Position numbers and translations under genes: made by a program | Part shown: in pieces, positions 1 through 64,000 of the stretch | Position numbering within the stretch: the first letter of the stretch is position 1 | Layout of the letters: the number at the start of each line of letters is the position of its first letter | The notes under the pieces: generated by a model | Databases searched by the model: none | What the model saw: only the letters and a program-made list of their open reading frames with translations | What the model was told of the DNA's origin: nothing | NCBI GenBank assembly: GCA_963816145.1 | Contig: CAWFJP010000004.1 | Span: 416,001 to 480,000, forward strand | Direction: 5' to 3' | Source of the DNA: an uncultured delta proteobacterium | GTDB lineage: Bacteria; Desulfobacterota; Binatia; UBA9968 | Length of the DNA: 64,000 bases

Positions 1-22
1 TTTTCAATCCACCCGCAATCAT

Positions 23-802
23 CTACTTGCCGGTAAATACCGGCGTGCGTTTTTCCAAGAAAGCTTTCACGCCCTCGTCGTAGTCACTGCTGCGACCGGC
101 GATTTCTTGCAAATTTGCTTCGTATTCCAAGTCAGCTTCAATGTTGGGCAGATTGGCGTGATTGACGGCGCGTTTGATCAGACCGATGCCGCGCGGAGCT
201 TTGGCGACGCGTTCGGCGATTTCGCGCGCCGAGGCGGCGAATTCGGCGGCTGGGAAGACCCGCGCCACCAGGCCGATGCGCTGGGCTTCTTTGGCGTCGA
301 CGGTATCGCCGAGCAACAAAAGCTCCATCGCCTTGCTGACACCGACGAGCCGGGTCAGGATAAAACTGCCGCCGGAGTCGGGCGCCAAGCCGACGCGCAC
401 GAACGATTGAATAAATTTGGCTTCCTCCGAGGCGACGCGCAGATCGCAGGCCAGGGCGAAATTGCAGCCGGCGCCGGCGGCCACGCCATTGACGGCGGCG
501 ATGACGATCTTCTCCATGCCGCGGATCTGGCGGATCATCGGATTGTACTTTTCCCGCAGCGACGCGCCCAAGGAACCTTTTTGATCGGGTGTGCGGCCCT
601 TCAAATCCTGGCCGGCGCAAAATGCCCGGCCGGCGCCGGTGATCATGAAACAGCGAACTTCTGTGTCCCGTTCGCCGTCGCGCAACGCTTCGAGCACTTC
701 CTTGTTCATCTGCGGCACGAAGGCGTTTAACGCCTGGGGCCGATTGAGCGTGACCGTCGCTACGCCGTTTTGCTTCTCGTAATCAATGGTTTCGTAGGCC
801 AC
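23..802 (-). CDS. paaG: Enoyl-CoA hydratase/isomerase, PaaG-like (1,2-epoxyphenylacetyl-CoA isomerase)
   Basis: 259 aa; crotonase motifs AFCAGQDL and AVNGVAAGAG; the GLAPDSGGS (Asp) motif is typical of PaaG; tandem with a paaF-like gene. Confidence 0.75.
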   Translation of the reverse strand: MAYETIDYEKQNGVATVTLNRPQALNAFVPQMNKEVLEALRDGERDTEVRCFMITGAGRAFCAGQDLKGRTPDQKGSLGASLREKYNPMIRQIRGMEKIVIAAVNGVAAGAGCNFALACDLRVASEEAKFIQSFVRVGLAPDSGGSFILTRLVGVSKAMELLLLGDTVDAKEAQRIGLVARVFPAAEFAASAREIAERVAKAPRGIGLIKRAVNHANLPNIEADLEYEANLQEIAGRSSDYDEGVKAFLEKRTPVFTGK

Positions 803-808
803 GGGAGT

Positions 809-1603
809 TTACTTACCTTTAAATTCCGCTTTGCGCTTTTCGAGAAACGCCTTCATTCCTTCGCTGCGGTCTTCCGAGGCGAACAGAAGATAAAATGCTT
901 TCCGTTCGAACTCCAGGCCTTCGTCGAGGCCGGTGTTGGCCGATTTGAGCACCGCCTCTTTGGCGGCCTTGATCGCGAGTTGGGGTTTCGCGGCGATCTT
1001 CTTGGCGATGTTCTTGGCTTCTTCGAGACAAAGCTCGACGGGCACGACGCGGTTGACCAGACCGAAGCGCTCGGCGTCGCTGGCGCTCAGCATGTCGCCG
1101 GTGAGCACCAGCTCCATGGCGCGATGTTTACCTAGCAGGTGCGTCAGCCGCTGGGTGCCGCCACTACCGGGGATGATGCCCAGGTTGACCTCGGGTTGGC
1201 CGAAGCGGGCATTCTCGGCAGCGACGATAATGTCGCAGCTCATTGCCAGCTCACAGCCGCCGCCCAGGGCGAAGCCAATCACAGCGGCGATCACCGGCTT
1301 GGAGATCTTGTTGATCTTGTCGCGATAGGCGAGGCGCTCATGGACCATGGCGTCGAAGGGGCCTTTGTCGGCCATCTCCTTGATGTCGGCGCCGGCGGCG
1401 AAGACTTTGTCTCCGCCAGTGACGACGATCACGCGCACTTCGGGATCCTGGTCGAGCTCCTGCATGGCCAACGAAAGGTCTTTGACCAGACCATACGACA
1501 GAGCGTTGAGAGCTTGCGGCCGGTTCAGGGTCACGACAGCGATGGCGCCGTCACGGCCGACTATAACGTTGTCGTAGTTCATCGGATTTGAGCTTAAAGA
1601 CAT
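809..1603 (-). CDS. paaF: Enoyl-CoA hydratase, PaaF-like
   Basis: [40 protein letters not shown] crotonase motifs; start may be the ATG at 1582. Confidence 0.8.
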
Positions 1604-1668
1604 ACACCATGGTTAGCGGCGATTCAAGAAACAGTTCGCTTAGCGGCTACTCCGAATTGATTGCAAAA

Positions 1669-1687
1669 ACTGACACTTACACTCAGT
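1669..1687. promoter_or_regulatory. Candidate TetR operator between divergent paaF and tetR
   Basis: ACTGA-N9-TCAGT inverted repeat, flanked by TTGCA/TGCAA, in the 134-bp divergent intergenic region. Confidence 0.3.
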
Positions 1688-1737
1688 GCAAGGTTTGATT
1701 GACACCCCAGATGCGATTTGCCAAGATCGGCTAATCC

Positions 1738-2421
1738 ATGTCCAACCGCGTTGAACCCGCAACTCGTCACTACGACGAAAAACTGCAACTGATTCTCAAA
1801 ACCTCGGCGAAAATCTTTGCCGAGAAGGGATTTCATCACACGTCGGTGCGCGACATATCGCGCGCCACCAAGATGAGTTTGTCGGGGCTCTACTATTATT
1901 TCACGACCAAGGAAGAGCTGCTCTATCTGATCCAGGAGCGCTGTTTCATTACTTTGCTCGGCCACTGGGAGCAGATCGACATGCCGGAGTCCGACGTGCG
2001 CGGACGGATACGGGCGTTTGCCGAGAATCATCTCGGCTTCTTTCTCCACAATATGCATGAAATGAAAGTCATGGCCCATGAGGACGAGTCGCTGACCGGC
2101 GACTTCGACGAAAAGATCCTTGTGCTCAAGCGCCGCTACGTCAAAGTGATCGTGGATTTATTGGCGGAGCTGCCGGAAAAAGCCGGCGGCAAAGCCATCG
2201 ACCTGCGGGTGGCGACTTTCACGCTCTTCGGCATGATGAACTGGATCTACACCTGGTATCAGCCCAAGCGCGACTTGCCGTTCCCGCAATTGATCGAGCA
2301 GATGCTGCGCATCTATTTTTTCGGTTTGGTCAAAGCTGGCAGCGAAGCAGAGCCCTGGTTCACTGCGCCGGCGTCGGCGAGCGCCAAGGATGCGTTTTCG
2401 CTCTGGCACAACATTCCTTAG
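1738..2421 (+). CDS. TetR/AcrR family transcriptional regulator (KstR2/PaaR-like)
   Basis: N-terminal HTH FAEKGFHHTSVRDIS...SGLYYYFTTKEELL; C-terminal GMMNWIYTWY. Confidence 0.9.
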   Translation: MSNRVEPATRHYDEKLQLILKTSAKIFAEKGFHHTSVRDISRATKMSLSGLYYYFTTKEELLYLIQERCFITLLGHWEQIDMPESDVRGRIRAFAENHLGFFLHNMHEMKVMAHEDESLTGDFDEKILVLKRRYVKVIVDLLAELPEKAGGKAIDLRVATFTLFGMMNWIYTWYQPKRDLPFPQLIEQMLRIYFFGLVKAGSEAEPWFTAPASASAKDAFSLWHNIP

Positions 2422-2498
2422 ATGGCAAGGCAAAAGTTAAAAGGTAAAAGTAAAAAATCGGCCGGCCGCAGGACAGATTGAATTGGTTTGGAGTCGTT

Positions 2499-3034
2499 AT
2501 GAATTTGTTGCGCATCGGCGATCACGCGCCGGATTTTAAAGTTAGAGGAATTTTGCACGCGCAGGTCGGCGAGTATTCTCTCGGCGCCGGCAAAGGCAAA
2601 TGGCTTGTGCTGTTTTTCTATCCGGCCGACTTTACCTTTATCTGTCCCGACGGAAGTCTACCGGTTTTAGCAAGGCGAGAAGGATTTTGCCGCCGAGGAT
2701 GCGCTGGTTTGGGGTGTTAGCGTCGATTCCGTCGACAGCCACCGCTCATGGTCCGCGGAGTTGGGCGGTTTGGACTGTCCGCTGCTGAGCGATGACAACG
2801 AAGAGTCTGAGCAGCGCCTACGGTGTGCTCGACGAGAAAGACGGCGTCGCGTTGCGCGCGACATTTATCGTCAATCCTGCTGGCGTCATCTGCTACCAAG
2901 TCGTCAGCCACGTCAACGTCGGCCGCAGCGTCGAAGAAACCTTGCGCGTGCTCAAAGCGCTGCGCACGGAGCGGTTGTGCCCCTCCGATTGGAAGCCGGG
3001 CGAGGCGACCGGCGATTTGGCGCTGAAATATTAG
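2499..3034 (+). pseudogene. ahpC: 2-Cys peroxiredoxin (AhpC), multiply frameshifted (pseudogene or sequencing errors)
   Basis: FFYPADFTFICP, then TEV / TGFSK / GVSVDSVDSH..W / PLLSD / YGVLDEKDGVALRATFIV..GRSVEETLRVLKAL..LCPSDWKPG pieces spread over all three frames. Confidence 0.75.
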
Positions 3035-3134
3035 AATAATGGATAATTGATAATTGAGAATGGATCATTTCGGAAATCGGGGGCGCCGTGCCTGGTCTTT
3101 AATTTTCAATTATCCATTTTCCATTATCAATTGA
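3033..3134. repeat. Heptamer-based (GAGAATT/GATAATG-like) inverted intergenic repeat; related copies at ~15646-15740 and ~48277-48308
   Basis: AGAATAATGGATAATTGATAATTGAGAATGG arm and complementary AATTTTCAATTATCCATTTTCCATTATCAATT arm. Confidence 0.6.
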
Positions 3135-3137
3135 TCT

Positions 3138-3869
3138 ATGTCGCTCGATGCCATTCAGCAAAAGAAGCAGGTTATCGAAAGCCGCTCGCGGATTCGCGAG
3201 TTTGTTTTCGGCATTCAAGACGGTTTGATCAGCACGGTCGGCCTGCTCGCCGGCGTTCAGAGTGCAACCGAAAGTAACGTTGTCGTCATCGTCACGGGGC
3301 TGACCGCAATGTTTTCCGGGGCGATCTCCATGGCCACCGGTTCCTATCTCTCGTCCGGCGCGCAGAAGGATATTTTCGACAAAGAGCTTGCCGATGCCGA
3401 AAAGCTTGCCGCCAGCGAGCCGTATATCGCCGCGGAGGGCTTGTTGAAAGCCCTCGGCGAAGAGGGGCTGAGCAAAGAGCAAAGTTACCGCATGGTGAAG
3501 GTGCTGCTGGCCGAGCGCAAAGTCTTCATGCGCACCTTCCAAGAAAAAGTGTTCGGCCTGGGCAGCGCGGAAATCAATCAGCCGTTCAAGGCGGCCCTGG
3601 TGATGGGGATGTCCTTCATTATCGGCGCCATCGTTCCGATCCTTCCGTTTATCGCGATGGGTGGGGTCGCAGCGCTTTATCTGTCGGTTTGCTTGAGCGC
3701 GGCTACACTGTTTATCGTCGGCGCGTTCAAAGGCCGTCTCGCCGACCAGTCCATCCTGGTCTCCGGCGCCAAGTTTTTTGTCGTTGCCGTGAGTGCTGCT
3801 GGCGTGGGTTATCTCATCGGTCTTGGCGTGCAGTGGTTTTTCCCGGGAATCACGATTCCGGCGGGGTAG
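3138..3869 (+). CDS. VIT1/CCC1 family Fe/Mn transporter
   Basis: IREFVFGIQDGLIS, GAISMATGSYLS motifs; five predicted TM helices. Confidence 0.9.
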   Translation: MSLDAIQQKKQVIESRSRIREFVFGIQDGLISTVGLLAGVQSATESNVVVIVTGLTAMFSGAISMATGSYLSSGAQKDIFDKELADAEKLAASEPYIAAEGLLKALGEEGLSKEQSYRMVKVLLAERKVFMRTFQEKVFGLGSAEINQPFKAALVMGMSFIIGAIVPILPFIAMGGVAALYLSVCLSAATLFIVGAFKGRLADQSILVSGAKFFVVAVSAAGVGYLIGLGVQWFFPGITIPAG

Positions 3870-5238
3870 AAGAATCAGCGTCTTCGCCTTGAAATCCATA
3901 TTTTTTGAGCTTGTAGCGAAGGGCACGCTCGGTGACGCCGAGTAATTCCGCGGCGCGCGTCTGCACGCCGTTGGCGCGTTTGAGCGCCTCTCTGATCATG
4001 CGCCGTTCCAGGCCTTCGACAGCGGCGGTGAGTTGAGTCTGCGCCTCGCTGAGAGCGTCCGGGTCATCGAGTATCAGCGGCAAATCGCCGCGATCGATCA
4101 CGTCGCCGCGGCAGAGAACCACGGCGCGCTCGAGCAAATTTTCCAACTCACGCACATTGCCCGGATAATCGTAGCGCAACAGCGCATCGCGCGCTGCGCG
4201 GCTAAAACCGCGCAGACTTTTGCCGTTCTTAGCGGCAAATAGCTTGAGAAAATGATCCATGAGAGGCGGCAAATCCTGGCGCCGTTCGCGCAGCGGCGGC
4301 AGCAGAATGGTTACGACGTTGAGACGATAATACAGATCATCGCGAAACTGTCCCGCTCGCATCAAAGACTCGAGGTCGCGATGGGTCGCCGAGAGAATCC
4401 TGACATTGACCTTGATCGGCTGGCTGGAGCCGACCCGTTCGAACTCGCGTTCCTGGAGGACGCGAAGAAGTTTCGCCTGAAGGTGGAGCGGCAGGTCGCC
4501 GATCTCATCGAGAAACAAAGTGCCTGTGTCTGCCAGCTCAAATCGTCCTTTGCGAGTCGAGATGGCACCGGTGAAGGAACCCTTCTCGTGGCCGAACAGT
4601 TCTGACTCCAGCAAATTCTCGGGCAGGGCGGCGCAGTTGACGCGCACCAGCGGCCGGGCCGCCCGCGGGCTGGCGTAATGGATCGCTTTGGCGATCAGCT
4701 CTTTGCCCGTGCCGCTTTCACCGCGAATCAAGACCGTCGCTTCGCTGGCCGCGACGCGCTGTACGAGTGAAATGACTTCGACCATCTGGCCGCTTTCGCC
4801 GATAATTCCCTCGATGCGGTGGCGCGATTTGAGTTCCTCGCGCAGGGCGCGATTTTCTGCGTAGAGCCGGTGCTGTTCGACAATTCGCTGAATTTTTTGC
4901 CGGAGCTCATCCAGATTGAGGGGTTTGGCTACATAATCTGCGGCGCCGTCCCTCATCGCTTCCACGGCGGTTTCAACGCTGCCGTAGGCGGTCATGACGA
5001 TCACCTGGGTTTCTGGATTGATTTCCCGAGCGGCCTTGAGCAGATCGAGGCCGGAAAGGCCGGGCATCCGCTGATCGGTCAAGATCAGCTCCATCGGCGC
5101 CTGTCGAAACAGTTCCAGCGCCGACTCGCCGCCGGCGGCGGTGAAAACTTCAAATCCCTGCTTCTTGAGGTAGCCGCTGACCAGCTCGCGCTGGCTCGCT
5201 TCGTCATCGACCACCAGGATGCGGATGGAATCGTTCAT
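3850..5238 (-). CDS. Sigma-54-dependent response regulator (NtrC/ZraR/AtoC family)
   Basis: Receiver domain (LVVDDE, LTDQRMP), AAA+ GESGTGKE, GSFTGA, RFRDDLYYRLNV-like, Fis-type HTH. Confidence 0.95.
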   Translation of the reverse strand: MNDSIRILVVDDEASQRELVSGYLKKQGFEVFTAAGGESALELFRQAPMELILTDQRMPGLSGLDLLKAAREINPETQVIVMTAYGSVETAVEAMRDGAADYVAKPLNLDELRQKIQRIVEQHRLYAENRALREELKSRHRIEGIIGESGQMVEVISLVQRVAASEATVLIRGESGTGKELIAKAIHYASPRAARPLVRVNCAALPENLLESELFGHEKGSFTGAISTRKGRFELADTGTLFLDEIGDLPLHLQAKLLRVLQEREFERVGSSQPIKVNVRILSATHRDLESLMRAGQFRDDLYYRLNVVTILLPPLRERRQDLPPLMDHFLKLFAAKNGKSLRGFSRAARDALLRYDYPGNVRELENLLERAVVLCRGDVIDRGDLPLILDDPDALSEAQTQLTAAVEGLERRMIREALKRANGVQTRAAELLGVTERALRYKLKKYGFQGEDADSSTPPES

Positions 5239-5244
5239 TTAGGT

Positions 5245-6978
5245 TCAAGCGCCGGCGCTAGGCAGCGATACCCGAAAGCAGGAGCCCTGTCCCGGCCAAC
5301 TCTCCACGGCTATCTTACCACCATGGGCCTCCGCGATTCGACGGGCAATGGCCAGCCCCAAACCGGAGCCGTTGGTTTTGGTGGTGAAATAGGGCTCGAA
5401 GATCTTGCTCAAATTCTCCGCCTCGATGCCGATGCCTTGATCGCGGATGTTCAGGCGCAAAAATTCTTTTTCCGCGACGGCTTGCACCGACAGCTTGCCT
5501 CCGCCCGGCATGGCTTGCACGGCGTTCAGCATGAGATTGAGCAGGAGCTGTTTGAAATAATTTCGGTCCGCCCGCAGCGGCGGCAGATTCGGCGCGACCT
5601 TTAGCTCGATGTCCACCTTCGATGCGTGGGCGTCGGCAGCCAGGAGTGTCGTGATCTCGTCGAGAAATTCATCGATCCGGATCTGTTCTTGGTTCAGTTT
5701 TAGCGGCCGGGCCAAGGAGAGAAATTGTTCGACGGTGCTATTGAGCCGACGAACTTCGTCCTGCATCAGATTCAAAAAATGGGCGTACTCCTCGGAATCT
5801 CCGGTCGGTGTGAACTCGGCCTTGAGACGCTGCAGGCCCATGGACACGGAGTTGAGCGGGTTGCGTATTTCATGGGCCACTGTGGCCGCCATGTTGCCGA
5901 GCTCTGAAAGCCGCTCTTTGCGGTTGATTTCTTGTTCCAGCGATCGGACTTTCTGCAAGTGCCCCCTTTGATTATAGAAGATGGCGCCGATGCCCAGGAT
6001 GCCCACCGTGAGGATGCCGAGGCCGAAGACGGCCATCGAGCGCAGACTGCGCTGCCAAGCCGCTTCCGTGGACTTCAACGAGAGCCCGATCTCGAGAAAT
6101 CCCAGCGTCGCGCCATTGACCCTCACCGCCTTGACGACATCAAAGTGGCGGCTGCCGTCAGGCTGTTCGACGATCTTGCGGCCAATTCCTTGGTTCGATT
6201 TCGCCTCGATTAGAAGCGGGTTGTCTTGTCGACGATTGACGGTTTGCGGGTCGGTATGGGCCAGGACTTTGAAGTCGTTGTCGACCAACGCGATATGCTC
6301 GATATCAGACTGCCGGCCCAGTTCTTCGATGTGTTTTTGCACAGCGATCTGTTTGCGAAAATTGACGATGTAATCGGCATTGGCGTGGACGGCGATAATG
6401 CCGGGAAAGCTCCGGGCGCCGATGGCGACACCGAATACGCTGCCCTCCCAAAATTTCTTTGCTGCGACTTTCGGCGGCGGCGGGGCTGCATCTTGCGCCA
6501 GACGCCAGCGCCTGCCCCACATGAAGGTCATCATGGTCCGGCGCTGCTCATCGGACTCCGCCGGCGGCAGTTTCCCCATGCGAGCCATCATCTCTTGCAT
6601 GCGCCGGGGGGCCGGCGTGGGAGGGGTCTGCAGCGGCTGCCCCTTGGAATCGAGCAGTTCAATTTTGCTAAGTCGATTGGCAGCGGCGATCTGCTGGAGC
6701 ATTTTCTCGTCTGTCCGGGGAAATTGCAGCAGCTCATCGATGAGCCGCGCGTTGTCAAACAGTCGCTGGCTGATGAGCTCCTCCAATAATGAATTCGCCA
6801 GCACGGAGGCACGGACATTGGCTTCGATAGCGTCGGCCAAAGCCAGTCCCTTGGCTTCGGTCTGGCGCAACAACTCGTCTTGAAAACGACGCGCCTCAAA
6901 GAAAATATAAACCGAAACAAGCGCGAGAAGCAGCAGGACGGAGAGAATGAAGTGACGCGGTAATATGCTTCGTCCCAT
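5245..6978 (-). CDS. Membrane sensor histidine kinase (ZraS-like)
   Basis: Two TM segments around a large periplasmic region; H-box VAHEIRNPL, N-box NAVQA, G boxes DQGIG and GSGLGL. Confidence 0.92.
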   Translation of the reverse strand: MGRSILPRHFILSVLLLLALVSVYIFFEARRFQDELLRQTEAKGLALADAIEANVRASVLANSLLEELISQRLFDNARLIDELLQFPRTDEKMLQQIAAANRLSKIELLDSKGQPLQTPPTPAPRRMQEMMARMGKLPPAESDEQRRTMMTFMWGRRWRLAQDAAPPPPKVAAKKFWEGSVFGVAIGARSFPGIIAVHANADYIVNFRKQIAVQKHIEELGRQSDIEHIALVDNDFKVLAHTDPQTVNRRQDNPLLIEAKSNQGIGRKIVEQPDGSRHFDVVKAVRVNGATLGFLEIGLSLKSTEAAWQRSLRSMAVFGLGILTVGILGIGAIFYNQRGHLQKVRSLEQEINRKERLSELGNMAATVAHEIRNPLNSVSMGLQRLKAEFTPTGDSEEYAHFLNLMQDEVRRLNSTVEQFLSLARPLKLNQEQIRIDEFLDEITTLLAADAHASKVDIELKVAPNLPPLRADRNYFKQLLLNLMLNAVQAMPGGGKLSVQAVAEKEFLRLNIRDQGIGIEAENLSKIFEPYFTTKTNGSGLGLAIARRIAEAHGGKIAVESWPGQGSCFRVSLPSAGA

Positions 6979-7132
6979 GGTCGGCGGCCATTATAGTCGG
7001 CGGCGTCGCCGTAAACAAAGTATCGATCCGAAGTTTAATTCTAAAATCCGCTGCCTGATTTTGAGCGAACTGGAGTGGTAGCGATGCGTTACACGACTCC
7101 ACGGCTCCCGACATCGGCGGTCCGCGTTAAGC

Positions 7133-7157
7133 GAGAGGCCCCATCGCGGGGCCTCTC
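7133..7157 (-). terminator. Stem-loop after the small periplasmic protein gene
   Basis: Perfect 10-bp stem GAGAGGCCCC/GGGGCCTCTC with 5-nt loop; only a weak U-tract. Confidence 0.5.
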
Positions 7158-7175
7158 CTGGCTTCAGATTGACCG

Positions 7176-7577
7176 TTAGGACCCTCGGCCCCATGGCCCG
7201 CCAAAGGGCATAATGTTACCCCAGGGGTTCACGCGCAGGGTCCGAAGTTCGCCGGCTTCGTTCTTTAGTTCCACCGAATACATGGTGTGGACTCTGCCGG
7301 TGAACGGCAGCACGCGCTCAACGGTGAATCCTTTGAGGTACTGTCCCGCGTACGCCGTGGCCAGTTCCTTGGCTTTCGCTTCGTCGATCGCGCTGGCCGG
7401 CGCCGTGGCGCCCGCGCAAGGCGCGCCGCCGGCCATCCAGCCTCGCCCTCCGCCCATCATTCCCGGACCCATGCCGCCGAAGCGGCCGCCGGGTCCGCCG
7501 CCCCACTGTGCCGATGCCACGCCGGTTAGTAGTGCCAACCCTCCTGCTACTGCGATAGCGCTTAAGACCTTTTTCAT
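7176..7577 (-). CDS. Small secreted Gly/Met-rich protein with PepSY-like C-terminal domain (ZraP/CpxP-position accessory protein)
   Basis: Sec signal peptide ending ASA; GMGPGMMGG tract; strong RBS GGAGGG; first gene upstream of the kinase-regulator pair. Confidence 0.75.
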   Translation of the reverse strand: MKKVLSAIAVAGGLALLTGVASAQWGGGPGGRFGGMGPGMMGGGRGWMAGGAPCAGATAPASAIDEAKAKELATAYAGQYLKGFTVERVLPFTGRVHTMYSVELKNEAGELRTLRVNPWGNIMPFGGPWGRGS

Positions 7578-7620
7578 AACCTGTCCCTCCTTTTGGGTTT
7601 CGTCTTTGACTTTTTGTTAG

Positions 7621-7637
7621 CGCAAGCTGAGTGCCAA
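7621..7637 (-). promoter_or_regulatory. Sigma-54 (-24/-12) promoter
   Basis: Minus strand reads TTGGCAC-TCAGC-TTGCG, matching TGGCAC-N5-TTGC, ~45 bp upstream of the 7577 start. Confidence 0.8.
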
Positions 7638-7717
7638 CAACGGCGACGAAGGAACCGGTTAATTTTAATAGTGTTTTTCTCTTTCGCGATTGGGCTGCGG
7701 CGAATAATAATCGCCGC

Positions 7718-7739
7718 AATGGTCGAGGTTTCGACCATT
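7718..7739. promoter_or_regulatory. Candidate enhancer (UAS) palindrome for the sigma-54 activator
   Basis: AATGGTCGA-GGTT-TCGACCATT, 80-100 bp upstream of the -24 box, with an AT-rich tract between. Confidence 0.45.
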
Positions 7740-7781
7740 TGGTCGAATTGCCCCAATCTTCGAAAGAAATGAATCTCCGTG

Positions 7782-8660
7782 CTAAGCGATGAGACTGCGC
7801 AACAGGGTCAGATTCTCGCGGTCTTCTTTCAAGTCCGGTCCCTTGGGCGTTTCCAAACACATCGGCAAACCCCAGAAGCGTCGGTCGTTCATTAACAATC
7901 GAAACGCTTCGACGCCGATGAAGCCTTGGCCGATATGTTCGTGGCGATCGACGCGGGAGTGAAATTCCTTCTTTGAATCGTTGAGATGAAAGGCGGCGAG
8001 CAGTTTGATGCCAATGGTTTTGTCGAATTCGGCGAAAGTGCGCTCGTAGCCTTCCTTGGTTCGAATGTCGTAGCCGGCGGCAAAGGCATGTTCTGTGTCG
8101 AAGCAGACGCGCAGCCGGTCGCATTCTTTGGTCGCGTCGATGATGTCGCCGATCTGTTCGAAGCGGTAGCCCAAGTTCGATCCCTGGCCGGCGGTGATTT
8201 CCAACGTCACTTTGACCTTGAAGCCGGGGCAGGCTTTGTGGACTTCGTCCAGCGACTTGGCAATCGTCTTGATGCCTTCCACTTCGCCGGCGCCGACGTG
8301 GGCGCCGGGGTGGGCGATCAAGTTCGACACGCCGAGCACCTCGCAGCGTTCCATCTCGTCGATGAACGCGCCGATGGAACGCTTGCGCAGAGCCGGGTCG
8401 GGCGAGCCTAAGTTGAGCAGGTAGGAGTCGTGGGCGACCACCGATGCGATGCCGGTCTCTTTCCGATTAGCGTGGAACTGGGCGATCTCGTCTTTGTCCA
8501 AAGGCTTGGACGCCCATTGGCGCGACGACTTGGTAAAAATTTGAATCGCTTCGCAGTCGACCTTCCGGCCTTCGAGAAAAGCGTTGCCGACGCCGCCGGC
8601 GATGGACATGTGGGCGCCCAAGAGCGGGCCGCGGCGTTTTTCTTTGGTTTTTTTAACCAT
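7782..8660 (-). CDS. nfo: Endonuclease IV (AP endonuclease)
   Basis: LGAHMSIAGG, HDSYLLNL, HPGAH, LEITAGQG, CFDTEHAFAAGY, HLNDSK, DRHEHIG, LETPK. Confidence 0.95.
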   Translation of the reverse strand: MVKKTKEKRRGPLLGAHMSIAGGVGNAFLEGRKVDCEAIQIFTKSSRQWASKPLDKDEIAQFHANRKETGIASVVAHDSYLLNLGSPDPALRKRSIGAFIDEMERCEVLGVSNLIAHPGAHVGAGEVEGIKTIAKSLDEVHKACPGFKVKVTLEITAGQGSNLGYRFEQIGDIIDATKECDRLRVCFDTEHAFAAGYDIRTKEGYERTFAEFDKTIGIKLLAAFHLNDSKKEFHSRVDRHEHIGQGFIGVEAFRLLMNDRRFWGLPMCLETPKGPDLKEDRENLTLLRSLIA

Positions 8661-8745
8661 TGGAACTCCTGGAACGATTGGAACCTTTGGAACGATTTCA
8701 TCGCGGCCGGTTCCAGCCGTTCCAATCGTTCCAAGGGTTCCAGGT
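8661..8745. repeat. 9-mer tandem repeat arms (GGAACGATT / GTTCCAGCC-like) forming an inverted repeat; related GTTCAAGCC arrays at ~46994-47022 and ~63386-63424
   Basis: TGGAACTCC TGGAACGAT TGGAACCTT TGGAACGAT ... GTTCCAGCC GTTCCAATC GTTCCAAGG GTTCCAGG. Confidence 0.65.
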
Positions 8746-8753
8746 GAGTCGGA

Positions 8754-10364
8754 TCATTGGGTGAAGTATCGCTTCTCGACCAGCGGTAAAGAAATGCTGC
8801 CGGCGCTGAGAAGCTTGTCGTGGAATGCGCATAGATTGAATTTATTGCCGAGCCGTTTTTGTTCCTGGTCGCGCAGGCGGTTGATGATCGACCAGCCCAA
8901 GGCGTAGCCCATCGGCCCCGACGGGGATTGGCTGTACCAGTTCAAATCGCCGCAGGCCTGTTCGCGCGGGAAGTGGAGTTCGCGCACCATCAAGTCCGCC
9001 GCTTCGTCGTAGGTGAGCTTTCCGGTCTGAGTTTTGACGTCGATGATGATTCGCAGCGCGCGCCACAGCCGGTCCTTGAGCATGACGAAGCGGTGTTCTG
9101 GCGATTTCAGAAATCCCTGCTCCTGCATCAATTGCTCGCAATAAAGCGCCCAGCCTTCGTAGAACACCGACGACTCGTTCATCAAGCGCGGCAAGGTCGC
9201 GGCGGCAGGCGTGCAGTTGGCGATGGAAAATTGCAGGTGATGTCCGGGATAGCTCTCGTGCACCGAGGTATTTTCCAGCCCGACGTAGTTGTGCTCGCGC
9301 AGCAAATCGTCGCTGGTCACCGGCGTGACATAGTAGTAGCCCATTTGATTGGGATCTTTGGGCGAGGGCGAGAGATACGCGGCAAAGGGAATCTCATGGC
9401 GGCGGAATACCGGTGTGTATACGACGTGGAGCTCTTCCTTGGCGGGAAAGGTGACGAGCTTTTTCTCGCGGACGAAGTCCCGCGCCGCGCTCATCGCTTT
9501 CTCATAGACCGATAGGATCTGTTCGCTACTTGGATGGTTTTCCTGGATCGCTCTGGCCGCCGCTTCGACGCCTTTGCCCGGCGCCAACTCTTCGGCTAGG
9601 GCTTCGAGTTCAAGTTTGGTCTTGGCGAAAAGACTCTCACCCAAGGCGAGCAGAGTTTGCGCGTCGTGATCGAGGAAGTGCTTTTTTCTCAAGAGCAGGT
9701 TGAAATGCTCTTCGCCCACCGCGTAGCTGGCATTGCTGCGGGGTAAGAGATGGCTTTCGAGAAAGCTGGCGAAGTCATGCATCGCTGTCTTGGCTTTGGC
9801 GATGGCGCTGTGCAGAGCGGCGCTGTCTTTAACTTCGCTTTGCACTTTTGGATGTTGGGGCAGGCTGTCGAGAAAGGCGATGCCGCCTTTAGCGCCCTCA
9901 ATGGCGTTTTCGGTCCAGAGTTTGGGCGGATTGGCAGCCCTGCGGCCGAGGTTGGTGATGCCCTGCCGAATCAGCGCCGGGGTACGATCGAGCCGGCTGA
10001 GTAAGTTCCCGGCGAGATCGCTGGTCGCCCGCACGGTGAGAATATAAATCGCCTCGATGGGGGAATAGGTGTCTGGTTGTTTGAGGCGATAGTCTTCCTT
10101 GGCCTGCTCGTAGCTTTGGATCAAGAGGCGGCCTTCGAGAAGCGCGTAGTCGATGGCTTCGTCGGCAGTCAAATCCGCCGGCGAAATCCCGCGCAGCTTG
10201 CGCAGCGATTCCTTGACAAAAATTGTTTCCGCTTTGTAGCTCTTGTCCGAGTAATCGTTGAGCAGGTGATCGTAGCCTTCGATGCCGTAATAGATGGCGT
10301 CCGTCGGGTGAAGCTCGAAGTGTTGTTTGAAATAGCGGGTGCAGAAATCAGCGAACTTTGACAT
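8754..10364 (-). CDS. DUF885 family protein (metallopeptidase-like)
   Basis: HESYPGHHLQ, FYEGWALYCE, LWRALRIIID, FHDKLLSAGS motifs. Confidence 0.88.
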   Translation of the reverse strand: MSKFADFCTRYFKQHFELHPTDAIYYGIEGYDHLLNDYSDKSYKAETIFVKESLRKLRGISPADLTADEAIDYALLEGRLLIQSYEQAKEDYRLKQPDTYSPIEAIYILTVRATSDLAGNLLSRLDRTPALIRQGITNLGRRAANPPKLWTENAIEGAKGGIAFLDSLPQHPKVQSEVKDSAALHSAIAKAKTAMHDFASFLESHLLPRSNASYAVGEEHFNLLLRKKHFLDHDAQTLLALGESLFAKTKLELEALAEELAPGKGVEAAARAIQENHPSSEQILSVYEKAMSAARDFVREKKLVTFPAKEELHVVYTPVFRRHEIPFAAYLSPSPKDPNQMGYYYVTPVTSDDLLREHNYVGLENTSVHESYPGHHLQFSIANCTPAAATLPRLMNESSVFYEGWALYCEQLMQEQGFLKSPEHRFVMLKDRLWRALRIIIDVKTQTGKLTYDEAADLMVRELHFPREQACGDLNWYSQSPSGPMGYALGWSIINRLRDQEQKRLGNKFNLCAFHDKLLSAGSISLPLVEKRYFTQ

Positions 10365-10491
10365 GCAGGTGAAATATCATCGAATCGGCGCCGGCGCAAT
10401 TTTCGTCGGCGCACGACGAATCTTAGCATCGAGCGATGGCAAAGATTGGACATCTTCGGCGCCGCCGATCCGAGCAAGCGATCGGTATTGG

Positions 10492-11280
10492 CTAGCGCGC
10501 CGATGCGGCTGGGCGATCCAAGACGACGTTGGTGACCGCTGGTGAGCGTTCCAAGATTTTTAGTGCGTCTAGTCCAACTCGAAGGGCGATGCCGGGAATT
10601 TTTCGATAGATCCGGGTGACCCGGTAGCGGGTGCCGACCAGTTCAGCCAACACGTAGCTTTGCACGTCATGGATGGCGGCTCTTTGTAGAGCGAGCAAAT
10701 TCTCATCGAGCAACTCTTCGCGCTGCCATGGTGTTCGCAGGCCTGCCAGCACGAGCACCGTGCCGTCGGCTGCCACGCGCTTGAAGATCTGCGGCGGCAC
10801 CTTTTCCGCTATCGCGCTTGCGGTGAACGATACCGTTGAGCCGGCCTGGGCCGTATCGGTGCTCGCTTCATCAGGTTTTTTTATCGCCGGCCGATCGAGC
10901 AGTACGTTGGTAACAATCGGTAGGCGCGCCAACTCGGCCAACGCATCGGCGCCGACTTCCAACGCGATGCCGGGGATTTCTTGGTAGCGGCGCACAACCG
11001 TGAACGTGCGGCCTGCTAGGTGTTCCAATAGATCGTCTTGTCTTGCCGCAATGGCGCTGCGCTGGGCACGCAAGTCATCTGGGTTCAGGCTCGATTCCAT
11101 TTGCCAGGGCAAAGCCAAGCCCACCAGAACCCAGGCGCTGCCGTGAGCGGCGGTGTGGTCGATGACGTCACGGGGAATTTTATCGGAGGATTGGCCCTGG
11201 GCGGCTGCCAAGAAGAAAAAAAGTAGTGCCGCGCAGCAACCTAGTTTCAACATTCCTTTGTTCCGAAGATTTCGACTCAT
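10492..11280 (-). CDS. Secreted protein with two tandem ~85-aa domains resembling subtilase propeptide (I9 inhibitor)
   Basis: Signal peptide; internal duplication VLVGL..PWQ.E..L..QR.AI...Y..IPGIAL.VG.DAL..L.R.P.VTNV.LDRPA. Confidence 0.65.
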   Translation of the reverse strand: MSRNLRNKGMLKLGCCAALLFFFLAAAQGQSSDKIPRDVIDHTAAHGSAWVLVGLALPWQMESSLNPDDLRAQRSAIAARQDDLLEHLAGRTFTVVRRYQEIPGIALEVGADALAELARLPIVTNVLLDRPAIKKPDEASTDTAQAGSTVSFTASAIAEKVPPQIFKRVAADGTVLVLAGLRTPWQREELLDENLLALQRAAIHDVQSYVLAELVGTRYRVTRIYRKIPGIALRVGLDALKILERSPAVTNVVLDRPAASAR

Positions 11281-11483
11281 GGCAAATCTCCTTCGGCTTT
11301 TCGGTTAGGCTGAGGATGTGCAGCGGGGCGATTTCAATCCACAGCAAGATTCTACACTCGTTGTGTAGCGTCTGTCGAGGGGCCGTTTAAACATTGCCAT
11401 TGCACTCTGCCGGCACCCAGGAAAACCAGCTACTCAATTAGCATAAGATAATTGAAATTGACGATCGGTCCAGCTGGGGTATA

Positions 11484-12638
11484 GTGCAGGCATTGCTTTG
11501 GTGGCGGAGGTTTTGTGTGCAGAGATTGATCGGCCTGGGTTTAACGCACAGTATAGCGCTGGCCTTCGGCATTTTCCTGTCTGCCGCAAATGCGCTATGC
11601 GCGGATGCGCCGCGGCCATCCCGGTGGGAGACCACGGTCGAAGCGGCCAAGAAGGAAGGCCAGGTCAACATCTATCTTTACCGCTACGGGCGGGTGCTCG
11701 ATGTCTTTCGCAGTGACTACCCGGAGATCCGGCCGTATTTGCTTACCGGCACCGGCGCGCAGATCACGACGAAGATTTTGACCGAGCGCAGAGCCGGGCG
11801 CTACCTTGCCGACGTGGTCGGCTTGGGTTCGTCGAATTACCGGATACTGCATCAGCAGGCAAAGATTCTCGACCCTATTCAGCCGGCGTTGATGCTTCCC
11901 GAAGTGCTCGATGGCGCGCGCTGGTACGGCGGCAAGCATCGCTATCTCGATGCCGAGAACAAGTATGTCTTTGCCTATCTCGCCAACGCCAGTTCGGGAC
12001 AGCTCTATTACAACACCGCGCAGGTCAATCCCAAAGAGTTCACCTCCTATTACGATCTGTTCAAGCCCAAGTGGAAGGGTAAGATCGTTATGCTCGATCC
12101 GCGGCCGCGCACCGAGATCGGCACCACCATGCAGTTTTTTTATTACAATCCGGAACTCGGGCCGGGATTTATTCGGCAGTTGTTCGGCGCCAAGGAGATT
12201 ACTTTTAGCCGCGACAGCCGGCAGATGATCGACTGGCTGGGACAAGGGAGATTCTCGATCTGCTTCGGTTGCTCCGGCGCGCTCAAGGCCAAGAATCAGG
12301 GACTGCCCATCGAGATCTTCGACACCAGCCTGTGGAAAGAGGGCGCCAGTTTTTCGGTCGGCGGCGGCACGCTATCGACACCGAGCCAGGGATCCCATCC
12401 CAACGCCGCCAAGGTTTTCACCAATTGGTATCTGTCGCGCCGCGGTCAAATAGCGCTGCAAAAACTTGGCGACCCCGACGAACCGCCCAACTCGGCGCGC
12501 ATCGATATTCCCAAGGACGAGATTCAAGTGCACAACAAACTGATCGACGGCCGTAAATATTTCGACGCCAGCCGACCGGAGTTCGAAGATATCGATGGCG
12601 CGTTCAAGACCGCGGTTCAGGCGATGGATGGACGCTGA
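11484..12638 (+). CDS. ABC-type extracellular solute-binding protein (AfuA/FbpA-like fold)
   Basis: AAKKEGQVNIY, PKWKGKI, HPNAAKVFTNWYLS motifs; exact start uncertain. Confidence 0.85.
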   Translation: MQALLWWRRFCVQRLIGLGLTHSIALAFGIFLSAANALCADAPRPSRWETTVEAAKKEGQVNIYLYRYGRVLDVFRSDYPEIRPYLLTGTGAQITTKILTERRAGRYLADVVGLGSSNYRILHQQAKILDPIQPALMLPEVLDGARWYGGKHRYLDAENKYVFAYLANASSGQLYYNTAQVNPKEFTSYYDLFKPKWKGKIVMLDPRPRTEIGTTMQFFYYNPELGPGFIRQLFGAKEITFSRDSRQMIDWLGQGRFSICFGCSGALKAKNQGLPIEIFDTSLWKEGASFSVGGGTLSTPSQGSHPNAAKVFTNWYLSRRGQIALQKLGDPDEPPNSARIDIPKDEIQVHNKLIDGRKYFDASRPEFEDIDGAFKTAVQAMDGR

Positions 12639-12697
12639 CAGTTTTCGACCGCGGCAAGCTGTTTGAATTGAAATTAACCAGGGAGAACGATTAACCC

Positions 12698-13985
12698 ATG
12701 GAACTGTCACTGCTCGATTACTCGATCGACCAACTGGAGTGGGGCGCGCGCAGCGCGCTGACCGGTCGATCGCTGACCGTCTCGCAGGCCGACATTCGTG
12801 CACTTGCTCGGTGATTTAAGCCACGGCATTCGCGTCGACTTGGAGCTCGCCCGTCCCGGCGAGTCGAAGCGCATCGTCCATGTGCTCGATACGGTACTGC
12901 CGATTGCTAAGCTTGCCGGTGCCGGCACGGCCTTTCCAGGCTTCCATGAATCGGCAAAACTCGTCGGCACTGGGAAAACCGCGCGCCTCAATAATCTTCT
13001 GGTCACCGTGGCCGGGCGCTTCCCGCAGTTCGAATCGTTGTCGCCGATCGAAAAGCCGCGCGAGGGGATCATCGATATGGCCGGTGTCGGCGCACCCTAC
13101 GCTTACGGTTCGGATCGATTTCATGTCGTGCTGTCGCTCACACCCGACCCGTCGGTCTCCAACGCCGGCTTTGATCAGGCGCTGAGAAACATGGCGCTGC
13201 GCTGCGCGAGCTTTCTGGCGCGGGTGGACAAAAACAACTGCGAGCCGGCGGAGCAGCGGATTGCTTTGCCGCCGGTCGATCAACGTTTGCCCAAAGTGGT
13301 GCTGATCTACCAGGTGCAGAGCCAGCTGTGCTGCGCGCGCACATTTTATTACGGCGAAGAAATTTCCAAAACCTTGCCCACCTTCGTTCATCCCAGCGAA
13401 TTTTTCGACGGCGCGGTGGTCAGCGGCAATTATAAAAGCGAGCGCAAGGTGCCGACATCTTTGCACTGCGATAATCCGTTCATCGCCGACTTGCTCGCGC
13501 GCCACGGCAAAACCCTGAACTTCCTGGGCGTGATTCTGTCGCGCGGTTACAACGATAGTTTTGAGCAGAAAAAAAAGCTCGGGCTTTGGGTGGCGCGCCT
13601 GGCGCGAAATCTTGGAGCCGACGGAGCGGTCGCCTTCATGGAGGGCACCGGCAACGGCACGGTGGACTTCATGCAAACCGTCAAGGCTTGCGAGGACGAG
13701 GGTGTTAAAACCGCCGCCGTCTTGCATGAATCGAACGGTCCCAAGGGTTACGAGCGGCCTTTGGTCGACCATCCCAAGGAGGCCGATGGGATGATCAGCC
13801 GCGGCAATGTTTCGGAAAAAATCTATATCCCGCCGCTCGACTCGGTAATCGGCGCCACGACGCTCGATCTCCACTTGAAGGCGAGCCACGATGCGCGCTT
13901 GCCGTTTCTTTTCGACCCAACGATCTTTTTCGCTTCCTACAGCAAGATGGGTAGCAGCGGCTTTCGCGCGGAATATGAGAACTGA
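12698..13985 (+). CDS. grdE: Glycine/sarcosine/betaine reductase component B proprotein subunit (GrdE/GrdG/GrdI family); one +1 frameshift near 12803
   Basis: ATG 12698 after GGGAGA gives MELSLLDYSIDQLEWGARS..., joining the 12798 frame VDLELARPGESKRI, EGIIDMAG.GA.Y, DGAVVSGN, NFLGVI, GADGA, EG.GN. Confidence 0.8.
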
Positions 13986-14067
13986 CGTACCGCAATCGAA
14001 GATGAACAGAGATTAACCGTAAAGCGCCTAGCGCGGCAGATCCGTAACCCAATAAGAAGTAAGATGT

Positions 14068-14148
14068 TCACCACGAAGGACACGAAGATCACGAAGTTCG
14101 GAGTTCAAACTATCCGAAACCTTCGTGGCCTTCGTGCCTTCGTGGTGA
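14068..14148. repeat. CACCACGAAG...CTTCGTGGTG palindromic intergenic element; copies at 16835-16940, 18102-18381 and 32033-32103
   Basis: Arms of 9-mer CACGAAGNN units with terminal TCACCACGAAG / CTTCGTGGTGA. Confidence 0.75.
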
Positions 14149-14352
14149 GATCGCATTTTGCGTTTAGCAGAGCAATTTAGGAGCCTTGGCGCGGGAAAAT
14201 TGCGCCAGCCGCGAAAATTTCAAAATATAATAATACAATTTCACATCGAAATAAGATTCTGATTCGGAAGGTTGGCCGCAAAGAACGGAAAAAGGAATTG
14301 AAATTGTTGGGGGCAACCCGCCGTGGTTGCCGATCCATTACGGAGGCGCGCG

Positions 14353-15651
14353 ATGATCAAAGTGCTGCACTATTTGAACCAGTTTTTCGCCGGCATCGGC
14401 GGCGAAGAGAAGGCCGGGCAGGAAGCGCTCTTGCTGCCCCATGCGGTGGGCGTCGGTAGCGTGATCGAAACTGCATTGAAAGCGCACGGCGTGGAATACG
14501 CAACGATCGTTTGCGGCGACAACTATTTTCACGAGGCGGAACCCGAAGCGTTGCGCACGATCGGCTCGGCGATCGATGAGTTTCACCCGGATCTCTTCCT
14601 GGCCGGTCCTGCGTTCAACGCCGGCCGCTATGGCCTCGCCTGCGCCAAGCTGTGCAGTTGGGTGCGCGACAATTGGCGCATTCCGGCGATTACCGGCATG
14701 GACGAAAATAATCCGGGAACCCAGGAGATCGGCCGCCATGTTTTCGTTGTGCAAACCGGCGCTTCGACGGCGTCGATGGCGGAGACTTTGAAGCGGTATT
14801 CCCAGCTGATCGAAAAATTGCTGGCGCAAGATGCCGCCGCGGTGGAAAATTTCCGCGCCGAGCACTGTCTGCCGATCCCGCGCCGGTTCACGGTAAAAAC
14901 CGGCAAGCCGGATTATGTCCGCGCCACGGATCTGTTGCTGTCCAAGCTCAACGGCCAAGCCTATACAAGTGAAATTCCGCGCATCGAAACCGAAGCGCAC
15001 ACGATTCCAAATTTGGCCGGTATTTTGAGCGAGGCCACCGTGGCGCTGGTTACCGAAGGCGGCTTGGTGCCAACGGGAAATCCGGATCGTTTGGAAAGTT
15101 CGCGCGGCTCGAAATATTTCAAGTATTCGCTCGCCGGGCGCGACGATCTCAAGCGCGGCGAGTTCGCGGCGATGCATACCGGTTACGACACCTCCACGGT
15201 CGATCAAGATCCCGATCGCATCGTTCCGGTCGACGCCATGCGCGCGCTGGAGAAGGCGCAAAGGATCAAAAAACTCTACGATCATTATTTCGTCACCACC
15301 GGCACCGGCGCCATGCCGAGCAAGATGGCTGAGCTCGGCGCCGGCATCGCCGACGAGCTGGTGACCGCCGGCGTCAACGCGGTCATTTTGACCGCCACGT
15401 GAGGAACCGGCACTCGTAGCGGCGCTACGATCAGCAAAGAAATTGAGAAGAAAGGAATCCCCGTCGTCCTGATCACCTGTCTTGCCAACGTCGCGCAGCA
15501 AGTCGGCGTCGGCAGGATTCTCGCCGGCAGCAAATTTCATTACCCGGTCGGACAACCCGAACTGCCGCCGCAGGAAGAACTGCGCTGGCGCGTCGCGCTC
15601 CTCGAGAAAGCGCTCGCTTCCCTGGAAACTAGGCAGGAGGCGAAGAATTGA
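14353..15651 (+). CDS. grdB: Selenoprotein B of the glycine/sarcosine/betaine reductase family (432 aa, Sec at codon 350)
   Basis: HYLNQFFAGIGGEEKA, CGDNYF, AGPAFNAGRYG, DPDRIVPVD; in-frame TGA at 15400-15402 in AVILTAT-U-GT; GrdB-like sequence continues (GATISKEIEKKGIPVV...RILAG...HYPVGQP) to TGA 15649-15651. Confidence 0.9.
15414..15430 (+). promoter_or_regulatory. Bacterial SECIS element of grdB-like gene
   Basis: TCGTAGC-GGC-GCTACGA perfect hairpin starting 11 nt after the UGA, G-led apical loop. Confidence 0.75.
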
Positions 15652-15774
15652 AAAAATGGAGAATGGAAAATTGATAATGGAGAATGACGGGGAGGCGAGG
15701 GGGAATTGAGAATGGATAATGGAGAATTGATAATTGAAAATGCGGGGGAAGGGGGATGGGTTATTCGACTCTTT

Positions 15775-15845
15775 CCGTCATACCGTTGAAGAACGGTATC
15801 CAGGTGCATGATGGGCCTGGATTCCCGCGTGCGCGGGAATGACGG
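15775..15845. repeat. Composite REP-like element (CGTCAT..hairpin..ATCCAG / CTGGAT..hairpin..ATGACG); near-identical inverted copy at 45406-45476
   Basis: CCGTCATACCGTTGAAGAACGGTATCCAG + CTGGATTCCCGCGTGCGCGGGAATGACGG; both copies 71 bp. Confidence 0.8.
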
Positions 15846-15880
15846 AATGATCAGTTCACTTCTCGTTGGAGCAATTTTCG

Positions 15881-16744
15881 CTAACTTCTTCCCGTGAGCT
15901 TCCGTCCTTGGTCCAAGACTCCGAACGTGCGCGGCGATGAGGGCATGAGGAAACGGTAGCCGTCTTTCACCAACCGCTCGATGTTTTTGCCGTCCGGATG
16001 CGGATGGCCGCAGGGGACGTTGTGTTCTTTGCAGATTTTCAAAATGCTGTTGATTGCGTCGGCGACCACCGGGTGGTCGTAGTCGCGCGGATGGCCGAGC
16101 TCCTGGCTCAGATCGCCTTCGCCGATCAGGACCACGCCGATACCGGGCACTTCTTTTAAAATCTTCGGCAGGTTTTCGATGGCGCGCATCTCTTCGCATT
16201 GGATGACCACCAGGACTTCGCCATCCGGCGCCAGCGGCCAGACATCGGCGCGCTTGTAATATTCCTGTTGCGGCAGCCCCCAGTAGCGCGCGGCGCGGGC
16301 CGGCGCGTCGCCGCGGATGCCGGGCGGATGGTAGCGCGGCGCGCTCTTGAGGCGCGGATAGCGGCAGGCGCCGACGGCGTTGGCCGCCTCTTCGACCGAG
16401 CTGACATGGGGGAAGATGATGCCCATGACGCCGATATCGAGCACCTGCTTGGCGATCCAGCTGTTCATTTCGATGCCGTTGGGCGGTACGCGCACCATCG
16501 GCGTGACCGCGGGCGCGAGGGTGCCGCCGGCGACGATCTGGCCGCGGTCGAGCATGAATTGCAGGGCATTGCGCAGGCCGGGAAAATCCAGCGGCGCATG
16601 TTCCATTTCAAAAGCGACGCCGTCCAGCTTGGTGCCGGCCATGGCGACGGCATTCTCGATGTCGACGGGAGTGAAGGCGACGAAGGCGGTCTGGCCTTGT
16701 TCGAGGGCTTTGATAACGCCGTTGAGGCGAGGTATGTCTGGCAT
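15881..16744 (-). CDS. HpcH/HpaI aldolase/citrate lyase family protein
   Basis: FEMEHAP, PMVRVP, KQVLDIGVMGIIFPHV, GIRG, IGEGDLSQELG; start at MPDIPRL after AGGAG. Confidence 0.88.
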   Translation of the reverse strand: MPDIPRLNGVIKALEQGQTAFVAFTPVDIENAVAMAGTKLDGVAFEMEHAPLDFPGLRNALQFMLDRGQIVAGGTLAPAVTPMVRVPPNGIEMNSWIAKQVLDIGVMGIIFPHVSSVEEAANAVGACRYPRLKSAPRYHPPGIRGDAPARAARYWGLPQQEYYKRADVWPLAPDGEVLVVIQCEEMRAIENLPKILKEVPGIGVVLIGEGDLSQELGHPRDYDHPVVADAINSILKICKEHNVPCGHPHPDGKNIERLVKDGYRFLMPSSPRTFGVLDQGRKLTGRS

Positions 16745-16993
16745 TTGAAACTCTCCTGAATGTTTGAAAGTAAATGTGCGACCTATAAACATTGCGCGGG
16801 ACGGCTCGACAAATGGCAGCAGAAAAGTTGTTGACACCACGAAGACGCGAAGGAACGCAGCTTGCGGACAATCGCTGCAAATTTTGTCTGGTACAAGTCC
16901 TTCGCAGGACAAAGAGCTTCTGGGTGCTTTCTCCGTGGTGAGAACGAATTTTAATGATCAATGTCTTATCGACCGAACACGGGAGGATTGACA

Positions 16994-17995
16994 ATGATCA
17001 TCGACGCACATAATCACTTCACCACTGCGCCGGCGCAGCTGCAGGCCTACCGCGGGCAACAGATCACCAATATGGCAAAACCGATACGCGCCAAACTTGT
17101 CATCAGCGACGAGGAACTGGCGCGGTCGATGCAGGGCCAGCTCAAGCGCATGGCCGAGAACGGCATCGACCGCTTGCTGTTTTCGCCGCAGGCGGGGGCG
17201 ATGGGGCATCACTTCGGTTCCCCGCTGGTGAGCCGCTATTGGACCGAAGCGTGCAATGATTTGATTGGACGCGTCGCGAAAATGTTCCCGGACAAGATCT
17301 CGCCGGTCTGCCAGTTGCCCCAGTCGCCCGGGGTCGGTCCCAAGGAATGGGTCGACGAGCTCGGTCGCTGCGTGAAGGAAATGGGCTTTGTCGGCTGCAA
17401 CGTCAACCCCGACCCCGCCGGCGGGCGCGAGCCGTTGACACCGTCGATGGCCAGCGAGTGGTGGTATCCGCTCTGGGAGAAGCTCGTCGAGCTCGACGTG
17501 CCGTGCACGGTGCATGCCAGCGCGTCGCTCAACCCGGCGATGCACCTGACCAATGCCTACTATATCGGTCAGCATAACTCGGCCGCCGTGGAGCTGTTGC
17601 GCTCGCGCGTGTTCAAGGATTTTCCCAAGTTGAAAATTATCATCCCCCATGGCGGCGGAGCGATTCCGTTTCAGTGGAACCGTCAGCGCGGCATGCATGT
17701 GAAGGAAGGGCTCGAACCGTTCGAAGAAGCGGCGCGCTGGGTCTATTGGGACATGGCGATCTATGACAAGGAATCGATGGAACTCTTGATCAAGCGCGTC
17801 GGCGCCGACCGTGTATTGTTCGCAACCGAGATGTTTGGCGCGGTCAACGCCATCGATCCCAAGACCGGGCGCAACTTTGAAGATCTGGTGCCGATTTTCC
17901 AGTCCATCGATTGGCTAAGCGATGAGGAGCGTTACAATATCTCCGAAGGGAACGCGCGCCGGGTATTTTCCAAGATGTTCGCCGAGAAAAAGTAA
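16994..17995 (+). CDS. ligJ: Amidohydrolase-2 family, 4-oxalomesaconate hydratase (LigJ)-like
   Basis: MIIDAHNHFTTAP, FSPQAGAMGHH, VCQLPQSPGV, NVNPDP.GG, WYPLWEKLVELDVP, IIPHGGGAIPF, LFATEMFGAV..IDP.TG. Confidence 0.75.
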   Translation: MIIDAHNHFTTAPAQLQAYRGQQITNMAKPIRAKLVISDEELARSMQGQLKRMAENGIDRLLFSPQAGAMGHHFGSPLVSRYWTEACNDLIGRVAKMFPDKISPVCQLPQSPGVGPKEWVDELGRCVKEMGFVGCNVNPDPAGGREPLTPSMASEWWYPLWEKLVELDVPCTVHASASLNPAMHLTNAYYIGQHNSAAVELLRSRVFKDFPKLKIIIPHGGGAIPFQWNRQRGMHVKEGLEPFEEAARWVYWDMAIYDKESMELLIKRVGADRVLFATEMFGAVNAIDPKTGRNFEDLVPIFQSIDWLSDEERYNISEGNARRVFSKMFAEKK

Positions 17996-18227
17996 GCGCG
18001 GCAAGGTTGGCTTTCGGTGCGCAGGGCACCAGGGTAAGGCAGCAAGCGAGACTCGGGTTGTGTCTGGCAAAGTCGCAAGGAGTGCAGTCCAGGGTCCGCT
18101 TTCACCACGAAGTACACGAAGGTCGCGAAGTTCGGAATTAAATAGTCCGAAGCCTTCGTACGCTTCAAGCCTCCTTAGAAAATGCATGTGCAGTTACGAT
18201 CTGGGCGACGAATTGGCATGAGGCTTC

Positions 18228-18295
18228 CGTCATGCCGGCGAAGGCCGGCATCCAGGGGAGGGAGGGGATGGATACCGGCTTTCGCCGGTATGACG
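18228..18295. repeat. Composite REP-like element; inverted relative at 55129-55197; related partial copies at 18952-18985, 43271-43374 and 45491-45542
   Basis: CGTCATGCCGGCGAAGGCCGGCATCCAG ... TGGATACCGGCTTTCGCCGGTATGACG. Confidence 0.8.
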
Positions 18296-18453
18296 AATCA
18301 AGGGAGCAACCATGTGGCGCTGGGAGGGCTGCAAGTTCATATTCTGTAGACGAGCGTAAGCTCATGGTCACTTCGTGGTGAGATTGAAGGAAAAACGACT
18401 TTCGTCAAGCGTAAAACTTTGAGCCCCACCAGTTGGGTATCGATAACCCGATT

Positions 18454-18885
18454 ATGACGACGCAATCAAATCCATTCCTCGCACTAATATTATCGGCGAT
18501 CCTTCCCGGCCTCGGGCAAATCTACAATCACGAGCGCAAAAAAGGCTGGGTGATTCTCACCTGCTCCGCCGTTTTGGCCATAGCCACTTATTGGCTCGGC
18601 GATTTCAACGCAATTACTACCGCGCTCGCGTTTTTGCTCCTGTGGTCGAGCGCGATTATCGACGCCTACAAAGTCGCCAAGTCGGCCGGCCAGGCGGCGG
18701 AATTCTATTACGCCAGAGCTTACGTGGTCGCGATGTTGCTGCTGGTCGGACCGCTGGCTTTGCCGCTGCTCTGGCAGAGCCCGAACTTTTCAAACCCGGC
18801 TCGCTGGGTGTGGACGGTGATCGTTACTGGTGCGGCGCTGATGTTTATCGCGACGCCGTATTTGCTCAAGTGGGTGATCGGTTAG
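18454..18885 (+). CDS. Small integral membrane protein (TM2/DUF5683-like N-terminus)
   Basis: ALILSAILPGLGQIYN..KKG motif; 4-5 hydrophobic helices; GPLALPLLWQSP. Confidence 0.7.
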   Translation: MTTQSNPFLALILSAILPGLGQIYNHERKKGWVILTCSAVLAIATYWLGDFNAITTALAFLLLWSSAIIDAYKVAKSAGQAAEFYYARAYVVAMLLLVGPLALPLLWQSPNFSNPARWVWTVIVTGAALMFIATPYLLKWVIG

Positions 18886-19096
18886 AAGGCTGCGGCTTGT
18901 ATTCCATTCCCCGTAGCTCGCGTGGTTTATTTCATTGTCTTTCTCCGAGGACCGTCATTCCCGCATGCTTTAAGCGGGAATCCAGGCGAGTCCGGATCTG
19001 GACCGCCGATAAAAACATTCGGGGGTGCCCCCTACTAGATAACTCGCTCTTCCACACTCGGATATTCATAGCAGACCGTCCGCGGTAAACCTCGTC

Positions 19097-19465
19097 TCAG
19101 TGCGGCCAGCCATGCTGGGATAGATCGACAGGGTTGCCGTCGGGGTCGAGGACGCGGTATTCGGCTTCGCGATTGGGCGGTCGCTTTCTTACATCGGTTG
19201 CCGCGCCGAGTCCGTTACACGCTTCGCGCACCGCGGCGACATCTTCGACTTCGAAGCCGAAGTGGTTGATGCCGGTCTGAAGCTGCGGCCCTTCGATCTC
19301 GCGTTCCGGACCGATCGGGATAATCGCCAGATTGATATGACCGTCGGTGAGATAGGTCGCCGTGCCGACGCCGTGGACGATCTTCAGGCCGAAGCCCTCG
19401 GTGTAAAACTTAACCAACTTGTCGACGTCTTCGGTGAGAATTGCAAGATGACGGATGCGTGCCAT
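19097..19465 (-). CDS. VOC/glyoxalase family protein
   Basis: IRHLAI, FYTEGFGL, GINHFGFEVED, DPDGNPVDL. Confidence 0.9.
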   Translation of the reverse strand: MARIRHLAILTEDVDKLVKFYTEGFGLKIVHGVGTATYLTDGHINLAIIPIGPEREIEGPQLQTGINHFGFEVEDVAAVREACNGLGAATDVRKRPPNREAEYRVLDPDGNPVDLSQHGWPH

Positions 19466-19567
19466 CGCTGCCTCCTTTGCGAACGACCGCAGGGTAGCAT
19501 GGATTGTTCATGCTTGACTATCGTCGATGATCTTTCCAAGACACTAGGAAGCTGTTAACATTTTTAC

Positions 19568-19849
19568 GTGGAATTCGAGTGGGACCCGAGGAAGGCGGCT
19601 CAGAATTTACGTAAACACGGGGTTTCATTTCATGAAGCCGCGACGGTTTTTGGTGATCTGTTGAGCACCACGGTCGCCGATCCAGATCACTCTGTAAACG
19701 AGGAGCGATATATTACTGTTGGCATGTCCGATCGGCGGCGGCTCGTGATCGTCGCTCATACTGCGAGGGGCGAGCGAATCCGTATCATCAGCGCGCGCGA
19801 ACTGACCCGAACTGAAAGAGAAGTATATGAAGAAGAAACAAAAAAATAG
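19568..19849 (+). CDS. brnT: BrnT family toxin
   Basis: MEFEWDPRKAAQNLRKHGVSF.EA..VF.D, EERYITVG, RIRIISAR. Confidence 0.92.
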   Translation: MEFEWDPRKAAQNLRKHGVSFHEAATVFGDLLSTTVADPDHSVNEERYITVGMSDRRRLVIVAHTARGERIRIISARELTRTEREVYEEETKK

Positions 19850-20078
19850 CATGGCGGACGAGCTGCGGCCTGAATATGACCTTCGCAGTTTGCTGAAGCA
19901 CGGTGTCAGAGGAAAATACGCGGAACGTTATCGCGCTGGGACTAATTTAGTCCTGTTAGCTCCGGACGTCGCTAAGGCGTTCGCGAACAATACGGAAGCA
20001 GTCAACGAAGCGCTGCGATTAGTGATTCAGTTGACCAAGGTTCCATTGGGGAAAAAAACACAGGCCGCCAAGTCTTAA
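19827..20078 (+). CDS. BrnA-like antitoxin
   Basis: Overlaps brnT; DELRPEYDL, GVRGKYAERY, LAPDVAKAF...AVNEALR. Confidence 0.8.
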   Translation: MKKKQKNSMADELRPEYDLRSLLKHGVRGKYAERYRAGTNLVLLAPDVAKAFANNTEAVNEALRLVIQLTKVPLGKKTQAAKS

Positions 20079-20144
20079 TCGTTTGTTAAAACCCGTGCAG
20101 ATTCCCTCCCTGAATTTCCGCGGAAACTGGAATCGCCGGGCTGT

Positions 20145-21131
20145 TCAGAACTTCAACCCTTCGGCAAACTTCTCTTGTTTCAATCGCTCGATGATCGAGC
20201 CATCGACGAACTCCTTGGGGTCGCGTTTGGGGGCGTCGGGGTATTCTTTGCCGAAGTTTTCCAGGATGACTTTGATGCCGTCGAGCGTCGGCGCCATGTA
20301 GTCGGGCATCAGCGAGGCGACGAAGTCGAACTCGGTCGCCATCAGTTTGGGATCGCTGATCTTCATGTACTTGCCGATGGTGCGCTCGCTTTCGGCACGG
20401 TTGCGCTTCATGGTGACGATCGCTTCGGTGGCGCATTTCATGTAGCGGTAGGCAAGCTCGCGGTTTTTCACTAGCCAGCTTTCTTCGACTACCACTGAAG
20501 TCCAAGGAAATGGGATCGCCATCTGCTGGGCGGTGGCCAGCACGCGGAAGCCGAGCGCGCGGGCATTGTCGGTGGCGGCGGCGCCGAGGAAGGTGTATTG
20601 GACGGTGCCGGCTTTCAAGGCGGCGACGCGGCTGGAGTCGCCGCCCATCTGGAGCATCTTCAAATCGCGGTCGACGTTCAGGCCATTCTTGCGGAACAGA
20701 TAGCGGAATCCCTGGTCGGTGGAGGAGCCGAAGCGCGAGATGCCGGCAAACTTTCCGGCCAACTCGGGGATGCTTTTGATGTCGGGATGGACGATCAGAT
20801 TCGACGCCAGCCAGGGCAGCGGATTGCCCAAGATCGTCAACTTGATGCCGCGCAGGCGGGCTTCGATGGACACCGGCCCGCCGCCGGCGATCTGCACGCT
20901 GCCGCCGAGCAGGGCGGCGATATTCATGGTGCCGCTGTTGATGTAGAGCAGCTCGCCTTCGAGGCCATGTTTGGCGAAGATGCCGCGGTCCAGGGCGACC
21001 CACAAGAAAGCCTGCGTAGCGTTGATTGCCGAATAGGAGATACGTAGTTTGTCGGCGCCGGCGGCGTAGGGAGTCGGCGCAACGAGTGCGAATAATACCA
21101 GCAGAGCGAAGTAAAATTTGCGATTGATCAT
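20145..21131 (-). CDS. ABC substrate-binding protein (NMT1/TauA/SsuA-like)
   Basis: Signal peptide; LWVALDRGIFAKHGL, GISRFGSSTD, FVDGSII..L motifs. Confidence 0.88.
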   Translation of the reverse strand: MINRKFYFALLVLFALVAPTPYAAGADKLRISYSAINATQAFLWVALDRGIFAKHGLEGELLYINSGTMNIAALLGGSVQIAGGGPVSIEARLRGIKLTILGNPLPWLASNLIVHPDIKSIPELAGKFAGISRFGSSTDQGFRYLFRKNGLNVDRDLKMLQMGGDSSRVAALKAGTVQYTFLGAAATDNARALGFRVLATAQQMAIPFPWTSVVVEESWLVKNRELAYRYMKCATEAIVTMKRNRAESERTIGKYMKISDPKLMATEFDFVASLMPDYMAPTLDGIKVILENFGKEYPDAPKRDPKEFVDGSIIERLKQEKFAEGLKF

Positions 21132-21189
21132 GACCGATTGGATACAGTGCTTCCGGCATTGAGGTCAAGGGATTGAGTTCACCGACGGC

Positions 21190-21260
21190 AGAGATCCCTC
21201 CCTTCGTTCGGGATGACATCAACGCAAGAACTGTCATTTCGAGCGCAGCGAGAAATCTCT
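21190..21260. repeat. TGTCAT..GAGCGCAGCGAG..ATCT REP-like inverted pair; related pair at 32229-32310
   Basis: AGATCCCTCCCTTCGTTCGGGATGACA and TGTCATTTCGAGCGCAGCGAGAAATCT. Confidence 0.7.
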
Positions 21261-21349
21261 TCTGCGCGGCGCATCCCTGGGTAAAGGCACTGTACTGGGG
21301 ATTGTATTGGGGCCGGATGCTGATTTATAAACTACATGGAGGATATTTC

Positions 21350-21760
21350 ATGGCAACCCGTTGGTTATTCAAGACCGAACCGAGCGTGTATTCGTATCAG
21401 CAGCTGGTCAAAGACAAATCGACCAGGTGGGACGGCGTGGCGAACAACCTCGCGCTGATGCATTTGAAGGACATCAAAAAAGGCGATCAGATCTTCATCT
21501 ATCACACCGGCGACGAGCGCCAGGCGGTGGGCATCGCCCGGGCTCTGGGCGGCGCCTACTCCGATCCGGAAAAGGACAATCCGCGCATGCTGGTGGTCGA
21601 CATCGAGCCGGTGAAAGCCCTGGCCAAGCCGGTGACCTTGGCTGAAGTCAAAGCCGACAAGAAGCTGGCCAAATTCGATCTCGTGCGCAATTCGCGCTTG
21701 TCGATCATGAAGCTCACCGAAGAGCAGTGGGATGCGATGATGGAGATGGCGAAGAAGTGA
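21350..21760 (+). CDS. EVE domain protein
   Basis: WLFKTEPSVYS, WDGVANN.A, KKGDQIFIYHTG, PVTLAEVK, LVRNSRLSIM; RBS GGAGG. Confidence 0.92.
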   Translation: MATRWLFKTEPSVYSYQQLVKDKSTRWDGVANNLALMHLKDIKKGDQIFIYHTGDERQAVGIARALGGAYSDPEKDNPRMLVVDIEPVKALAKPVTLAEVKADKKLAKFDLVRNSRLSIMKLTEEQWDAMMEMAKK

Positions 21761-21822
21761 AAAAATAGGCGCGAGGCATGAGGCTTGAGGCGCGAGTAAG
21801 ACAAAAGAAAGAGGATTTATTC

Positions 21823-22794
21823 ATGGCAGAAGAACATAAGCACGAGCATACGGGCGATCATTCGCACGGGCACGACCATCATGACGACAAGCATGGCCAG
21901 GAACACGGTCACGATCACGATCATGCGGCGCATGAACACGCGCATGCCGACGACCACGGGCATTCCCACGATCACGATCACGGTCATTCCCATGGACACG
22001 ACCATACATCGCGCTTCAAAGACCCGGCCCACGCGGCGGAGTTCGACCAACGCGGCTTGTCGGACATGCGCAGCCAGCTGACGGTCAAGTTGATCGAGGC
22101 GTTGACGCTCAAGGGCGGCGAAGCGATTTTGGATTTGGCCACCGGCACAGGGCGCGTCGCCCGGCCGCTGTCGAAGCAGATGCAGTCCGGGCGCATCGTC
22201 GGCGTCGACGAGGCGCTGGCGATGCTCGATATCGGCCATCATCACAAAGATCCGATCGAGCGTTATGAATTGAGCGCCGGCGAGGCGGATAAGCTGCCGT
22301 TCAAGTCCGGCACCTTCGACCGCGCCTTCGTGTCGTTCAGCCTGCATCATTTCGGCAATCCCGCCGGCGTGGTCGGTGAAGTCCAGCGCGTGCTCAAACC
22401 GAGCGGCCGCTTCGTCGTCCTCGATCCGGTTATCGAGGAGTCGAAAGATGCCATCGACGTGGCGCTGGAGGCCAAGATCAATCAGGTCTTTCGCCGCACC
22501 CATGGCGAGGGCTTTCGCTTTCACACCGTCAGCAGCATCGAACGTTTGCTGACCAAGGCGGGTTACCGGGTGCCGCGCAAGAGCGTGATTTCCTACCCGT
22601 TCAACCAAGAAGGCATGGACGGCATTCCCACCGGCCGCCATTGGCTCGAAGCGGCGCTGGAGTTGGAAAAGGAAGCGCCGGAGCTGGCCGAGCGCATGAA
22701 GAAAAACTATTTCACCTGGCACACCCACGGCGATCATTCCCATGTGAAGGGAAGTTTTTCCTACGCGCTGATCACCGGGGTGAAACCGGCGTGA
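21823..22794 (+). CDS. Class I SAM methyltransferase (UbiE-like) with His-rich N-terminus
   Basis: 25 His in the first 61 aa; ILDLATGTG, LPFKSGTFD, SLHHF, RVLKPSG. Confidence 0.88.
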   Translation: MAEEHKHEHTGDHSHGHDHHDDKHGQEHGHDHDHAAHEHAHADDHGHSHDHDHGHSHGHDHTSRFKDPAHAAEFDQRGLSDMRSQLTVKLIEALTLKGGEAILDLATGTGRVARPLSKQMQSGRIVGVDEALAMLDIGHHHKDPIERYELSAGEADKLPFKSGTFDRAFVSFSLHHFGNPAGVVGEVQRVLKPSGRFVVLDPVIEESKDAIDVALEAKINQVFRRTHGEGFRFHTVSSIERLLTKAGYRVPRKSVISYPFNQEGMDGIPTGRHWLEAALELEKEAPELAERMKKNYFTWHTHGDHSHVKGSFSYALITGVKPA

Positions 22795-22915
22795 AGTGAG
22801 AGTAGCCAGAAGTCAGTAGTCAGAAATCAGTACTCGGACGTCCGATCCCGAACTTCTGGCTTCTGAATTCTGGCTCCTGACTTCCAGTGTTAGTTCTGAA
22901 TTTCAAGGAGCGACA

Positions 22916-23176
22916 ATGAAGAAAGCCGACTTCCGAACATTCTACAAAGACGCCCATGCCGTCGAGTGTCTGACCGAGCGCGAGAAGATGCTGATGGGGC
23001 TCGCGGTCGCGATGATGCGGCTGTGCGATCCGTGAGTGGAGCGGCGCCTTGCGGACGCAAGGAAAGCGGGGATGACGGAGGAAGAGTTGGACGCTGCGGT
23101 GGATGTGATCGCGGCGGTGGACGCGGGGGTTTTGCAGTCGCTCAATCAGCGGATGAAGGCGCGGAACAAGAATTAG
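22916..23176 (+). CDS. AhpD/carboxymuconolactone decarboxylase (CMD)-like selenoprotein, 86 aa, CxxU motif (absent from ORF track)
   Basis: RBS AAGGAG; MKKADFRTFYKDAHAVECLTEREKMLMGLAVAMMRLCDP-U(TGA 23033-23035)-VERRLADARKAGMTEEELDAAVDVIAAV...; CMD pattern on both sides of the UGA; SECIS hairpin. Confidence 0.8.
23047..23062 (+). promoter_or_regulatory. Bacterial SECIS element of the CMD-like gene
   Basis: CCTTGC-GGAC-GCAAGG hairpin starting 11 nt after the UGA. Confidence 0.7.
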
Positions 23177-23304
23177 CGGTGTGCAACTAGGCTTTGCGAG
23201 AACGGAAATTGCGGCGTTCGGATTTATCATCAGTGTGAATTGCTCAAATAGTCACAAAAGCCAATCCTGACACCTGTCACAAAGCTATAGCGAAAGGAGT
23301 AACC

Positions 23305-24195
23305 GTGACTCTTTGGAAAGTTTACTGCATGGAAGGTCACTATCCCGGTCTGTGGCACCGGCTTTATCGCCACCAATGCGTCGCGATTGGATGGCCGCCT
23401 CCGCGTAACAAGCTCAACGAGAAGGCGAAAGAGCGCGGATTCGCGAAAGCTTGCAAAGCTCTGTCTCGAATGGCTGTAGGGGATTACGTAATCGCCGCGT
23501 TAAAAAATCATCGTGTCGCGCGGCTGGGGCAGTTTACGGCCCTAGCAGTTGATGACGATGAGTGGGACCCGCTCGTGCCGAAGAGCAAGAACCGTCCGGT
23601 CGGACAGATGGGTCGACGGATTCAAGTGCGATGGGATCTAGCCTGCGGACCTACCGATCAGGATCTCGTGGTTTCGCTTCCTGAAGGTTCGCGGTTAGCA
23701 GTAAGCGAGCTTCTTCCAACAATCGCGTTGATAAAATCAATAACACTTACGAAACTGCGAAGGGCAATGAACGACCCGGCAAACTGGATTGGTTTGTTGG
23801 CGCATTTCGATCGCGAACGCGCGTTATCCGATTACATTGCTGGCCACCCGGATCATCTTGAAGACGGTTTGGTACCGCACCCTGACTCCAAGGTTCGCGA
23901 GAAAGTGTTTGCTGATCGGAAGCGGTCCGATGTACTGCTCTTAGATCGGGAGGAGCGGCCGGTAGTCGTTGAGTGCAAGCAAGGCGCGCCAACTGTTAAG
24001 CATCTGGAGCAACTGCGCCATTACATGAAGTTGGTTCAAAAGGAGACACGAAACAACAAGGTTCGGGGGATCTTGGTGCATGGCGGGTCCCTTAATCTCC
24101 GCCAAGAAGTGATTAAGGCGGCAAAGCGCGCTCCTGTGGTGGAGATCGTGCAGCACCACTTACACGTTGACTTCAATCGTGGCTATGCTGGGTAA
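23305..24195 (+). CDS. NucS/EndoMS-like PD-(D/E)XK nuclease fused to an N-terminal putative DNA-sensing domain
   Basis: C-terminal ERALSDYI..HP..LEDGL...RE...RSDVLLLD....PVVVECKQG...QLRHYM...VRGILV; N-terminal VAIGW, M.VGDYVI, RRIQVRW. Confidence 0.75.
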   Translation: MTLWKVYCMEGHYPGLWHRLYRHQCVAIGWPPPRNKLNEKAKERGFAKACKALSRMAVGDYVIAALKNHRVARLGQFTALAVDDDEWDPLVPKSKNRPVGQMGRRIQVRWDLACGPTDQDLVVSLPEGSRLAVSELLPTIALIKSITLTKLRRAMNDPANWIGLLAHFDRERALSDYIAGHPDHLEDGLVPHPDSKVREKVFADRKRSDVLLLDREERPVVVECKQGAPTVKHLEQLRHYMKLVQKETRNNKVRGILVHGGSLNLRQEVIKAAKRAPVVEIVQHHLHVDFNRGYAG

Positions 24196-24263
24196 CATTC
24201 GGCCGAGGCCGCGCCTAAATTGCAGCTCCAGCATTTGGCATTTCACGAACAACGGGGAAGGCT

Positions 24264-24944
24264 ATGAGCCAGCTTAATACGCATCGGAGTAAAGCAGAGT
24301 GGCCTGATCCGTGCCGTCGGGGCTTTCGCGGGACTCGAAGGCTGCAATCCCTTTCCGCGATCGTTAGCGATTATGCTAAACACCACGGTCAGAAGGCCAA
24401 AAAAGAGCTTCGCTACCTCCGAGCAATTCCCACCTTCGAAGATGCGGTCACCCAAGCGGGACTCGCACTTCGACCCGAACGCGATAGTAAAAAGAGATCG
24501 TCGCATCAGCGGCGCATTTCCAGAGCCGTCCTTGAACAAGCAACGCGGAGGTTGCGTCGGGCCAAGCTCAAAAGTGCAGCCTCGTTTGATGACTTAATCA
24601 AGCGGGTACGCATGGCAACCAAAGTCGTTGACGGCATCGGCGAGCTCTACGTCTATGATACCTCGCTTCGCATCGGCGCGTGGCTCCGCCTGCTACCCCG
24701 CAAAGTTTATCTGCATGCTGGTACAAGGCTTGGGGCGCAGGCACTCCATTTGGACCACCACGCGAAATCGCTTGCACCCAAAGATCTACCGTCCACGTTG
24801 CGACGTCTGCGACCTTATGAGATCGAGGATGTGCTATGTATCTACAAGGAGTGGCTTGGCAAGGCGAAATACGTAGGGCGACCCAATAGACGAAAGACAG
24901 CTATGAGAAGTTCGAACGGGGTCCACTCTGGGCCAAGACTATAG
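24264..24944 (+). CDS. Hypothetical protein with HhH-glycosylase/aGPT-Pplase-like motifs
   Basis: SFDDL, VDGIGELYVYDTSLRIG, VYLHAGTRLGA, EIEDVLCIYK; true start probably downstream of 24264. Confidence 0.55.
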   Translation: MSQLNTHRSKAEWPDPCRRGFRGTRRLQSLSAIVSDYAKHHGQKAKKELRYLRAIPTFEDAVTQAGLALRPERDSKKRSSHQRRISRAVLEQATRRLRRAKLKSAASFDDLIKRVRMATKVVDGIGELYVYDTSLRIGAWLRLLPRKVYLHAGTRLGAQALHLDHHAKSLAPKDLPSTLRRLRPYEIEDVLCIYKEWLGKAKYVGRPNRRKTAMRSSNGVHSGPRL

Positions 24945-24990
24945 CAGGTCGGTGAGCCGAGGAGCCGCTCGTGTGAGGAGCGATAAACAA

Positions 24991-25521
24991 CTACTTGAGC
25001 CCCGCCAGATAAAGCAGCTCTTGGCACACGGTCCGGAAGTCATCAGCAATTTTTTCAATGTCTTCCCGGTGCGAGTTGTATCGGCGACTGTGGGCCGATT
25101 GATCTCCGACGTTCTTGAGTTTCGGCAAAGCCTGTTTCGCATTCCTTCCGATATTCCACGACGGCTCTTGGATGAGCCTATCGATCAAATCCCGCAGAAA
25201 TAAGAAGTCGCCGGTTGAAGGATTTTTGATGCTGCCTGCTATTTGGTGCCTCTCAAAGCACTCGATGATTAGCGTTTCGATCAGTCGGCGCATCATCACC
25301 GCGCAACCGTCGAACCAGCCCTTCTCGTAGCAACCGTTAATCTGAAAGACCACGCGCTCGATGTAGCCGCGAGTGCCCTTCACCATCGCGTGCGGCAACA
25401 CGAACTCGTTAAGCGGTCGAGTCCCTTCCGACGGAGGAACAAAGTTTTTCGGAGCTTCTGCACGAAGTTTTTTGACTAGATCGACAACCGCTTTAACGTC
25501 GGGGGGAAGTGGATTAGACAC
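24991..25521 (-). CDS. HEPN/DUF4145-like protein
   Basis: INGCYEKGWFDGCAVMMRRLIETLI, LRDLI, KNVGDQSAH; GTG start overlaps the upstream stop by 8 nt. Confidence 0.7.
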   Translation of the reverse strand: MSNPLPPDVKAVVDLVKKLRAEAPKNFVPPSEGTRPLNEFVLPHAMVKGTRGYIERVVFQINGCYEKGWFDGCAVMMRRLIETLIIECFERHQIAGSIKNPSTGDFLFLRDLIDRLIQEPSWNIGRNAKQALPKLKNVGDQSAHSRRYNSHREDIEKIADDFRTVCQELLYLAGLK

Positions 25522-26182
25522 GTCTGTATATGTGTTTCGCCATGCTTGCAAAGATTAACTCGATTTGATCCGCTGAAGCGTCGGCAGAAATATGAATTTC
25601 AAGATTGATGTGAACTCCCGGTGCAGCAGGAGGATTTGAAAGTGCCGGATTAAAATCCGGGTTAGCAGGTGGATCGACAGCCAGTCGCTGTTTGGCTTGT
25701 TTCGCTTTTGGTCGTGTCGATTTGACCGCTTTCGCAGGCGTCTCTTTATCTGGCTGTTTCGACGCGTCAGCCTCTACAAGCACGGTGTACAGCGCGGCCA
25801 TCCGTCGTGCCGCGTTCTCCCCAGCACCTGATTGGCGGGCAAACCATCTTTCGGCTGCACCCCGATTCTCTGTCGGTTTTGAGACCGCATCTAGCAATTC
25901 CTTGGGAAACACGTCGTTTAAAATATCACGGCACACTTCCGGATAGTGATGGTCGTCGCGCCACAGTTTGGCGCGCTCGGTGGTCTTGCCTTCTTCGTCA
26001 ATGATCCCCAACACTTTGAGAAACGGTAAAACATTGGCGTTGGCGGAATTCTCCGCCATGTTCAAAACGGTTGCCAAGTACGAACCCGTAACCACACCTG
26101 GTAAGCTCTGCTTGAACTTCTTTCGCAGATTCCACCAGTGAGCGATCGGCAACATCGGGAAGCTCCTCTTCGGTTCGGCCAT
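25514..26182 (-). CDS. DUF5343-like protein
   Basis: YLATVLNMAENSANANVLPFLKVLGIIDEEGKTTERA..WRDD; C-terminal VHINLEIHISADAS.DQI..IFASMAKH; RBS AGGAGG. Confidence 0.7.
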   Translation of the reverse strand: MAEPKRSFPMLPIAHWWNLRKKFKQSLPGVVTGSYLATVLNMAENSANANVLPFLKVLGIIDEEGKTTERAKLWRDDHHYPEVCRDILNDVFPKELLDAVSKPTENRGAAERWFARQSGAGENAARRMAALYTVLVEADASKQPDKETPAKAVKSTRPKAKQAKQRLAVDPPANPDFNPALSNPPAAPGVHINLEIHISADASADQIELIFASMAKHIYRRV

Positions 26183-26262
26183 CTACTATCCTCCTAATCG
26201 CTTTTGTCGAAAGTACCAGGCTTCGTTAATTTGATTTTTGTCCAATGTCTAATAAGTCAAAG

Positions 26263-26325
26263 TCAAACATTCAAAAGAATTCGAGGCAAACGCGGCGAGA
26301 GATTCTGGTCGAAAAGGAGCTTCAT
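26263..26325 (-). pseudogene. Truncated DUF5615/PIN-family toxin (first ~17 codons only)
   Basis: ATGA-coupled to DUF433; MKLLFDQNLSPRLPRILLNV* is a typical DUF5615 N-terminus that then stops. Confidence 0.65.
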
Positions 26326-26546
26326 CCCGGAAGAGTTGCGAGCTTGCGCTCGCGGTCGGCAGCGAAAGCGAGGCACGCGCGGATATCTTCAGCGGTAAGA
26401 TCGGGAAATTCAGCCAGCAATTCTTCCTGCGTCATGCCTCCTGCAAGGTATTCCAGCACGTCGGTCACCGTCATTCTCGTACCGCGAATGCAGGGCTTGC
26501 CGCTTCGCTTATCCGGCTCAATGGTAATGATTCTCTGATAATCCAT
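26322..26546 (-). CDS. DUF433 family antitoxin
   Basis: ITIEPDKRSGKPCIRGTRMTV.DVLEYLAGGMT.EELL.EFPDLT.EDIRACLAFAA. Confidence 0.9.
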   Translation of the reverse strand: MDYQRIITIEPDKRSGKPCIRGTRMTVTDVLEYLAGGMTQEELLAEFPDLTAEDIRACLAFAADRERKLATLPG

Positions 26547-27089
26547 AACCAGATAATACCACAACCCAGGGTCTCCGGAGAAGGCTCGCTTTCTCGCTTG
26601 CTAGACTGATATGAAATGGGTAGTTCAGCGGTCTGTTTTCCTCCATTCTCCCCTCGTCGCAGTCGTGTGCAGATAGTCTCCGACGCGTTGTTGGTATGAA
26701 TCAGCTAACATAAGCAATTAACCAAACAATGCCTGTCCTACTCGAACACTGACACCTGCTCACCCGTGTTTTTCGTTGCCATGTTTCTTGTTCTCCTTGC
26801 CCAACAAAGTCTTCAAGCGAAGTACCAACGATGATCGGCCGGTTGTATTGAGTCTATGAGGAAAAGCGCGCTCAAGAATGGGAAAGGATAGTGGCAGCGG
26901 CTTTGAACCGCACAATCCAGACTCAGGCCTACCCGTAAGCGCTTTAAGTTGTTTCTATCCAAGAGAACAAACGTTCTCTAGCCCTTATGCTTGTTTTGCG
27001 GCAGTATATTTAGCTAGAAGGTCTAATGAGGATAGCGCAGCACGACAGGGCAAGAATCATATCCCCACGCGTGTAGCTAGGAGAGCAGC

Positions 27090-29057
27090 TTGAAGTTACC
27101 GCTCGAGCAGCAGGCGATTTGGCATAACTGCCTTCATCCGTCGGGAACGTTTGTTGAGTTCCCCGAAGAGGATGTCGAGAGGTCGATCCCGGCGTTGTTC
27201 GAACAAATCGCGCTAAGTTATCACGACCGATTGGCCGTCAAATCCGGCGACCGCTCCATGACCTACGGTGAGTTGAACCGAAGCTCGAATCGGATCGCAA
27301 CTGCGATTTTCAACACCTTGGGTCATGGCCAAGAACCCGTAGGCGTATTGTGCCGCCACGACGCGCCTGTGGTCGCGGCGATCTTAGGAATCCTTAAGGC
27401 GGGTAAATTTTATTTGCCGATGGATGCCAATTGGCCGCGGCACCGAGCATCCACCATACTGGAAACCTCGCAAACCCGTCTCGTCGTAACCGACGACTTT
27501 CACTCTGATATCGCGGCTACCATGGTGCAGACTCAGGCAGATATCTTGAATATCGACACCCTTAATCAGGACACCGGTACCGATAATCTGGAATTGTCGC
27601 TGCCACCACAGTCCTGCGCCTATGTCATTTACACTTCCGGATCTACAGGAGAGCCAAAGGGAGTCCTGCAAAACCACCGAAACGTGATCCACTCGGTCAT
27701 GGCCAACACGAATAGTCTTCGCATTTGCCGGGAAGATCGTCTCACTGGTGTTTATCAGTATTACGCAAATGGTGGAGCTCATGATATTTTCACGGCCTTG
27801 CTGAACGGCGCGTCGCTGTTTCCCTTCGATGTCAGATGCTGGGGTCCGTCGTCGATTCCCGGATGGCTCAGCCGCGAAGCCATAACTATTTATCACTCGG
27901 TGCGAAGCGTGTTCCGCGAATTTGCGTTATCTCTGCGCGGGGATGAATCCTTTCCATCGCTGCGCGCGATCAGCCTGGGCGGAGAGAACGTGACAAAATT
28001 CGATGTCGACCTGTTCCAAAGATGTTTTTCCGACAGAGTCATCTTCGTGAACCGATTGGGCAGCACAGAATGCGGCCGAATCAGTCGATACTTTATCGAC
28101 AAAGAGACCATCATCGACACTCCGAACGTTCCGGTAGGCTACCCGAGTCCGGGCTACCAGATCGAAATTGTCGATGAGTTGGGAACAGCTCTGGCGAAGA
28201 ACATGGTCGGCGAAATTGTCGTAAAAAGTGAATTTTTATCCCCTGGCTACTGGCGCCGACCGGATCTGACAGAGGATAAATTCTCTCAGGAACCTAGGGG
28301 CGGTCCACAGCGACTGTACCGAACCGGGGATCTGGGCCGATTTTTGCCCGACGGTGGTCTCGAATATATCGGCCGCAAGGATTTTGAGGTTAAAATCGGC
28401 GGCAACCGCATTCAGATTGCTGAAATCGAATTGGCGCTGGCCGCGTTTCCATCAATAAAAGAAGTGCACGTTCTCGCACGGCAGGGAACACAGAGTGAGC
28501 CTCAATTAGTCGCGTACTACCGGGTCGAGGGGGCCGCGGACCCCAAACATTTCGAATTGAGGCGCTTTTTGCGCAATAGATTGCCCGGCATCATGATTCC
28601 ATCGGTGTTCATGAAGATCGAGAATTTTCCGCTCAGCGGTAGCAGCAAATTGGACCGCAACTCTCTGCCAATGCCGTCGAGGGGTAGACCGGATTTAGAA
28701 GCGAAGTTTGTGGCGCCTGAAACTGTCGTTGAAAAACTGCTCGCCAAGATCTGGACTGAGGTGCTTTCCATCGACCAGGTCGGCGTTAACGATAATTTTT
28801 TTGACCTTGGCGGCCACTCCCTTACGGCGACACGGGTGATCTCCCAGGTCATTACGCAATTTCGCTTGGTGCTGCCACTTCAATCTTTGTTTCAGTCGCC
28901 AACAGTCGCCGAGATGGCGGCCATCATCACACAGAACCAAGCGAAGCAAGCAAGCGACGCCGAGCTAGCTCGGATGCTGCGCGAGGTGGAGGCGATGACG
29001 GAGGACGAAGCGCAGCGGCGCGTGGACGAAATCAATTCGATAGTCTCAAATAAGTAG
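27090..29057 (+). CDS. Stand-alone NRPS-like adenylation + carrier (A-T) protein
   Basis: YTSGSTGEPKG, YRTGDLG, GRKDFEVKIGGNRI, PCP DNFFDLGGHSL; no C or TE domain. Confidence 0.9.
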   Translation: MKLPLEQQAIWHNCLHPSGTFVEFPEEDVERSIPALFEQIALSYHDRLAVKSGDRSMTYGELNRSSNRIATAIFNTLGHGQEPVGVLCRHDAPVVAAILGILKAGKFYLPMDANWPRHRASTILETSQTRLVVTDDFHSDIAATMVQTQADILNIDTLNQDTGTDNLELSLPPQSCAYVIYTSGSTGEPKGVLQNHRNVIHSVMANTNSLRICREDRLTGVYQYYANGGAHDIFTALLNGASLFPFDVRCWGPSSIPGWLSREAITIYHSVRSVFREFALSLRGDESFPSLRAISLGGENVTKFDVDLFQRCFSDRVIFVNRLGSTECGRISRYFIDKETIIDTPNVPVGYPSPGYQIEIVDELGTALAKNMVGEIVVKSEFLSPGYWRRPDLTEDKFSQEPRGGPQRLYRTGDLGRFLPDGGLEYIGRKDFEVKIGGNRIQIAEIELALAAFPSIKEVHVLARQGTQSEPQLVAYYRVEGAADPKHFELRRFLRNRLPGIMIPSVFMKIENFPLSGSSKLDRNSLPMPSRGRPDLEAKFVAPETVVEKLLAKIWTEVLSIDQVGVNDNFFDLGGHSLTATRVISQVITQFRLVLPLQSLFQSPTVAEMAAIITQNQAKQASDAELARMLREVEAMTEDEAQRRVDEINSIVSNK

Positions 29058-29573
29058 CTTGCGGTTTTTAGCCATTCGTCCGTGTACGATGTTCCGAGAG
29101 AATCGAGGAAAAGTCGCGCCACGGAAAAAGCTGGATGGGCATCGGTTATCAGTGTCCTCGATCCGTAGGCTTACACGAGTCGCTATGGGTGTCTGTCACT
29201 ATGCACATAGTGATGGTGTCAGACATGGATTATTTGATATTCGCCTTTCTCTCCTTGTCGCAGTCGTTGGCACATAGTCTCCAACTGCTTGCTGGCATGA
29301 ATCACAGCACGGGGGGGGCAGCACAGCACGATGGTAGACCCTCAACGCCGACAGAAGAATTTCACAGATCCTCGTAGGAACCGGCATTCGTCTGGCTGGT
29401 GGCCTTTGTGACATTGATATCGGCGAACGTCGGTCTATATTATTGGGTAGGTCTCTGAATTATGGACGATTGCTGTATCGATAAGAGTTGCGCTATCGAC
29501 GTGGTGAGCGTGGGGGACTGGCCTGAGTATTGACTAATGCTCGGCGAGTACAGGGTGACCCAAGTGATTATGC

Positions 29574-30173
29574 TCAATCGATCTTCCACCATTCCTGCCA
29601 TGCCTCCATATCGCGGAATAAGGGCAGGGAATCCGTCATCGCATCGCTCCGCACTAGCTGGAAGCGTTTCTTGAAAAGCTGCTCGGCTTCGGGCTCTGTC
29701 AGAGGAAACGGCGGCCCCGACGGCGACCTTTGCCCATATAAAAAGACGCCAATCAATCTGCCTCCGGCTGACAAGAGTTCTGCCATTCTGTTCACGTACT
29801 CAGGCCAGCGGGACGGAGTCATCGAACAAAGAAATGTTCGTTCGTAAATCAAGTCGAAGCGGCGTTGGCCGAAGTCGTATGTGAAGAAGTCTCCCAGAAC
29901 AACCCGTTCAGCCAAAAACCCTAGCGCATGTTTGGCTTGGTCAACGGCAGCAGGCGAAAAATCGATTGCCGAAACTTCGTACCCGGCCGCATGGAACGCC
30001 TGAATCTCGTAGCCGGAGCCACATCCCGGAATGAGCACTTTGCCCCGAACAGAAGATCTTTCAAGAAATGATTTCAACGCAGATGGAACACCGCCGAAGT
30101 CCCATGGCGTCTTACCTGCGGTGTAACGGACGGTCCAGAAATCCGGCTGGTTACTATCAGAAGAATTGTCCAT
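29574..30173 (-). CDS. Thiopurine S-/halide methyltransferase (TPMT family)
   Basis: FW..RY..GKTPWD, VLIPGCGSGYE, IDFSP.AV, FDLIYERTFLC, GPPF. Confidence 0.88.
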   Translation of the reverse strand: MDNSSDSNQPDFWTVRYTAGKTPWDFGGVPSALKSFLERSSVRGKVLIPGCGSGYEIQAFHAAGYEVSAIDFSPAAVDQAKHALGFLAERVVLGDFFTYDFGQRRFDLIYERTFLCSMTPSRWPEYVNRMAELLSAGGRLIGVFLYGQRSPSGPPFPLTEPEAEQLFKKRFQLVRSDAMTDSLPLFRDMEAWQEWWKID

Positions 30174-30527
30174 AGCACGCCTTTAACCCTAAGCGATGCG
30201 CTTCCTGAAGACAACGAGTAGCAGCATCATGTTCTTTATTCCTGAGAACAAGGGCGTGGGGGTCCGACTTTGACTTCATAACATTCCAGAGAAAAGTTGA
30301 AACCGCCGTCCTTGTAACGTTCATCAATCCGACGGTCAGCCAATCCCCGTAAGAATTCACGCCGCCATTCGCCTTGGAATCACTGGGCCTTCTACTTTTC
30401 GATTGACTCGTCCTGCCAATTTCGTTTGACGCGGGTTGGGGTTCTATGGAACTAATTCGGACCAGCAACTAGCGTGACGCGGCGAGCTAGGGAGAATCGC
30501 CTCGCAGCGACTCAAGTGAGGAATAAA

Positions 30528-31964
30528 ATGATTGTTAAGCACTGCATCGCTCGATGGGTATTTTTGTTCTTTTGCGTAATGCTCGCCGGTTGTTCGGCGA
30601 TGTCGCCGAGCCGACCGATTGTCATTCAAGGAGCTACCCTGATCGACGGCACGGGGCGGGCGGCGCTGGCCGACTCGGTGGTGGTGCTGCAAGGCGGACG
30701 ATTCCAAGCCGTCGGCAAGCGCGGTGACGTGGCGATTCCCCAGGGCGCCGAAGTGATCGACGCCAAGGGTAAAACGCTTTTGCCGGGATTCATCGACGGT
30801 CATTGCCATTACCGCGACTGGATGGGCGAGCTGTATCTTGCCTACGGCGTGGTGACTTGTCCGAACATTTCCAACAATCCGGTTGAATGGATCACGGCGC
30901 AACGCGAAGGCGTGAAGAACGGCACCATACGCGGGCCGCGGGTGTGGGCGTCGGCCAATATCATCGACGGGCCGCCGCCGGGCGGGACCGGCACACTGCG
31001 ACGCCAGCGCACCAGCATCATTGTCGACAATGACGACGAAGCGCGCCAAGCCGTGCGGGATTTAGTTGGTAAAGGCGTTGACGGCATCAAGCTGTTCGAG
31101 CGGCTGAAACCCAACGTCGCCAAGGCGGCGGTGGACGAGGCTCACAAGCTCGGCCGGCCGGTGTTCGGCCACTCGCTGGATATTTTCACCGCGGCGGCAA
31201 ACGGCTATCAGTCGGTGGAGCATTCCTGGTCGGTGGTCTACACCTCGATTCAAGATCCCAAGAAGAAAGAGGCCCTCGACATCGGCCGCATGCGCGGCAA
31301 GATCGACACCGCCGAGGTGCACGCCGAGATGGAACCGGCGATGTTCGATAAGATCATTCGCGCCATGATCGACAAGAATCTCCACTGGAGCACCACTTGG
31401 GCGACCTGGTTCCGGCCGCTATCGAGCTACGCCCCGGAGATGAAGCAGCGCGAGTTAACGCTGTTGCGCAATCCGCAATTGAAATATCTGCCGCCGTATA
31501 TTCTCAAAGACACCGAGAGCTTCTTCGCCAAGTACGAAAAGATGGCGCCGGACAAACGCCAGCAAGTTGTGGGCGGCTTTAAAATGCTCCAGGAGTTCGT
31601 GCGCAAGTTCGCCGCCGCCGGCGGCAAGATCCACTCAGGTTCCGATCCCAACCACGTCGTGCCGGGTTATGCCATTCATGCCGAGTTGCAGATGTTGATC
31701 GAGGCCGGACTGAAGCCGGAGCAAGCGATTCGCACGGCGTCGCTCAATGTCGCCGAGGCCTGGGGCAAAGAGAAGGATTTCGGCAGCGTCGAGAAGGGCA
31801 AGGTGGCGGATCTGATTCTCATTAACGGCGATCCGCTGAAGAATATTTCCGACACGCAAAGGATCGAGATGGTATTCAGCGAAGGAATCAAGGTCGACAC
31901 TGCGTATCACGCCGACTACAAAAATCCGCTGCCGCGGCCGATCGAAGACCGGCCGGAGCAATGA
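30528..31964 (+). CDS. Amidohydrolase family protein (putative lipoprotein)
   Basis: LAGC lipobox-like; IDAKGKTLLPGFIDGHCH, GSD, GSVEKGKVADL. Confidence 0.88.
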   Translation: MIVKHCIARWVFLFFCVMLAGCSAMSPSRPIVIQGATLIDGTGRAALADSVVVLQGGRFQAVGKRGDVAIPQGAEVIDAKGKTLLPGFIDGHCHYRDWMGELYLAYGVVTCPNISNNPVEWITAQREGVKNGTIRGPRVWASANIIDGPPPGGTGTLRRQRTSIIVDNDDEARQAVRDLVGKGVDGIKLFERLKPNVAKAAVDEAHKLGRPVFGHSLDIFTAAANGYQSVEHSWSVVYTSIQDPKKKEALDIGRMRGKIDTAEVHAEMEPAMFDKIIRAMIDKNLHWSTTWATWFRPLSSYAPEMKQRELTLLRNPQLKYLPPYILKDTESFFAKYEKMAPDKRQQVVGGFKMLQEFVRKFAAAGGKIHSGSDPNHVVPGYAIHAELQMLIEAGLKPEQAIRTASLNVAEAWGKEKDFGSVEKGKVADLILINGDPLKNISDTQRIEMVFSEGIKVDTAYHADYKNPLPRPIEDRPEQ

Positions 31965-32342
31965 GGCGATCCATTGAATAGAGTTTTTCAGGTTCTTGTG
32001 TGGATGATGTGTCACGTTCGGTTTGGGTTGTGCACCACGAAGGACACGAAGATCACGAAGTTCGGAATTTTGATCGTCCGAAATGTTCGTGATTTTCGTG
32101 GTGAAAGCCTCTTCACAGTAAGCCGGGATGCATCTTGAATGAAGACCAGCGACAGAGTCAAAGCGGTTTGTTTTCTTTTCTCGTCACCCTCCAGGATACT
32201 GTATCGCAATGCGCAAAGGCCCCACATCTGTCATCCCGAGCGCAGCGAGGGATCTCGTGTTTCCAGCCACAATCGAAGCAGAGATTCCTCGGCTTGGCCT
32301 CGGAATGACAGTTGCGACAAAGTCTCGACGAGGAGGGAGACG

Positions 32343-33458
32343 ATGAACTCGAGGGTGGTCAAGATTCGAAGGGCCCTCACCCCCGCCCTCTCCCGCTTTG
32401 CGGGCGAGGGGGCAAGAGGTTTAGGGCGCGGCAGTCGGCGTTTGGCCGTGTTGCTTATCTTATTGATGGTGGTGCCGCTAAGAACTTTCGCTGCGGAGCT
32501 ACGAACCGTCACTGTGCTTTCCTATCCCGACCGGCCGGCGAAGCTGCCGCTGTGGCTGGCGCAGGACGCGGGGATTTTCAAAAAGTACGGACTCGCCGTT
32601 GAAATCAAAACGCCCAACTCGGGCGAGGCGATCGCCGAAGGCGCGCGCGACAATGCGGCGGACATCTACGTCGCCACGGCCAACTGGATGGTGTCGGCCG
32701 TCGGCGACGGGGCGGATTTGATGTTCTTCGCCAATACCGGCTACAGCGTGCTCAAGCTATTATCACATCCATCGATTACGCGGCCCGAACAATTGCGCGG
32801 CAAGCGGGTCGGCACCGGCGAAGCGGGAAGCTCGCAGGACCGGATTACGCGCGAGACCTTGCGCCGGCTCGGTCTCGATGCCGACAAAGACGTTACGCTG
32901 GTGCCGTTCGGCAGCCGGAGTATTCAACGGCTGAACGCGCTGGTCAAAGGCGAGATCGATGCGACCACTAGCAACGAAGACAATATCTTCGACCTCGAAA
33001 GGCGCGGTGAGATCGACAAGGTTCGCGTTCTGGCCGACAACGACAGCTTGAAACTGTTCATCGGCGCGGGTGTCGACTTCGCCGTCACACGTAAGCTGCT
33101 GGTTAGCTCGCGCGACACGGTGAAAAAATTCGTCCAGGCGCTCAGCGAAGCGATCGCGCTGGCGCGGCGCGACCGCGCGGCGGCGGACCGAATTTATTCG
33201 AAGTATCTGAAAGTCAGCGATCCGGTGTTGCTCGAATTTATGTACCGCACCTATGTCCAGCACGCGATCCCCGAGCAGCCGTTCCCTAAATTGGACAACG
33301 TCGCGCTGGGCATCGCCGAGTTCGCTGCCAAGCCTGGGCTGAAGGGGAAATCCGCGGAGATGCTCACCGATATGTCGTTGGTGCGAGAGCTGGAGCGGGA
33401 CGGATTCTTCAACCGTTCTGACCAGGCCAAACCAGCCCACGGCGATCGCCCTGAATAA
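32343..33458 (+). CDS. ABC substrate-binding protein (NMT1/TauA-like)
   Basis: RBS AGGAGGGAG before ATG 32343; LWLAQDAGIFKKYGL, LRGKRVG, ELERDGFF. Confidence 0.85.
   Translation: MNSRVVKIRRALTPALSRFAGEGARGLGRGSRRLAVLLILLMVVPLRTFAAELRTVTVLSYPDRPAKLPLWLAQDAGIFKKYGLAVEIKTPNSGEAIAEGARDNAADIYVATANWMVSAVGDGADLMFFANTGYSVLKLLSHPSITRPEQLRGKRVGTGEAGSSQDRITRETLRRLGLDADKDVTLVPFGSRSIQRLNALVKGEIDATTSNEDNIFDLERRGEIDKVRVLADNDSLKLFIGAGVDFAVTRKLLVSSRDTVKKFVQALSEAIALARRDRAAADRIYSKYLKVSDPVLLEFMYRTYVQHAIPEQPFPKLDNVALGIAEFAAKPGLKGKSAEMLTDMSLVRELERDGFFNRSDQAKPAHGDRPE
32374..32412. repeat. CCCTCACCC..CTCTCCC..GGGAGAGG REP-like hairpin; related pair at 51454-51538
   Basis: CCCTCACCCCCGCCCTCTCCCGCTTTGCGGGCGAGGGGG versus CCCTCACCTCTGTCCTCTCCCGTCGAGGGAGAGG. 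Confidence 0.6.
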
Positions 33459-33703
33459 ATCTGATACTGATCAGTCTTCCAAATAAGATCGCCGCATATC
33501 GAGTTCCGTAACTCGATGACGCTGGAAGTCAGCGGGCGCACTGTTGCAATGCGGTATGTTAAAAGCGTGCATGTGGAATGCACGCCATAACCCTTGGGCG
33601 CGTCGGCACCCTTCAGCCTTGACGATAAAGAGGCTTTGCGCGGTCGCAGTTTTCGCTGCCAGGTTTTAGCAAGACTCCATTGATAGCGTAGCGCGGTTGG
33701 CTA

Positions 33704-33730
33704 GACCGCGCGCGTTGCCTGCGCGCGGTC
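33704..33730. terminator. Stem-loop between convergent SBP and SOD genes
   Basis: Perfect 10-bp stem GACCGCGCGC/GCGCGCGGTC. Confidence 0.55.
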
Positions 33731-33807
33731 GTAGTATTGATTTCTAGTGCGAGAGTGATTTTTATTTCATCTTAATTCCGACCGGTCGGTAAAACCGGAA
33801 CGAGATG

Positions 33808-34503
33808 CTAAAAGCGCTCCTTGGTTGAACTATCCTGCGCCGCGTTCTGGAGCGGTTTCAACCGGCGCTCAACGGCATCCCAGTTGATATTTGCGAAAAA
33901 CGCATCGATATACTTCGGGCGTTCGCTCGGCTGAAAGTCGAGCAAATAGGCGTGCTCCCAGACGTCCATCACCAGCACCGGCGTAAAACCGGCGATATTG
34001 CCGATTTCATGCGACGATATCCAGTGATTGCTCACGTGGCCGCGCTGGGGGTCTTGAAAGCAAATGACCCAGCCGACGCCGCGCATTTTACCCTTGGCGA
34101 CGAAATCCGCCTGCCAATTCTGATAACTGCCGAAACTGGACTGGGCGGCTTGCAGAAATATCGATTTGCCGTGGGGATCGCTGGAGCCGAATTTTTTCAG
34201 GTTGGCGAAATAATACTCGTGCAAAATCATGCCATTGTATTCAAACCCCAGGCGGCGAGTGAGCTCCGAATAAATATCGAAGTCGGCGCTTTCGACGCGA
34301 CCGTTTCTGGTGTACTCCGACAGACGCTCGTTGAGCTGGTTGGTTTGCTTTACGTAACCTTCGTAAAGCTTGAAATGCATTTCGAGGGTGCGATCGGATA
34401 TACTTTGCAGTCCGCTTAAGTTGAAGGTCTTGATCGGATACACGCGATCTTCGAGGGCTTCGAGATTGCCGGCTTTTTTTGCGTCCAGTTTACTGTTCAT
34501 CAT
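33808..34503 (-). CDS. Fe/Mn superoxide dismutase family protein
   Basis: LEMHFKLYEGYV, NGMILHEYYF, MDVWEHAY metal-ligand motifs. Confidence 0.9.
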   Translation of the reverse strand: MMNSKLDAKKAGNLEALEDRVYPIKTFNLSGLQSISDRTLEMHFKLYEGYVKQTNQLNERLSEYTRNGRVESADFDIYSELTRRLGFEYNGMILHEYYFANLKKFGSSDPHGKSIFLQAAQSSFGSYQNWQADFVAKGKMRGVGWVICFQDPQRGHVSNHWISSHEIGNIAGFTPVLVMDVWEHAYLLDFQPSERPKYIDAFFANINWDAVERRLKPLQNAAQDSSTKERF

Positions 34504-34562
34504 TTCCTCCTGGTTCTAAGGTTATTGTTGCTGCTATCGAACACATTCGCATAAGTTTATCT

Positions 34563-35039
34563 CTAGCTGATCTGCTGAGCGGTGCTCTCCCAATGTAGGA
34601 GCCGGCTTACCGGACGGCCTTGGGAGATCTCCAAGTCTTTGATTTCCTTGGTGCGGTCGCCAAAGCTAGCCTTCACGTCGTACTTGCCTTGGGGCAGTTC
34701 GACATAAAGCCATGGACCCGCGGTGGTGGTCCTCAAGATCTGCTTGCCATGCTGGTCGTCGACCGTAACCTTGACGTCGCTCAGGTAACCGCCATGGCGG
34801 TCGGCAAACTCTAGCTTAAGATCGTAACCCTGGGCCATCTTAAGCATCCGCGCGCGTTCTTCCTGTCCGACGCCGCCCGACATGAAGGCTGTGCCCTCCG
34901 GCGACTTCTCAGTGTCGATGCCGCTGGAAATTGACTGGGCACAAAGCGGCAATGGTTGTGCAAGCAGCAGCGCGAGCGGCAAGCCGGCCAGAGACACGAC
35001 ACGAGCTTTTTTTGCCGAGTTTACGAAAAACTTATCCAT
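34563..35039 (-). CDS. Secreted protein, carboxypeptidase-regulatory-like beta-sandwich
   Basis: Signal peptide; MSGGVGQEER, YLSDVKV, GPWLYVELPQGKY. Confidence 0.7.
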   Translation of the reverse strand: MDKFFVNSAKKARVVSLAGLPLALLLAQPLPLCAQSISSGIDTEKSPEGTAFMSGGVGQEERARMLKMAQGYDLKLEFADRHGGYLSDVKVTVDDQHGKQILRTTTAGPWLYVELPQGKYDVKASFGDRTKEIKDLEISQGRPVSRLLHWESTAQQIS

Positions 35040-35699
35040 CGTCGTTGCTCCTTCTTTGGCGAAATTTTGGAACCAATGTTATAGGCGTTTCATTTCCCTG
35101 CGGGTCAACGCTAGAGCAAATTTTCTAGAGTTGTGATTTGTAATCATATCGTGACGCAACTCCGATGCCAGCGAGGCGAAAGCGACGGCTGCGCGCGGCC
35201 AAAAACAATCGCCAGAAATTCTCCACTCTAACGGATGATGCAGGTGATCCGGCTCGATACGAGATGAATCAGCGCACGAGCGTGCGCGGTCTAACCGTGA
35301 CAAAAAGGTGTGACACGTGAGGCGCGATGGTCATAATCTGAAGTGCCCATTAGCGACCGTGCGTTTTTGGGTTGCGCGCCTTACTCATACGTTCGGCGCC
35401 ACACTTTTGTCGAGGTCGGTCATTTGGCGCGGCCATCCCGCGTGATGGGGGGCGAGCGGGTCGCGGTACTTTCGGAGGGTGTTCCCAAGCGCACCCTACC
35501 GGAGCGTACAATTGCGACCAACGCGTGGAAGGGATTTCTTGCCTCCGCGAGCTGGTCCAAGGCGATATTCGGCCGTATCTTCGGCGTACATCACCAATCC
35601 TCTCGAGAAGAATCGCGCCACCGGCGTTTTGCAGCCTTGGCCATTAACAGGCTTTGCACAGTTGAAGCTTTGGATTCCAGATGTTAGAAAGATCCCCGT

Positions 35700-35776
35700 G
35701 GTCGCATAGCTCAGTTGGTTAGAGCGCGCGCCTCACATGCGCGAGGTCGTAGGTTCAAGTCCTACTGCGACCACCA
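35700..35776 (+). tRNA. tRNA-Val (anticodon CAC)
   Basis: Acceptor stem GGTCGCA/TGCGACC, D-arm AGCTCAGTTGGTTAGAGC, anticodon stem CGCGC-CTCACAT-GCGCG, T-loop GGTTCAAGTCC, encoded CCA. Confidence 0.96.
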
Positions 35777-35856
35777 TCATTCCTGTTTCGCAGTTTCTTT
35801 TAGCTCCGATCATAAGATCTCGCTCTTTTGCACGGTTCCTTTGGGCACCCGCGCGG

Positions 35857-36210
35857 TTACCCATGGGCTGACTTGGCGATTAATTCGAGAACAGCTTCAT
35901 TGGTAAATGGTTTACCGAGGAGCGGTATGCCCAGCTTGACCGCTTGCTCGTCGAGTGAACGATCGGCAAAAGCGGAAATCAAAATTATCTTGGCGGCGGG
36001 GAATTGTTCCTTCAGTCCTTCTGCCAACTTGGTACCGGGAATCCTCGGCATGCGCACGTCGATGATGAAAAGCTCATAATAGTTTCGCTGCGCCAGCTTG
36101 AATGCCTCCAGTGCGCGGCTTGCCCAATCGACCTCATGGCCCCGAGAGGCCAATAGCTCCGCGAGTAACTGGCAAAATCTTCTATCGTCATCAACGACCA
36201 AAATTTGCAT
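35857..36210 (-). CDS. Stand-alone response regulator receiver protein
   Basis: ILVVDDD, IIDVRMP, ISAF, GKPF. Confidence 0.85.
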   Translation of the reverse strand: MQILVVDDDRRFCQLLAELLASRGHEVDWASRALEAFKLAQRNYYELFIIDVRMPRIPGTKLAEGLKEQFPAAKIILISAFADRSLDEQAVKLGIPLLGKPFTNEAVLELIAKSAHG

Positions 36211-36333
36211 AGCGTTTGCGGTCTCATTCAGGCAAACCGAGTCGGCGCGGCAAATTGAAACGTCGCTGTCGCTGCGGTCGTATCGAGCGGTTCGGCGCGG
36301 TCGATGGACTGAAGAGTTGCCCGCGGTTAGACA

Positions 36334-36744
36334 TCAGTGGAAAATGTGGTCCCCAGGGTGCCAATGGCTGGCATCGCTATCTTGCCAGTCTTGGAAAAGC
36401 GCCACTAGCAAGACGCCGCCGCCGATGGCCAAGTTGTTCCACGCGGCCGTCCTTAAATTAAAATAGCTGTATAAAAACGGATTGATCAGTGTCAGGAACC
36501 CGAGGGCGGTGACGAACCAATCGGCGAAGGCAATTTCACCCTCGCGCCGGGCCAGCAAACGACAAAGTGAAAAAGTTGCGATGCCGAAACCGAGTAACAA
36601 ATCTTCCCATAGGACTTTGAGGATTGTGTGGCTTAGAAGCACAAGGACAAAGGGCGACGTCATCAACCACAGGCCTAAGAACATATTCAGCCAGATGGCT
36701 CGCTTCAAATCGATCACCTCCAATACATCTTCGCAGTGAATCAT
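36334..36744 (-). CDS. SPW-repeat membrane protein
   Basis: WLN..LGLWLMTSPFVL and LGFLTLINPFL repeats, AAWNN. Confidence 0.7.
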   Translation of the reverse strand: MIHCEDVLEVIDLKRAIWLNMFLGLWLMTSPFVLVLLSHTILKVLWEDLLLGFGIATFSLCRLLARREGEIAFADWFVTALGFLTLINPFLYSYFNLRTAAWNNLAIGGGVLLVALFQDWQDSDASHWHPGDHIFH

Positions 36745-37024
36745 TTAATTGCAACAATAATGCTAGCGCGCAAGGTTAATGCCATGGATAGATCGATTTT
36801 TCGCTGACGCTTCCCGTGATTTTCCGGATGTGCTCGGCAAAATTGCCTCAGGTGTAGCGCAATTTTGCCACAGCTTGTGTGACCGCAATACCCAGCTCGC
36901 CAAATTCCTACACTCGCGACGGCGCATAAATTGATCAGATCAATATTCTCTAAACGGCGCGATGTTTGCTTTTGGAAGCTTCCGGAGCCGGACGTAGGGA
37001 ATAGATGATCTCGGCTAAGCGCTG

Positions 37025-37110
37025 TTGTCGTCGGAAAATGTTTGCGAAGTTGTCGGACCCGATGCCGACTACATTAGAAAAAATTTGCAGCGTTGGCGCG
37101 GGGGAGCAAA
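37025..37110 (+). pseudogene. Possible remnant of a small conserved hypothetical protein
   Basis: ENVCEVVGPDADYIRKNLQRW resembles an SFENICEVLG.D.DYIR.GL..W motif recalled from this lineage; no intact upstream part. Confidence 0.3.
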
Positions 37111-37235
37111 CGCAAGCCCGCTAATCGTTTGTTTTATGTCCTCGGACCCAGGACAGGGCACGGAGGGTCGCAAAATCAACTACCTGACATCCACACAGAC
37201 GTCGTCATAAGAGTGACGGAATCGCATTAAGGATC

Positions 37236-37964
37236 ATGGAGGTAGATATGCAGCACAAGAGAATTTTGATCGTGGCGTTGTTGATGTTTTCACTGGCCGG
37301 CGCGAAGGACCTGCTGGCATATGAAGGCGGTAGTGTCAGCAACGGCGGTACGATCGAGGGCGTGGTTAAATTCAAGGGGACCGCTCCCCCGCCAAAGAAA
37401 ATTCAAGTCTCGAAGGACACGGCCGTCTGCGGCAAAACGGCTAAAACGGACGAAACAGTTGTCGTCAACAACGGCGATATCGAGAATGCAGTGGTATCGA
37501 TTGACAATATTGAGAAGGGCAAGCCGATGACGCCGACGGTCATCAAGTTGGATCAGAAGGACTGCGACTATCACCCTCACGTGCTGGCGTTCCCAGCCGG
37601 ATCGACGGTGGAAGTGATAAATCCGGATGGCATACTGCACAACATCCATAGCTACAGCAAAGTGAACTCACCGTTTAACTTTGCCCAGCCGAAATTCAAA
37701 AAAACCTTGAGTGTCAAAATCGAAAAACCTGAGGTCATCAACGTCAAATGCGACGTGCACAACTGGATGAATGGCTGGCTGTTTTCGGCGGCAAACCCTT
37801 ATTTTAGCGTGACCGATGCGCACGGCAGCTTTAGGCTTAGCGATGTGCCGCCCGGAACCTACACTCTGACGGTTTGGCACGAAAAATTGGCCCCCTCGAC
37901 GAAAAAAGTTACGGTCAAGGCAGGCCAGGATAGCAAAGTCGATTTCGAGCTCGCTTCAAAGTAA
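37236..37964 (+). CDS. Secreted cupredoxin-like / carboxypeptidase-regulatory domain protein
   Basis: Signal peptide; LDQKDC.Y.PHV, LHNIH, KCDVHNWM (His/Cys/His/Met), VPPGTYTL.VWHE. Confidence 0.8.
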   Translation: MEVDMQHKRILIVALLMFSLAGAKDLLAYEGGSVSNGGTIEGVVKFKGTAPPPKKIQVSKDTAVCGKTAKTDETVVVNNGDIENAVVSIDNIEKGKPMTPTVIKLDQKDCDYHPHVLAFPAGSTVEVINPDGILHNIHSYSKVNSPFNFAQPKFKKTLSVKIEKPEVINVKCDVHNWMNGWLFSAANPYFSVTDAHGSFRLSDVPPGTYTLTVWHEKLAPSTKKVTVKAGQDSKVDFELASK

Positions 37965-38573
37965 CAGGCGCCGGCGCGTGACCCCGCGGTTAAAAAAACT
38001 ACGGCGGCGGACTGGGAAAGTTCACGTTCATAAACCTTCCCGGGCGCTGCCGCTGCCTTGGATTGTCGGAGTTCTGGTTTTCCCTCGGCCACGTCCATTC
38101 AATTGAGATTTGCCCGAGAAATGTTTCCAGCGCTTCGGGCGGCCACGAATTCCTGCGTCACCGATCATATAAGGTCTGTATTGCTCGGGATTGCGAATCT
38201 GCTTGTACCGGTTTAGCGGTGCGCGATGGTTTGCAATATTCGCAAGAGTCCCAGTGAACCAAGACAACCGGCTGCGTTTACGAGATGAGTGTAATTCAAG
38301 CTTGCGAAAACGTTCCAGCGGCGATGCCAAGCTATCGTCGTTCTGTTCCGAAGCGAGCGCGGCAAGCGTCTACTCGCACATCTGCAAAATAATCGAGCAG
38401 CGGATCGGCGCCGTGATTCGACAAGTGTCGCTCGTCTAGACCATTCCTAATCGACGCCACTTCTGCCGTGGTGCGTCGAACCGCCGCGGGGCAATTGACA
38501 GTATCGGGGTGGCGTATTACTTCCTAGACGATAACGATTGACACTATGCCGATCGCCGATCTACGTCGTCGTC

Positions 38574-39112
38574 ATGAAAAAGAGCAAAAAAGTTACCCTT
38601 GCGGATTTACCCTACATCAGCCGCGGCACGCCCGCTGGCGAGTGGTTTCGACGCCATTGGCTGGTCGTCGGCACGAGCCGCGAACTGCGCGACGTTCCCC
38701 AAGCGGTCAAAGTGCTCGGCGAAGAGCCGGTGCTGTTTCGCGATGACCGGGGCCGCATCGGTTTGCTCGGGCTCCATTGTCCCCATCGTGGCACGTCGTT
38801 GGACTATGGCGATATCGAAGACGGCGGCATTCGCTGTCCCTATCATGGCTGGTTGTTCGACCTAGGCGGTCATTCACTTGCAGCCACCCGGGTTATCTCT
38901 TGGTCATCAGCCAATTCCAGTTAGAAATACCGCTGCAATCCTTGTTTCAATCTCCCACGGTGGCCGAGATGGCGGTCATCATCATACAGAACCGAACGAA
39001 GCGGGCAAGCAACGCCGAGCCAGCGGGGATGTTGCGCGATGTGGAGGCGATGATCGAGGATGTAGCGCAGCGCCATGTGGACGAAATCAATGTGACCGTC
39101 TCGAAGAAGTAG
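38574..39112 (+). pseudogene. Chimeric pseudogene: Rieske oxygenase 5' part fused in frame to the 3' part of an NRPS carrier domain
   Basis: CPHRG...CPYHGWLFD|LGGHSLAATRVIS, then a frameshift to VISQFQLEIPLQSLFQSPTVAEMA... Confidence 0.8.
38637..38861 (+). repeat. 225-bp direct repeat, second copy at 42076-42300
   Basis: By-eye comparison shows 3 mismatches over 225 bp. Confidence 0.9.
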
Positions 39113-39451
39113 CTTGACGGGTTCAGCCAATTGTCGGCGTAGGATCTTCGAAGAAAATCGATTACAAGTAGCACCACGGTTATTGTTGGATCGGTATCGG
39201 TGATCGGGCCTTTTTCTCCATCCGCAAGCCGGGATTGACCTGTTTCCTCTTAGTAACAAATCTTGCAGATTTATCCGTTGCCGCTTTCAATCCCATGATG
39301 GATGTTTGTCTTGTTTTTCTCGACTTACCATGATTCTTCCGGATCCCTTTAACTCGGATCGGCACAACACAAGACATCTAGTCGGTGATCAGGCCATTTC
39401 ATGGTCATCTCGTTGACGCCTCGTTTGCTGGACGTGTAGAATGAAGTAGAT

Positions 39452-41386
39452 ATGAGCGAGTCCATCCGAAGTGATTCAAACCTGCCGCCGGAGCAGCTGG
39501 CCATCCGGGCAAAGTGTTTTCACCCGACGGGCAGGTTTGAAGTATTCTCAGAAGAAGAGATCGAGCAATCGATTCCCGAGCGGTTTGAAAAAATCGTTCG
39601 TGAGCATCCCGGGCGATTGGCGGTTAAAGCAAGGGCTTGTTCATTAACTTATGCTGCTCTGAATCACGCGGCAAACCAGATAGCTCACGCGATCTTGATT
39701 CACCAGGGGAAGGCGGAGGAAAGTATCGGATGTTTGTTAAGCCCCGGAGCCGCTCGGCCCGCGGCAATGCTCGGAGTATTCAAGGCCGGGAAGATCTACG
39801 TTTTTTTGAATCCATCCTTTCCCGAAGCAAGAATAAAATTTATGTTGAGAGATTCGCAGTCAACGGTGATCTTGACCGACAATGACCATCTCTCCATGGC
39901 GAAGGGATTCGTCGAGGATGGGGTACGATTGATAAATGTTGATGATCTCGATTCACGTCTCTCCATAAAAAACCCAGGTGTCATCATATCGCCGACTGCG
40001 TATGCCTGGATCAGCTACACTTCCGGCTCCACCGGACAACCGAAGGGCGTCGTCCAAAATCATCGCAACTTGCTTCATTTATTCATGACACAAACCAACG
40101 ATCTTCAGATCTGCTCGGAGGACAGGCTTTTGACGCTGACTTCCTCAGCTGGAGAATTGCTTTTAGCGGTGCTCAACGGTGCATCCGTCTTTCCGGTGAA
40201 CATTCAAAAGGAAGGACTGGCTGGGCTAAGCGACTGGTTGATGCAAGAAGAAATTACCGTTTACAATTCGGTTCCGTCGATTTTCCGCCAATTCGCGAAG
40301 AGTCTGCGCGGCGATGAGAGTTTTCCAAAGCTTCGCTTGATCAGATTCACCGGCGAAGCGCTCTATCGAGCGGACGTAGATTTATACAAGAAATATTTTT
40401 GTGAAAGCTGCATTGTCGTCAACCGGTTGTCGAGCAATGAAGTCCCCGCATTCAGACAATACTTCATCAATCACTCAACCGTGCTCACTGATAGCGTTGT
40501 ACCAGTCGGCTATGCCATCGGGGGTTATGATGTCCTGTTAATAGGCGCCGACGGCCAAGAAGTAGGTATCAACGAAATCGGCGAGATTGCCGTCAAGAGC
40601 CGTCATCTCGCTCCGGGATATTGGCGCAATCCAGATTTAACTCAGGCTAAGTTCTCGTCGGCCGCGAAAGATAAAGAACGCCGTATCTTCAGTACAGGAG
40701 ACATGGGCCGCATGAACCCGGACGGATGTCTTGTCTATCTGGGCCGCCAAGATTTTCAAGTCAAAATTCGGGGCAATCGAATTGAAATCTCTGAAATTGA
40801 ATCAGCGCTGATAGAACTCGAAAGTGTCAAAGAGGCGGTTGTCGTCGCGCGTGACCATAGCGGTGGCGAGAAGCGTCTTGTCGCATATGTAGTGCCAGCA
40901 ACACAACCCGAACCGACTGTGACTGCCCTTCGGAAGCAATTGGCGGAGAAACTTCCCCAATACATGATTCCGTCTGTATTCGTGTCCCTAGATGCGCTGC
41001 CGGTAATCGGTACCGGTAAGGTGAACCGTCAAGCCCTTCCTGAGCCTGAGCAGTGCCGGCCCAGTCTGGACTCGGAGTTTACTATGCCTAGGAGTCCGGT
41101 TGAAGAAATCCTGGTGCAGATTTGGGCCGATATCTTGTCGCTGGATCGAGTCGGCATCCACGATAACTTTTTCGATCTCGGAGGAGACTCGCTGACAGCG
41201 ACACAGGTAGTTACGCAACTCGTCAAACACTTCCAGTTAGAGATTCCACTCCGATATTTGTTTGAATCTCCCACGGTATCCGAGATGGCAGAGGTGATAA
41301 CCGAGTATCAAGGGAAACAACTTAGCAAGGACGATTTGGAAAGTATTTTGGCCGAACTTGAATCTCTGCCGGATCAAAAAGCTTAA
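39452..41386 (+). CDS. Stand-alone NRPS-like adenylation + carrier (A-T) protein, paralog of 27090-29057
   Basis: YTSGSTGQPKG, FSTGDMG, GRQDFQVKIRGNRIE, GKVNR, PCP DNFFDLGGDSL. Confidence 0.9.
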   Translation: MSESIRSDSNLPPEQLAIRAKCFHPTGRFEVFSEEEIEQSIPERFEKIVREHPGRLAVKARACSLTYAALNHAANQIAHAILIHQGKAEESIGCLLSPGAARPAAMLGVFKAGKIYVFLNPSFPEARIKFMLRDSQSTVILTDNDHLSMAKGFVEDGVRLINVDDLDSRLSIKNPGVIISPTAYAWISYTSGSTGQPKGVVQNHRNLLHLFMTQTNDLQICSEDRLLTLTSSAGELLLAVLNGASVFPVNIQKEGLAGLSDWLMQEEITVYNSVPSIFRQFAKSLRGDESFPKLRLIRFTGEALYRADVDLYKKYFCESCIVVNRLSSNEVPAFRQYFINHSTVLTDSVVPVGYAIGGYDVLLIGADGQEVGINEIGEIAVKSRHLAPGYWRNPDLTQAKFSSAAKDKERRIFSTGDMGRMNPDGCLVYLGRQDFQVKIRGNRIEISEIESALIELESVKEAVVVARDHSGGEKRLVAYVVPATQPEPTVTALRKQLAEKLPQYMIPSVFVSLDALPVIGTGKVNRQALPEPEQCRPSLDSEFTMPRSPVEEILVQIWADILSLDRVGIHDNFFDLGGDSLTATQVVTQLVKHFQLEIPLRYLFESPTVSEMAEVITEYQGKQLSKDDLESILAELESLPDQKA

Positions 41387-42009
41387 CGGTTTCTCAACAA
41401 AGGTGGCCAAGCTGAGTCTAAGACCTGAATTGGCTGTGAGTATTTGGCTATGGGTCAAATACTGCATTGCTCCCGTCCGATACCGAACCAAGACGTTATT
41501 TGAGATTTGACTTAGCTGGCAGTCACCGTCGGACCTCCGGCCATTGTTAATGCTCTTGCGATCGAACTGTCTTGTCCTCCAACCTGATCCCGGCTTCGCG
41601 CCTTTTGTCCGTGAGTGAGGTCAGACAACCGTCTGATAAGTCCAACGATTTAACCTCGAGTTTTCGATTCACGGGATTTTATTGTAGGGTCGACGTGGAG
41701 GCTTGGGAACGATTGCTATCGCACTCCAGCAACCGCTGAGTGACTAAGCGCGGCGTGGGAAAACAGCAAGATTAGATGCAATTGTCATGATTCCGAGTGC
41801 GTTTCAAATTTCCGCGCTGGGCATGATGACACTGTGTTGGGCGCCAGAGGGTCGGCACTCCGACCTCCATAACTTGGGTAGCGAGAAGGTAATGCTAAGG
41901 GTTGGTTCTCTTCACTGTCTCACTGCGACCACCATTTCAAAATGTTACCCTCGGCTCGCGAATCCGTCAGTTAACCGACGAACGTGGCCGTCATTTCTGG
42001 ATCATCACC

Positions 42010-43221
42010 GTGACTAAACGGCCGAAAAAGCTTGCGCTCGCCGATCTACCCTATGTAGGCCGCGGCACGCCATCCGGCGAGTGGTTTCGACGCCATTGGC
42101 TGGTCGTCGGCACGAGCCGCGAACTGCGCGACATTCCCCAAGCGGTCAAAGTGCTCGGCGAAGAGCTGGTGCTGTTTCGCGATGACCGGGGCCGCATCGG
42201 TTTGCTCGGGCTCCATTGTCCCCATCGTGGCACGTCGTTGGAATATGGCGATATCGAAGACGGCGGCATTCGCTGTCCCTATCATGGCTGGTTGTTCGAC
42301 GTCGGCGGCCAATGTTTGGCGATGCCGGCTGAGCCGGCGGAACGCGGCTTTGCCGGCAAGGTTCGCCATTTATCCTACCCGGTTCAAGAACAAGGCGGAC
42401 TACTATTCGCTTTTCTCGGACCGGAAGCAGAAACGCCGCCGTTGCCGCGTTACTTGCCTTTGGTCAGCACGGATGGCCAACGCTCCCTCGAAGCGACCCG
42501 ATTGTACAACTACAATTGGTTCAACTTCATCGAAAACGGCGCCGACCCGGCGCATTTTTCGATTCTTCATCGCGCCGATCCCAACGACGGCACCTGGCGC
42601 AGTTGGTTCTTCAACTTTCGCGATATTCCGCCGTTCGACGCCGTCGAAATGCCCTACGGCATGAAAGTGATCTCGCGCAAACCGGGGCCGACCGCCGATA
42701 CCGAATATGTCGACGAAAAAAGTTTCGCCTTGCCGGCGATTTTGCAGATCGGCGACACCGAGTTCACCCATTTCAATCAGCCGCGCGAAGCGCTCGCCGC
42801 CGGCTCGCACAACGCGCACCTGATGTTCGTGACTCCCAACGACGACGCTAGTTTTACCCTGTACACGGTGAATCACTATACCGGACCGGACCAAGAATTT
42901 TTCGCCAAGCTGGCGCCGAGCCGCCGGGTGCAGGCGCCGCTGGAGAAGAAGTCCTATGACCGGCGGGAATTTTCTCCCTTTCGCGGCAATGTCCGCACCG
43001 AAGACATCGCTTGCCAGGCGACGCAGAAATTATTGGGTCAGCGCGGCGAGCAACTGGCCACGTCGGATCGCGGCGTGATCCTGCTGCGCAAGCTGATACT
43101 CAACGATATTGAAGCCGTGCGCCGCAATGGCAAGCCGCGCGCCTTAACCAACGCGCAACAGCATGACGGTCTGGTCACGATCGATTCTTTCACCGGCGTG
43201 CGCGTCAAAGGGGTAAGCTAA
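42010..43221 (+). CDS. Rieske non-heme iron oxygenase alpha subunit (phthalate 4,5-dioxygenase-like)
   Basis: CPHRG..CPYHGW; ENGADPAHFSILH; SDRGVILLR. Confidence 0.9.
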   Translation: MTKRPKKLALADLPYVGRGTPSGEWFRRHWLVVGTSRELRDIPQAVKVLGEELVLFRDDRGRIGLLGLHCPHRGTSLEYGDIEDGGIRCPYHGWLFDVGGQCLAMPAEPAERGFAGKVRHLSYPVQEQGGLLFAFLGPEAETPPLPRYLPLVSTDGQRSLEATRLYNYNWFNFIENGADPAHFSILHRADPNDGTWRSWFFNFRDIPPFDAVEMPYGMKVISRKPGPTADTEYVDEKSFALPAILQIGDTEFTHFNQPREALAAGSHNAHLMFVTPNDDASFTLYTVNHYTGPDQEFFAKLAPSRRVQAPLEKKSYDRREFSPFRGNVRTEDIACQATQKLLGQRGEQLATSDRGVILLRKLILNDIEAVRRNGKPRALTNAQQHDGLVTIDSFTGVRVKGVS

Positions 43222-43224
43222 ATT

Positions 43225-44382
43225 ATGATCTCTCGAGTGCCCCAAAGCCGGAGTTCGCGACAAAATACAACCGTCATTCCGGGCACGTTGGCGCGATCCC
43301 CGCTTTCGCGAGGAAGCGCGACCCGGAATCCAGGAATCTCGCGAATCTGGATGCCGGCTTTCGCCGGCATGACGATCCGAAGATTTTCGATTTGCCTTGT
43401 GGATATCCGGGCTAGAGTTCTCGCAGTGATGATTTTTGTTGCGGTGAGCGCCATGGCGAGTACGCTTGCCGCGGCGCCGCTACGTATCGCGTACAGCGCC
43501 ATCAGCGGTGCCATGTCGACTTTGTGGGTGGCGCAGGACGCCGGCTACTTCAAGCGCGAGGGTTTGGATACCGAGCTGCTTTACATCGGCGGAGGTACCT
43601 TACTGATTCAATCGATGCTGAGCGGCGATGTGCCGTTTGCCTATGGGCCGTCGGTGCCGGTGATCAACGCGACGCTGCGCGGTTCGGACTTGGTGCTGAT
43701 CGGCAACACCGGCAACAGTTTGGTTTTCTCTATCATGTCGCGTCCCGAGATCAAGCAGCCGGCGCAACTGCGCGGCAAGAAAGTCGGTGTAACTCGATTG
43801 GGCGGTTCCACCGACTGGGCATTGGATGCGGCGCTCAAACAGTGGGGCATCGAGCGCAGCCAGCTTAACGTCATTCAAACCGGCGGCATGCCGGAAGGTT
43901 TGGCAGCACTCACCGCCGGGGCGCTCGACGCAGTGGTATTGTCACCGCCAAGTAATTTCCGCGCCGCCAACGCGGGCATGCATGAATTGGAAGACGTCGG
44001 TCAACTGAAAATCGTTTTTCCCAACACGCCGCTGTCGTCGACGCGTTCTTTCATGCGCGCCAACCGCGACATGAGCCTGCGCTTCATGCGCGGCTTTACC
44101 CAGGGGTTGCAGCGGCTGCGCACGGACAAAGAGTTCAGCATGAAAGTCTTGTCCAAGTACACCAAGGTGACCGACAGCGAAACATTGGCGCAGCTCCAGC
44201 AAACCTACGGTGTGCGTTACAGCGGCGAGCGGATTCCCTATGTGCGGCCGGAGAGCATCGACGAGATCCTCCGGCGCACGCCCGGCAAAGAGGCGCGCGA
44301 GGCGAAGTCAGCGGACTTCATCGACAACAGCCTGCTGCAAGAGTTGGATAAATCGGGCTGGTTCAAAACTTTAGGACGATGA
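43225..44382 (+). CDS. ABC substrate-binding protein (NMT1/TauA-like)
   Basis: LRIAYSAISG, LWVAQDAGYFKREGL, GVTRLGGSTD; real start probably ~43369-43430 (upstream part is a REP element). Confidence 0.85.
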   Translation: MISRVPQSRSSRQNTTVIPGTLARSPLSRGSATRNPGISRIWMPAFAGMTIRRFSICLVDIRARVLAVMIFVAVSAMASTLAAAPLRIAYSAISGAMSTLWVAQDAGYFKREGLDTELLYIGGGTLLIQSMLSGDVPFAYGPSVPVINATLRGSDLVLIGNTGNSLVFSIMSRPEIKQPAQLRGKKVGVTRLGGSTDWALDAALKQWGIERSQLNVIQTGGMPEGLAALTAGALDAVVLSPPSNFRAANAGMHELEDVGQLKIVFPNTPLSSTRSFMRANRDMSLRFMRGFTQGLQRLRTDKEFSMKVLSKYTKVTDSETLAQLQQTYGVRYSGERIPYVRPESIDEILRRTPGKEAREAKSADFIDNSLLQELDKSGWFKTLGR

Positions 44383-44500
44383 GGCTATACCAAATCGCTC
44401 GCGGGGTTCGGACCCCGCTCGTGACCAAAGGGGATGCTCGCCCCCTTTGGAAACCCAATTCAATGGTTCTCGCCGCAAGCGGCGAGGTTAATGGTAATCT

Positions 44501-45385
44501 ATGCGGGTAGTAGTCACCGGCGGGTCGGGGCGGTTGGGTCAGTATGTGGTTCGGGAGTTGTTTACCCATGCGCACCAAGTGTCGTCGCTTGACTGCGTCA
44601 AACCGCGAGAGTGCCCGGCGCCGACTTACACCGTCGACCTGAGCAAATTCAAATCGCTGCTCGACCATTTCAAAAATGCCGATGCGGTGGTTCACCTGGC
44701 GCGCATTCGCTTTCCCTACACCGAAACCGGTTTCGATGCCGCAACGCAGAAGTGGCAGTTTGCCGATCCCGCCGGCGATGCCGAGCGCTTCAACCAAAAC
44801 CTGGCGATCACCAACAATGTTCTAACGGCTGCAGAAGCTGCCGGCGTAAAGAAAGTAATTTGCGGTTCGAGCCTGGCGGTTTATGGACTCTACTATCCGT
44901 CGACCGAACTACTGCCGGATTATTTGCCGGTCGACGAAGCGCATCCGCTGCGGCCGCAAGACCCTTACGGACTCACCAAATTGATCGGTGAAAAGCTCGG
45001 TGACGCCTTGAGTCAAAAAAGCACCGTCGCGGTGACGAGTCTACGCTTTTCGGGAATCTATACCGAAGCGCATCGGTCAATGCTGCTCGGGCGTAAGAAA
45101 AACCCGCTGGCGCGCGGCACCGGCGCGTTGTGGAGTTACATCGATGCGCGTGACGCGGCGCGCGCCTGCCGGGTAGCTCTAGAAGCCGATTTGCCGGGCC
45201 ATCAGATTTTCAATATTGCCGCGCCGAACAGCCTGGTGGATATTCCCACCCGTGAGCTGGTCGTTCGGTATCTGCCGCAGGTGAGCGATTTACGCGCCGG
45301 CTTGGACGGCAATTGCAGCGGATATAGTGTAACTAAAGCGAAAAATGCTTTAGGCTTCGAGGCGAAATTGTCACTGGTGGATTGA
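44501..45385 (+). CDS. NAD-dependent epimerase/dehydratase (extended SDR)
   Basis: VVVTGGSGRLG, SSLAVYG, YGLTK, LWSYIDARD. Confidence 0.9.
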   Translation: MRVVVTGGSGRLGQYVVRELFTHAHQVSSLDCVKPRECPAPTYTVDLSKFKSLLDHFKNADAVVHLARIRFPYTETGFDAATQKWQFADPAGDAERFNQNLAITNNVLTAAEAAGVKKVICGSSLAVYGLYYPSTELLPDYLPVDEAHPLRPQDPYGLTKLIGEKLGDALSQKSTVAVTSLRFSGIYTEAHRSMLLGRKKNPLARGTGALWSYIDARDAARACRVALEADLPGHQIFNIAAPNSLVDIPTRELVVRYLPQVSDLRAGLDGNCSGYSVTKAKNALGFEAKLSLVD

Positions 45386-45605
45386 TTGCGTGATGCGTGA
45401 CTCAGCCGTCATTCCCGTGCAAACGGGAATCCAGACCCATCATCCACCTGGATACCGTTCTTCAACGGTATGACGGACGCTGTCCGTTACCTGGATGCCG
45501 GCCGGAGTTTATCCTGAGTGGCATCGAAGGGCCGGCATGACGAATGAAGACATAAGCGATAAAATCTGACAGCAACCGAATGCGCAGCGGGAGCGACGAA
45601 TCATC

Positions 45606-46982
45606 ATGATGGACCTAAGGGAATTCCTCAAAGTTTTAGAAGAAGAGCACGAACTGCAAAAGATCAAAGCCGAGGTCGATCCCAAGCATGAGCTCGGCGC
45701 GATCTGCAAGATTCATAATGAAAAGCCCAACAGTCCGGCGCTGCTGTTCGAGAACGTCAAGGGCCATACGATTCCGGTGGTCGGCCAATTGCTCGCCAGC
45801 GATCGGCGCGTCGCTTTGGCGCTCGGTCTGCCCCAGAAGAACGTCTTTGACGAAACCGTGCGCCGTGCCAACAAACCGATTTCAACCCGGCTAGTGCCGA
45901 AGGGGCCATGCCAGGAAGTGGTTCACGAAGGAAACGATGTCGACCTGAGCAAACTGCCGCTCTGCACCAACAACCCGCGCGACGGTGGTCCATACATTAC
46001 CGCCGGGCATGTCATCATCAGAGATCCCGAGTTCGGCAATAATCTGGCGATTTACCGGATGATGCTGGTCTCGAAGAACGAGGTCACCATCCGCTTCACC
46101 CCCGGGCACGACGGCCACGACTTCATCAGGAACGCCGAGAAGCGCGGCCAGAAGAAATTCGAAGTTGCGGTCTGCATCGGCGTGCCGCCGGCAGTCTATG
46201 TCGCGTCCCAGTTCGAGCCGCGGGCGGGCGTTTATGAATTGGAGATTGCGGGCGGTCTGGCTGGCGAAGCTGTGGATGTCGTCGAGTGCCGGACCATCGA
46301 TTTGGAAGTTCCCGCGCTGGCGGAAATCGTTCTCGAAGGCGAGTTGACGATCCCCGCTAAAACCGGTGACGAAGGTCCTTTCGGTGAGTTCTGCGGCTAC
46401 ACGACCCAACAAGTGCCCGGCGAGCGAATCATGAGGATCAAGGCGATCACCCACCGGCGCAATCCGGTCTATCACAACATCTGGCTCGGCAAGCCGCCGC
46501 ACGAACATCTTTACGTCGATGCCTTGACCTATGCGGTGGCGGCCTACCAGGAACTCAAGCCGGCTTATCCGGCGTTGAAAAAAGCCTATGCACCGCCCTG
46601 GGGCGTTTCCATCGTGTTGCTTTTGCAGCTGGAAAAACGCCTCATGCGTCCGGGCATCGTCGACAATATCCTGGCGGCTTCGCTTTATACCCGCAGCGGA
46701 AAATGGAAACATGTTTTCGTCGTCGACGAAGACATCGTCATGGAAGATCCCAATGAAGTCTTGTGGGCGTTGACGACGCGGTTTCAACCGGCGACCGATA
46801 TGTTTATCATTCCGCGCGGCATCACCAGCTCGCTCGAACCGTCGGCCACCGTCGACGGGCTGACGTCGAAGATGATGCTCGACTTGACGCGCAAGGCCAA
46901 TTTTCGCGGCGAAGTCGCCGAGCCGACGGAGGGTATGCGAGACATGGTTTTGCAGAAGTGGAAGGAGTATGGATTTAAATAA
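45606..46982 (+). CDS. UbiD family prFMN-dependent (de)carboxylase
   Basis: DLREFL..LE, PALLFENVKG, DGGPYIT, AEIVLEG, EGPFGEFCGY, VVDEDI, VLWAL.TR. Confidence 0.92.
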   Translation: MMDLREFLKVLEEEHELQKIKAEVDPKHELGAICKIHNEKPNSPALLFENVKGHTIPVVGQLLASDRRVALALGLPQKNVFDETVRRANKPISTRLVPKGPCQEVVHEGNDVDLSKLPLCTNNPRDGGPYITAGHVIIRDPEFGNNLAIYRMMLVSKNEVTIRFTPGHDGHDFIRNAEKRGQKKFEVAVCIGVPPAVYVASQFEPRAGVYELEIAGGLAGEAVDVVECRTIDLEVPALAEIVLEGELTIPAKTGDEGPFGEFCGYTTQQVPGERIMRIKAITHRRNPVYHNIWLGKPPHEHLYVDALTYAVAAYQELKPAYPALKKAYAPPWGVSIVLLLQLEKRLMRPGIVDNILAASLYTRSGKWKHVFVVDEDIVMEDPNEVLWALTTRFQPATDMFIIPRGITSSLEPSATVDGLTSKMMLDLTRKANFRGEVAEPTEGMRDMVLQKWKEYGFK

Positions 46983-47049
46983 TCCACTGAGCATGTTCAA
47001 GCCGTTCAAAACGTTCAAGCCGTCTCGGACATAGGAAAAGGATTCCACC

Positions 47050-48282
47050 GTGAAGACCGGGAGTAAAAGAAAGACACGGAAAATTTCGGTTGCCGATATC
47101 CCGCACGTCGGGCCCGGAACCCCAGCCGGTGAGTGGTTTCGCCGCTATTGGCTGGTGGTCGGCACGGTGCAGGAACTGTACGACATTCCCCAAGCGGTCA
47201 AAATTCTCGGCGAGGAGCTGGTGTTGTTTCGCGATCCCAACGGCCAAATCGGTTTGCTTGGCGAGCATTGTCCACACCGCGGTTCCTCGCTCGAGTATGG
47301 AGATATCGAAGATGGCGGTTTGCGCTGCCCGTATCATGGCTGGCTCTTCGATGTTCACGGCCGCTGTCTGGAAATGCCGGCGGAGCCCAAGGACAGCAAG
47401 TTCTGCCAGAAGGTCAAGCATCTTGCCTATCCGGTGCGCGAGTTGGGCGGGCTGATCTTTGCTTACATGGGACCGGACCAAGCCAAACCGCCACCGCTGC
47501 CGCAATATGCGCCACTACTCGAACGCGGCGGCCAGCGCCAGGTCGAGCCGGTGCGCCACGCCGATTACAATTGGTTCAATTTTTTTGAAAACTCCGCCGA
47601 CCCGGCGCATGTTTGCGTGCTTCATCGCCACGCCGGTTACGGCCAGCAGTCGTGGGGCGATCATTTCTTTAGTTATACCGACATGCCGAACGTCGATTTC
47701 GTCGAAATGGATTACGGCATGAAAGTCGTGATGACCAAGCCCGGGCCGCGGCCGGGAACCGAGTTCGTCGACGAGATGAGTCTGGCGCTGCCGAGCATTG
47801 TGCAGGTGGGCGACACCGAGTTCGTCCATGCCAAGATGGACGCCGCGGCGCTGATTAACGAAGGCTCGCGTTGCGAGCACTGGATGTTCGTCACGCCCAA
47901 CGACGACGACCACTTCATGTTGTTCACCGCCGATAATTACCGGGGGCCGGTGGAAAGTTTCTTCGACAAACTCAAAGCCCTGCGCGCCCAGGAAATGCCG
48001 ATCCAGGAAGTGAAGCCCTACGACAAGCGCAAATACATGCCGTACAAAGGCAACGTGCGTAAGGAAGACATCATGACGCAGGGCACTCAGGGTCTGTTGG
48101 GCGAGCGTCAGGAACAGCTTGGAGTTTCGGATCGCGGCGTCATCAAGTTTCGCAAGATTGTCTTGGACGCCATTGAAACGGCACTGCAAGGCGGCACGCC
48201 AACAGGTTTGCTGCCGAGAGATCCGGCGACGGGCATCACCCGTTTGGATACGGCGGTGGGAGTTAGACCGAAAGCTAATTGA
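47050..48282 (+). CDS. Rieske non-heme iron oxygenase alpha subunit
   Basis: CPHRG..CPYHGW; ENSADPAHVCVLH; close paralog of 42010. Confidence 0.9.
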   Translation: MKTGSKRKTRKISVADIPHVGPGTPAGEWFRRYWLVVGTVQELYDIPQAVKILGEELVLFRDPNGQIGLLGEHCPHRGSSLEYGDIEDGGLRCPYHGWLFDVHGRCLEMPAEPKDSKFCQKVKHLAYPVRELGGLIFAYMGPDQAKPPPLPQYAPLLERGGQRQVEPVRHADYNWFNFFENSADPAHVCVLHRHAGYGQQSWGDHFFSYTDMPNVDFVEMDYGMKVVMTKPGPRPGTEFVDEMSLALPSIVQVGDTEFVHAKMDAAALINEGSRCEHWMFVTPNDDDHFMLFTADNYRGPVESFFDKLKALRAQEMPIQEVKPYDKRKYMPYKGNVRKEDIMTQGTQGLLGERQEQLGVSDRGVIKFRKIVLDAIETALQGGTPTGLLPRDPATGITRLDTAVGVRPKAN

Positions 48283-48344
48283 GAATTGATAATGGAGAAT
48301 TGATAATTTCGGAACTGGGTGCTGGCGCGAAAACAGGAGGAATC

Positions 48345-49235
48345 ATGATTCGTGGAGTTCTATTACCGATTATCACACCGTTCGATGACAAGGTTCGCGT
48401 CGATGAGCAGATGATGCGCCAGTTGGTCGATTTTCACATCAAGGCGGGAGTGCAGGGTTTGTTCGTTCTTGGCTCGACCGGCCAGGGGCCGGCGATGACT
48501 ACGGAGGAGCGCAAGCAGACCGCGGCGGCGGCGTTGGATCAGACGAAGAAGCGGGTGCCGGTGGTGATCCACGTCGGCACCGCCGACGCTGGCAGCGCGG
48601 TGGAGCTGGCGGTGCATGCGGCTGAGCATGGCGCCGATGCGGTGGCAATCGTGCCGCCGTATTATTATTCCGACCACACCGAGTTCGAAATCATGGCGCA
48701 TTACAAAGCGGTGCATAACGCGATGCCGCTGCCGATTTATATTTACGAGAATCCAAAATACTCCGGCATCTCGATCCCACCAGGCTTCGCGGTGCGGATG
48801 AAAGAACAAGTGCCGGCGTTGAAAGGCATCAAAGTCGCGTACGGCCAAGGCGCGCTGCTCGAATATGTCCGTTTAATGCCCGACGTTTCGGTCTTTACCG
48901 GCAATGCCGATCTGTTCGGCCTGGTGCCCTTTGGCGTCGCCGGCATGATCAATCCACCGACCAGCTTCGCACCGGAGATCTGCGTCGACTTGTTCAAAAA
49001 GCTCGATAGCAAAGACTACGCTGGCGCCGTCGAAGCACAGAAGAAGGTCGATAACGCGGCGCGGATCGTCGCAGCGCGCTTGCGCAAATGGGGCCGGGTG
49101 CCGTTGCAGGAAGTCTATCGTATGCGCGGTTTCGCGGTGAAGCGTTTTCCCAAGTGGGAGACCGAGCAGATGCCCAAGGATGAGATCGTCAAACTGGAAC
49201 GCGAGCTGCGTGACAACGGCATTCTCGGTCAGTGA
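48345..49235 (+). CDS. DapA/NanA family class I aldolase/lyase
   Basis: ITPFD, GSTGQG, VPPYYY, YIYENP, GIK Schiff-base Lys; RBS AGGAGG. Confidence 0.88.
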   Translation: MIRGVLLPIITPFDDKVRVDEQMMRQLVDFHIKAGVQGLFVLGSTGQGPAMTTEERKQTAAAALDQTKKRVPVVIHVGTADAGSAVELAVHAAEHGADAVAIVPPYYYSDHTEFEIMAHYKAVHNAMPLPIYIYENPKYSGISIPPGFAVRMKEQVPALKGIKVAYGQGALLEYVRLMPDVSVFTGNADLFGLVPFGVAGMINPPTSFAPEICVDLFKKLDSKDYAGAVEAQKKVDNAARIVAARLRKWGRVPLQEVYRMRGFAVKRFPKWETEQMPKDEIVKLERELRDNGILGQ

Positions 49236-49247
49236 GGCGAGCGAAAG

Positions 49248-49754
49248 TTGACTCCCGAAGCTGCCAACAAAGTAGTCGACGGCCTCAAGCAAGCCGGCAT
49301 CGATTTCGTCGCCTATCTTCCCGAAACGCGCTTGAGCGAAATACTGCCGGTGCTGAAGGCGGACGACGCGTTCATGCTAGTGCCCGTGGCGAGCGAAGCG
49401 GAGGCGGTCGGCATCGCCGCCGGCGCGTCCCTCGGCGGCAAGCAACCGGCGCTGTACATGGAAGGCACCGGCTTGTTTGTCTCGTCGTACAATCTGCTCA
49501 CCCTCGGTGAGCGCTACGGCGTGCCGATGTTGCTGCTGATCAGTTATATCGGCAGCATGGATGACCGGCGCAGCACCTTTCTTTACTCGCACTATGGCAC
49601 GCATATGGTGCCGCAACTCGAGGCGCTGGGAATCCAGTACGAGATTGTCAAAGACGCTAACAATATTGGGACCAACGTTAAGAACGCGGTGCGGCTGATG
49701 CATGGGTTGAAGCAGCCGGTGGCTCTGCTGTTTACCGGCGAGTTTACGATTTAA
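49248..49754 (+). CDS. ThDP-dependent 2-oxoacid decarboxylase alpha subunit (ComD/phosphonopyruvate decarboxylase-like)
   Basis: GIDFVAYLPE, VASEAEAVGIAAGA.LGG, YME.TG. Confidence 0.85.
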   Translation: MTPEAANKVVDGLKQAGIDFVAYLPETRLSEILPVLKADDAFMLVPVASEAEAVGIAAGASLGGKQPALYMEGTGLFVSSYNLLTLGERYGVPMLLLISYIGSMDDRRSTFLYSHYGTHMVPQLEALGIQYEIVKDANNIGTNVKNAVRLMHGLKQPVALLFTGEFTI

Positions 49755-49798
49755 GAAGGTAAGGGGTGAAGGGTTAGGGGTAAGGAGTTCAGATCAAG

Positions 49799-50782
49799 AT
49801 GAAGAATCTTGTTGGCAAAATTGTTGTGTATGCTCGGCTTTTGTCTGGTTGTCGGGCACTGATCGTACCGACTCCCGCCCTCGCGCAGAAGATCAACATC
49901 GCGGTCTCCAACCCCGATATGTCTTTTCTCAGCGGCGGTGTGGCCAAGTTCAAGGGCTTTTTCAAAGAAGAAGGTTTGGACGCGGAACTGGTGCAAATCA
50001 CCGCCAATGTTTCGATTGCCGCGTTGGCCAGCGGCAATATCGATTACAATCTGATCCTGCAATCGGTCGTGACCGGAAACTTGCGCGGCTTGCCGATCAA
50101 GGTCGCGGGCATTTTGATCGAGCGGCCCAACCATGTCGTCGTCGTCAATCCGAAAATCACCCGCTTCGCCGATCTCAAAGGGAAAAAGATCGCGGTGAGT
50201 TCCTTCGGCTCGGCGACCGATATTTTGGCGCGGCTGACGGTAGAACATTTCAAGCTCAACCCCAATAAAGACGTTCAGTTCGTCGCCGCGGGCGGCGGCT
50301 CCGGCCGGCTGGCCCAATTGGAGTCCGGCCTGGTCGACGCTGCGGTAGTAGCGCCGCCGTCAGACGCGCTGGCGGAAGCGCGCGGTTTCAAGAGTTTGGT
50401 GCGGACGCGGGATATCTTGCTTTTTCCGGTGAACGGCGTCGGCCTGCATGAACAGAAGCTCAAGAACAATCGCAGCGAAGTGAAGCGCGTGCTGCGGGCG
50501 TTGCTCAAGGCGAACCGGTTCATTCTCGACGACAAGAAGGGCGCCATCGATGTTCTGCAGCGTTGGGGTCGCACGTCGTTGGCGGTCGCCGAACAGGGCT
50601 ATGCTTCGTCCGCATCCAATTACAGCCGCAATTTGCTAGCGCCGCGGGATGCGCTGGAGAAAGTCATCGAGAGCACGAAGCTCAATATCGACGTTAAGCG
50701 CGAAGTACCGCTCGGCGATGTTTTCGATTTCAGTTTGGTGCGGGAAATTCTCAGAGAAATGGGCGAGTCTCCCAAAGAATAG
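49799..50782 (+). CDS. ABC substrate-binding protein (NMT1/TauA-like)
   Basis: KGFFKEEGL, DLKGKKIAVSSFGSATD, FDFSLVRE; the signal region looks locally frameshifted. Confidence 0.85.
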   Translation: MKNLVGKIVVYARLLSGCRALIVPTPALAQKINIAVSNPDMSFLSGGVAKFKGFFKEEGLDAELVQITANVSIAALASGNIDYNLILQSVVTGNLRGLPIKVAGILIERPNHVVVVNPKITRFADLKGKKIAVSSFGSATDILARLTVEHFKLNPNKDVQFVAAGGGSGRLAQLESGLVDAAVVAPPSDALAEARGFKSLVRTRDILLFPVNGVGLHEQKLKNNRSEVKRVLRALLKANRFILDDKKGAIDVLQRWGRTSLAVAEQGYASSASNYSRNLLAPRDALEKVIESTKLNIDVKREVPLGDVFDFSLVREILREMGESPKE

Positions 50783-50788
50783 ATTGCT

Positions 50789-51388
50789 ATGCAGCGCTTT
50801 GAATGTTTGGAACAGCTTGCGCCGTTGATTTCGGATCAACTCGTCGTCACGTCATTGAGCGGGCAGCGGGTTGAGTGGGGGCAGTTATCCAAACATGACG
50901 GCAACCTGCTGCTCGGGTCCATGGGCAATGCGCTGGCGGTGGGATTGGGACTGGCGCTGGCGCTGCCGAAAAGAAAGGTGATCGTGCTCGAATCGGACGG
51001 CAGTCTGCTGCTGTCGCTCTATAACTTGCCCACCGTCGCCAACATGAATCCGGCCAATCTCGCGGTTTTCGTTTTCGACAACCAGGCCTACAGCGGCACC
51101 AAGATCAGCGAGCCCACCGCAACGGCGGGCAAGACGGATTTAGCGGGCATGGCGCGCAGCGCGGGCATCGAACACGCAGTGACTGTGCGCGATGTGGCGT
51201 CGTTTAAGAGCGAAGCCGCCGGAGCGATCGGCGAAGCCGGCCTTAGATTCGTCGTCGCCAAAGTCGAAGAGAGCCGTGGCCATCGGCGCATCGAGCGGAC
51301 CAATGTCGATTTGCTCGAAAATAAATATAGTTTCGTTCGCTATCTGGAGCGGACGGAAGCTAAGTCGATATTCAGGGGCCGTGGCTAA
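50789..51388 (+). CDS. ThDP-dependent decarboxylase beta subunit (ComE-like)
   Basis: GSMG, GLGLALALP, SDGSLL...DNQAY ThDP-binding motif. Confidence 0.85.
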   Translation: MQRFECLEQLAPLISDQLVVTSLSGQRVEWGQLSKHDGNLLLGSMGNALAVGLGLALALPKRKVIVLESDGSLLLSLYNLPTVANMNPANLAVFVFDNQAYSGTKISEPTATAGKTDLAGMARSAGIEHAVTVRDVASFKSEAAGAIGEAGLRFVVAKVEESRGHRRIERTNVDLLENKYSFVRYLERTEAKSIFRGRG

Positions 51389-51605
51389 GAGTCTGACAGT
51401 TTTGGTGGTTCTGACCAAGCGCCGATAAGCAAATAGTTCCGTTGCCGTCCGGTCCCTTCTCCTCGTGCGGGAGAAGGTTAGGATGAGGGGAATTAAATCA
51501 AGCACCCTCACCTCTGTCCTCTCCCGTCGAGGGAGAGGAGGTAAGATTTGGTCGAGTGGGACAGTGAAGTAAAGGCGACCTTAGACGCCATTATTTTCAT
51601 TCACG

Positions 51606-53885
51606 ATGATAAAAAACACAGCGAAGCGAGTGATCGGCATCCCGACCACCAGATCCGAAGGCCGGGAGAAAGTCTCGGGCGCGGCGATCTATGCGACCGA
51701 CGTGGTACTTCCTAACATGCTCTGGGCCAAGGCGCTGCGCAGTCCGATTCCCTACGGACGCATTCGGAAAATCAATGCCAGTAAAGCGCTCGCCCTGCCG
51801 GGTGTTCATGCCGTGGTGACCGGTGCCGGTGTCAAAGGCCAGCTCATCGGCCGAAAAATCTACGACATGCCGGTGCTTCCCGACGAGGTCGTGCGCTTTA
51901 TCGGTGAGAAAGTCGCGGTGGTCGCGGCGGAGAACGAGGAGATCGCCGAGGCCGCGACGGAATTGATCGAGGTTGAATACGACGAGCTGGAACCGTTGCT
52001 CGATCCCCTTGAAGCCATCCAGCCCAGCGCGACCCTGCTGCATCCCAACGTGCGACTCTATCGCGGCTTGCTGCACGAAATAAAAGCACCGAGCAACATT
52101 TTCGTCGATCTGACTTGGACCAAGGGCGATGTCGAAGCGGGCTTCCGCGATGCCGACTTAATCGTCGAAAACACTTTCACCACTCAACCGATGCATCAGG
52201 CTTACATCGAGCCGCACTCTTGCGTCGTGCAGGCGCATAGCTCGGGTGGCGCCGATGTTTGGGCCTGTTCCAAAGTTCCCTTTGCCTTGCGCGAGCAAAT
52301 GGCGACGGCGTTGCGCCGGCCGGCCGGCGATTTTCTCATGCATCCCTGTTACATCGGCGGCTGCTTCGGCGGCAAGGGCGACTTCATGGATGTGCCGGTG
52401 TGCTACTTGCTCTCACTTAAGAGCGGCCGCCCGGTGAAGATGGTGATGGATTATTCTGAGGAATTCACCGCCGGCAATCCGCGCCATGCCGCGGTGATTA
52501 AAGTAAAAACCGGCGTGAAGAAGGACGGCCGACTGGTTGCGCACCGCATGGACTATGTGTACGACAGCGGTGCCTACGGCGCTTTCAAACCGCAAGGTTA
52601 TTTGGTGGGCCCCAAGGAAGCGGCGGGGCCGTACAAGATCCCCAATATCTATATCAACGAGAAAATCGTCTACACTAACAAAATCCCCTGCGGCCATATG
52701 CGCGCGCCGGGCGAACCGCAAGGCTTTTTCGCCAATGAATCGCAGATGGATTTGGTGGCGCGGCGGCTGGGTGTGGACCCGATTGCGTTCCGCCGGAAAA
52801 ATCTCATGCACTCCGGTGATGTCTCGCCCATCGGTCATGTGGTGCCGCATATCAAGAGCGACGAAACCTTAGCGCAAGCGATGACGGCATCGGGGTACAA
52901 CAAGCCCAAACGGAGAAATCTCGGCCGCGGTTTGGCGCTGGCGCAGTGGCTGCCGCTAGGGGGCGAAGGGCATGCCTTCGTAACGGTTGATGCGGATGGT
53001 GAAGTCGCGGTTTCGACCGCAATGGTCGATCAGGGGGCCGGCACCTACACGGCGATGCGCCAGATTGTCGCCAACGAGTTGCAAGTACCGGTGGACCGCG
53101 TTCGATTCCATATTCTCAATACCAGTGCCGTCGCCGCGGATACCGGCGTCGGCGCCAGCCGGGCGACGCGGATTTTCGGTAATTCAACCTATGCCGCAGC
53201 GCTGCAAGTCAAAGCGAAGTTGCTGCAAGGCGCGAGCGCGATACTCGGGGTGCCGGCGGATGAGCTTTGGTTGACCGGCGCCGGCGCCATACGAAACCGC
53301 GCTGGCATGGAAGTCTCTTACGCCGCTATCGTTGCAAGTCTCGGTGGTTCGATTCGCTGCGAGGGTTCGTACAAAAATTTCGATAACGGCCCGGAAGCCG
53401 CGCTGGTCGCGCAAGTTGCCGAAGTCGAGGTCGACCGTGAGACGGGAGAGGTGATGTTGAAACACTTCACGACTGCCCATAGCACCGGTACGATCATCAA
53501 TCCGCTGATGCATCAAGGGCAGATTGACGGCGGGGTTGTGACGGCGATCGGTTATGCGCTGATGGAACAACTAGTTATAGAACAGGGCAAAGTTACGACG
53601 ACCAACTTCGGTGAGAGCAAGATCCCGTCGATTCGCGATATTCCACCGCTAAAAACGGTCATCCAGGAGTTCCCCGTCGGCAACGGTCCATATGGGGGAA
53701 TGAGCATCGGCGAGCCGCCCGTATTGGTCGCCGCCGCGGCGATCGCTAACGCGGTGCAGGACGCTGTCGGCGTGCGCATCTACGACTTGCCGATTACGGC
53801 GGAGAAGGTGCTGCGGGCGTTGAAAGAAGCTTCGGATTCGGAAACTTACCGCAAAGAGCGCAAAGAACGCAAAAAGAATAACTGA
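51606..53885 (+). CDS. Xanthine dehydrogenase family molybdopterin-binding subunit (aldehyde oxidoreductase-like)
   Basis: KVSGAAIYATD, LRSP, QAYIEPH, IGGCFGGK, MRAPG, DQGAG, INP....GQIDGG, IGEP. Confidence 0.92.
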   Translation: MIKNTAKRVIGIPTTRSEGREKVSGAAIYATDVVLPNMLWAKALRSPIPYGRIRKINASKALALPGVHAVVTGAGVKGQLIGRKIYDMPVLPDEVVRFIGEKVAVVAAENEEIAEAATELIEVEYDELEPLLDPLEAIQPSATLLHPNVRLYRGLLHEIKAPSNIFVDLTWTKGDVEAGFRDADLIVENTFTTQPMHQAYIEPHSCVVQAHSSGGADVWACSKVPFALREQMATALRRPAGDFLMHPCYIGGCFGGKGDFMDVPVCYLLSLKSGRPVKMVMDYSEEFTAGNPRHAAVIKVKTGVKKDGRLVAHRMDYVYDSGAYGAFKPQGYLVGPKEAAGPYKIPNIYINEKIVYTNKIPCGHMRAPGEPQGFFANESQMDLVARRLGVDPIAFRRKNLMHSGDVSPIGHVVPHIKSDETLAQAMTASGYNKPKRRNLGRGLALAQWLPLGGEGHAFVTVDADGEVAVSTAMVDQGAGTYTAMRQIVANELQVPVDRVRFHILNTSAVAADTGVGASRATRIFGNSTYAAALQVKAKLLQGASAILGVPADELWLTGAGAIRNRAGMEVSYAAIVASLGGSIRCEGSYKNFDNGPEAALVAQVAEVEVDRETGEVMLKHFTTAHSTGTIINPLMHQGQIDGGVVTAIGYALMEQLVIEQGKVTTTNFGESKIPSIRDIPPLKTVIQEFPVGNGPYGGMSIGEPPVLVAAAAIANAVQDAVGVRIYDLPITAEKVLRALKEASDSETYRKERKERKKNN

Positions 53886-53971
53886 TCACTCGGGGGGGGG
53901 GTGAATCCGCCCTGTGCGCTGCGGGTCCAATTGCGCCGGACGGCATTCCCTGCTAATTCAGACTACCAACT

Positions 53972-54478
53972 ATGAGAGACGAACTTGCCAAACGACTCGT
54001 GCAGGGTCTCAAAGACGCGGGGATCAATTTCGTCACCTATTTGCCGGAGACGCGATTGAGCCAGATCGTGCCGCTGATCCGCGACGATCCCGATATGGAG
54101 CTGATTGGGGTTGCCAACGAATCCGAGGCGATCACTATTGCCGCCGGAGCGACGCTCGGCGGCAAGCAGGCCGCCGTGTACATGGAAAACACCGGCATCT
54201 TCACGTCTTGTTACCCTCTGGTAACGGTGGGCAAGCAATTGGGCGTGCCGCTTTTGTTGGTCATTGCTTACCTCGGCGGTGTGCCGGATTGGCGCAACAG
54301 TTTTCTCTACGCGACCATCGGCAAGCATTCGATCCCGGTGCTGGATGGAGTCGGTATCGACCATTCATTGATCGAGGATGGCGACAAGCTTGAGCTCAAG
54401 ATCAAAGACGCGGTGCGCGCCGCCAATTCTTTGCGCAGTCCCTACGCGCTGCTTTTCGCCGGGGAGTTTTCCGAATGA
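53972..54478 (+). CDS. ThDP-dependent decarboxylase alpha subunit (ComD-like), paralog 2
   Basis: GINFVTYLPETRLS, ANESEAITIAAGA.LGG, YMENTG. Confidence 0.85.
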   Translation: MRDELAKRLVQGLKDAGINFVTYLPETRLSQIVPLIRDDPDMELIGVANESEAITIAAGATLGGKQAAVYMENTGIFTSCYPLVTVGKQLGVPLLLVIAYLGGVPDWRNSFLYATIGKHSIPVLDGVGIDHSLIEDGDKLELKIKDAVRAANSLRSPYALLFAGEFSE

Positions 54479-55077
54479 TTCGTTACGAATGTCTGCAGCT
54501 GCTGGCCAGTAAAATGACCGATCAATTGGTCGTAACCTCGCAAAGCGGCCAGCGCATCGAGTGGTCGCATTTGTCGCGCCATGAGGGCAACCTCTTGGTC
54601 GGCATGATGGGTTGCGCCATTGGCGTCGCCACCGGGCTGGCGCTAGCCCTGCCGCATCGCAAAGTGATCGCCCTCGACTCTGACGGCAGCGTGCTGCTGT
54701 CGCTGTTCAATCTCGCGACGTTGGGCAATTTGCAGCCGAAGAATCTGGTCGTTTATGTCTTCGACAACGGCGTCTACAGCGGCAGCCGCATCAGCTACCC
54801 GACCGCGACCTCCGGAAACACGGACTTGGCTGCCATGGCGCAGGGAGCCGGAATCAAGAATGCATGCACGATCCGGGATTTCCAAGATTTCAAAATGGCG
54901 GGTGTCGACGCCTTGAGCAAAAACGAATTGAGCTTCTTTGTCTGCAAAGTCGAGGAGAGCTTGCTGCACCGCGAAATTCCCCGTCCCAACACCGATCTCG
55001 CCGAGAACAAATACACCTTCGTGCGTTACTTGGAACGCACGGAAGAAAGAACTATTCCGTTCATCGGACGCGGTTGA
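54475..55077 (+). CDS. ThDP-dependent decarboxylase beta subunit (ComE-like), paralog 2
   Basis: ATGA-coupled; GMMG, DSDGSVLL, FDNGVY. Confidence 0.85.
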   Translation: MIRYECLQLLASKMTDQLVVTSQSGQRIEWSHLSRHEGNLLVGMMGCAIGVATGLALALPHRKVIALDSDGSVLLSLFNLATLGNLQPKNLVVYVFDNGVYSGSRISYPTATSGNTDLAAMAQGAGIKNACTIRDFQDFKMAGVDALSKNELSFFVCKVEESLLHREIPRPNTDLAENKYTFVRYLERTEERTIPFIGRG

Positions 55078-55282
55078 TTCGATGTTGGGGAAAAGATGAA
55101 CCTCGTCATGTTGGGCAAATTCCGAATTCGTCATACCGGCGAAAGCCGGTATCCATCCCTCATCCCCGCCTGGATTCCGGCGTGCGCCGGAATAACGGTA
55201 AGACGAGGGAATTCGAGTCGAAGCGATAATACCGATTGCTGGAAGGCGGCGGGCAATTCGTTGCGGAATCTAGGAGACCATC

Positions 55283-56308
55283 ATGCAAATAGTTTTTGCT
55301 TTGTTGATGTTTGCCATCACGTTCGCGGTCCATAATCCTTGGCCCGTCAATGCTCAGGACTACAAGGACAAGACGTTGACGATCATCGTCGGTTACTCGC
55401 CGGGCGGCTCCTTCGATCTCTATGCGCGAGTGCTGGCGCGCTACATCGGCCGTTACCTGCCGGGAAACCCGACGCGCATCGTCGAGAACATGACCGGCGC
55501 CGGCGGCATGATCGCCGCCAATCATCTCTACAATCGGGTGAAGCCCGACGGGTTGACCATCGGCGCGTGGGCATCGCCCTTGGTGCTGCAGCAGATTATG
55601 GGCAATGAAGCGGCGCAGTTTGACGGCCGACGCTTCGGTTATCTGGGCATTCCGTCCGAGTACGATACCGTTTGCACCTTCAATCAGAAGAGCGGCATCA
55701 GCAAAATGGACGACTGGGTCAATGCCAAACGGCCGCAAAAGATTTCCACCATCGGCCCGGGAACCAGCACTTCGGATATTCCCAAGCTTCTCAAAGCCGC
55801 GCTGAATCTGCCGATGGACGTGATCGACGGCTACAAAGGCGGCGCCGACGCGCGCCTCGCGGTGGAGTCCGGCGAAGTCGACGGTTACTGCGGCTCATGG
55901 GGAACCGTGGAGACGGTGTGGCGCAGCGCCTACGAGAGCAAGAAAATCATTCCGGTCCTGCAAGCGACGCTGAAGCCCAATCCCAAATACAAACAGATTC
56001 CGGTGGCGATGAATTTTGCGAAGACCGACGAGTCGCGCGAACTGCTGAAGATCGCCGACGATGTGCACGGCGCGCAATTCCCCTTCTCCGTGCCGCCGGG
56101 AATGGCTAAGGATCGTTTAGATCTGTTGCAAAAAGCGTTTCTGCAAACCTTCAAAGATCGAGACCTGATCGCTGAAGCAAAAAGAGCGCAGCTCGACATC
56201 GGTCCGGTGGATGGACCGACGATCACGAAAACCCTCTCAGGCCTGTACGATCTCAAACCGGCGACGGTGGCGCGGTTGAAGGAAATTCTGTTGCCGAAGA
56301 AGAAATAA
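55283..56308 (+). CDS. Tripartite tricarboxylate transporter substrate-binding protein (TctC/Bug)
   Basis: IIVGYSPGGSFDLYAR, VENMTGAGG, PDGLT, GYKGG, GEVDG. Confidence 0.9.
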   Translation: MQIVFALLMFAITFAVHNPWPVNAQDYKDKTLTIIVGYSPGGSFDLYARVLARYIGRYLPGNPTRIVENMTGAGGMIAANHLYNRVKPDGLTIGAWASPLVLQQIMGNEAAQFDGRRFGYLGIPSEYDTVCTFNQKSGISKMDDWVNAKRPQKISTIGPGTSTSDIPKLLKAALNLPMDVIDGYKGGADARLAVESGEVDGYCGSWGTVETVWRSAYESKKIIPVLQATLKPNPKYKQIPVAMNFAKTDESRELLKIADDVHGAQFPFSVPPGMAKDRLDLLQKAFLQTFKDRDLIAEAKRAQLDIGPVDGPTITKTLSGLYDLKPATVARLKEILLPKKK

Positions 56309-56568
56309 AAAACGAGTCGGTGATCGTGGCCCGTGATCGTCTGCGCCTGACCGCTGAAGCCGTGCGGCCGATTCCCGACACCGAAGGCGCTGGAAATATC
56401 CCGTGGACGCAGGTCGCGGATGCGTCGCTGGTGGAAGAAGTGCTGCGGAGGAACCGCTGGCGTCGAAGACGCTTCGGTATCATTCCCACTACGTTAATCC
56501 TATCTGACAGGCGAGCTCGTCAGCGAATTAGTGGCGAACTCTTGTCGATCTTGTAGCTCATGTTGGCC

Positions 56569-57660
56569 CTATGGTTTGATCAACGCCTTTACCGGATACA
56601 ATCCCGGAATCTCGCCGCCGACCGCACGGATACACTTTTCTGTTTCATCGAGCGGAAAGGTGTGGGTGACCATTTGCTGGACGGGGAATTTACTGGCTTG
56701 GACGGCGTTCATGGCGATCTCGGTGGCGTCGTTGTCGGTGGTGAAGGCGCCTTGGAAGCGGATTTGCCGGCGCACGATCAGGTTCACATTCAACGGCACG
56801 TCGACGCCGTCGCGGGTCAGACCGCCGACGACGAGGGTGCCGAGGGTGCGGACGCACTCGACCGATGTGCGGATCGCTTGGACGTTGCCGGAAACATCGA
56901 CGGCGACGTCGACCAGTTCGCCGTCGGTTTCGCTGCGAATCACTTCAAGGACATTTTCTTTTTCGACATTGATTATTCGGGTCGCGCCGAATTTTTTGGC
57001 GACTTCCAAGCGTTCGGCGTCGCGGTTCATGCCGGTGACGAAGATTTTGGCGGCGCCGGTGGTTTTCGCCGCGAACGTGCAAGCCAGCCCTTGTTGACCG
57101 GGCCCCTGAATCAGCACGCTATCGCCCATCTTGACGCCACCCTGGCGCACTGCCCATTGAAATCCGTTGGCCATCACCGCGCCAATAAGAACCGCGGCTT
57201 CCGGCGGCAGATCGTTACTGACTTTGGTGACTAGGATCTCCGGCACAAGATACAGATAGTCGGCAAAGCCGCCAAATAGATGGGGCGGGTTGGCGCAGGT
57301 GGTCTGACCGCCGTAACCAATGCGTGACTTGCAAAAACGCGCGGCGCCGCGCCGGCAGTGGCCGCAACGGCCGCAGCCCTTGGCGCCTTTCATGATGATC
57401 CGGTCGCCTTCTTTGATGCCGTGAATCGCCGCCGCTTCCTTGCCGAGTTTTTCGACCCGCCCCAAAATCTCATGGCCGAGAATGAGCGGATAAGGCAAGC
57501 CGTTTTTGCCGCCATGCAGATACTTGAAATCCGAACCGCAGACGCCGCCCATTTCGACTTTAACCAGACCGCCGTCAGGCGGAATTTCGGGAATAGGATA
57601 CTCCCTGATTTCCAGTTTGTCGGGTGCCAATAATGTCGCTCCGCGGCTGGTTGCTGCCAT
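56569..57660 (-). CDS. Zinc-dependent alcohol dehydrogenase (MDR family)
   Basis: GVCGSD, GHE, CGRCGHC..G...C structural Zn, GPGQQG. Confidence 0.9.
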   Translation of the reverse strand: MAATSRGATLLAPDKLEIREYPIPEIPPDGGLVKVEMGGVCGSDFKYLHGGKNGLPYPLILGHEILGRVEKLGKEAAAIHGIKEGDRIIMKGAKGCGRCGHCRRGAARFCKSRIGYGGQTTCANPPHLFGGFADYLYLVPEILVTKVSNDLPPEAAVLIGAVMANGFQWAVRQGGVKMGDSVLIQGPGQQGLACTFAAKTTGAAKIFVTGMNRDAERLEVAKKFGATRIINVEKENVLEVIRSETDGELVDVAVDVSGNVQAIRTSVECVRTLGTLVVGGLTRDGVDVPLNVNLIVRRQIRFQGAFTTDNDATEIAMNAVQASKFPVQQMVTHTFPLDETEKCIRAVGGEIPGLYPVKALIKP

Positions 57661-57955
57661 GGTTTACCTCCGACCTGTCGAGTAATAGTTACGGCAGCAG
57701 TTGTCCAAACGTCAAGTCAAAAAATGACGAATAGTGGCGCGCCTGTTGGAAAGAGAAATAAGATTTACACCCTGAAGAACACCGAGTTCGGAGTCCGGGC
57801 TTGTTCCCGGGCGCCTTTGCGTTTTGCGTGAGACTTCCCTTATCTTCGTTGGTACGATGCAATGTCGACTTGCTTGACAGGGGTAGAACTTTGCTTGTAG
57901 ACCATTTCACATACTGAGCATTTCCCAACCTGTCGGGGTGATGGAGGAAAATCTT

Positions 57956-58915
57956 ATGGCAGAGATCGTTATCGGTATTGGCACGTCGCATAGTCCGCAG
58001 TTGAGCATTCGCGCGAAGGACTGGGCGAAGTTGCTTGGGGACAAAGACAAAACCGATCCGCGGCTTGACTATCAAGCGTTATTACAGAAGGCCAAACCCG
58101 GCTTAGACAAGGAGTTGACCGAAGATAAGTTTCGCGAGCGGGACGAGGCTTGCCTGGCGGGAATTGAAGTCTTGGGCGATGCCCTCAAGGCGGCCAAGCC
58201 GGATGTCGTTGTGGTCTTCGGCGACGATCAGCAGGAACAGTTTCACGACGATAATATGCCGATGTTCGCGATCTATCACGGCAAGGGATTGCCCGTGGTG
58301 AAGCATAACAATTTGCGTCCAGCCGCATGGAAAGATGCTGAGGAAAAGGGCTGGGCCGAAACTGCGCCGGAGTATGAAGCGGCTTCGGATCTTGCCGATC
58401 ACTTGATTCGCGCCCTCACAGATGCCGAATTCGACATTACGCGCTGCAACAAGCTGCGCGCCGAGATCGGCGTCGGCCATGCGTTTAGTTTTCTCTATCG
58501 CCGCGTGCTGCCGGGAAGCAAGGTGCCGATGGTTCCGGTGATGGTCAACACTTACTATCCGCCCAACCAGCCGACGCCCAAGCGCTGTTACGCCTTCGGC
58601 CAGGCGGTGCGCAAAGCAATCGAGACTTGGGATAGCAACAAGCGCGTGGCGGTCTTGGCGTCGGGCGGATTGAGCCACGTGGTCATCGACGAAGAAATCG
58701 ACGCAATGGTGATCGACGGGCTGAAAAACAAGAAACCGGAAGTGCTGTTTCAGTTGCCGCGGAAGAAATTGCACGGCGGCACGTCGGAGATCTTGAACTG
58801 GGTGGCCCTCGCCGGCGCGATGGAAAATCGCGATCTGAAATATCTGGAATATGTCACGACCTATCGCTCGCCTGCCGCCACCGGCTGCGGCATGGGCTTC
58901 GCCTATTGGCAATAA
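57956..58915 (+). CDS. LigB-family (class III) extradiol ring-cleavage dioxygenase, gallate/3-O-methylgallate type
   Basis: GIGTSHSP, GDDQ.E.F, GHAF, NTYYPPNQP, ASGGLSH, GTSEILNW. Confidence 0.85.
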   Translation: MAEIVIGIGTSHSPQLSIRAKDWAKLLGDKDKTDPRLDYQALLQKAKPGLDKELTEDKFRERDEACLAGIEVLGDALKAAKPDVVVVFGDDQQEQFHDDNMPMFAIYHGKGLPVVKHNNLRPAAWKDAEEKGWAETAPEYEAASDLADHLIRALTDAEFDITRCNKLRAEIGVGHAFSFLYRRVLPGSKVPMVPVMVNTYYPPNQPTPKRCYAFGQAVRKAIETWDSNKRVAVLASGGLSHVVIDEEIDAMVIDGLKNKKPEVLFQLPRKKLHGGTSEILNWVALAGAMENRDLKYLEYVTTYRSPAATGCGMGFAYWQ

Positions 58916-59002
58916 TCGCTCAAGGTTCCAGGTTCAAAGTTCAAGGTTGATGCGGATTGAAGAATTATACTGGATGAACTGCACTTGGTGACTGGAGTTT
59001 TA

Positions 59003-59665
59003 ATGGCCCGTGAACCGATAATCGAGAGGTTGATGAAGCTCGACACCTGCGCGGTGTCGGATGCGCTGGACAGTTTGAACCTCAAAGGGGCGACCTGGGG
59101 TGTAAGGCCGCAGTGGCAGTGTCCGAAGATCGCCGGCCGGGCGGTGACGATGAAGATCAAGCCGGCCGGCTTGCAGCAGCCGACGCAGCACTTGGGCACC
59201 GCGCCGATTGAAGCGGCGCAGCCGGGCGATGTCATTGTCATCGATAATGGCGGCAAGTTGGAATTTTCCTGCTGGGGCGGTTTGCTGGCGCTCTCGGCCA
59301 AGCTCAAAGGCGTGAGCGGTGTGGTGATCGACGGCGCCTCGCGCGACATCGACGAAGCGCGCGAGGTGGAGTTCCCGGTTTATGCCCGCGGCGTGGTGCC
59401 GATGACGGCGCGCAATCGGGTGGTGCAGGAATCCTACAATCAAGAAATTCAGTTCGCCGGCGTGCAGTGTCGTCCAGGCGATTTGGTCCTCGCCGATGGC
59501 AGCGGCATCATCATTATTCCCAAGGAGAAAGAGGAAGAGGTGGTTAGCGCCGCCGAGGGGATTTACGCCAAGGAACAAGAAATGGCGGCCGGCATACGTA
59601 AGGGCTATTCCGGTTTGGAAATGTTGGAGAAGCTCGGTTACGAGCAGATGCTCAACAAGAAGTAA
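59003..59665 (+). CDS. RraA/HMG-CHA aldolase (LigK/GalC-like) family
   Basis: VSDALD, GRAVT, PGDVIVID, WGGLL, DGASRD, PGDLVLADGSG. Confidence 0.88.
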   Translation: MAREPIIERLMKLDTCAVSDALDSLNLKGATWGVRPQWQCPKIAGRAVTMKIKPAGLQQPTQHLGTAPIEAAQPGDVIVIDNGGKLEFSCWGGLLALSAKLKGVSGVVIDGASRDIDEAREVEFPVYARGVVPMTARNRVVQESYNQEIQFAGVQCRPGDLVLADGSGIIIIPKEKEEEVVSAAEGIYAKEQEMAAGIRKGYSGLEMLEKLGYEQMLNKK

Positions 59666-59761
59666 GCGCGAAAATTTAATAAATGGAATTTGATACGGCT
59701 CGAAGATGCAGGATCGAAGATTGAAGATTGACATAATTCACGCACGTTGTGACGATCGAAT

Positions 59762-60949
59762 ATGTTGACCCATGAAGAAAATACCCTGTTGACGCAAGTT
59801 GGCCGGGGCACGCCCGGTGGTGAATTGTTGCGGCGCTATTGGCACCCAGTGGCGGCAGCCGCTGAGTTGACCGATGAAAGGCCGATTCGCGCCGTCAAGA
59901 TTCTCGGCGAGGAGTTGGTGGTTTACCGTGACAAGAAGGGTAACTACGGTTTGGTCGGCGAACATTGCCCGCATCGTTTGGCTTCGCTCGCCTACGGCCG
60001 GGTCGATGGAGCCGGCATTCGCTGCCCTTATCATGGCTGGAAGTTCGACGGCGCAGGCAATTGTCTTGAGCAACCGGCGGAACCTGCCGACAGCACTTTC
60101 AAAGATCGCATCAAGCATGTCGCCTATCCGGTCCAATATTTGGGCGGCTTGATTTACGCCTACCTCGGTCCCGCCCCCGCGCCTCTGCTGCCGCGTTGGG
60201 ACGTTTTGGTTTGGGAACATGGCCGGCGCTGGATCGTCAAAGAGTCGGTGATCGAATGCAATTGGCTCCAGCCGATGGAGAATTCCGTCGACCCGTCGCA
60301 TTTGTTCTGGCTCCACGGCGATACGGCGCACCTGGCGCCGCGAGTAAAAAAATATTCCGAACGGCACGAGTTCATCCGATTCGAATATGGAATCAAGAAG
60401 CGCCGCACGACGTTAGCGCTCGCCACCGGCAGCAAGCCGGAAGTCGACGAGCATCCGTTGTTATTTCCCTCGGTGCTGCGCCATGTCGCGCCCGCCGACG
60501 AGGGCAAGTCCGTGCGGCACAATTTGCAGATTCGCGTGCCGGTCGACGACCATCATACGCAAGTATTTCGTGTTAACTTTGTCCCGTCGGAAAGCGAGCG
60601 CTCGCCGGCCGAGGCGCCGGTACCGTTTCGATTCACGCCGCTCAAAACCGCGCCGCGCGAGTACCGCATGGACATGGTATCGGCGCAGGATTCGATGGCG
60701 TGGGAAACACAGGGTCCGCTAACCGACCGTGCGACCGAGCATTTGGGCGTCGGTGATGAGGGGATTATCGAGTTCCGTAAACTCCTCAAAGAGCAGATCG
60801 AACGGGTTCAGCAGGGGTTCGATCCGATCGGCGTGATCCGCGACCCGGCGAAAAACCAGGTAATCGATCTTGGCGTGATCAATGAACGCATCGGGCTCCA
60901 CCCTCTATCATCCACTCAAGCCCCGCCCCCGCAAGTGGCATCCGAATAA
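59762..60949 (+). CDS. Rieske non-heme iron oxygenase alpha subunit
   Basis: MLTHEEN..LTQVG.GTPGGELLRRYW; CPHR..CPYHGW; ENSVDPSHLFWLH; QDSMAWETQG. Confidence 0.92.
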   Translation: MLTHEENTLLTQVGRGTPGGELLRRYWHPVAAAAELTDERPIRAVKILGEELVVYRDKKGNYGLVGEHCPHRLASLAYGRVDGAGIRCPYHGWKFDGAGNCLEQPAEPADSTFKDRIKHVAYPVQYLGGLIYAYLGPAPAPLLPRWDVLVWEHGRRWIVKESVIECNWLQPMENSVDPSHLFWLHGDTAHLAPRVKKYSERHEFIRFEYGIKKRRTTLALATGSKPEVDEHPLLFPSVLRHVAPADEGKSVRHNLQIRVPVDDHHTQVFRVNFVPSESERSPAEAPVPFRFTPLKTAPREYRMDMVSAQDSMAWETQGPLTDRATEHLGVGDEGIIEFRKLLKEQIERVQQGFDPIGVIRDPAKNQVIDLGVINERIGLHPLSSTQAPPPQVASE

Positions 60950-61297
60950 CATCTCGGATTCGCTCAATCTCTTCTGCCAGCATACCCCAGTTTGGTCGCT
61001 TACCCACGTTAGTTTTATTCATCTCTTAGGTTAGATGGGCGCCCTCCACGCCGCCCAATCGTTAACACCTAAAAATTCCATACTTAATCTAACATATTGA
61101 TTTTGCAGGATTATTTTAAAAATAGTCTTGCGCAGTGGGGGGCTTGTTGGTTAATATTCGGTCCTATGTTGGGACGGCGGACGCAGTGTGTGACATGGGC
61201 TACAGCAAGACTTGCGCTGGTGGTGTTAAAGATCGACGAAGACGCGGGAATCAAAGCCGGCAAAAACAATATCGCATCGTAGCACAGGAGTAAGGTC

Positions 61298-62464
61298 ATG
61301 CTAACGAGAGAAGAAAACGAATCGTTGACTCGGGTGGGACCGGGGACTCCGGCTGGAGAGTTGTTGCGGCGTTATTGGCTGCCCGTGGGCGTGGCTAGCG
61401 AGCTGACTGCTGAGAACCCAACCCAGGTGGTGCGTATACTAGGCGAGACCTTGGTATTGTTTCGCGATAAGAGCGGCAACGTCGGTTTGCTCGAAGAGCG
61501 TTGTCCCCATCGCGGTGTGTCGCTGTCCTATGGCCGTGTAGAAGCGCGCGGCATCGCGTGTGCCTATCATGGATGGCTTTTCAACACTAAGGGTAATTGT
61601 CTGGAAACCCCGGCTGAGCCGTGCGGAAGCAAATTCCATCTCACCGTCAAACAACGATCCTATCCGGTGCAAAAACTCGTCGGCCTCTACTGGGCTTATC
61701 TCGGCCCACTGCCGGCGCCGCTGATCGCCAACTTCGACGTATGGTTCAGAAAGGATGGCCGCCGGAAGATATTCATCCAGCCGCAACTCGACGCCAACTG
61801 GTTTCAGCCCATGGAAAATTCCATGGATCCGGCGCATTTGCAGATTCTTCACCAGGAAACCGCGGGGCGCGGCCGCGAAATCAAAGACAGCACTCGCGGG
61901 CTCACCGACGACGTGGCGGAATTCGACTTTTATGAGGTTCCTTACGGCTTGATGAAGCGGCGCACCTATAAAAACGGCATGATCGACGAACATCCGGTCA
62001 TCTTTCCCAACATTTTGCGCCAGGGTAACGTCGGCCAGATCCGCGTGCCGATTGACGATACCCATACCAAAATTTATTTCGTGCGTTTTTATCCCAGCGA
62101 GAACGGCGAGATTGTCGAGGACGACGAGCCGCCGGTGGAATACATCAAGTCTTACAAGAATCCTCCCGACGCCATGCATCCCTTCACCCGATTCCGCATG
62201 GACGCGGTACAGGCGCAGGATCACATGGCGTGGGAAACCCAGGGGCCGATTTACGATCGCACCAACGAGCGGCTCACCACTTCAGACCGCGGCGTGATCC
62301 TGCTGCGCGCGGTGATGTTTCGCGAAATGAAAAAAGTAAAGCAAGGTCTAGATCCGATGGGGGTGGTGCGTGACCCGGCGAACAATCCGTTCATCGATAC
62401 TCACTTGCTGGAATCGATAAGACTGGGCGACTACGACCGCTCACCGCTCGCAGTTAACCAATAG
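61298..62464 (+). CDS. Rieske non-heme iron oxygenase alpha subunit
   Basis: MLTREEN..LTRVGPGTPAGELLRRYW; CPHRG..CAYHGW; ENSMDPAHLQILH; QDHMAWETQG. Confidence 0.92.
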   Translation: MLTREENESLTRVGPGTPAGELLRRYWLPVGVASELTAENPTQVVRILGETLVLFRDKSGNVGLLEERCPHRGVSLSYGRVEARGIACAYHGWLFNTKGNCLETPAEPCGSKFHLTVKQRSYPVQKLVGLYWAYLGPLPAPLIANFDVWFRKDGRRKIFIQPQLDANWFQPMENSMDPAHLQILHQETAGRGREIKDSTRGLTDDVAEFDFYEVPYGLMKRRTYKNGMIDEHPVIFPNILRQGNVGQIRVPIDDTHTKIYFVRFYPSENGEIVEDDEPPVEYIKSYKNPPDAMHPFTRFRMDAVQAQDHMAWETQGPIYDRTNERLTTSDRGVILLRAVMFREMKKVKQGLDPMGVVRDPANNPFIDTHLLESIRLGDYDRSPLAVNQ

Positions 62465-62481
62465 CAGCGGGCTTCGCCCGG

Positions 62482-62520
62482 CGCGCCCCTCTGTTGCCTC
62501 CGGAGGGGCGCGTTTTCTTT
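62482..62520 (+). terminator. Rho-independent terminator
   Basis: CGCGCCCCTC/GAGGGGCGCG stem followed by TTTTCTTT. Confidence 0.8.
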
Positions 62521-62643
62521 CTGCCTTTAACTCACTTCTACCCGGTCTAGATCATCTATTCGCTTGCCTTAGTCGGTGCGCGAGAATATGATTCTGGCGC
62601 TTTCCCGATAATTCATTGCCGAACATCGAGTGAGGAAATTCAT

Positions 62644-63378
62644 ATGGCCGACCTATCGAAACTTCGCGAGCTGGTGGCGCAATCCTGCCGGATGCTGGGA
62701 AAACTTAACTTAACCAAGGAACCGAGCGGCCATGTCAGCGCACGGGTGCCCGGCGAAGACAAAGTGCTGATTAAAGCGCGCGGGCCCGAAGAATCGGGAC
62801 TGCGCTTTGTCAGACCGCGCGATATCATCAGCGTCGATTTCAACGGCAAGAAAGTCGCGGGTGACGACGGCCTCGACGTGCCCCAGGAAGTTTTCATTCA
62901 CACCTGGCTTTACAAGACTCGCCCCGATGTCGAATGCGTCGTTCATGTGCATCCGCTGACTGTCGTGTTATTTACCATCTGCGATAAACCGATTCAGCCG
63001 ATTTACGGCGCGTATGATCCCTCGGGTTTGCGTTTGATCGTCGAAGGTTTGGCGACCTATCCGCGCAGTATTACGGTTTCCAACGAGAAGCTTGGTGAAG
63101 AGTTCGCCAAGGCGATGGGTGACAAACCGGCTTGCCTCATGCGCGGCCACGGTATTACCAGCGCCGGTCCCAACGTGCAGGAGGCGACGTTGACAGCGAT
63201 CAAGTTAAACGACGCGGCGACGGTCAACTATCAGGCTAGTCTGCTCGGCACGCCACGGCCGATTCCCCAGGAAGACATCGACATCATGGTCGGAAAATCG
63301 CGCGGCGCCGGTAACAAATCCGTGCATGCCAACTCCAACTGGCGCTACTACTGCAAGTTGCTGGACGAGGAGTTTTAG
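62644..63378 (+). CDS. Class II aldolase/adducin family protein
   Basis: SGHVSAR, EVFIH, VVHVH, LMRGHG. Confidence 0.9.
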   Translation: MADLSKLRELVAQSCRMLGKLNLTKEPSGHVSARVPGEDKVLIKARGPEESGLRFVRPRDIISVDFNGKKVAGDDGLDVPQEVFIHTWLYKTRPDVECVVHVHPLTVVLFTICDKPIQPIYGAYDPSGLRLIVEGLATYPRSITVSNEKLGEEFAKAMGDKPACLMRGHGITSAGPNVQEATLTAIKLNDAATVNYQASLLGTPRPIPQEDIDIMVGKSRGAGNKSVHANSNWRYYCKLLDEEF

Positions 63379-63477
63379 ATCCGGTCGTTCAATACGTTCA
63401 AATAGTTCAAGCCGTTCAAATCGTTTTGGATCGCCTAATGTCGATTCTTGCGCTTCATTAGTTTTGCATTTTCGCAG

Positions 63478-64000
63478 ATGAGCGCTCTTGTCCTTGAGTT
63501 TCGCGATGTGGTCAAACGCTTCGGCGCGGTCAATGCCGTCGACGGCGTGAGTTTTACCATCGAACGGGGCGAGATTTTCACACTGCTTGGGCCGTCGGGC
63601 TGTGGCAAGACGACCACGTTGCGATTGGTTGCTGGACTAGAAGAGCCCGACAATGGTGAAATCTTCATCTCCGGCAAGCCGGTCGCGGTCGCCGCGCGTG
63701 GAATCTTTTTACCACCGGAAAAGCGCCAATTGGGCATGGTGTTTCAGTCCTATGCGATCTGGCCGCATCTGTCGGTTTTCGAGAATGTGGCGTTTCCCCT
63801 GCGCGTGCGACGGGAGTCGAATCAAACCGTCCGCCAGCGGGTCGCGCATGCGCTTGAAATCGTCGGTCTAGGCGGTTTCGCCGAGCGCGGTGCGACTCAG
63901 CTCTCCGGCGGCCAGCAGCAGCGAGTTGCGCTAGCGCGGGCGCTGGTCTACGAGCCGGAGATTCTTTTGCTCGACGAGCCGCTGTCCAATCTTGACGCCA
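63478..64000 (+). CDS. ABC transporter ATP-binding protein (PotA/FbpC-like), runs off the window
   Basis: GPSGCGKTT, GMVFQSYAIWPH, LSGGQQQRVALARAL, LLDEPLSNLDA; not in ORF track (no stop in window). Confidence 0.92.
   Translation, partial: MSALVLEFRDVVKRFGAVNAVDGVSFTIERGEIFTLLGPSGCGKTTTLRLVAGLEEPDNGEIFISGKPVAVAARGIFLPPEKRQLGMVFQSYAIWPHLSVFENVAFPLRVRRESNQTVRQRVAHALEIVGLGGFAERGATQLSGGQQQRVALARALVYEPEILLLDEPLSNLDA

Follow-up and report, generated by a model that had tools for sequence, protein, structure and literature searches.

The window, a 64,000-nucleotide stretch of a Binatia genome (hereafter G000), carries three genes on the + strand that encode a solute-binding protein, a GrdE-family subunit and a selenocysteine (Sec)-containing GrdB-family subunit, all three as the initial annotation had described them. 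The start that it gave for the grdE-family gene, 12798, did not hold, as the ATG lies at 12698. The features of the locus are as follows.

11484..12638 (likely start 11517), + strand: gene for a solute-binding protein of the SBP_bac_1 / iron-type ABC family
12698..13985, + strand: grdE/grdI-family gene for a protein-B subunit (PF09338, E 3e-90; orthologs 428 aa)
13431..13436, + strand: Tyr-Lys codons of the SGNYKSERK motif, with Tyr in the GrdE Cys242 column
13986..14352, no strand: intergenic stretch containing a repeat of high copy number, itself with an inverted pair of 12 nt
14353..15651, + strand: grdB-family selenoprotein gene (432 aa, Sec350; PF07355, E 2e-106)
15400..15402, + strand: in-frame TGA read as selenocysteine, motif UGTGTRSG
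15414..15430, + strand: SECIS-like hairpin (stem CGTAGC / GCTACG, loop GGC; fold computed)

A selenoprotein B-type gene pair and its surroundings

The PF07355 and PF09338 genes are adjacent in the window and in all 20 ortholog loci examined, these being the ones on longer contigs among 26 non-self loci. In several orthologs the spacer between grdE and grdB measures ~12 bases, as opposed to the 13986..14352 stretch in the window, where a depth peak at 13953-14139 marks the repeat. The oxygenase-rich setting noted earlier was borne out by four Rieske oxygenase subunits and one LigB dioxygenase within the window. In one metatranscriptome run, short contigs covered parts of all three genes, which is not evidence of transcription.

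While the grdE-grdB pairing is thus fully conserved, the binding protein is a variable neighbour rather than a conserved partner: a close homolog (82%) stands beside the pair in 1/20 ortholog loci, and a co-oriented binding protein of any kind lies directly upstream in 2/20, with a genome baseline of 368/6271 genes. The protein belongs to a Binatota SBP_bac_1-like family with ~120 paralogs in G000, and no permease adjoins its gene in the window; we therefore rejected it as a clue to the substrate. An aldolase gene also flanks the pair, and the other neighbours (EutA-like, MFS, M24 peptidase and cupin genes) recur among close kin only.

The same TGA and UGTGTRSG motif occur in 20/20 GrdB orthologs. 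Across the 21 alignment rows UGTGTRS is invariant, both cysteines of UxxCxxC are lost and no CxxC is present; the hairpin after the TGA is identical in 21/21 rows although the surrounding codons vary. In the five grdB paralogs of the same genome the hairpin stem is altered on both sides. The whole-genome search for Sec machinery that had been proposed located selA, selB, selD and tRNA-Sec on contig C30, and incorporation of selenocysteine is predicted for the window GrdB, which has Sec at the TUG motif and a SECIS in a genome with Sec machinery.

Both subunits stand apart from the characterised enzymes. The window GrdB scored above the TIGR01918 cut-off. The glycine- and sarcosine-type cut-offs were not reached (TIGR01917, 329.7 vs 602.2; NF040794, 370.2 vs 800; NF040793, 201.6 vs 780, the last value from the 395-aa 3' frame only), nor was the betaine-type cut-off of NF040795 (362.6 vs 775). 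In quick IQ-TREE trees, built with two betaine-type references and without Far sequences (and, for the E subunit, after removal of four near-duplicate rows), the window pair fell on long branches and in none of the clades of glycine, sarcosine or betaine enzymes, so that neither subunit nests with characterised enzymes of these types. GrdB had no sequence match in the PDB, and a fold search with its model (pTM 0.58) returned generic alpha/beta matches only.

The claim that both subunits deviate at catalytic positions was upheld: alongside the lost UxxCxxC cysteines of GrdB, the GrdE-type subunit lacks Cys242 and Cys246 of the glycine and sarcosine enzymes. Cys242 of GrdE is given as the pyruvoyl site in a published description (PMC9908766), and the window protein has Tyr in this column, where GrdI has Phe. 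The window subunit is not a pyruvoyl proprotein. Among 120 GrdE homologs the loop reads NYK in 106 and NFK in 13 (1 not parsed). As an aromatic residue replaces the pyruvoyl-forming Cys, glycine or another substrate that forms a Schiff base is unlikely, in agreement with the earlier suggestion of a substrate unable to form a Schiff base. The further proposal of an onium compound is possible but not favoured, since the window protein lacks the aromatic W and Y found after this position in GrdI and has Lys and Arg instead. The basic NYKSERK loop may hint less at betaine than at an anionic, non-amine substrate (for example a halo-, thioether-, aryloxy- or N-carboxymethyl acetate).

The grdE frame is interrupted in this assembly by a single additional base near 12799-12803. 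The contigs from 3/3 DNA runs have one base fewer than the assembly at this site and an intact gene of ~428 aa is found in 20/20 ortholog loci; the shift near 12800 most likely stems from a mistake in the assembly.

A remote core lacking GrdD

A tblastn search of the window with GrdA, GrdC, GrdD, TrxA and TrxB references found none of them, as the initial annotation had stated, but grdA, grdC and trx genes do occur in other parts of the genome. On another contig (G000:C2:210846-212859), a Sec-encoding grdA (TGA in CFVU) lies immediately 3' of grdC, and trxA and trxB homologs are present as well. Only grdD was not found: the GrdD cysteine domain is absent from the six-frame translation of G000. 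The genome holds six grdB loci, all with TGA and hairpin, and eight grdE loci; its grdC contains three single-base indels in this assembly, and AckA is present. An acyl-CoA synthetase gene lies near the C27 module.

This arrangement is common in the order. Among 100 genomes, each at least 85% complete, grdC was found in 78, grdA in the same 78 and grdB in 83 above cut-off, with grdD above cut-off in 0/100. The grdD search detected 3/3 reference records and 7/401 phylum genomes, and the weak matches examined proved to be ordinary PlsX in 17/17 cases. Three relatives (G047, G151 and G121) have grdC-grdA-grdE-grdB in one operon without grdD. In the phylum sample (401 genomes, evenly sampled), 23 carried grdC, of which 7 had grdD alongside and 16 lacked it. 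No grdD was seen at 80 metagenome grdC loci (52 with at least 1.5 kb downstream), a biased sample because the loci were chosen by likeness to Binatia GrdC; a contig search with a single GrdC gave 2 loci. Some grdD-less operons outside Binatia contain a glycine-type GrdB with UxxCxxC, indicating that loss of GrdD and unusual substrates are separate matters.

Among enzymes that would use acetyl phosphate, Pta was found in 0/100 genomes and PduL in 0/11, while AckA was found in 46 of the 78 grdA/C genomes and not found in the other 32. Seven of ten single-contig genomes had no AckA, Pta or PduL and hence no detected acetyl phosphate user, although nine of the ten belong to one genus and are not independent.

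The GrdD-less GrdC is a separate type, with a thiolase fold, a Cys at the FabH position, a GDRY motif and no C-terminal helix. GDRY occurs in 16/16 GrdD-less GrdC proteins vs 0/10 GrdD-linked ones (7 genomes and 3 references), and the latter form a single clade (SH-aLRT 99, quick tree) with a C-terminal helix in each. The GrdC model (pLDDT 93.6) matched KAS III with Z 23.4 and rmsd 3.8 over 276 aligned residues. KAS III, OleA and HMG-CoA synthase use acyl-CoA thioesters. The likeness of the remote GrdC to this superfamily, which includes thiolases, lies in the fold (Z about 23) and in the Cys at the catalytic position, aligned with FabH Cys112 and present in 120/120 close homologs, whereas identity is ~10-19%, hhalign did not place FabH His244 and Asn274 on GrdC residues (the register is ambiguous there) and CoA use is putative. 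As GrdD-linked GrdC also has this Cys, the residue alone is no proof of CoA transfer. A His (ELHNP) was rejected as a marker of the GrdD-less type after it was seen in a GrdD-linked GrdC and Gln was found in 9/16 GrdD-less proteins. A regex search for thiolases gave one usable protein.

A putative route to acetyl-CoA and its alternatives

We lean, with confidence somewhat above even, towards the window pair being one of six substrate-specific protein B modules, scattered over the genome, which would feed a single remote core of Sec-GrdA and GrdD-less GrdC. By analogy with the family, the GrdB selenolate would very probably displace the leaving group X of X-CH2-COO-, with no Schiff base involved, to give a carboxymethyl-selenoether, and the carboxymethyl group would in all likelihood pass to thioredoxin-reduced GrdA (CxxU). 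The last step is less secure: the thiolase-fold GrdC might cleave the selenoether and transfer an acetyl group from its FabH-position Cys to CoA, a proposal to which we give slightly less than even credence. The lack of GrdD led us to propose acetyl-CoA in preference to acetyl phosphate, with confidence again just short of even. The purpose would be the salvage of substituted acetates as C2 units by an oxygen-respiring heterotroph. The earlier suggestion of a non-classical route stands insofar as the route is not fully classical, grdD being missing, and falls insofar as it would still rely on the GrdA and GrdC of the genome.

The same relay from B through A to C could instead end with GrdC releasing free acetate, by thioester hydrolysis or enolate protonation, for reactivation by acetyl-CoA synthetase, the gain then lying in getting rid of the leaving group, in liberating it or in disposing of electrons. 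We consider this unlikely, though the likeliest of the alternatives. It accounts equally well for genomes that lack GrdD and Pta, and often AckA too; CoA-binding residues were not identified in GrdC, and the acyl-CoA synthetase near the C27 module fits it. On the other hand, GrdC retains the complete thiolase fold together with the Cys that carries the acyl group, its nearest folds act on acyl-CoA thioesters, and the route would squander a thioester that is conserved by the canonical enzyme. Continued formation of acetyl phosphate, with GrdD replaced by housekeeping PlsX or by some unrecognised protein, appears improbable. GrdD and PlsX are homologous and AckA occurs both in G000 and in 46/78 grdA/C genomes, yet the PlsX genes lie within a fatty-acid operon and lack the GrdD cysteine domain, the short GrdC has no counterpart of the tail found in every GrdD-linked GrdC, none of the enzymes encoded next to grdC recurs from one lineage to another (80 loci), and the 7/10 single-contig genomes have no detected user of the product. 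A predicted GrdC-PlsX complex scored 0.00, which is evidence in neither direction.

Still less probable, in our estimate, is the stand-alone selenolate enzyme of the initial annotation, which would need neither GrdA nor GrdC to dealkylate an onium compound brought into the cell. Its appeal lay in the absence of both genes from the window and in the long branches of the two subunits, and 5/83 grdB genomes indeed had no grdA/C match, including the near-complete G185 (7 contigs, 98% complete), which carries a different paralog. The stand-alone notion is nonetheless refuted by the Sec-grdA and grdC of G000 and by the presence of both genes in 25/26 genomes with the window paralog, the exception being a 670-contig assembly; moreover, a protein without CxxC would have no internal thiol to free the Se-alkyl adduct, and the binding protein is no constant neighbour of the two genes. 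Equally remote is decay in this strain, with real frameshifts in grdE, grdC and two paralogs. Four of 16 grd genes in G000 are broken, compared with 0/39 other genes in a first, protein-level control, but that control was insensitive and also missed the known grdE shift, whereas a DNA-level control found 25/202 ordinary genes frameshifted, which places 4/16 within chance (P = 0.13). The grdE evidence from the DNA runs and the orthologs argues in the same direction.

Comparison with known systems and wider distribution

Akin to the window pair, the fluoroacetate reductase FarEB of the farACEB operon (Cloacibacillus porcorum MFA1) has lost the CxxC of B and the processing cysteines of E, acts on a non-Schiff-base substrate, and is encoded with a transporter gene in a protein-B operon apart from grdA and grdC, as one among many protein-B paralogs feeding a common A and C (PMC10838667). 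The window pair is not an ortholog (FarE score 93.6 vs a cut-off of 675), is flanked by genes for a binding protein and an aldolase and not by farA and farC, has no radical-SAM gene or MFS antiporter, and resides in an aerobe-type genome whose protein C lacks GrdD. With betaine reductase GrdH/GrdI (Enterococcus gilvus operon) it shares an unprocessed E-type subunit with an aromatic residue at the Cys242 column (Phe there, Tyr here) and Sec in the B subunit; it differs in identity (~39% for B and ~33% for E, in separate clades), in the loss of UxxCxxC, in NYKSERK[VI] in place of the GrdI SFMPCSSKW loop, and in having neither BCCT transporter nor grdD. The glycine and sarcosine reductases GrdB/E and GrdF/G (Acetoanaerobium noterae, Peptoclostridium acidaminophilum) draw on the same A, B and C families, with CxxU in GrdA and a thioredoxin system in the genome, as opposed to the window system with no pyruvoyl Cys242/Cys246, no CxxC, HGG and TxG motifs unlike the published GrdB/GrdF patterns, no GrdD in the source genome and a short GrdC of GDRY type.

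Published accounts present Grd reductases as Stickland enzymes that are anaerobic and form acetyl phosphate (PMC10298544; bioRxiv 2022.07.06.499078), and a literature search in a library without most subscription journals yielded no paper about Grd systems devoid of GrdD or about Binatia Grd. In the order studied here, which is abundant and of aerobic type, GrdD-less Grd is present in most genomes, often with no detected use of acetyl phosphate, and the GrdD-less form outnumbers the textbook form by 16 to 7 in an even phylum sample. We tentatively propose, at somewhat below even confidence, a second widespread Grd class in which GrdC alone would convert carboxymethyl-GrdA to acetyl-CoA and interchangeable selenoprotein-B modules would strip the acetate arm from X-CH2-COO- (possibly haloacetates, thioether or aryloxy acetates, or N-carboxymethyl compounds) in oxygen-respiring soil, wetland and other Binatia; the window module might then, with the same reserve, represent a new specificity class, NYKSERK / UGTGTRSG. 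The label ‘glycine reductase’ from annotation pipelines would misassign metabolism in soil metagenomes, and a natural GrdC-only protein C makes an old mechanistic question accessible to experiment, namely that of the subunit responsible for cleaving the carboxymethyl-selenoether and for making the first acetyl thioester. Taken by itself, the locus in the window is one satellite among many. Matches to selenoprotein-B modules number from 1 to about 10 per genome, with 18 in one genome.

The protein B module and its selenocysteine codon

The three co-oriented genes proposed by the initial annotation, encoding a solute-binding protein, a GrdE-family (E) subunit and a selenocysteine-containing GrdB-family (B) subunit, are present in the window, which spans G000:C4:416001-480000, as is the oxygenase-rich setting that it described (four Rieske oxygenase subunits and LigB), and no grdA, grdC, grdD, trxA or trxB was found within the 64 kb. 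In the source genome, cytochrome c oxidase subunit I is encoded near a different grd locus. Close homologs of the E subunit carry the label Candidatus Binatia, the nearest clusters of the binding protein are from Binatota, and soil and wetland metagenomes hold DNA near-identical to the source DNA. The elements of the E/B pair are:

E-family gene: true start at ATG 12698, frame shifts near 12800
B-family gene: 14353-15651, with a single in-frame TGA at 15400
Hairpin after this TGA: 15414-15430, computed fold

Homology of the B subunit goes on for 82 residues past the TGA. The expected selenocysteine machinery was recovered by whole-genome search, with selA, selB and selD above cut-offs and tRNA-Sec all on contig C30. 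The hairpin is invariant in 21/21 rows (20 orthologs and the window), third codon positions included, and the adjacent codons vary; its stem encodes a Ser standing in for the second Cys of UxxCxxC, and in five grdB paralogs of the genome it is altered on both sides. The three sel genes are adjacent, and selD (G000:C30:565877-566803) is probably a selenoprotein itself, since it bears its own in-frame TGA.

An E-family ORF listed at 12798 represents the 3' frame alone. The interruption is likely an assembly error: contigs from all three DNA runs have one base fewer at 12799-12801, along with a dense cluster of further differences at 12629-12833 and a near-exact match elsewhere, and the gene is intact in the 20 ortholog loci examined (of 26). 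The grdC of the genome likewise has three single-base indels as assembled. Because a DNA-level control against a relative revealed frameshifts in 25 of 202 ordinary genes, the 4 broken grd genes out of 16 are unremarkable (P = 0.13); an earlier protein-level control had returned 0/39 broken genes, yet the known grdE shift escaped it. At 2499-3034, a gene whose product we take to be peroxiredoxin-like from a motif is split into ORFs of 73 and 80 aa, probably by a further assembly frameshift, and is a single 177-aa ORF in two relatives.

Two other features of the window were noted. On the minus strand, 10492-11280 encodes a protein that looks secreted and contains two internal repeats; it matched nothing in Pfam or NCBIfam, and its homologs lie near the pair at 3 of 20 ortholog loci. 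High-copy extragenic repeats, which include an inverted pair as well as direct repeats rich in AT, occupy 13953-14139 and 15636-16000, with mapping depth ~100x that of their flanks in three metagenomes.

Remote core genes and the binding protein

The proposal of a stand-alone enzyme was not borne out. Outside the window, the source genome encodes grdA (E 3e-51, one TGA, motif CFVU) on contig C2, directly behind grdC, homologs of thioredoxin and thioredoxin reductase, and in total six grdB and eight grdE loci. In a set of 100 order genomes, the 78 with grdC are also the 78 with grdA, grdB exceeds its cut-off in 83, mostly in multiple copies, and 25 of the 26 genomes bearing the window-type paralog possess both grdA and grdC. 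Three genomes (G047, G151, G121) carry grdC-grdA-grdE-grdB as a single operon, and in G047 and G121 the divergent gene upstream resembles a DUF255 gene of the source genome. As the module on contig C31 of the latter retains this DUF255 neighbour without the core genes, the operon seems to have been split there. Five genomes in which grdB is present but neither grdA nor grdC was matched count against a dependence on remote core genes; only G185 (7 contigs, 98% complete), which carries a different paralog, is hard to explain by gaps, and its grdE/grdB pair (G185:C2:2827280-2828320) is a relic, reflects an assembly gap or is a true stand-alone case. Some additional grdE-like genes lack a grdB of their own, namely two E genes behind one B (G000:C29:95029-100208) and an orphan E (G000:C1:405505-406683), which hints that a single B subunit can serve more than one E subunit.

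The binding protein was rejected as a pointer to the substrate: it has ~120 paralogs in a genome where ~763 of 7034 called genes (roughly 11%) are solute-binding-protein-like, and a close homolog adjoins the pair in 1/20 ortholog loci. A co-oriented binding protein of whatever kind lies directly upstream in 2/20, versus a 5.9% baseline. A general link of protein B units to import is plausible, since 5 of 8 such units in the source genome have a binding protein directly upstream.

Grd systems without GrdD

In none of the 100 order genomes did grdD score above its cut-off; the same search recovered it from 3/3 reference records and from 7 of 401 phylum genomes. All 17 weak matches examined proved to be PlsX. 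The Cys of the GrdD cysteine domain is reportedly its acetyl-carrying thiol, and the profile of this domain had no match in the six-frame translated genome.

In an even phylum sample, 23 genomes had grdC; a grdD gene adjoined it in 7 and was not found in the other 16. The GrdD-linked proteins (7 genomes and 3 references) group in a single clade (support 99), lack GDRY in every case and have an additional helix at the end; the GrdD-less ones have GDRY in 16/16 and this helix in none, the longer tail of one (G388) being unrelated to it. A His considered as a marker of the GrdD-less type failed in this sample. Among 80 metagenome grdC loci, a sample biased towards the GrdD-less type, grdD was found in 0, grdA in 65, B or E genes in 33 and trxA in 20, with no further enzyme recurring across lineages. 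Natural GrdC-GrdD fusions (P0126, P0129, P0132, P0135; 842-861 aa) keep the GrdD cysteine motif. A small genome labelled Ca. Tagabacteria (L130, CAWGAO010000007.1), which may be mis-binned, has grdB (UxxCxxC), trxA, a GDRY-type grdC and grdA, and no grdD match.

The window locus ranks as an ordinary member of a GrdD-less Grd variant that merits bench testing. Satellite protein B modules are already known, and the canonical anaerobic enzyme is described in PMC13188914, PMC10826368, PMC10298544 and bioRxiv 2022.07.06.499078. Our literature search, whose coverage excluded most subscription journals, brought up no publication that deals with GrdD-less Grd or with any Grd system of Binatia, and the main text of the Binatota genome paper mentions none of betaine, sarcosine, selen- or glycine.

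Substrate of the pair and product of GrdC

In C. difficile GrdE, Cys242 is the pyruvoyl site (PMC9908766). Alignment with annotated reference records places a Tyr in this column of the E subunit (Phe in GrdI), and Cys246 is missing; of 120 homologs, 106 have NYK in the loop and 13 have NFK. Quick trees put each subunit in a long-branch clade of its own (SH-aLRT 100 each), E outside the clade of GrdE, GrdG and GrdI (SH-aLRT 99) and B outside the GrdB/F and GrdH groups, and both fall below every equivalog cut-off. For these reasons a Schiff-base substrate appears unlikely, in agreement with the earlier suggestion. Loss of CxxC and of the processing cysteines is not new: FarB/FarE lack them likewise, and their genes lie apart from grdA/C yet feed the grdA/C products (PMC10838667). 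Since Lys and Arg replace the Trp and Tyr that follow the Phe of GrdI, an anionic substrate would fit the loop at least as well as the onium compound first proposed.

The predicted structure of GrdC has a thiolase-superfamily fold across its full length, and its conserved Cys aligns with Cys112 of FabH. Pta was found in 0/100 order genomes and PduL in 0/11 genomes; AckA was not found in 32 of 78 grdA/C genomes, among them 7 of 10 single-contig ones, versus 5 of 22 genomes without grdA/C, kin not being independent in this comparison. With GrdD, Pta and PduL not found and AckA often missing, no enzyme that makes acetyl phosphate was detected, and in many cases none that uses it. On the simplest reading, which we advance tentatively, acetyl would be held as acetyl-Cys on GrdC and then handed to CoA; its main rival is that acetate is released rather than acetyl-CoA formed. 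The simplest setting for examining the product of GrdC alone would be six GrdD-less operons (L187, L188, L191, L192, L193, L205) whose glycine-like GrdB has a full UxxCxxC, if they reduce glycine. Energetically, an NADPH donor and a thioester product would both be affordable at ~-70 kJ/mol. This is the value given for glycine reduction with H2 (PMC9751293). Order UBA9968 is reported to have a glyoxylate shunt (PMC8262859), by which acetyl-CoA so formed would be assimilated if the source genome falls in that order.

Follow-up and report, generated by a model that had tools for sequence, protein, structure and literature searches.

A conserved branch of GrdB-family selenoproteins in uncultured Binatia lacks both cysteines of the UxxCxxC motif

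Results

The locus and its predicted products

The window analyzed here is a 64,000-nt stretch of the genome of an uncultured bacterium of the class Binatia (assembly GCA_963816145.1, contig CAWFJP010000004.1, positions 416,001 to 480,000 of the forward strand). It contains a gene of the GrdB family downstream of a gene of the GrdE/PrdA family (Table 1). An open reading frame list made with translation table 11 ends the grdB-like frame at 15402, at an in-frame TGA. When this codon is decoded as selenocysteine (Sec, U), the frame continues for 82 GrdB-like residues beyond U350 to a second TGA at 15649-15651, as the initial annotation had proposed.

Table 1. Coordinates of the features of the locus within the window.
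Feature	Position	Strand	Details
GrdE/PrdA-family partner (protein B second subunit)	12698..13985	+	Pfam Gly_reductase (PF09338), E 3.2e-90
Spacer between partner and grdB-like gene	13986..14352	.	367 nt; about 12-15 nt in orthologues
Palindromic repeat in spacer, ~85 nt	about 14066-14150		about 340 copies in own genome
Shine-Dalgarno-like motif GGAGG	14342..14346	+	6 nt 5' of ATG; seen in the sequence
GrdB-family selenoprotein B gene	14353..15651	+	432 residues, Sec = residue 350; from translation, Pfam, NCBIfam and dN/dS
UGA selenocysteine codon	15400..15402	+	TGA at the same column in 98/98 distinct aligned family members
G-T-G-T-R-S codons	15403..15420	+	two canonical Cys replaced by Gly (+3) and Ser (+6)
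Rfam SECIS_4 (RF01990) match, sub-threshold	15403..15440	+	full model length; 25.5 bits vs gathering cut-off 38, E 0.012
SECIS upper hairpin	15414..15430	+	7 bp (15414-15420 with 15424-15430), loop GGC 15421-15423; starts 11 nt 3' of UGA

The Sec-containing product matches the Pfam family GRDB (PF07355) with an E-value of 2.4e-106 (356.4 bits against a cut-off of 22) and passes NCBIfam TIGR01918 (365.3 bits, cut-off 65.45). It falls short of the equivalog cut-offs for GrdB (TIGR01917, 329.9 vs 602.2 bits), GrdF (370 vs 800 bits), GrdH (363 vs 775 bits) and the D-proline reductase subunit PrdB (TIGR04483, 88.1 bits, cut-off 300). Among the features that mark GrdB-family members, the family profile, an in-frame UGA with a hairpin and an adjacent GrdE/PrdA-family gene are all present, and the UxxCxxC motif is absent.

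In the available portion of PMC6778437, UxxCxxC is stated to follow Sec in GrdB, GrdF and GrdH, and 5/5 homologues scoring above the GrdB equivalog cut-off (644-806 bits) read U-G-T-C-T-R-C. The codons 3' of the UGA in the window are GGA ACC GGC ACT CGT AGC GGC GCT ACG, which give U-G-T-G-T-R-S. Thus position +3 is Gly (GGC, 15409-15411) and position +6 is Ser (AGC, 15418-15420), with TGC one base away from each; Ser-2 of the S-T-U-G motif is also replaced, by Ala. The earlier reading of this motif against a canonical TST-U-GTCTRC, including the single-base distance of both codons from TGC, was correct.

The neighboring genes in the window encode a solute-binding protein, an HpcH/HpaI aldolase, an amidohydrolase_2 protein, a DUF885 protein and one protein without an assigned family. 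These neighbors are not conserved among orthologues and give no clue to the substrate. The flanks of eight other loci (20 ORFs) likewise hold unrelated families (SBP/NMT1-like, glyoxalase, PPK2, Lon, histidine kinase, LytB, methyltransferase, MFS, luciferase-like, Mo-oxidoreductase, GntR and SSF), among which only periplasmic binding proteins recur, without a usable clue.

The UGA and its flanking codons are conserved in independent genomes

The site is reproduced in independent sequence data. A metagenome contig from run X8 spans 15294-15474 with 0 differences and another from run X1 spans 14272-15429 with 3 differences; none of the differences listed for these contigs lies within 15400-15430, and 51 further differences exist. 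At least 16 runs from soil and wetland contain nearly identical DNA. U-GTGTRS is encoded in 16/16 orthologous loci that reach the site, from 16 genomes of the same genus at 63-94% identity (a seventeenth orthologue, on a contig that stops short of the Sec site, is excluded from this count), and the same codons are found in 13 named public MAG loci. Neither orthologues terminating at the UGA nor signs of an assembly origin for the TGA, the Gly codon or the Ser codon, the two outcomes that the initial annotation had named as fatal to its reading, were found.

In the window's genome (G000) and 40 relatives, 41 genomes in all, one in-frame TGA is present in each listed match across residue 350, and the matches without an in-frame TGA all end before residue 350. 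The window's genome (7.8 Mb, 31 contigs) encodes six GRDB paralogues, 6/6 with TGA at the same column and none with the full CxxC. It also encodes Sec machinery, with selA-selB-selD and tRNA-Sec on contig C30, and selD itself carries a TGA. In pairwise comparisons with five orthologues, dN/dS was 0.07-0.21 over the 76 codons 3' of the UGA and 0.15-0.18 over 300 codons on its 5' side, so that, by this measure, the 76 codons past the UGA are under purifying selection. By its conservation across these genomes, UGA 15400-15402 is a conserved Sec codon. Contigs from RNA run X17 that are 90-95% similar cover parts of the locus, and the other RNA-labelled runs shared 0.00-0.06 of words; these data speak neither for nor against expression.

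A hairpin homologous to the GrdB SECIS follows the UGA

The codons CGT AGC GGC GCT ACG form a perfect inverted repeat centered on GGC, and ViennaRNA pairs 15414-15420 with 15424-15430. The 66-nt stretch alone folds no better than its shuffles (z = 0.58; 142/200 shuffles as good), and it is the comparison of homologues, not single-sequence folding, that places the hairpin beyond chance. In an alignment of 96 distinct homologues, the paired fraction of cells is 95.1%, compared to 80.9% in shuffles, and the covariation score is 0.363, compared to 0.126 in shuffles (reached by 0/500) and 0.017-0.112 in slid controls. RNAalifold recovered the core of the hairpin (5 of the pairs), and throughout the family the R-x-G-A-x codons build a stem of 6-7 bp capped by a GGN loop. 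At pair 28-36, which joins the first base of the +6 codon to the third base of the Ala codon, the 96 sequences have UA (51), AU (41), GC (2) or UG (2) and are never unpaired; the neighboring pair 27-37 is UA in 66, CG in 29 and AU in 1. The proposed pairing of the AGC codon with GCT inside a perfect stem is the one that ViennaRNA predicts, and covariation upholds it.

Bacterial SECIS elements are reportedly recognized under the bSECISearch criteria, said to go back to Zhang and Gladyshev in 2005, by an apical loop 16-37 nt past the UGA with a G among the first loop bases. In the window, the GGC loop begins 18 nt 3' of the UGA. The hairpin resembles Rfam SECIS_4 in its position right after the UGA, a 6-bp upper stem and a 3-nt G-rich loop in R-x-G-A-x codons, and differs from it in that the lower 2-bp stem of the model is not formed. 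Canonical GrdB loci score 52.5-66.2 bits with SECIS_4 at the same place, and the model did not match the paralogous loci L001, L002, L004 and L005 at E <= 1. Because the window's match also stays below the gathering cut-off, annotation at the SECIS_4 threshold overlooks this branch. Judged by covariation and position, the hairpin is homologous to the GrdB SECIS and serves UGA 15400-15402.

The initial annotation had further suggested that the RNA may constrain the Gly and Ser codons, which is true of one of them in part. Among 21 distinct orthologues from Binatia, no nucleotide differs in the five stem-loop codons, including +6, whereas synonymous variation is seen in 54/55 other degenerate codons for invariant residues near the site. 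The +3 Gly codon, outside the stem, also varies (GGC 18, GGA 2, GGT 1). At +6, a change from Cys to Ser would have been matched in the RNA by a synonymous change from GCA to GCU in the pairing Ala codon. Since the stem is found with each of the compensated pairs UGC:GCA, AGC:GCU and GGC:GCC, Ser is not forced by the RNA. As judged from these alignments, the stem limits how the +6 codon changes but not the residue that it encodes: the codon is frozen within the clade, and the stem is built equally well with Cys, Ser or Gly codons.

UxxGxxS defines a conserved subfamily

We sampled 116 loci, which yielded 105 full-length U-containing products and 98 distinct sequences (L006 was omitted as a duplicate of L007). 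The sample is biased, as it was assembled from the 80 top matches of a query derived from Binatia, together with relatives. The search pattern found no motif in 8/80 loci (L050, L052, L067, L076, L077, L088, L095 and L113), and the match ranges of L050 and L052 end before the site. A genome marked as unpublished is the source of row L026 and is also G005, one of the 41 genomes; no claim depends on it alone.

The 98 distinct sequences fall into the motif classes UxxCxxC (36, mostly Bacillota), UxxGxxS (29), UxxSxxS (12), UxxSxxC (9), UxxGxxC (7), UxxDxxC (2) and three singletons. These classes track clades in a FastTree tree of the 98 rows. The UxxGxxS members form a Binatia clade of 23 rows (support 100), joined by 3 Thermodesulfobacteriota rows and 3 Dehalococcoidia rows, and a single origin is compatible with the tree (SH-like support 90). 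Alignment thus identifies UxxGxxS, without either cysteine of UxxCxxC, as a conserved trait of a subfamily and not an accident, and the window's U-GTGTRS belongs to it. At codon 350, Cys replaced Sec in none of the homologues examined, in agreement with the statement, in the part of PMC1794560 consulted, that GrdB has few or no Cys homologues.

Other cysteines are retained to varying degrees. In most motif classes, the Cys is kept at C54 in 92-100% and at C97 in 86-100% of the sequences, and C376 is present in 23/29 UxxGxxS rows, being kept in the Binatia clade and not in the Dehalococcoidia and Thermodesulfobacteriota members. An AlphaFold2 model built from a 27-row alignment reached a mean pLDDT of 89.8 and a pTM of 0.56. 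A Foldseek search against the PDB returned generic two-domain alpha/beta matches alone (PleD and sugar-binding proteins, TM 0.15-0.21, rmsd > 20) and was uninformative, and phmmer found no PDB sequence matching either the GrdB-like or the GrdE-like protein at E <= 0.01.

The GrdE-like partner lacks the pyruvoyl-forming cysteine

A GrdE-family gene lies directly upstream of the grdB-like gene in nearly all loci. According to the section of PMC9908766 at hand, the pyruvoyl peptide of GrdE comprises residues 242-266, with the pyruvoyl group at 242; by our count, the first canonical Cys is residue 242 in Paraclostridium GrdE. Canonical GrdE reads G-N-C...S-A-C at the processing site, compared to G-N-Y in the window's partner, which places Tyr at the position of the pyruvoyl Cys. 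In the partners of UxxGxxS proteins (n = 27), the Cys242 column holds Tyr in 20, Phe in 7 and Cys in 0, with a gap at the second processing Cys, compared to Cys in 31/34 partners of UxxCxxC proteins. The canonical G-N-C site is found in 0/8 GrdE-like genes of the window's genome. A partner without the pyruvoyl-forming Cys, carrying Tyr or Phe instead, is thus evident from the alignment and is a new addition to the description of this locus.

The states of CxxC and Cys242 agree in 77/82 pairs (46 and 31 concordant, 5 discordant), a clade-level pattern. An association test on the tree had a single independent contrast when restricted to supported branches and 5 when all branches were used (p = 1), which rules out statistical support for co-loss.

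The window's own copy of the partner gene is broken by one extra base near 12799-12801, which places the 33 N-terminal codons in another frame. This base is missing from contigs of runs X1, X2 and X8; together with the distribution of grdC frame breaks described below, this makes an assembly indel the likely origin of the frameshift. The palindromic repeat in the spacer reaches a depth of 618-2379 in metagenome contigs, compared to about 10 on its flanks, and neither a riboswitch nor any other Rfam family was detected in the spacer when 12500-16000 was scanned. Given the frameshift and the repeat-bearing 367-nt spacer, the window's copy might be impaired.

GrdA and GrdC are retained and GrdD is not detected

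The window's genome encodes GrdA on contig C2 (212428-212871), with one TGA, the motif C-F-V-U and an NF040748 score of 184.2 bits (cut-off 130). grdA is present in 34/41 genomes, always with one TGA, and grdC adjoins it in 34/41 genomes. In the window's genome both lie on C2, away from the window's contig, and are therefore unlinked to the locus; in G025 and G029, grdC-grdA lies within 2 kb of a cysteine-less GrdE/GrdB pair. grdC in the window's genome is split into four frame-broken pieces and is intact in relatives. Such breaks occur only in the low-contig assemblies G000, G004, G017 and G019, which indicates assembly indels. grdD was found in 0/41 genomes at E <= 1e-10, and the window's genome has just a 20.3-bit match. 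On this genomic evidence, the lineage keeps one Sec-containing grdA beside grdC, without a detectable grdD. The host genome also encodes two haem-copper oxidase subunit I genes.

Discussion

Proposed function of the UxxGxxS branch

Our preferred explanation, which we hold with somewhat better than even confidence as a whole, is that the gene product is the Sec subunit of a "protein B" of the glycine reductase type, made together with the adjacent GrdE-like subunit, that the complex is pyruvoyl-free, that the adduct on its conserved Sec is resolved by GrdA, and that the change at +6 was compensated in the RNA. A partner without the pyruvoyl carbonyl would form no Schiff base with a primary or secondary amine, which makes reduction of glycine or sarcosine unlikely. 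The enzyme probably reduces neither, and the loss of the pyruvoyl Cys points to non-glycine, Schiff-base-free chemistry in the UxxGxxS clade. By analogy with proposals for betaine reductase and fluoroacetate reductase, the selenolate would most likely attack the alpha-carbon of an acetate-type substrate with a good leaving group. The Se-bound product would then be passed to the CxxU of GrdA, the source of the resolving thiol, and from there to GrdC. If the CxxU of GrdA resolves the adduct, no Sec-adjacent cysteine would be needed for turnover.

The initial annotation had argued that a retained Sec without nearby resolving cysteines implies a different catalytic or protective cycle. Its premises stand in that Sec is kept and both flanking cysteines are gone. 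The idea of a different cycle also gains support from features that it had not considered: the partner has lost the pyruvoyl Cys and the second processing Cys, and Ser-2 is Ala. The argument as made is not supported, since in the published scheme for glycine reductase, as far as the consulted parts of PMC6778437, PMC10838667 and PMC13188914 go, the CxxC protects Sec or contacts GrdA, and the redox-active CxxU partner is GrdA itself, which this genome retains. Loss of the CxxC alone therefore requires no new cycle, and the absence of nearby cysteines is true along the chain only.

Alternative explanations

The TGA, or the codons for Gly and Ser, could in principle be products of a sequencing or assembly error, and the assembly has at least one probable single-base indel nearby, at 12799-12801. 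We regard the chance of this as negligible, and the reading as refuted, given the X8 contig that is identical across the site, the coverage by X1, and the recurrence of the same codons in 16 other genomes and 13 named public MAG loci. The locus could instead be a decaying gene whose translation ends at the UGA, a B component that is non-functional for want of UxxCxxC; a B component without the motif was called "likely a pseudogene" in the accessible text of PMC6778437, the partner gene is frameshifted in the assembly, and a repeat element separates the two genes. This is highly improbable and largely refuted, as decay would not be expected to preserve the motif, the UGA and the hairpin in orthologues at 63-94% identity or to leave the dN/dS values observed past the UGA; the frameshift is missing from contigs of three independent runs, and the grdC breaks are confined to four low-contig assemblies. 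It is also very unlikely that the SECIS stem is the cause of Ser at +6, with the AGC codon answering a need of the RNA rather than of the protein. The pairing of AGC with GCU and the nucleotide invariance of the five stem-loop codons in 21 orthologues fit this idea, but UGC:GCA builds the stem in 51 sequences and GGC:GCC in 2, so that Cys is fully compatible with the RNA, and the choice of Ser tracks protein clades. The compensated Cys, Ser and Gly pairs thus refute the stem as the cause.

The main rival, which we consider unlikely but well short of dismissible, concerns how the Sec adduct would be resolved. In an enzyme independent of GrdA, a remote cysteine (C54, C97, C376 or one on the GrdE-like chain) or a free thiol might resolve it, on the model proposed for D-proline reductase PrdB, and the cycle would then be truly different from that of glycine reductase. 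C54 and C97 are nearly invariant family-wide, and C376, where it is present, is predicted from secondary structure to lie at the end of a strand next to the one preceding Sec, a proximity read from topology alone. grdA is unlinked to the locus in the window's genome, and the canonical route downstream of GrdA is incomplete in any case, as grdD is absent. Against this, GrdA and GrdC co-occur in 34/41 genomes and adjoin a cysteine-less pair in G025 and G029, C376 is not retained where the subfamily occurs in Dehalococcoidia and Thermodesulfobacteriota, and the product scores far below the PrdB equivalog cut-off. We therefore retain resolution by GrdA as the preferred reading.

Implications

Gene callers truncate genes of this kind at the UGA, and the SECIS_4 threshold misses the branch. 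Conservation among orthologues argues that B genes without UxxCxxC are functional, and for this clade our data speak against the view, expressed in the part of PMC6778437 available, that a motif-less B component is a pseudogene. The CxxC, Ser-2 and the pyruvoyl Cys of the partner are all gone, GrdA and GrdC are retained and GrdD is missing, a combination that points to non-glycine chemistry without a Schiff base, as in betaine or fluoroacetate reductase, in hosts that are abundant uncultured soil and wetland bacteria. The +6 position offers a clean natural case of a residue replaced within a recoding signal, with a synonymous substitution in the pairing codon as compensation. Among the papers listed for glycine reductase, betaine reductase or selenocysteine, none mentions Binatota or Binatia. 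The novelty is limited by the FarB/FarE system, a variant of the same sort that is already in print, as described in the excerpted text of PMC10838667.

The six paralogues in the window's genome each carry a different combination of Cys, Ser and Gly at +3 and +6. We speculate, with somewhat less than even confidence, that these soil and wetland Binatia with haem-copper oxidases possess a set of pyruvoyl-free Sec "B" modules without a full CxxC, all feeding a single GrdD-less GrdA-GrdC pair. Such modules might carry out reductive C-X cleavage of non-glycine substrates without yielding acetyl phosphate, and, in an oxygen-respiring cell, would operate Sec with no protective thiols adjacent to it. 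If this is true, the textbook view that Sec cannot do without the protection of UxxCxxC does not hold generally, and the paralogues together amount to a natural mutational scan of the motif.

Comparison with known systems

Among the closest known relatives are the selenoprotein B subunits of glycine, sarcosine and betaine reductase, GrdB, GrdF and GrdH (PF07355, TIGR01918), with their partners GrdE/GrdG or GrdI. The window's protein belongs to the same fold family over its full length and shares with them the Sec column, the SECIS hairpin codons, an upstream GrdE-family gene, and GrdA and GrdC in the genome. It differs in having Gly and Ser for the two cysteines, Ala for Ser-2, Tyr at the pyruvoyl Cys of the partner and no grdD, and in a host with two haem-copper oxidase genes that is not a clostridial fermenter. 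Of the marks of glycine reductase proper, GrdA with its CxxU is present, and the equivalog score, the pyruvoyl Cys of GrdE and the joint presence of GrdC and GrdD are lacking.

A second point of comparison is the fluoroacetate reductase of Cloacibacillus porcorum MFA1, in which the CxxC is missing from FarB, and FarE, having no processing cysteines, is not a proprotein, as reported in the portion of PMC10838667 seen. The window's partner scores 93.6 bits against NF053623, compared to a cut-off of 675. The FarB/FarE operon includes radical-SAM and antiporter genes, according to the same portion of PMC10838667, whereas the examined neighbors in the window include neither, and the two systems differ in phylum and habitat. 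What they share is the pairing itself, a GrdB-like Sec subunit without CxxC and a GrdE-like subunit without processing cysteines, with FarB compared by its published description.

Repeats around the grdB-like gene

Orthologues of the grdE-like and grdB-like genes are separated by a gap of only about 12-15 nt, where the window has a spacer bearing a palindromic repeat. About 340 copies of this repeat are present across the window's own genome (G000), and its depth in soil and wetland metagenome contigs was 618-2379, compared to about 10. Immediately 3' of the grdB-like stop codon, short AT-rich repeated motifs were observed at window 15652-15880, parts of which occur 20-55 times in the genome.

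Coordinates of repeat, paralogue and neighboring features
Feature	Location	Remarks
Palindromic repeat, ~85 nt	window 14066-14150	inside spacer 13986-14352, between grdE-like and grdB-like
GrdB paralogues L001-L006	G000 contigs C27, C5, C31, C8, C29, C4	one genome
Orphan solute-binding protein genes (SBP_bac or NMT1-like)	window 11484-12638 and 20145-21131	also at loci L040, L047
grdC-grdA pair (L117)	G000:C2:210846-212871	conserved; also in relatives (40 relatives examined)
selA-selB-selD cluster	G000:C30:562492-566803	selD with its own in-frame TGA
tRNA-Sec, anticodon tca	C30:576761-576855	about 10 kb downstream of selA-selB-selD

Gene neighborhoods

Orphan genes for periplasmic solute-binding proteins recur close to GrdE/GrdB pairs in Binatia, in varying position and orientation. 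In a Desulfobaccales MAG (L094:3-1730), a molybdopterin oxidoreductase gene adjoins a UxxGxxS-type pair. The grdC-grdA genes lie less than 2 kb from a UxxSxxS GrdE/GrdB pair in two relatives (G025 and G029), and the conserved grdC-grdA pair stands without grdD, which was found in none of the 41 genomes at E <= 1e-10.

Frame breaks

In the window's assembly, the GrdE-like gene loses its frame after 33 codons (window 12698-12810); one base at 12799-12801 is absent from the contigs of three independent runs. Similarly, grdC is broken into four pieces (G000:C2:210846-212232), and the frame of the C8 paralogue (L004) breaks at the C-terminus, after about residue 404. Fragmented grdC is confined to the low-contig assemblies G000, G004, G017 and G019, a pattern that suggests long-read indel errors.

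GrdB paralogues

Five distinct motifs are distributed over the six GrdB paralogues of G000: U-GSCSRG, U-GTSTRS (in two paralogues), U-GSSTRC, U-GTCSRS and U-GTGTRS. Each paralogue has a compensated hairpin matching its own motif. This set constitutes a natural series in which the role of the two cysteines could be tested.
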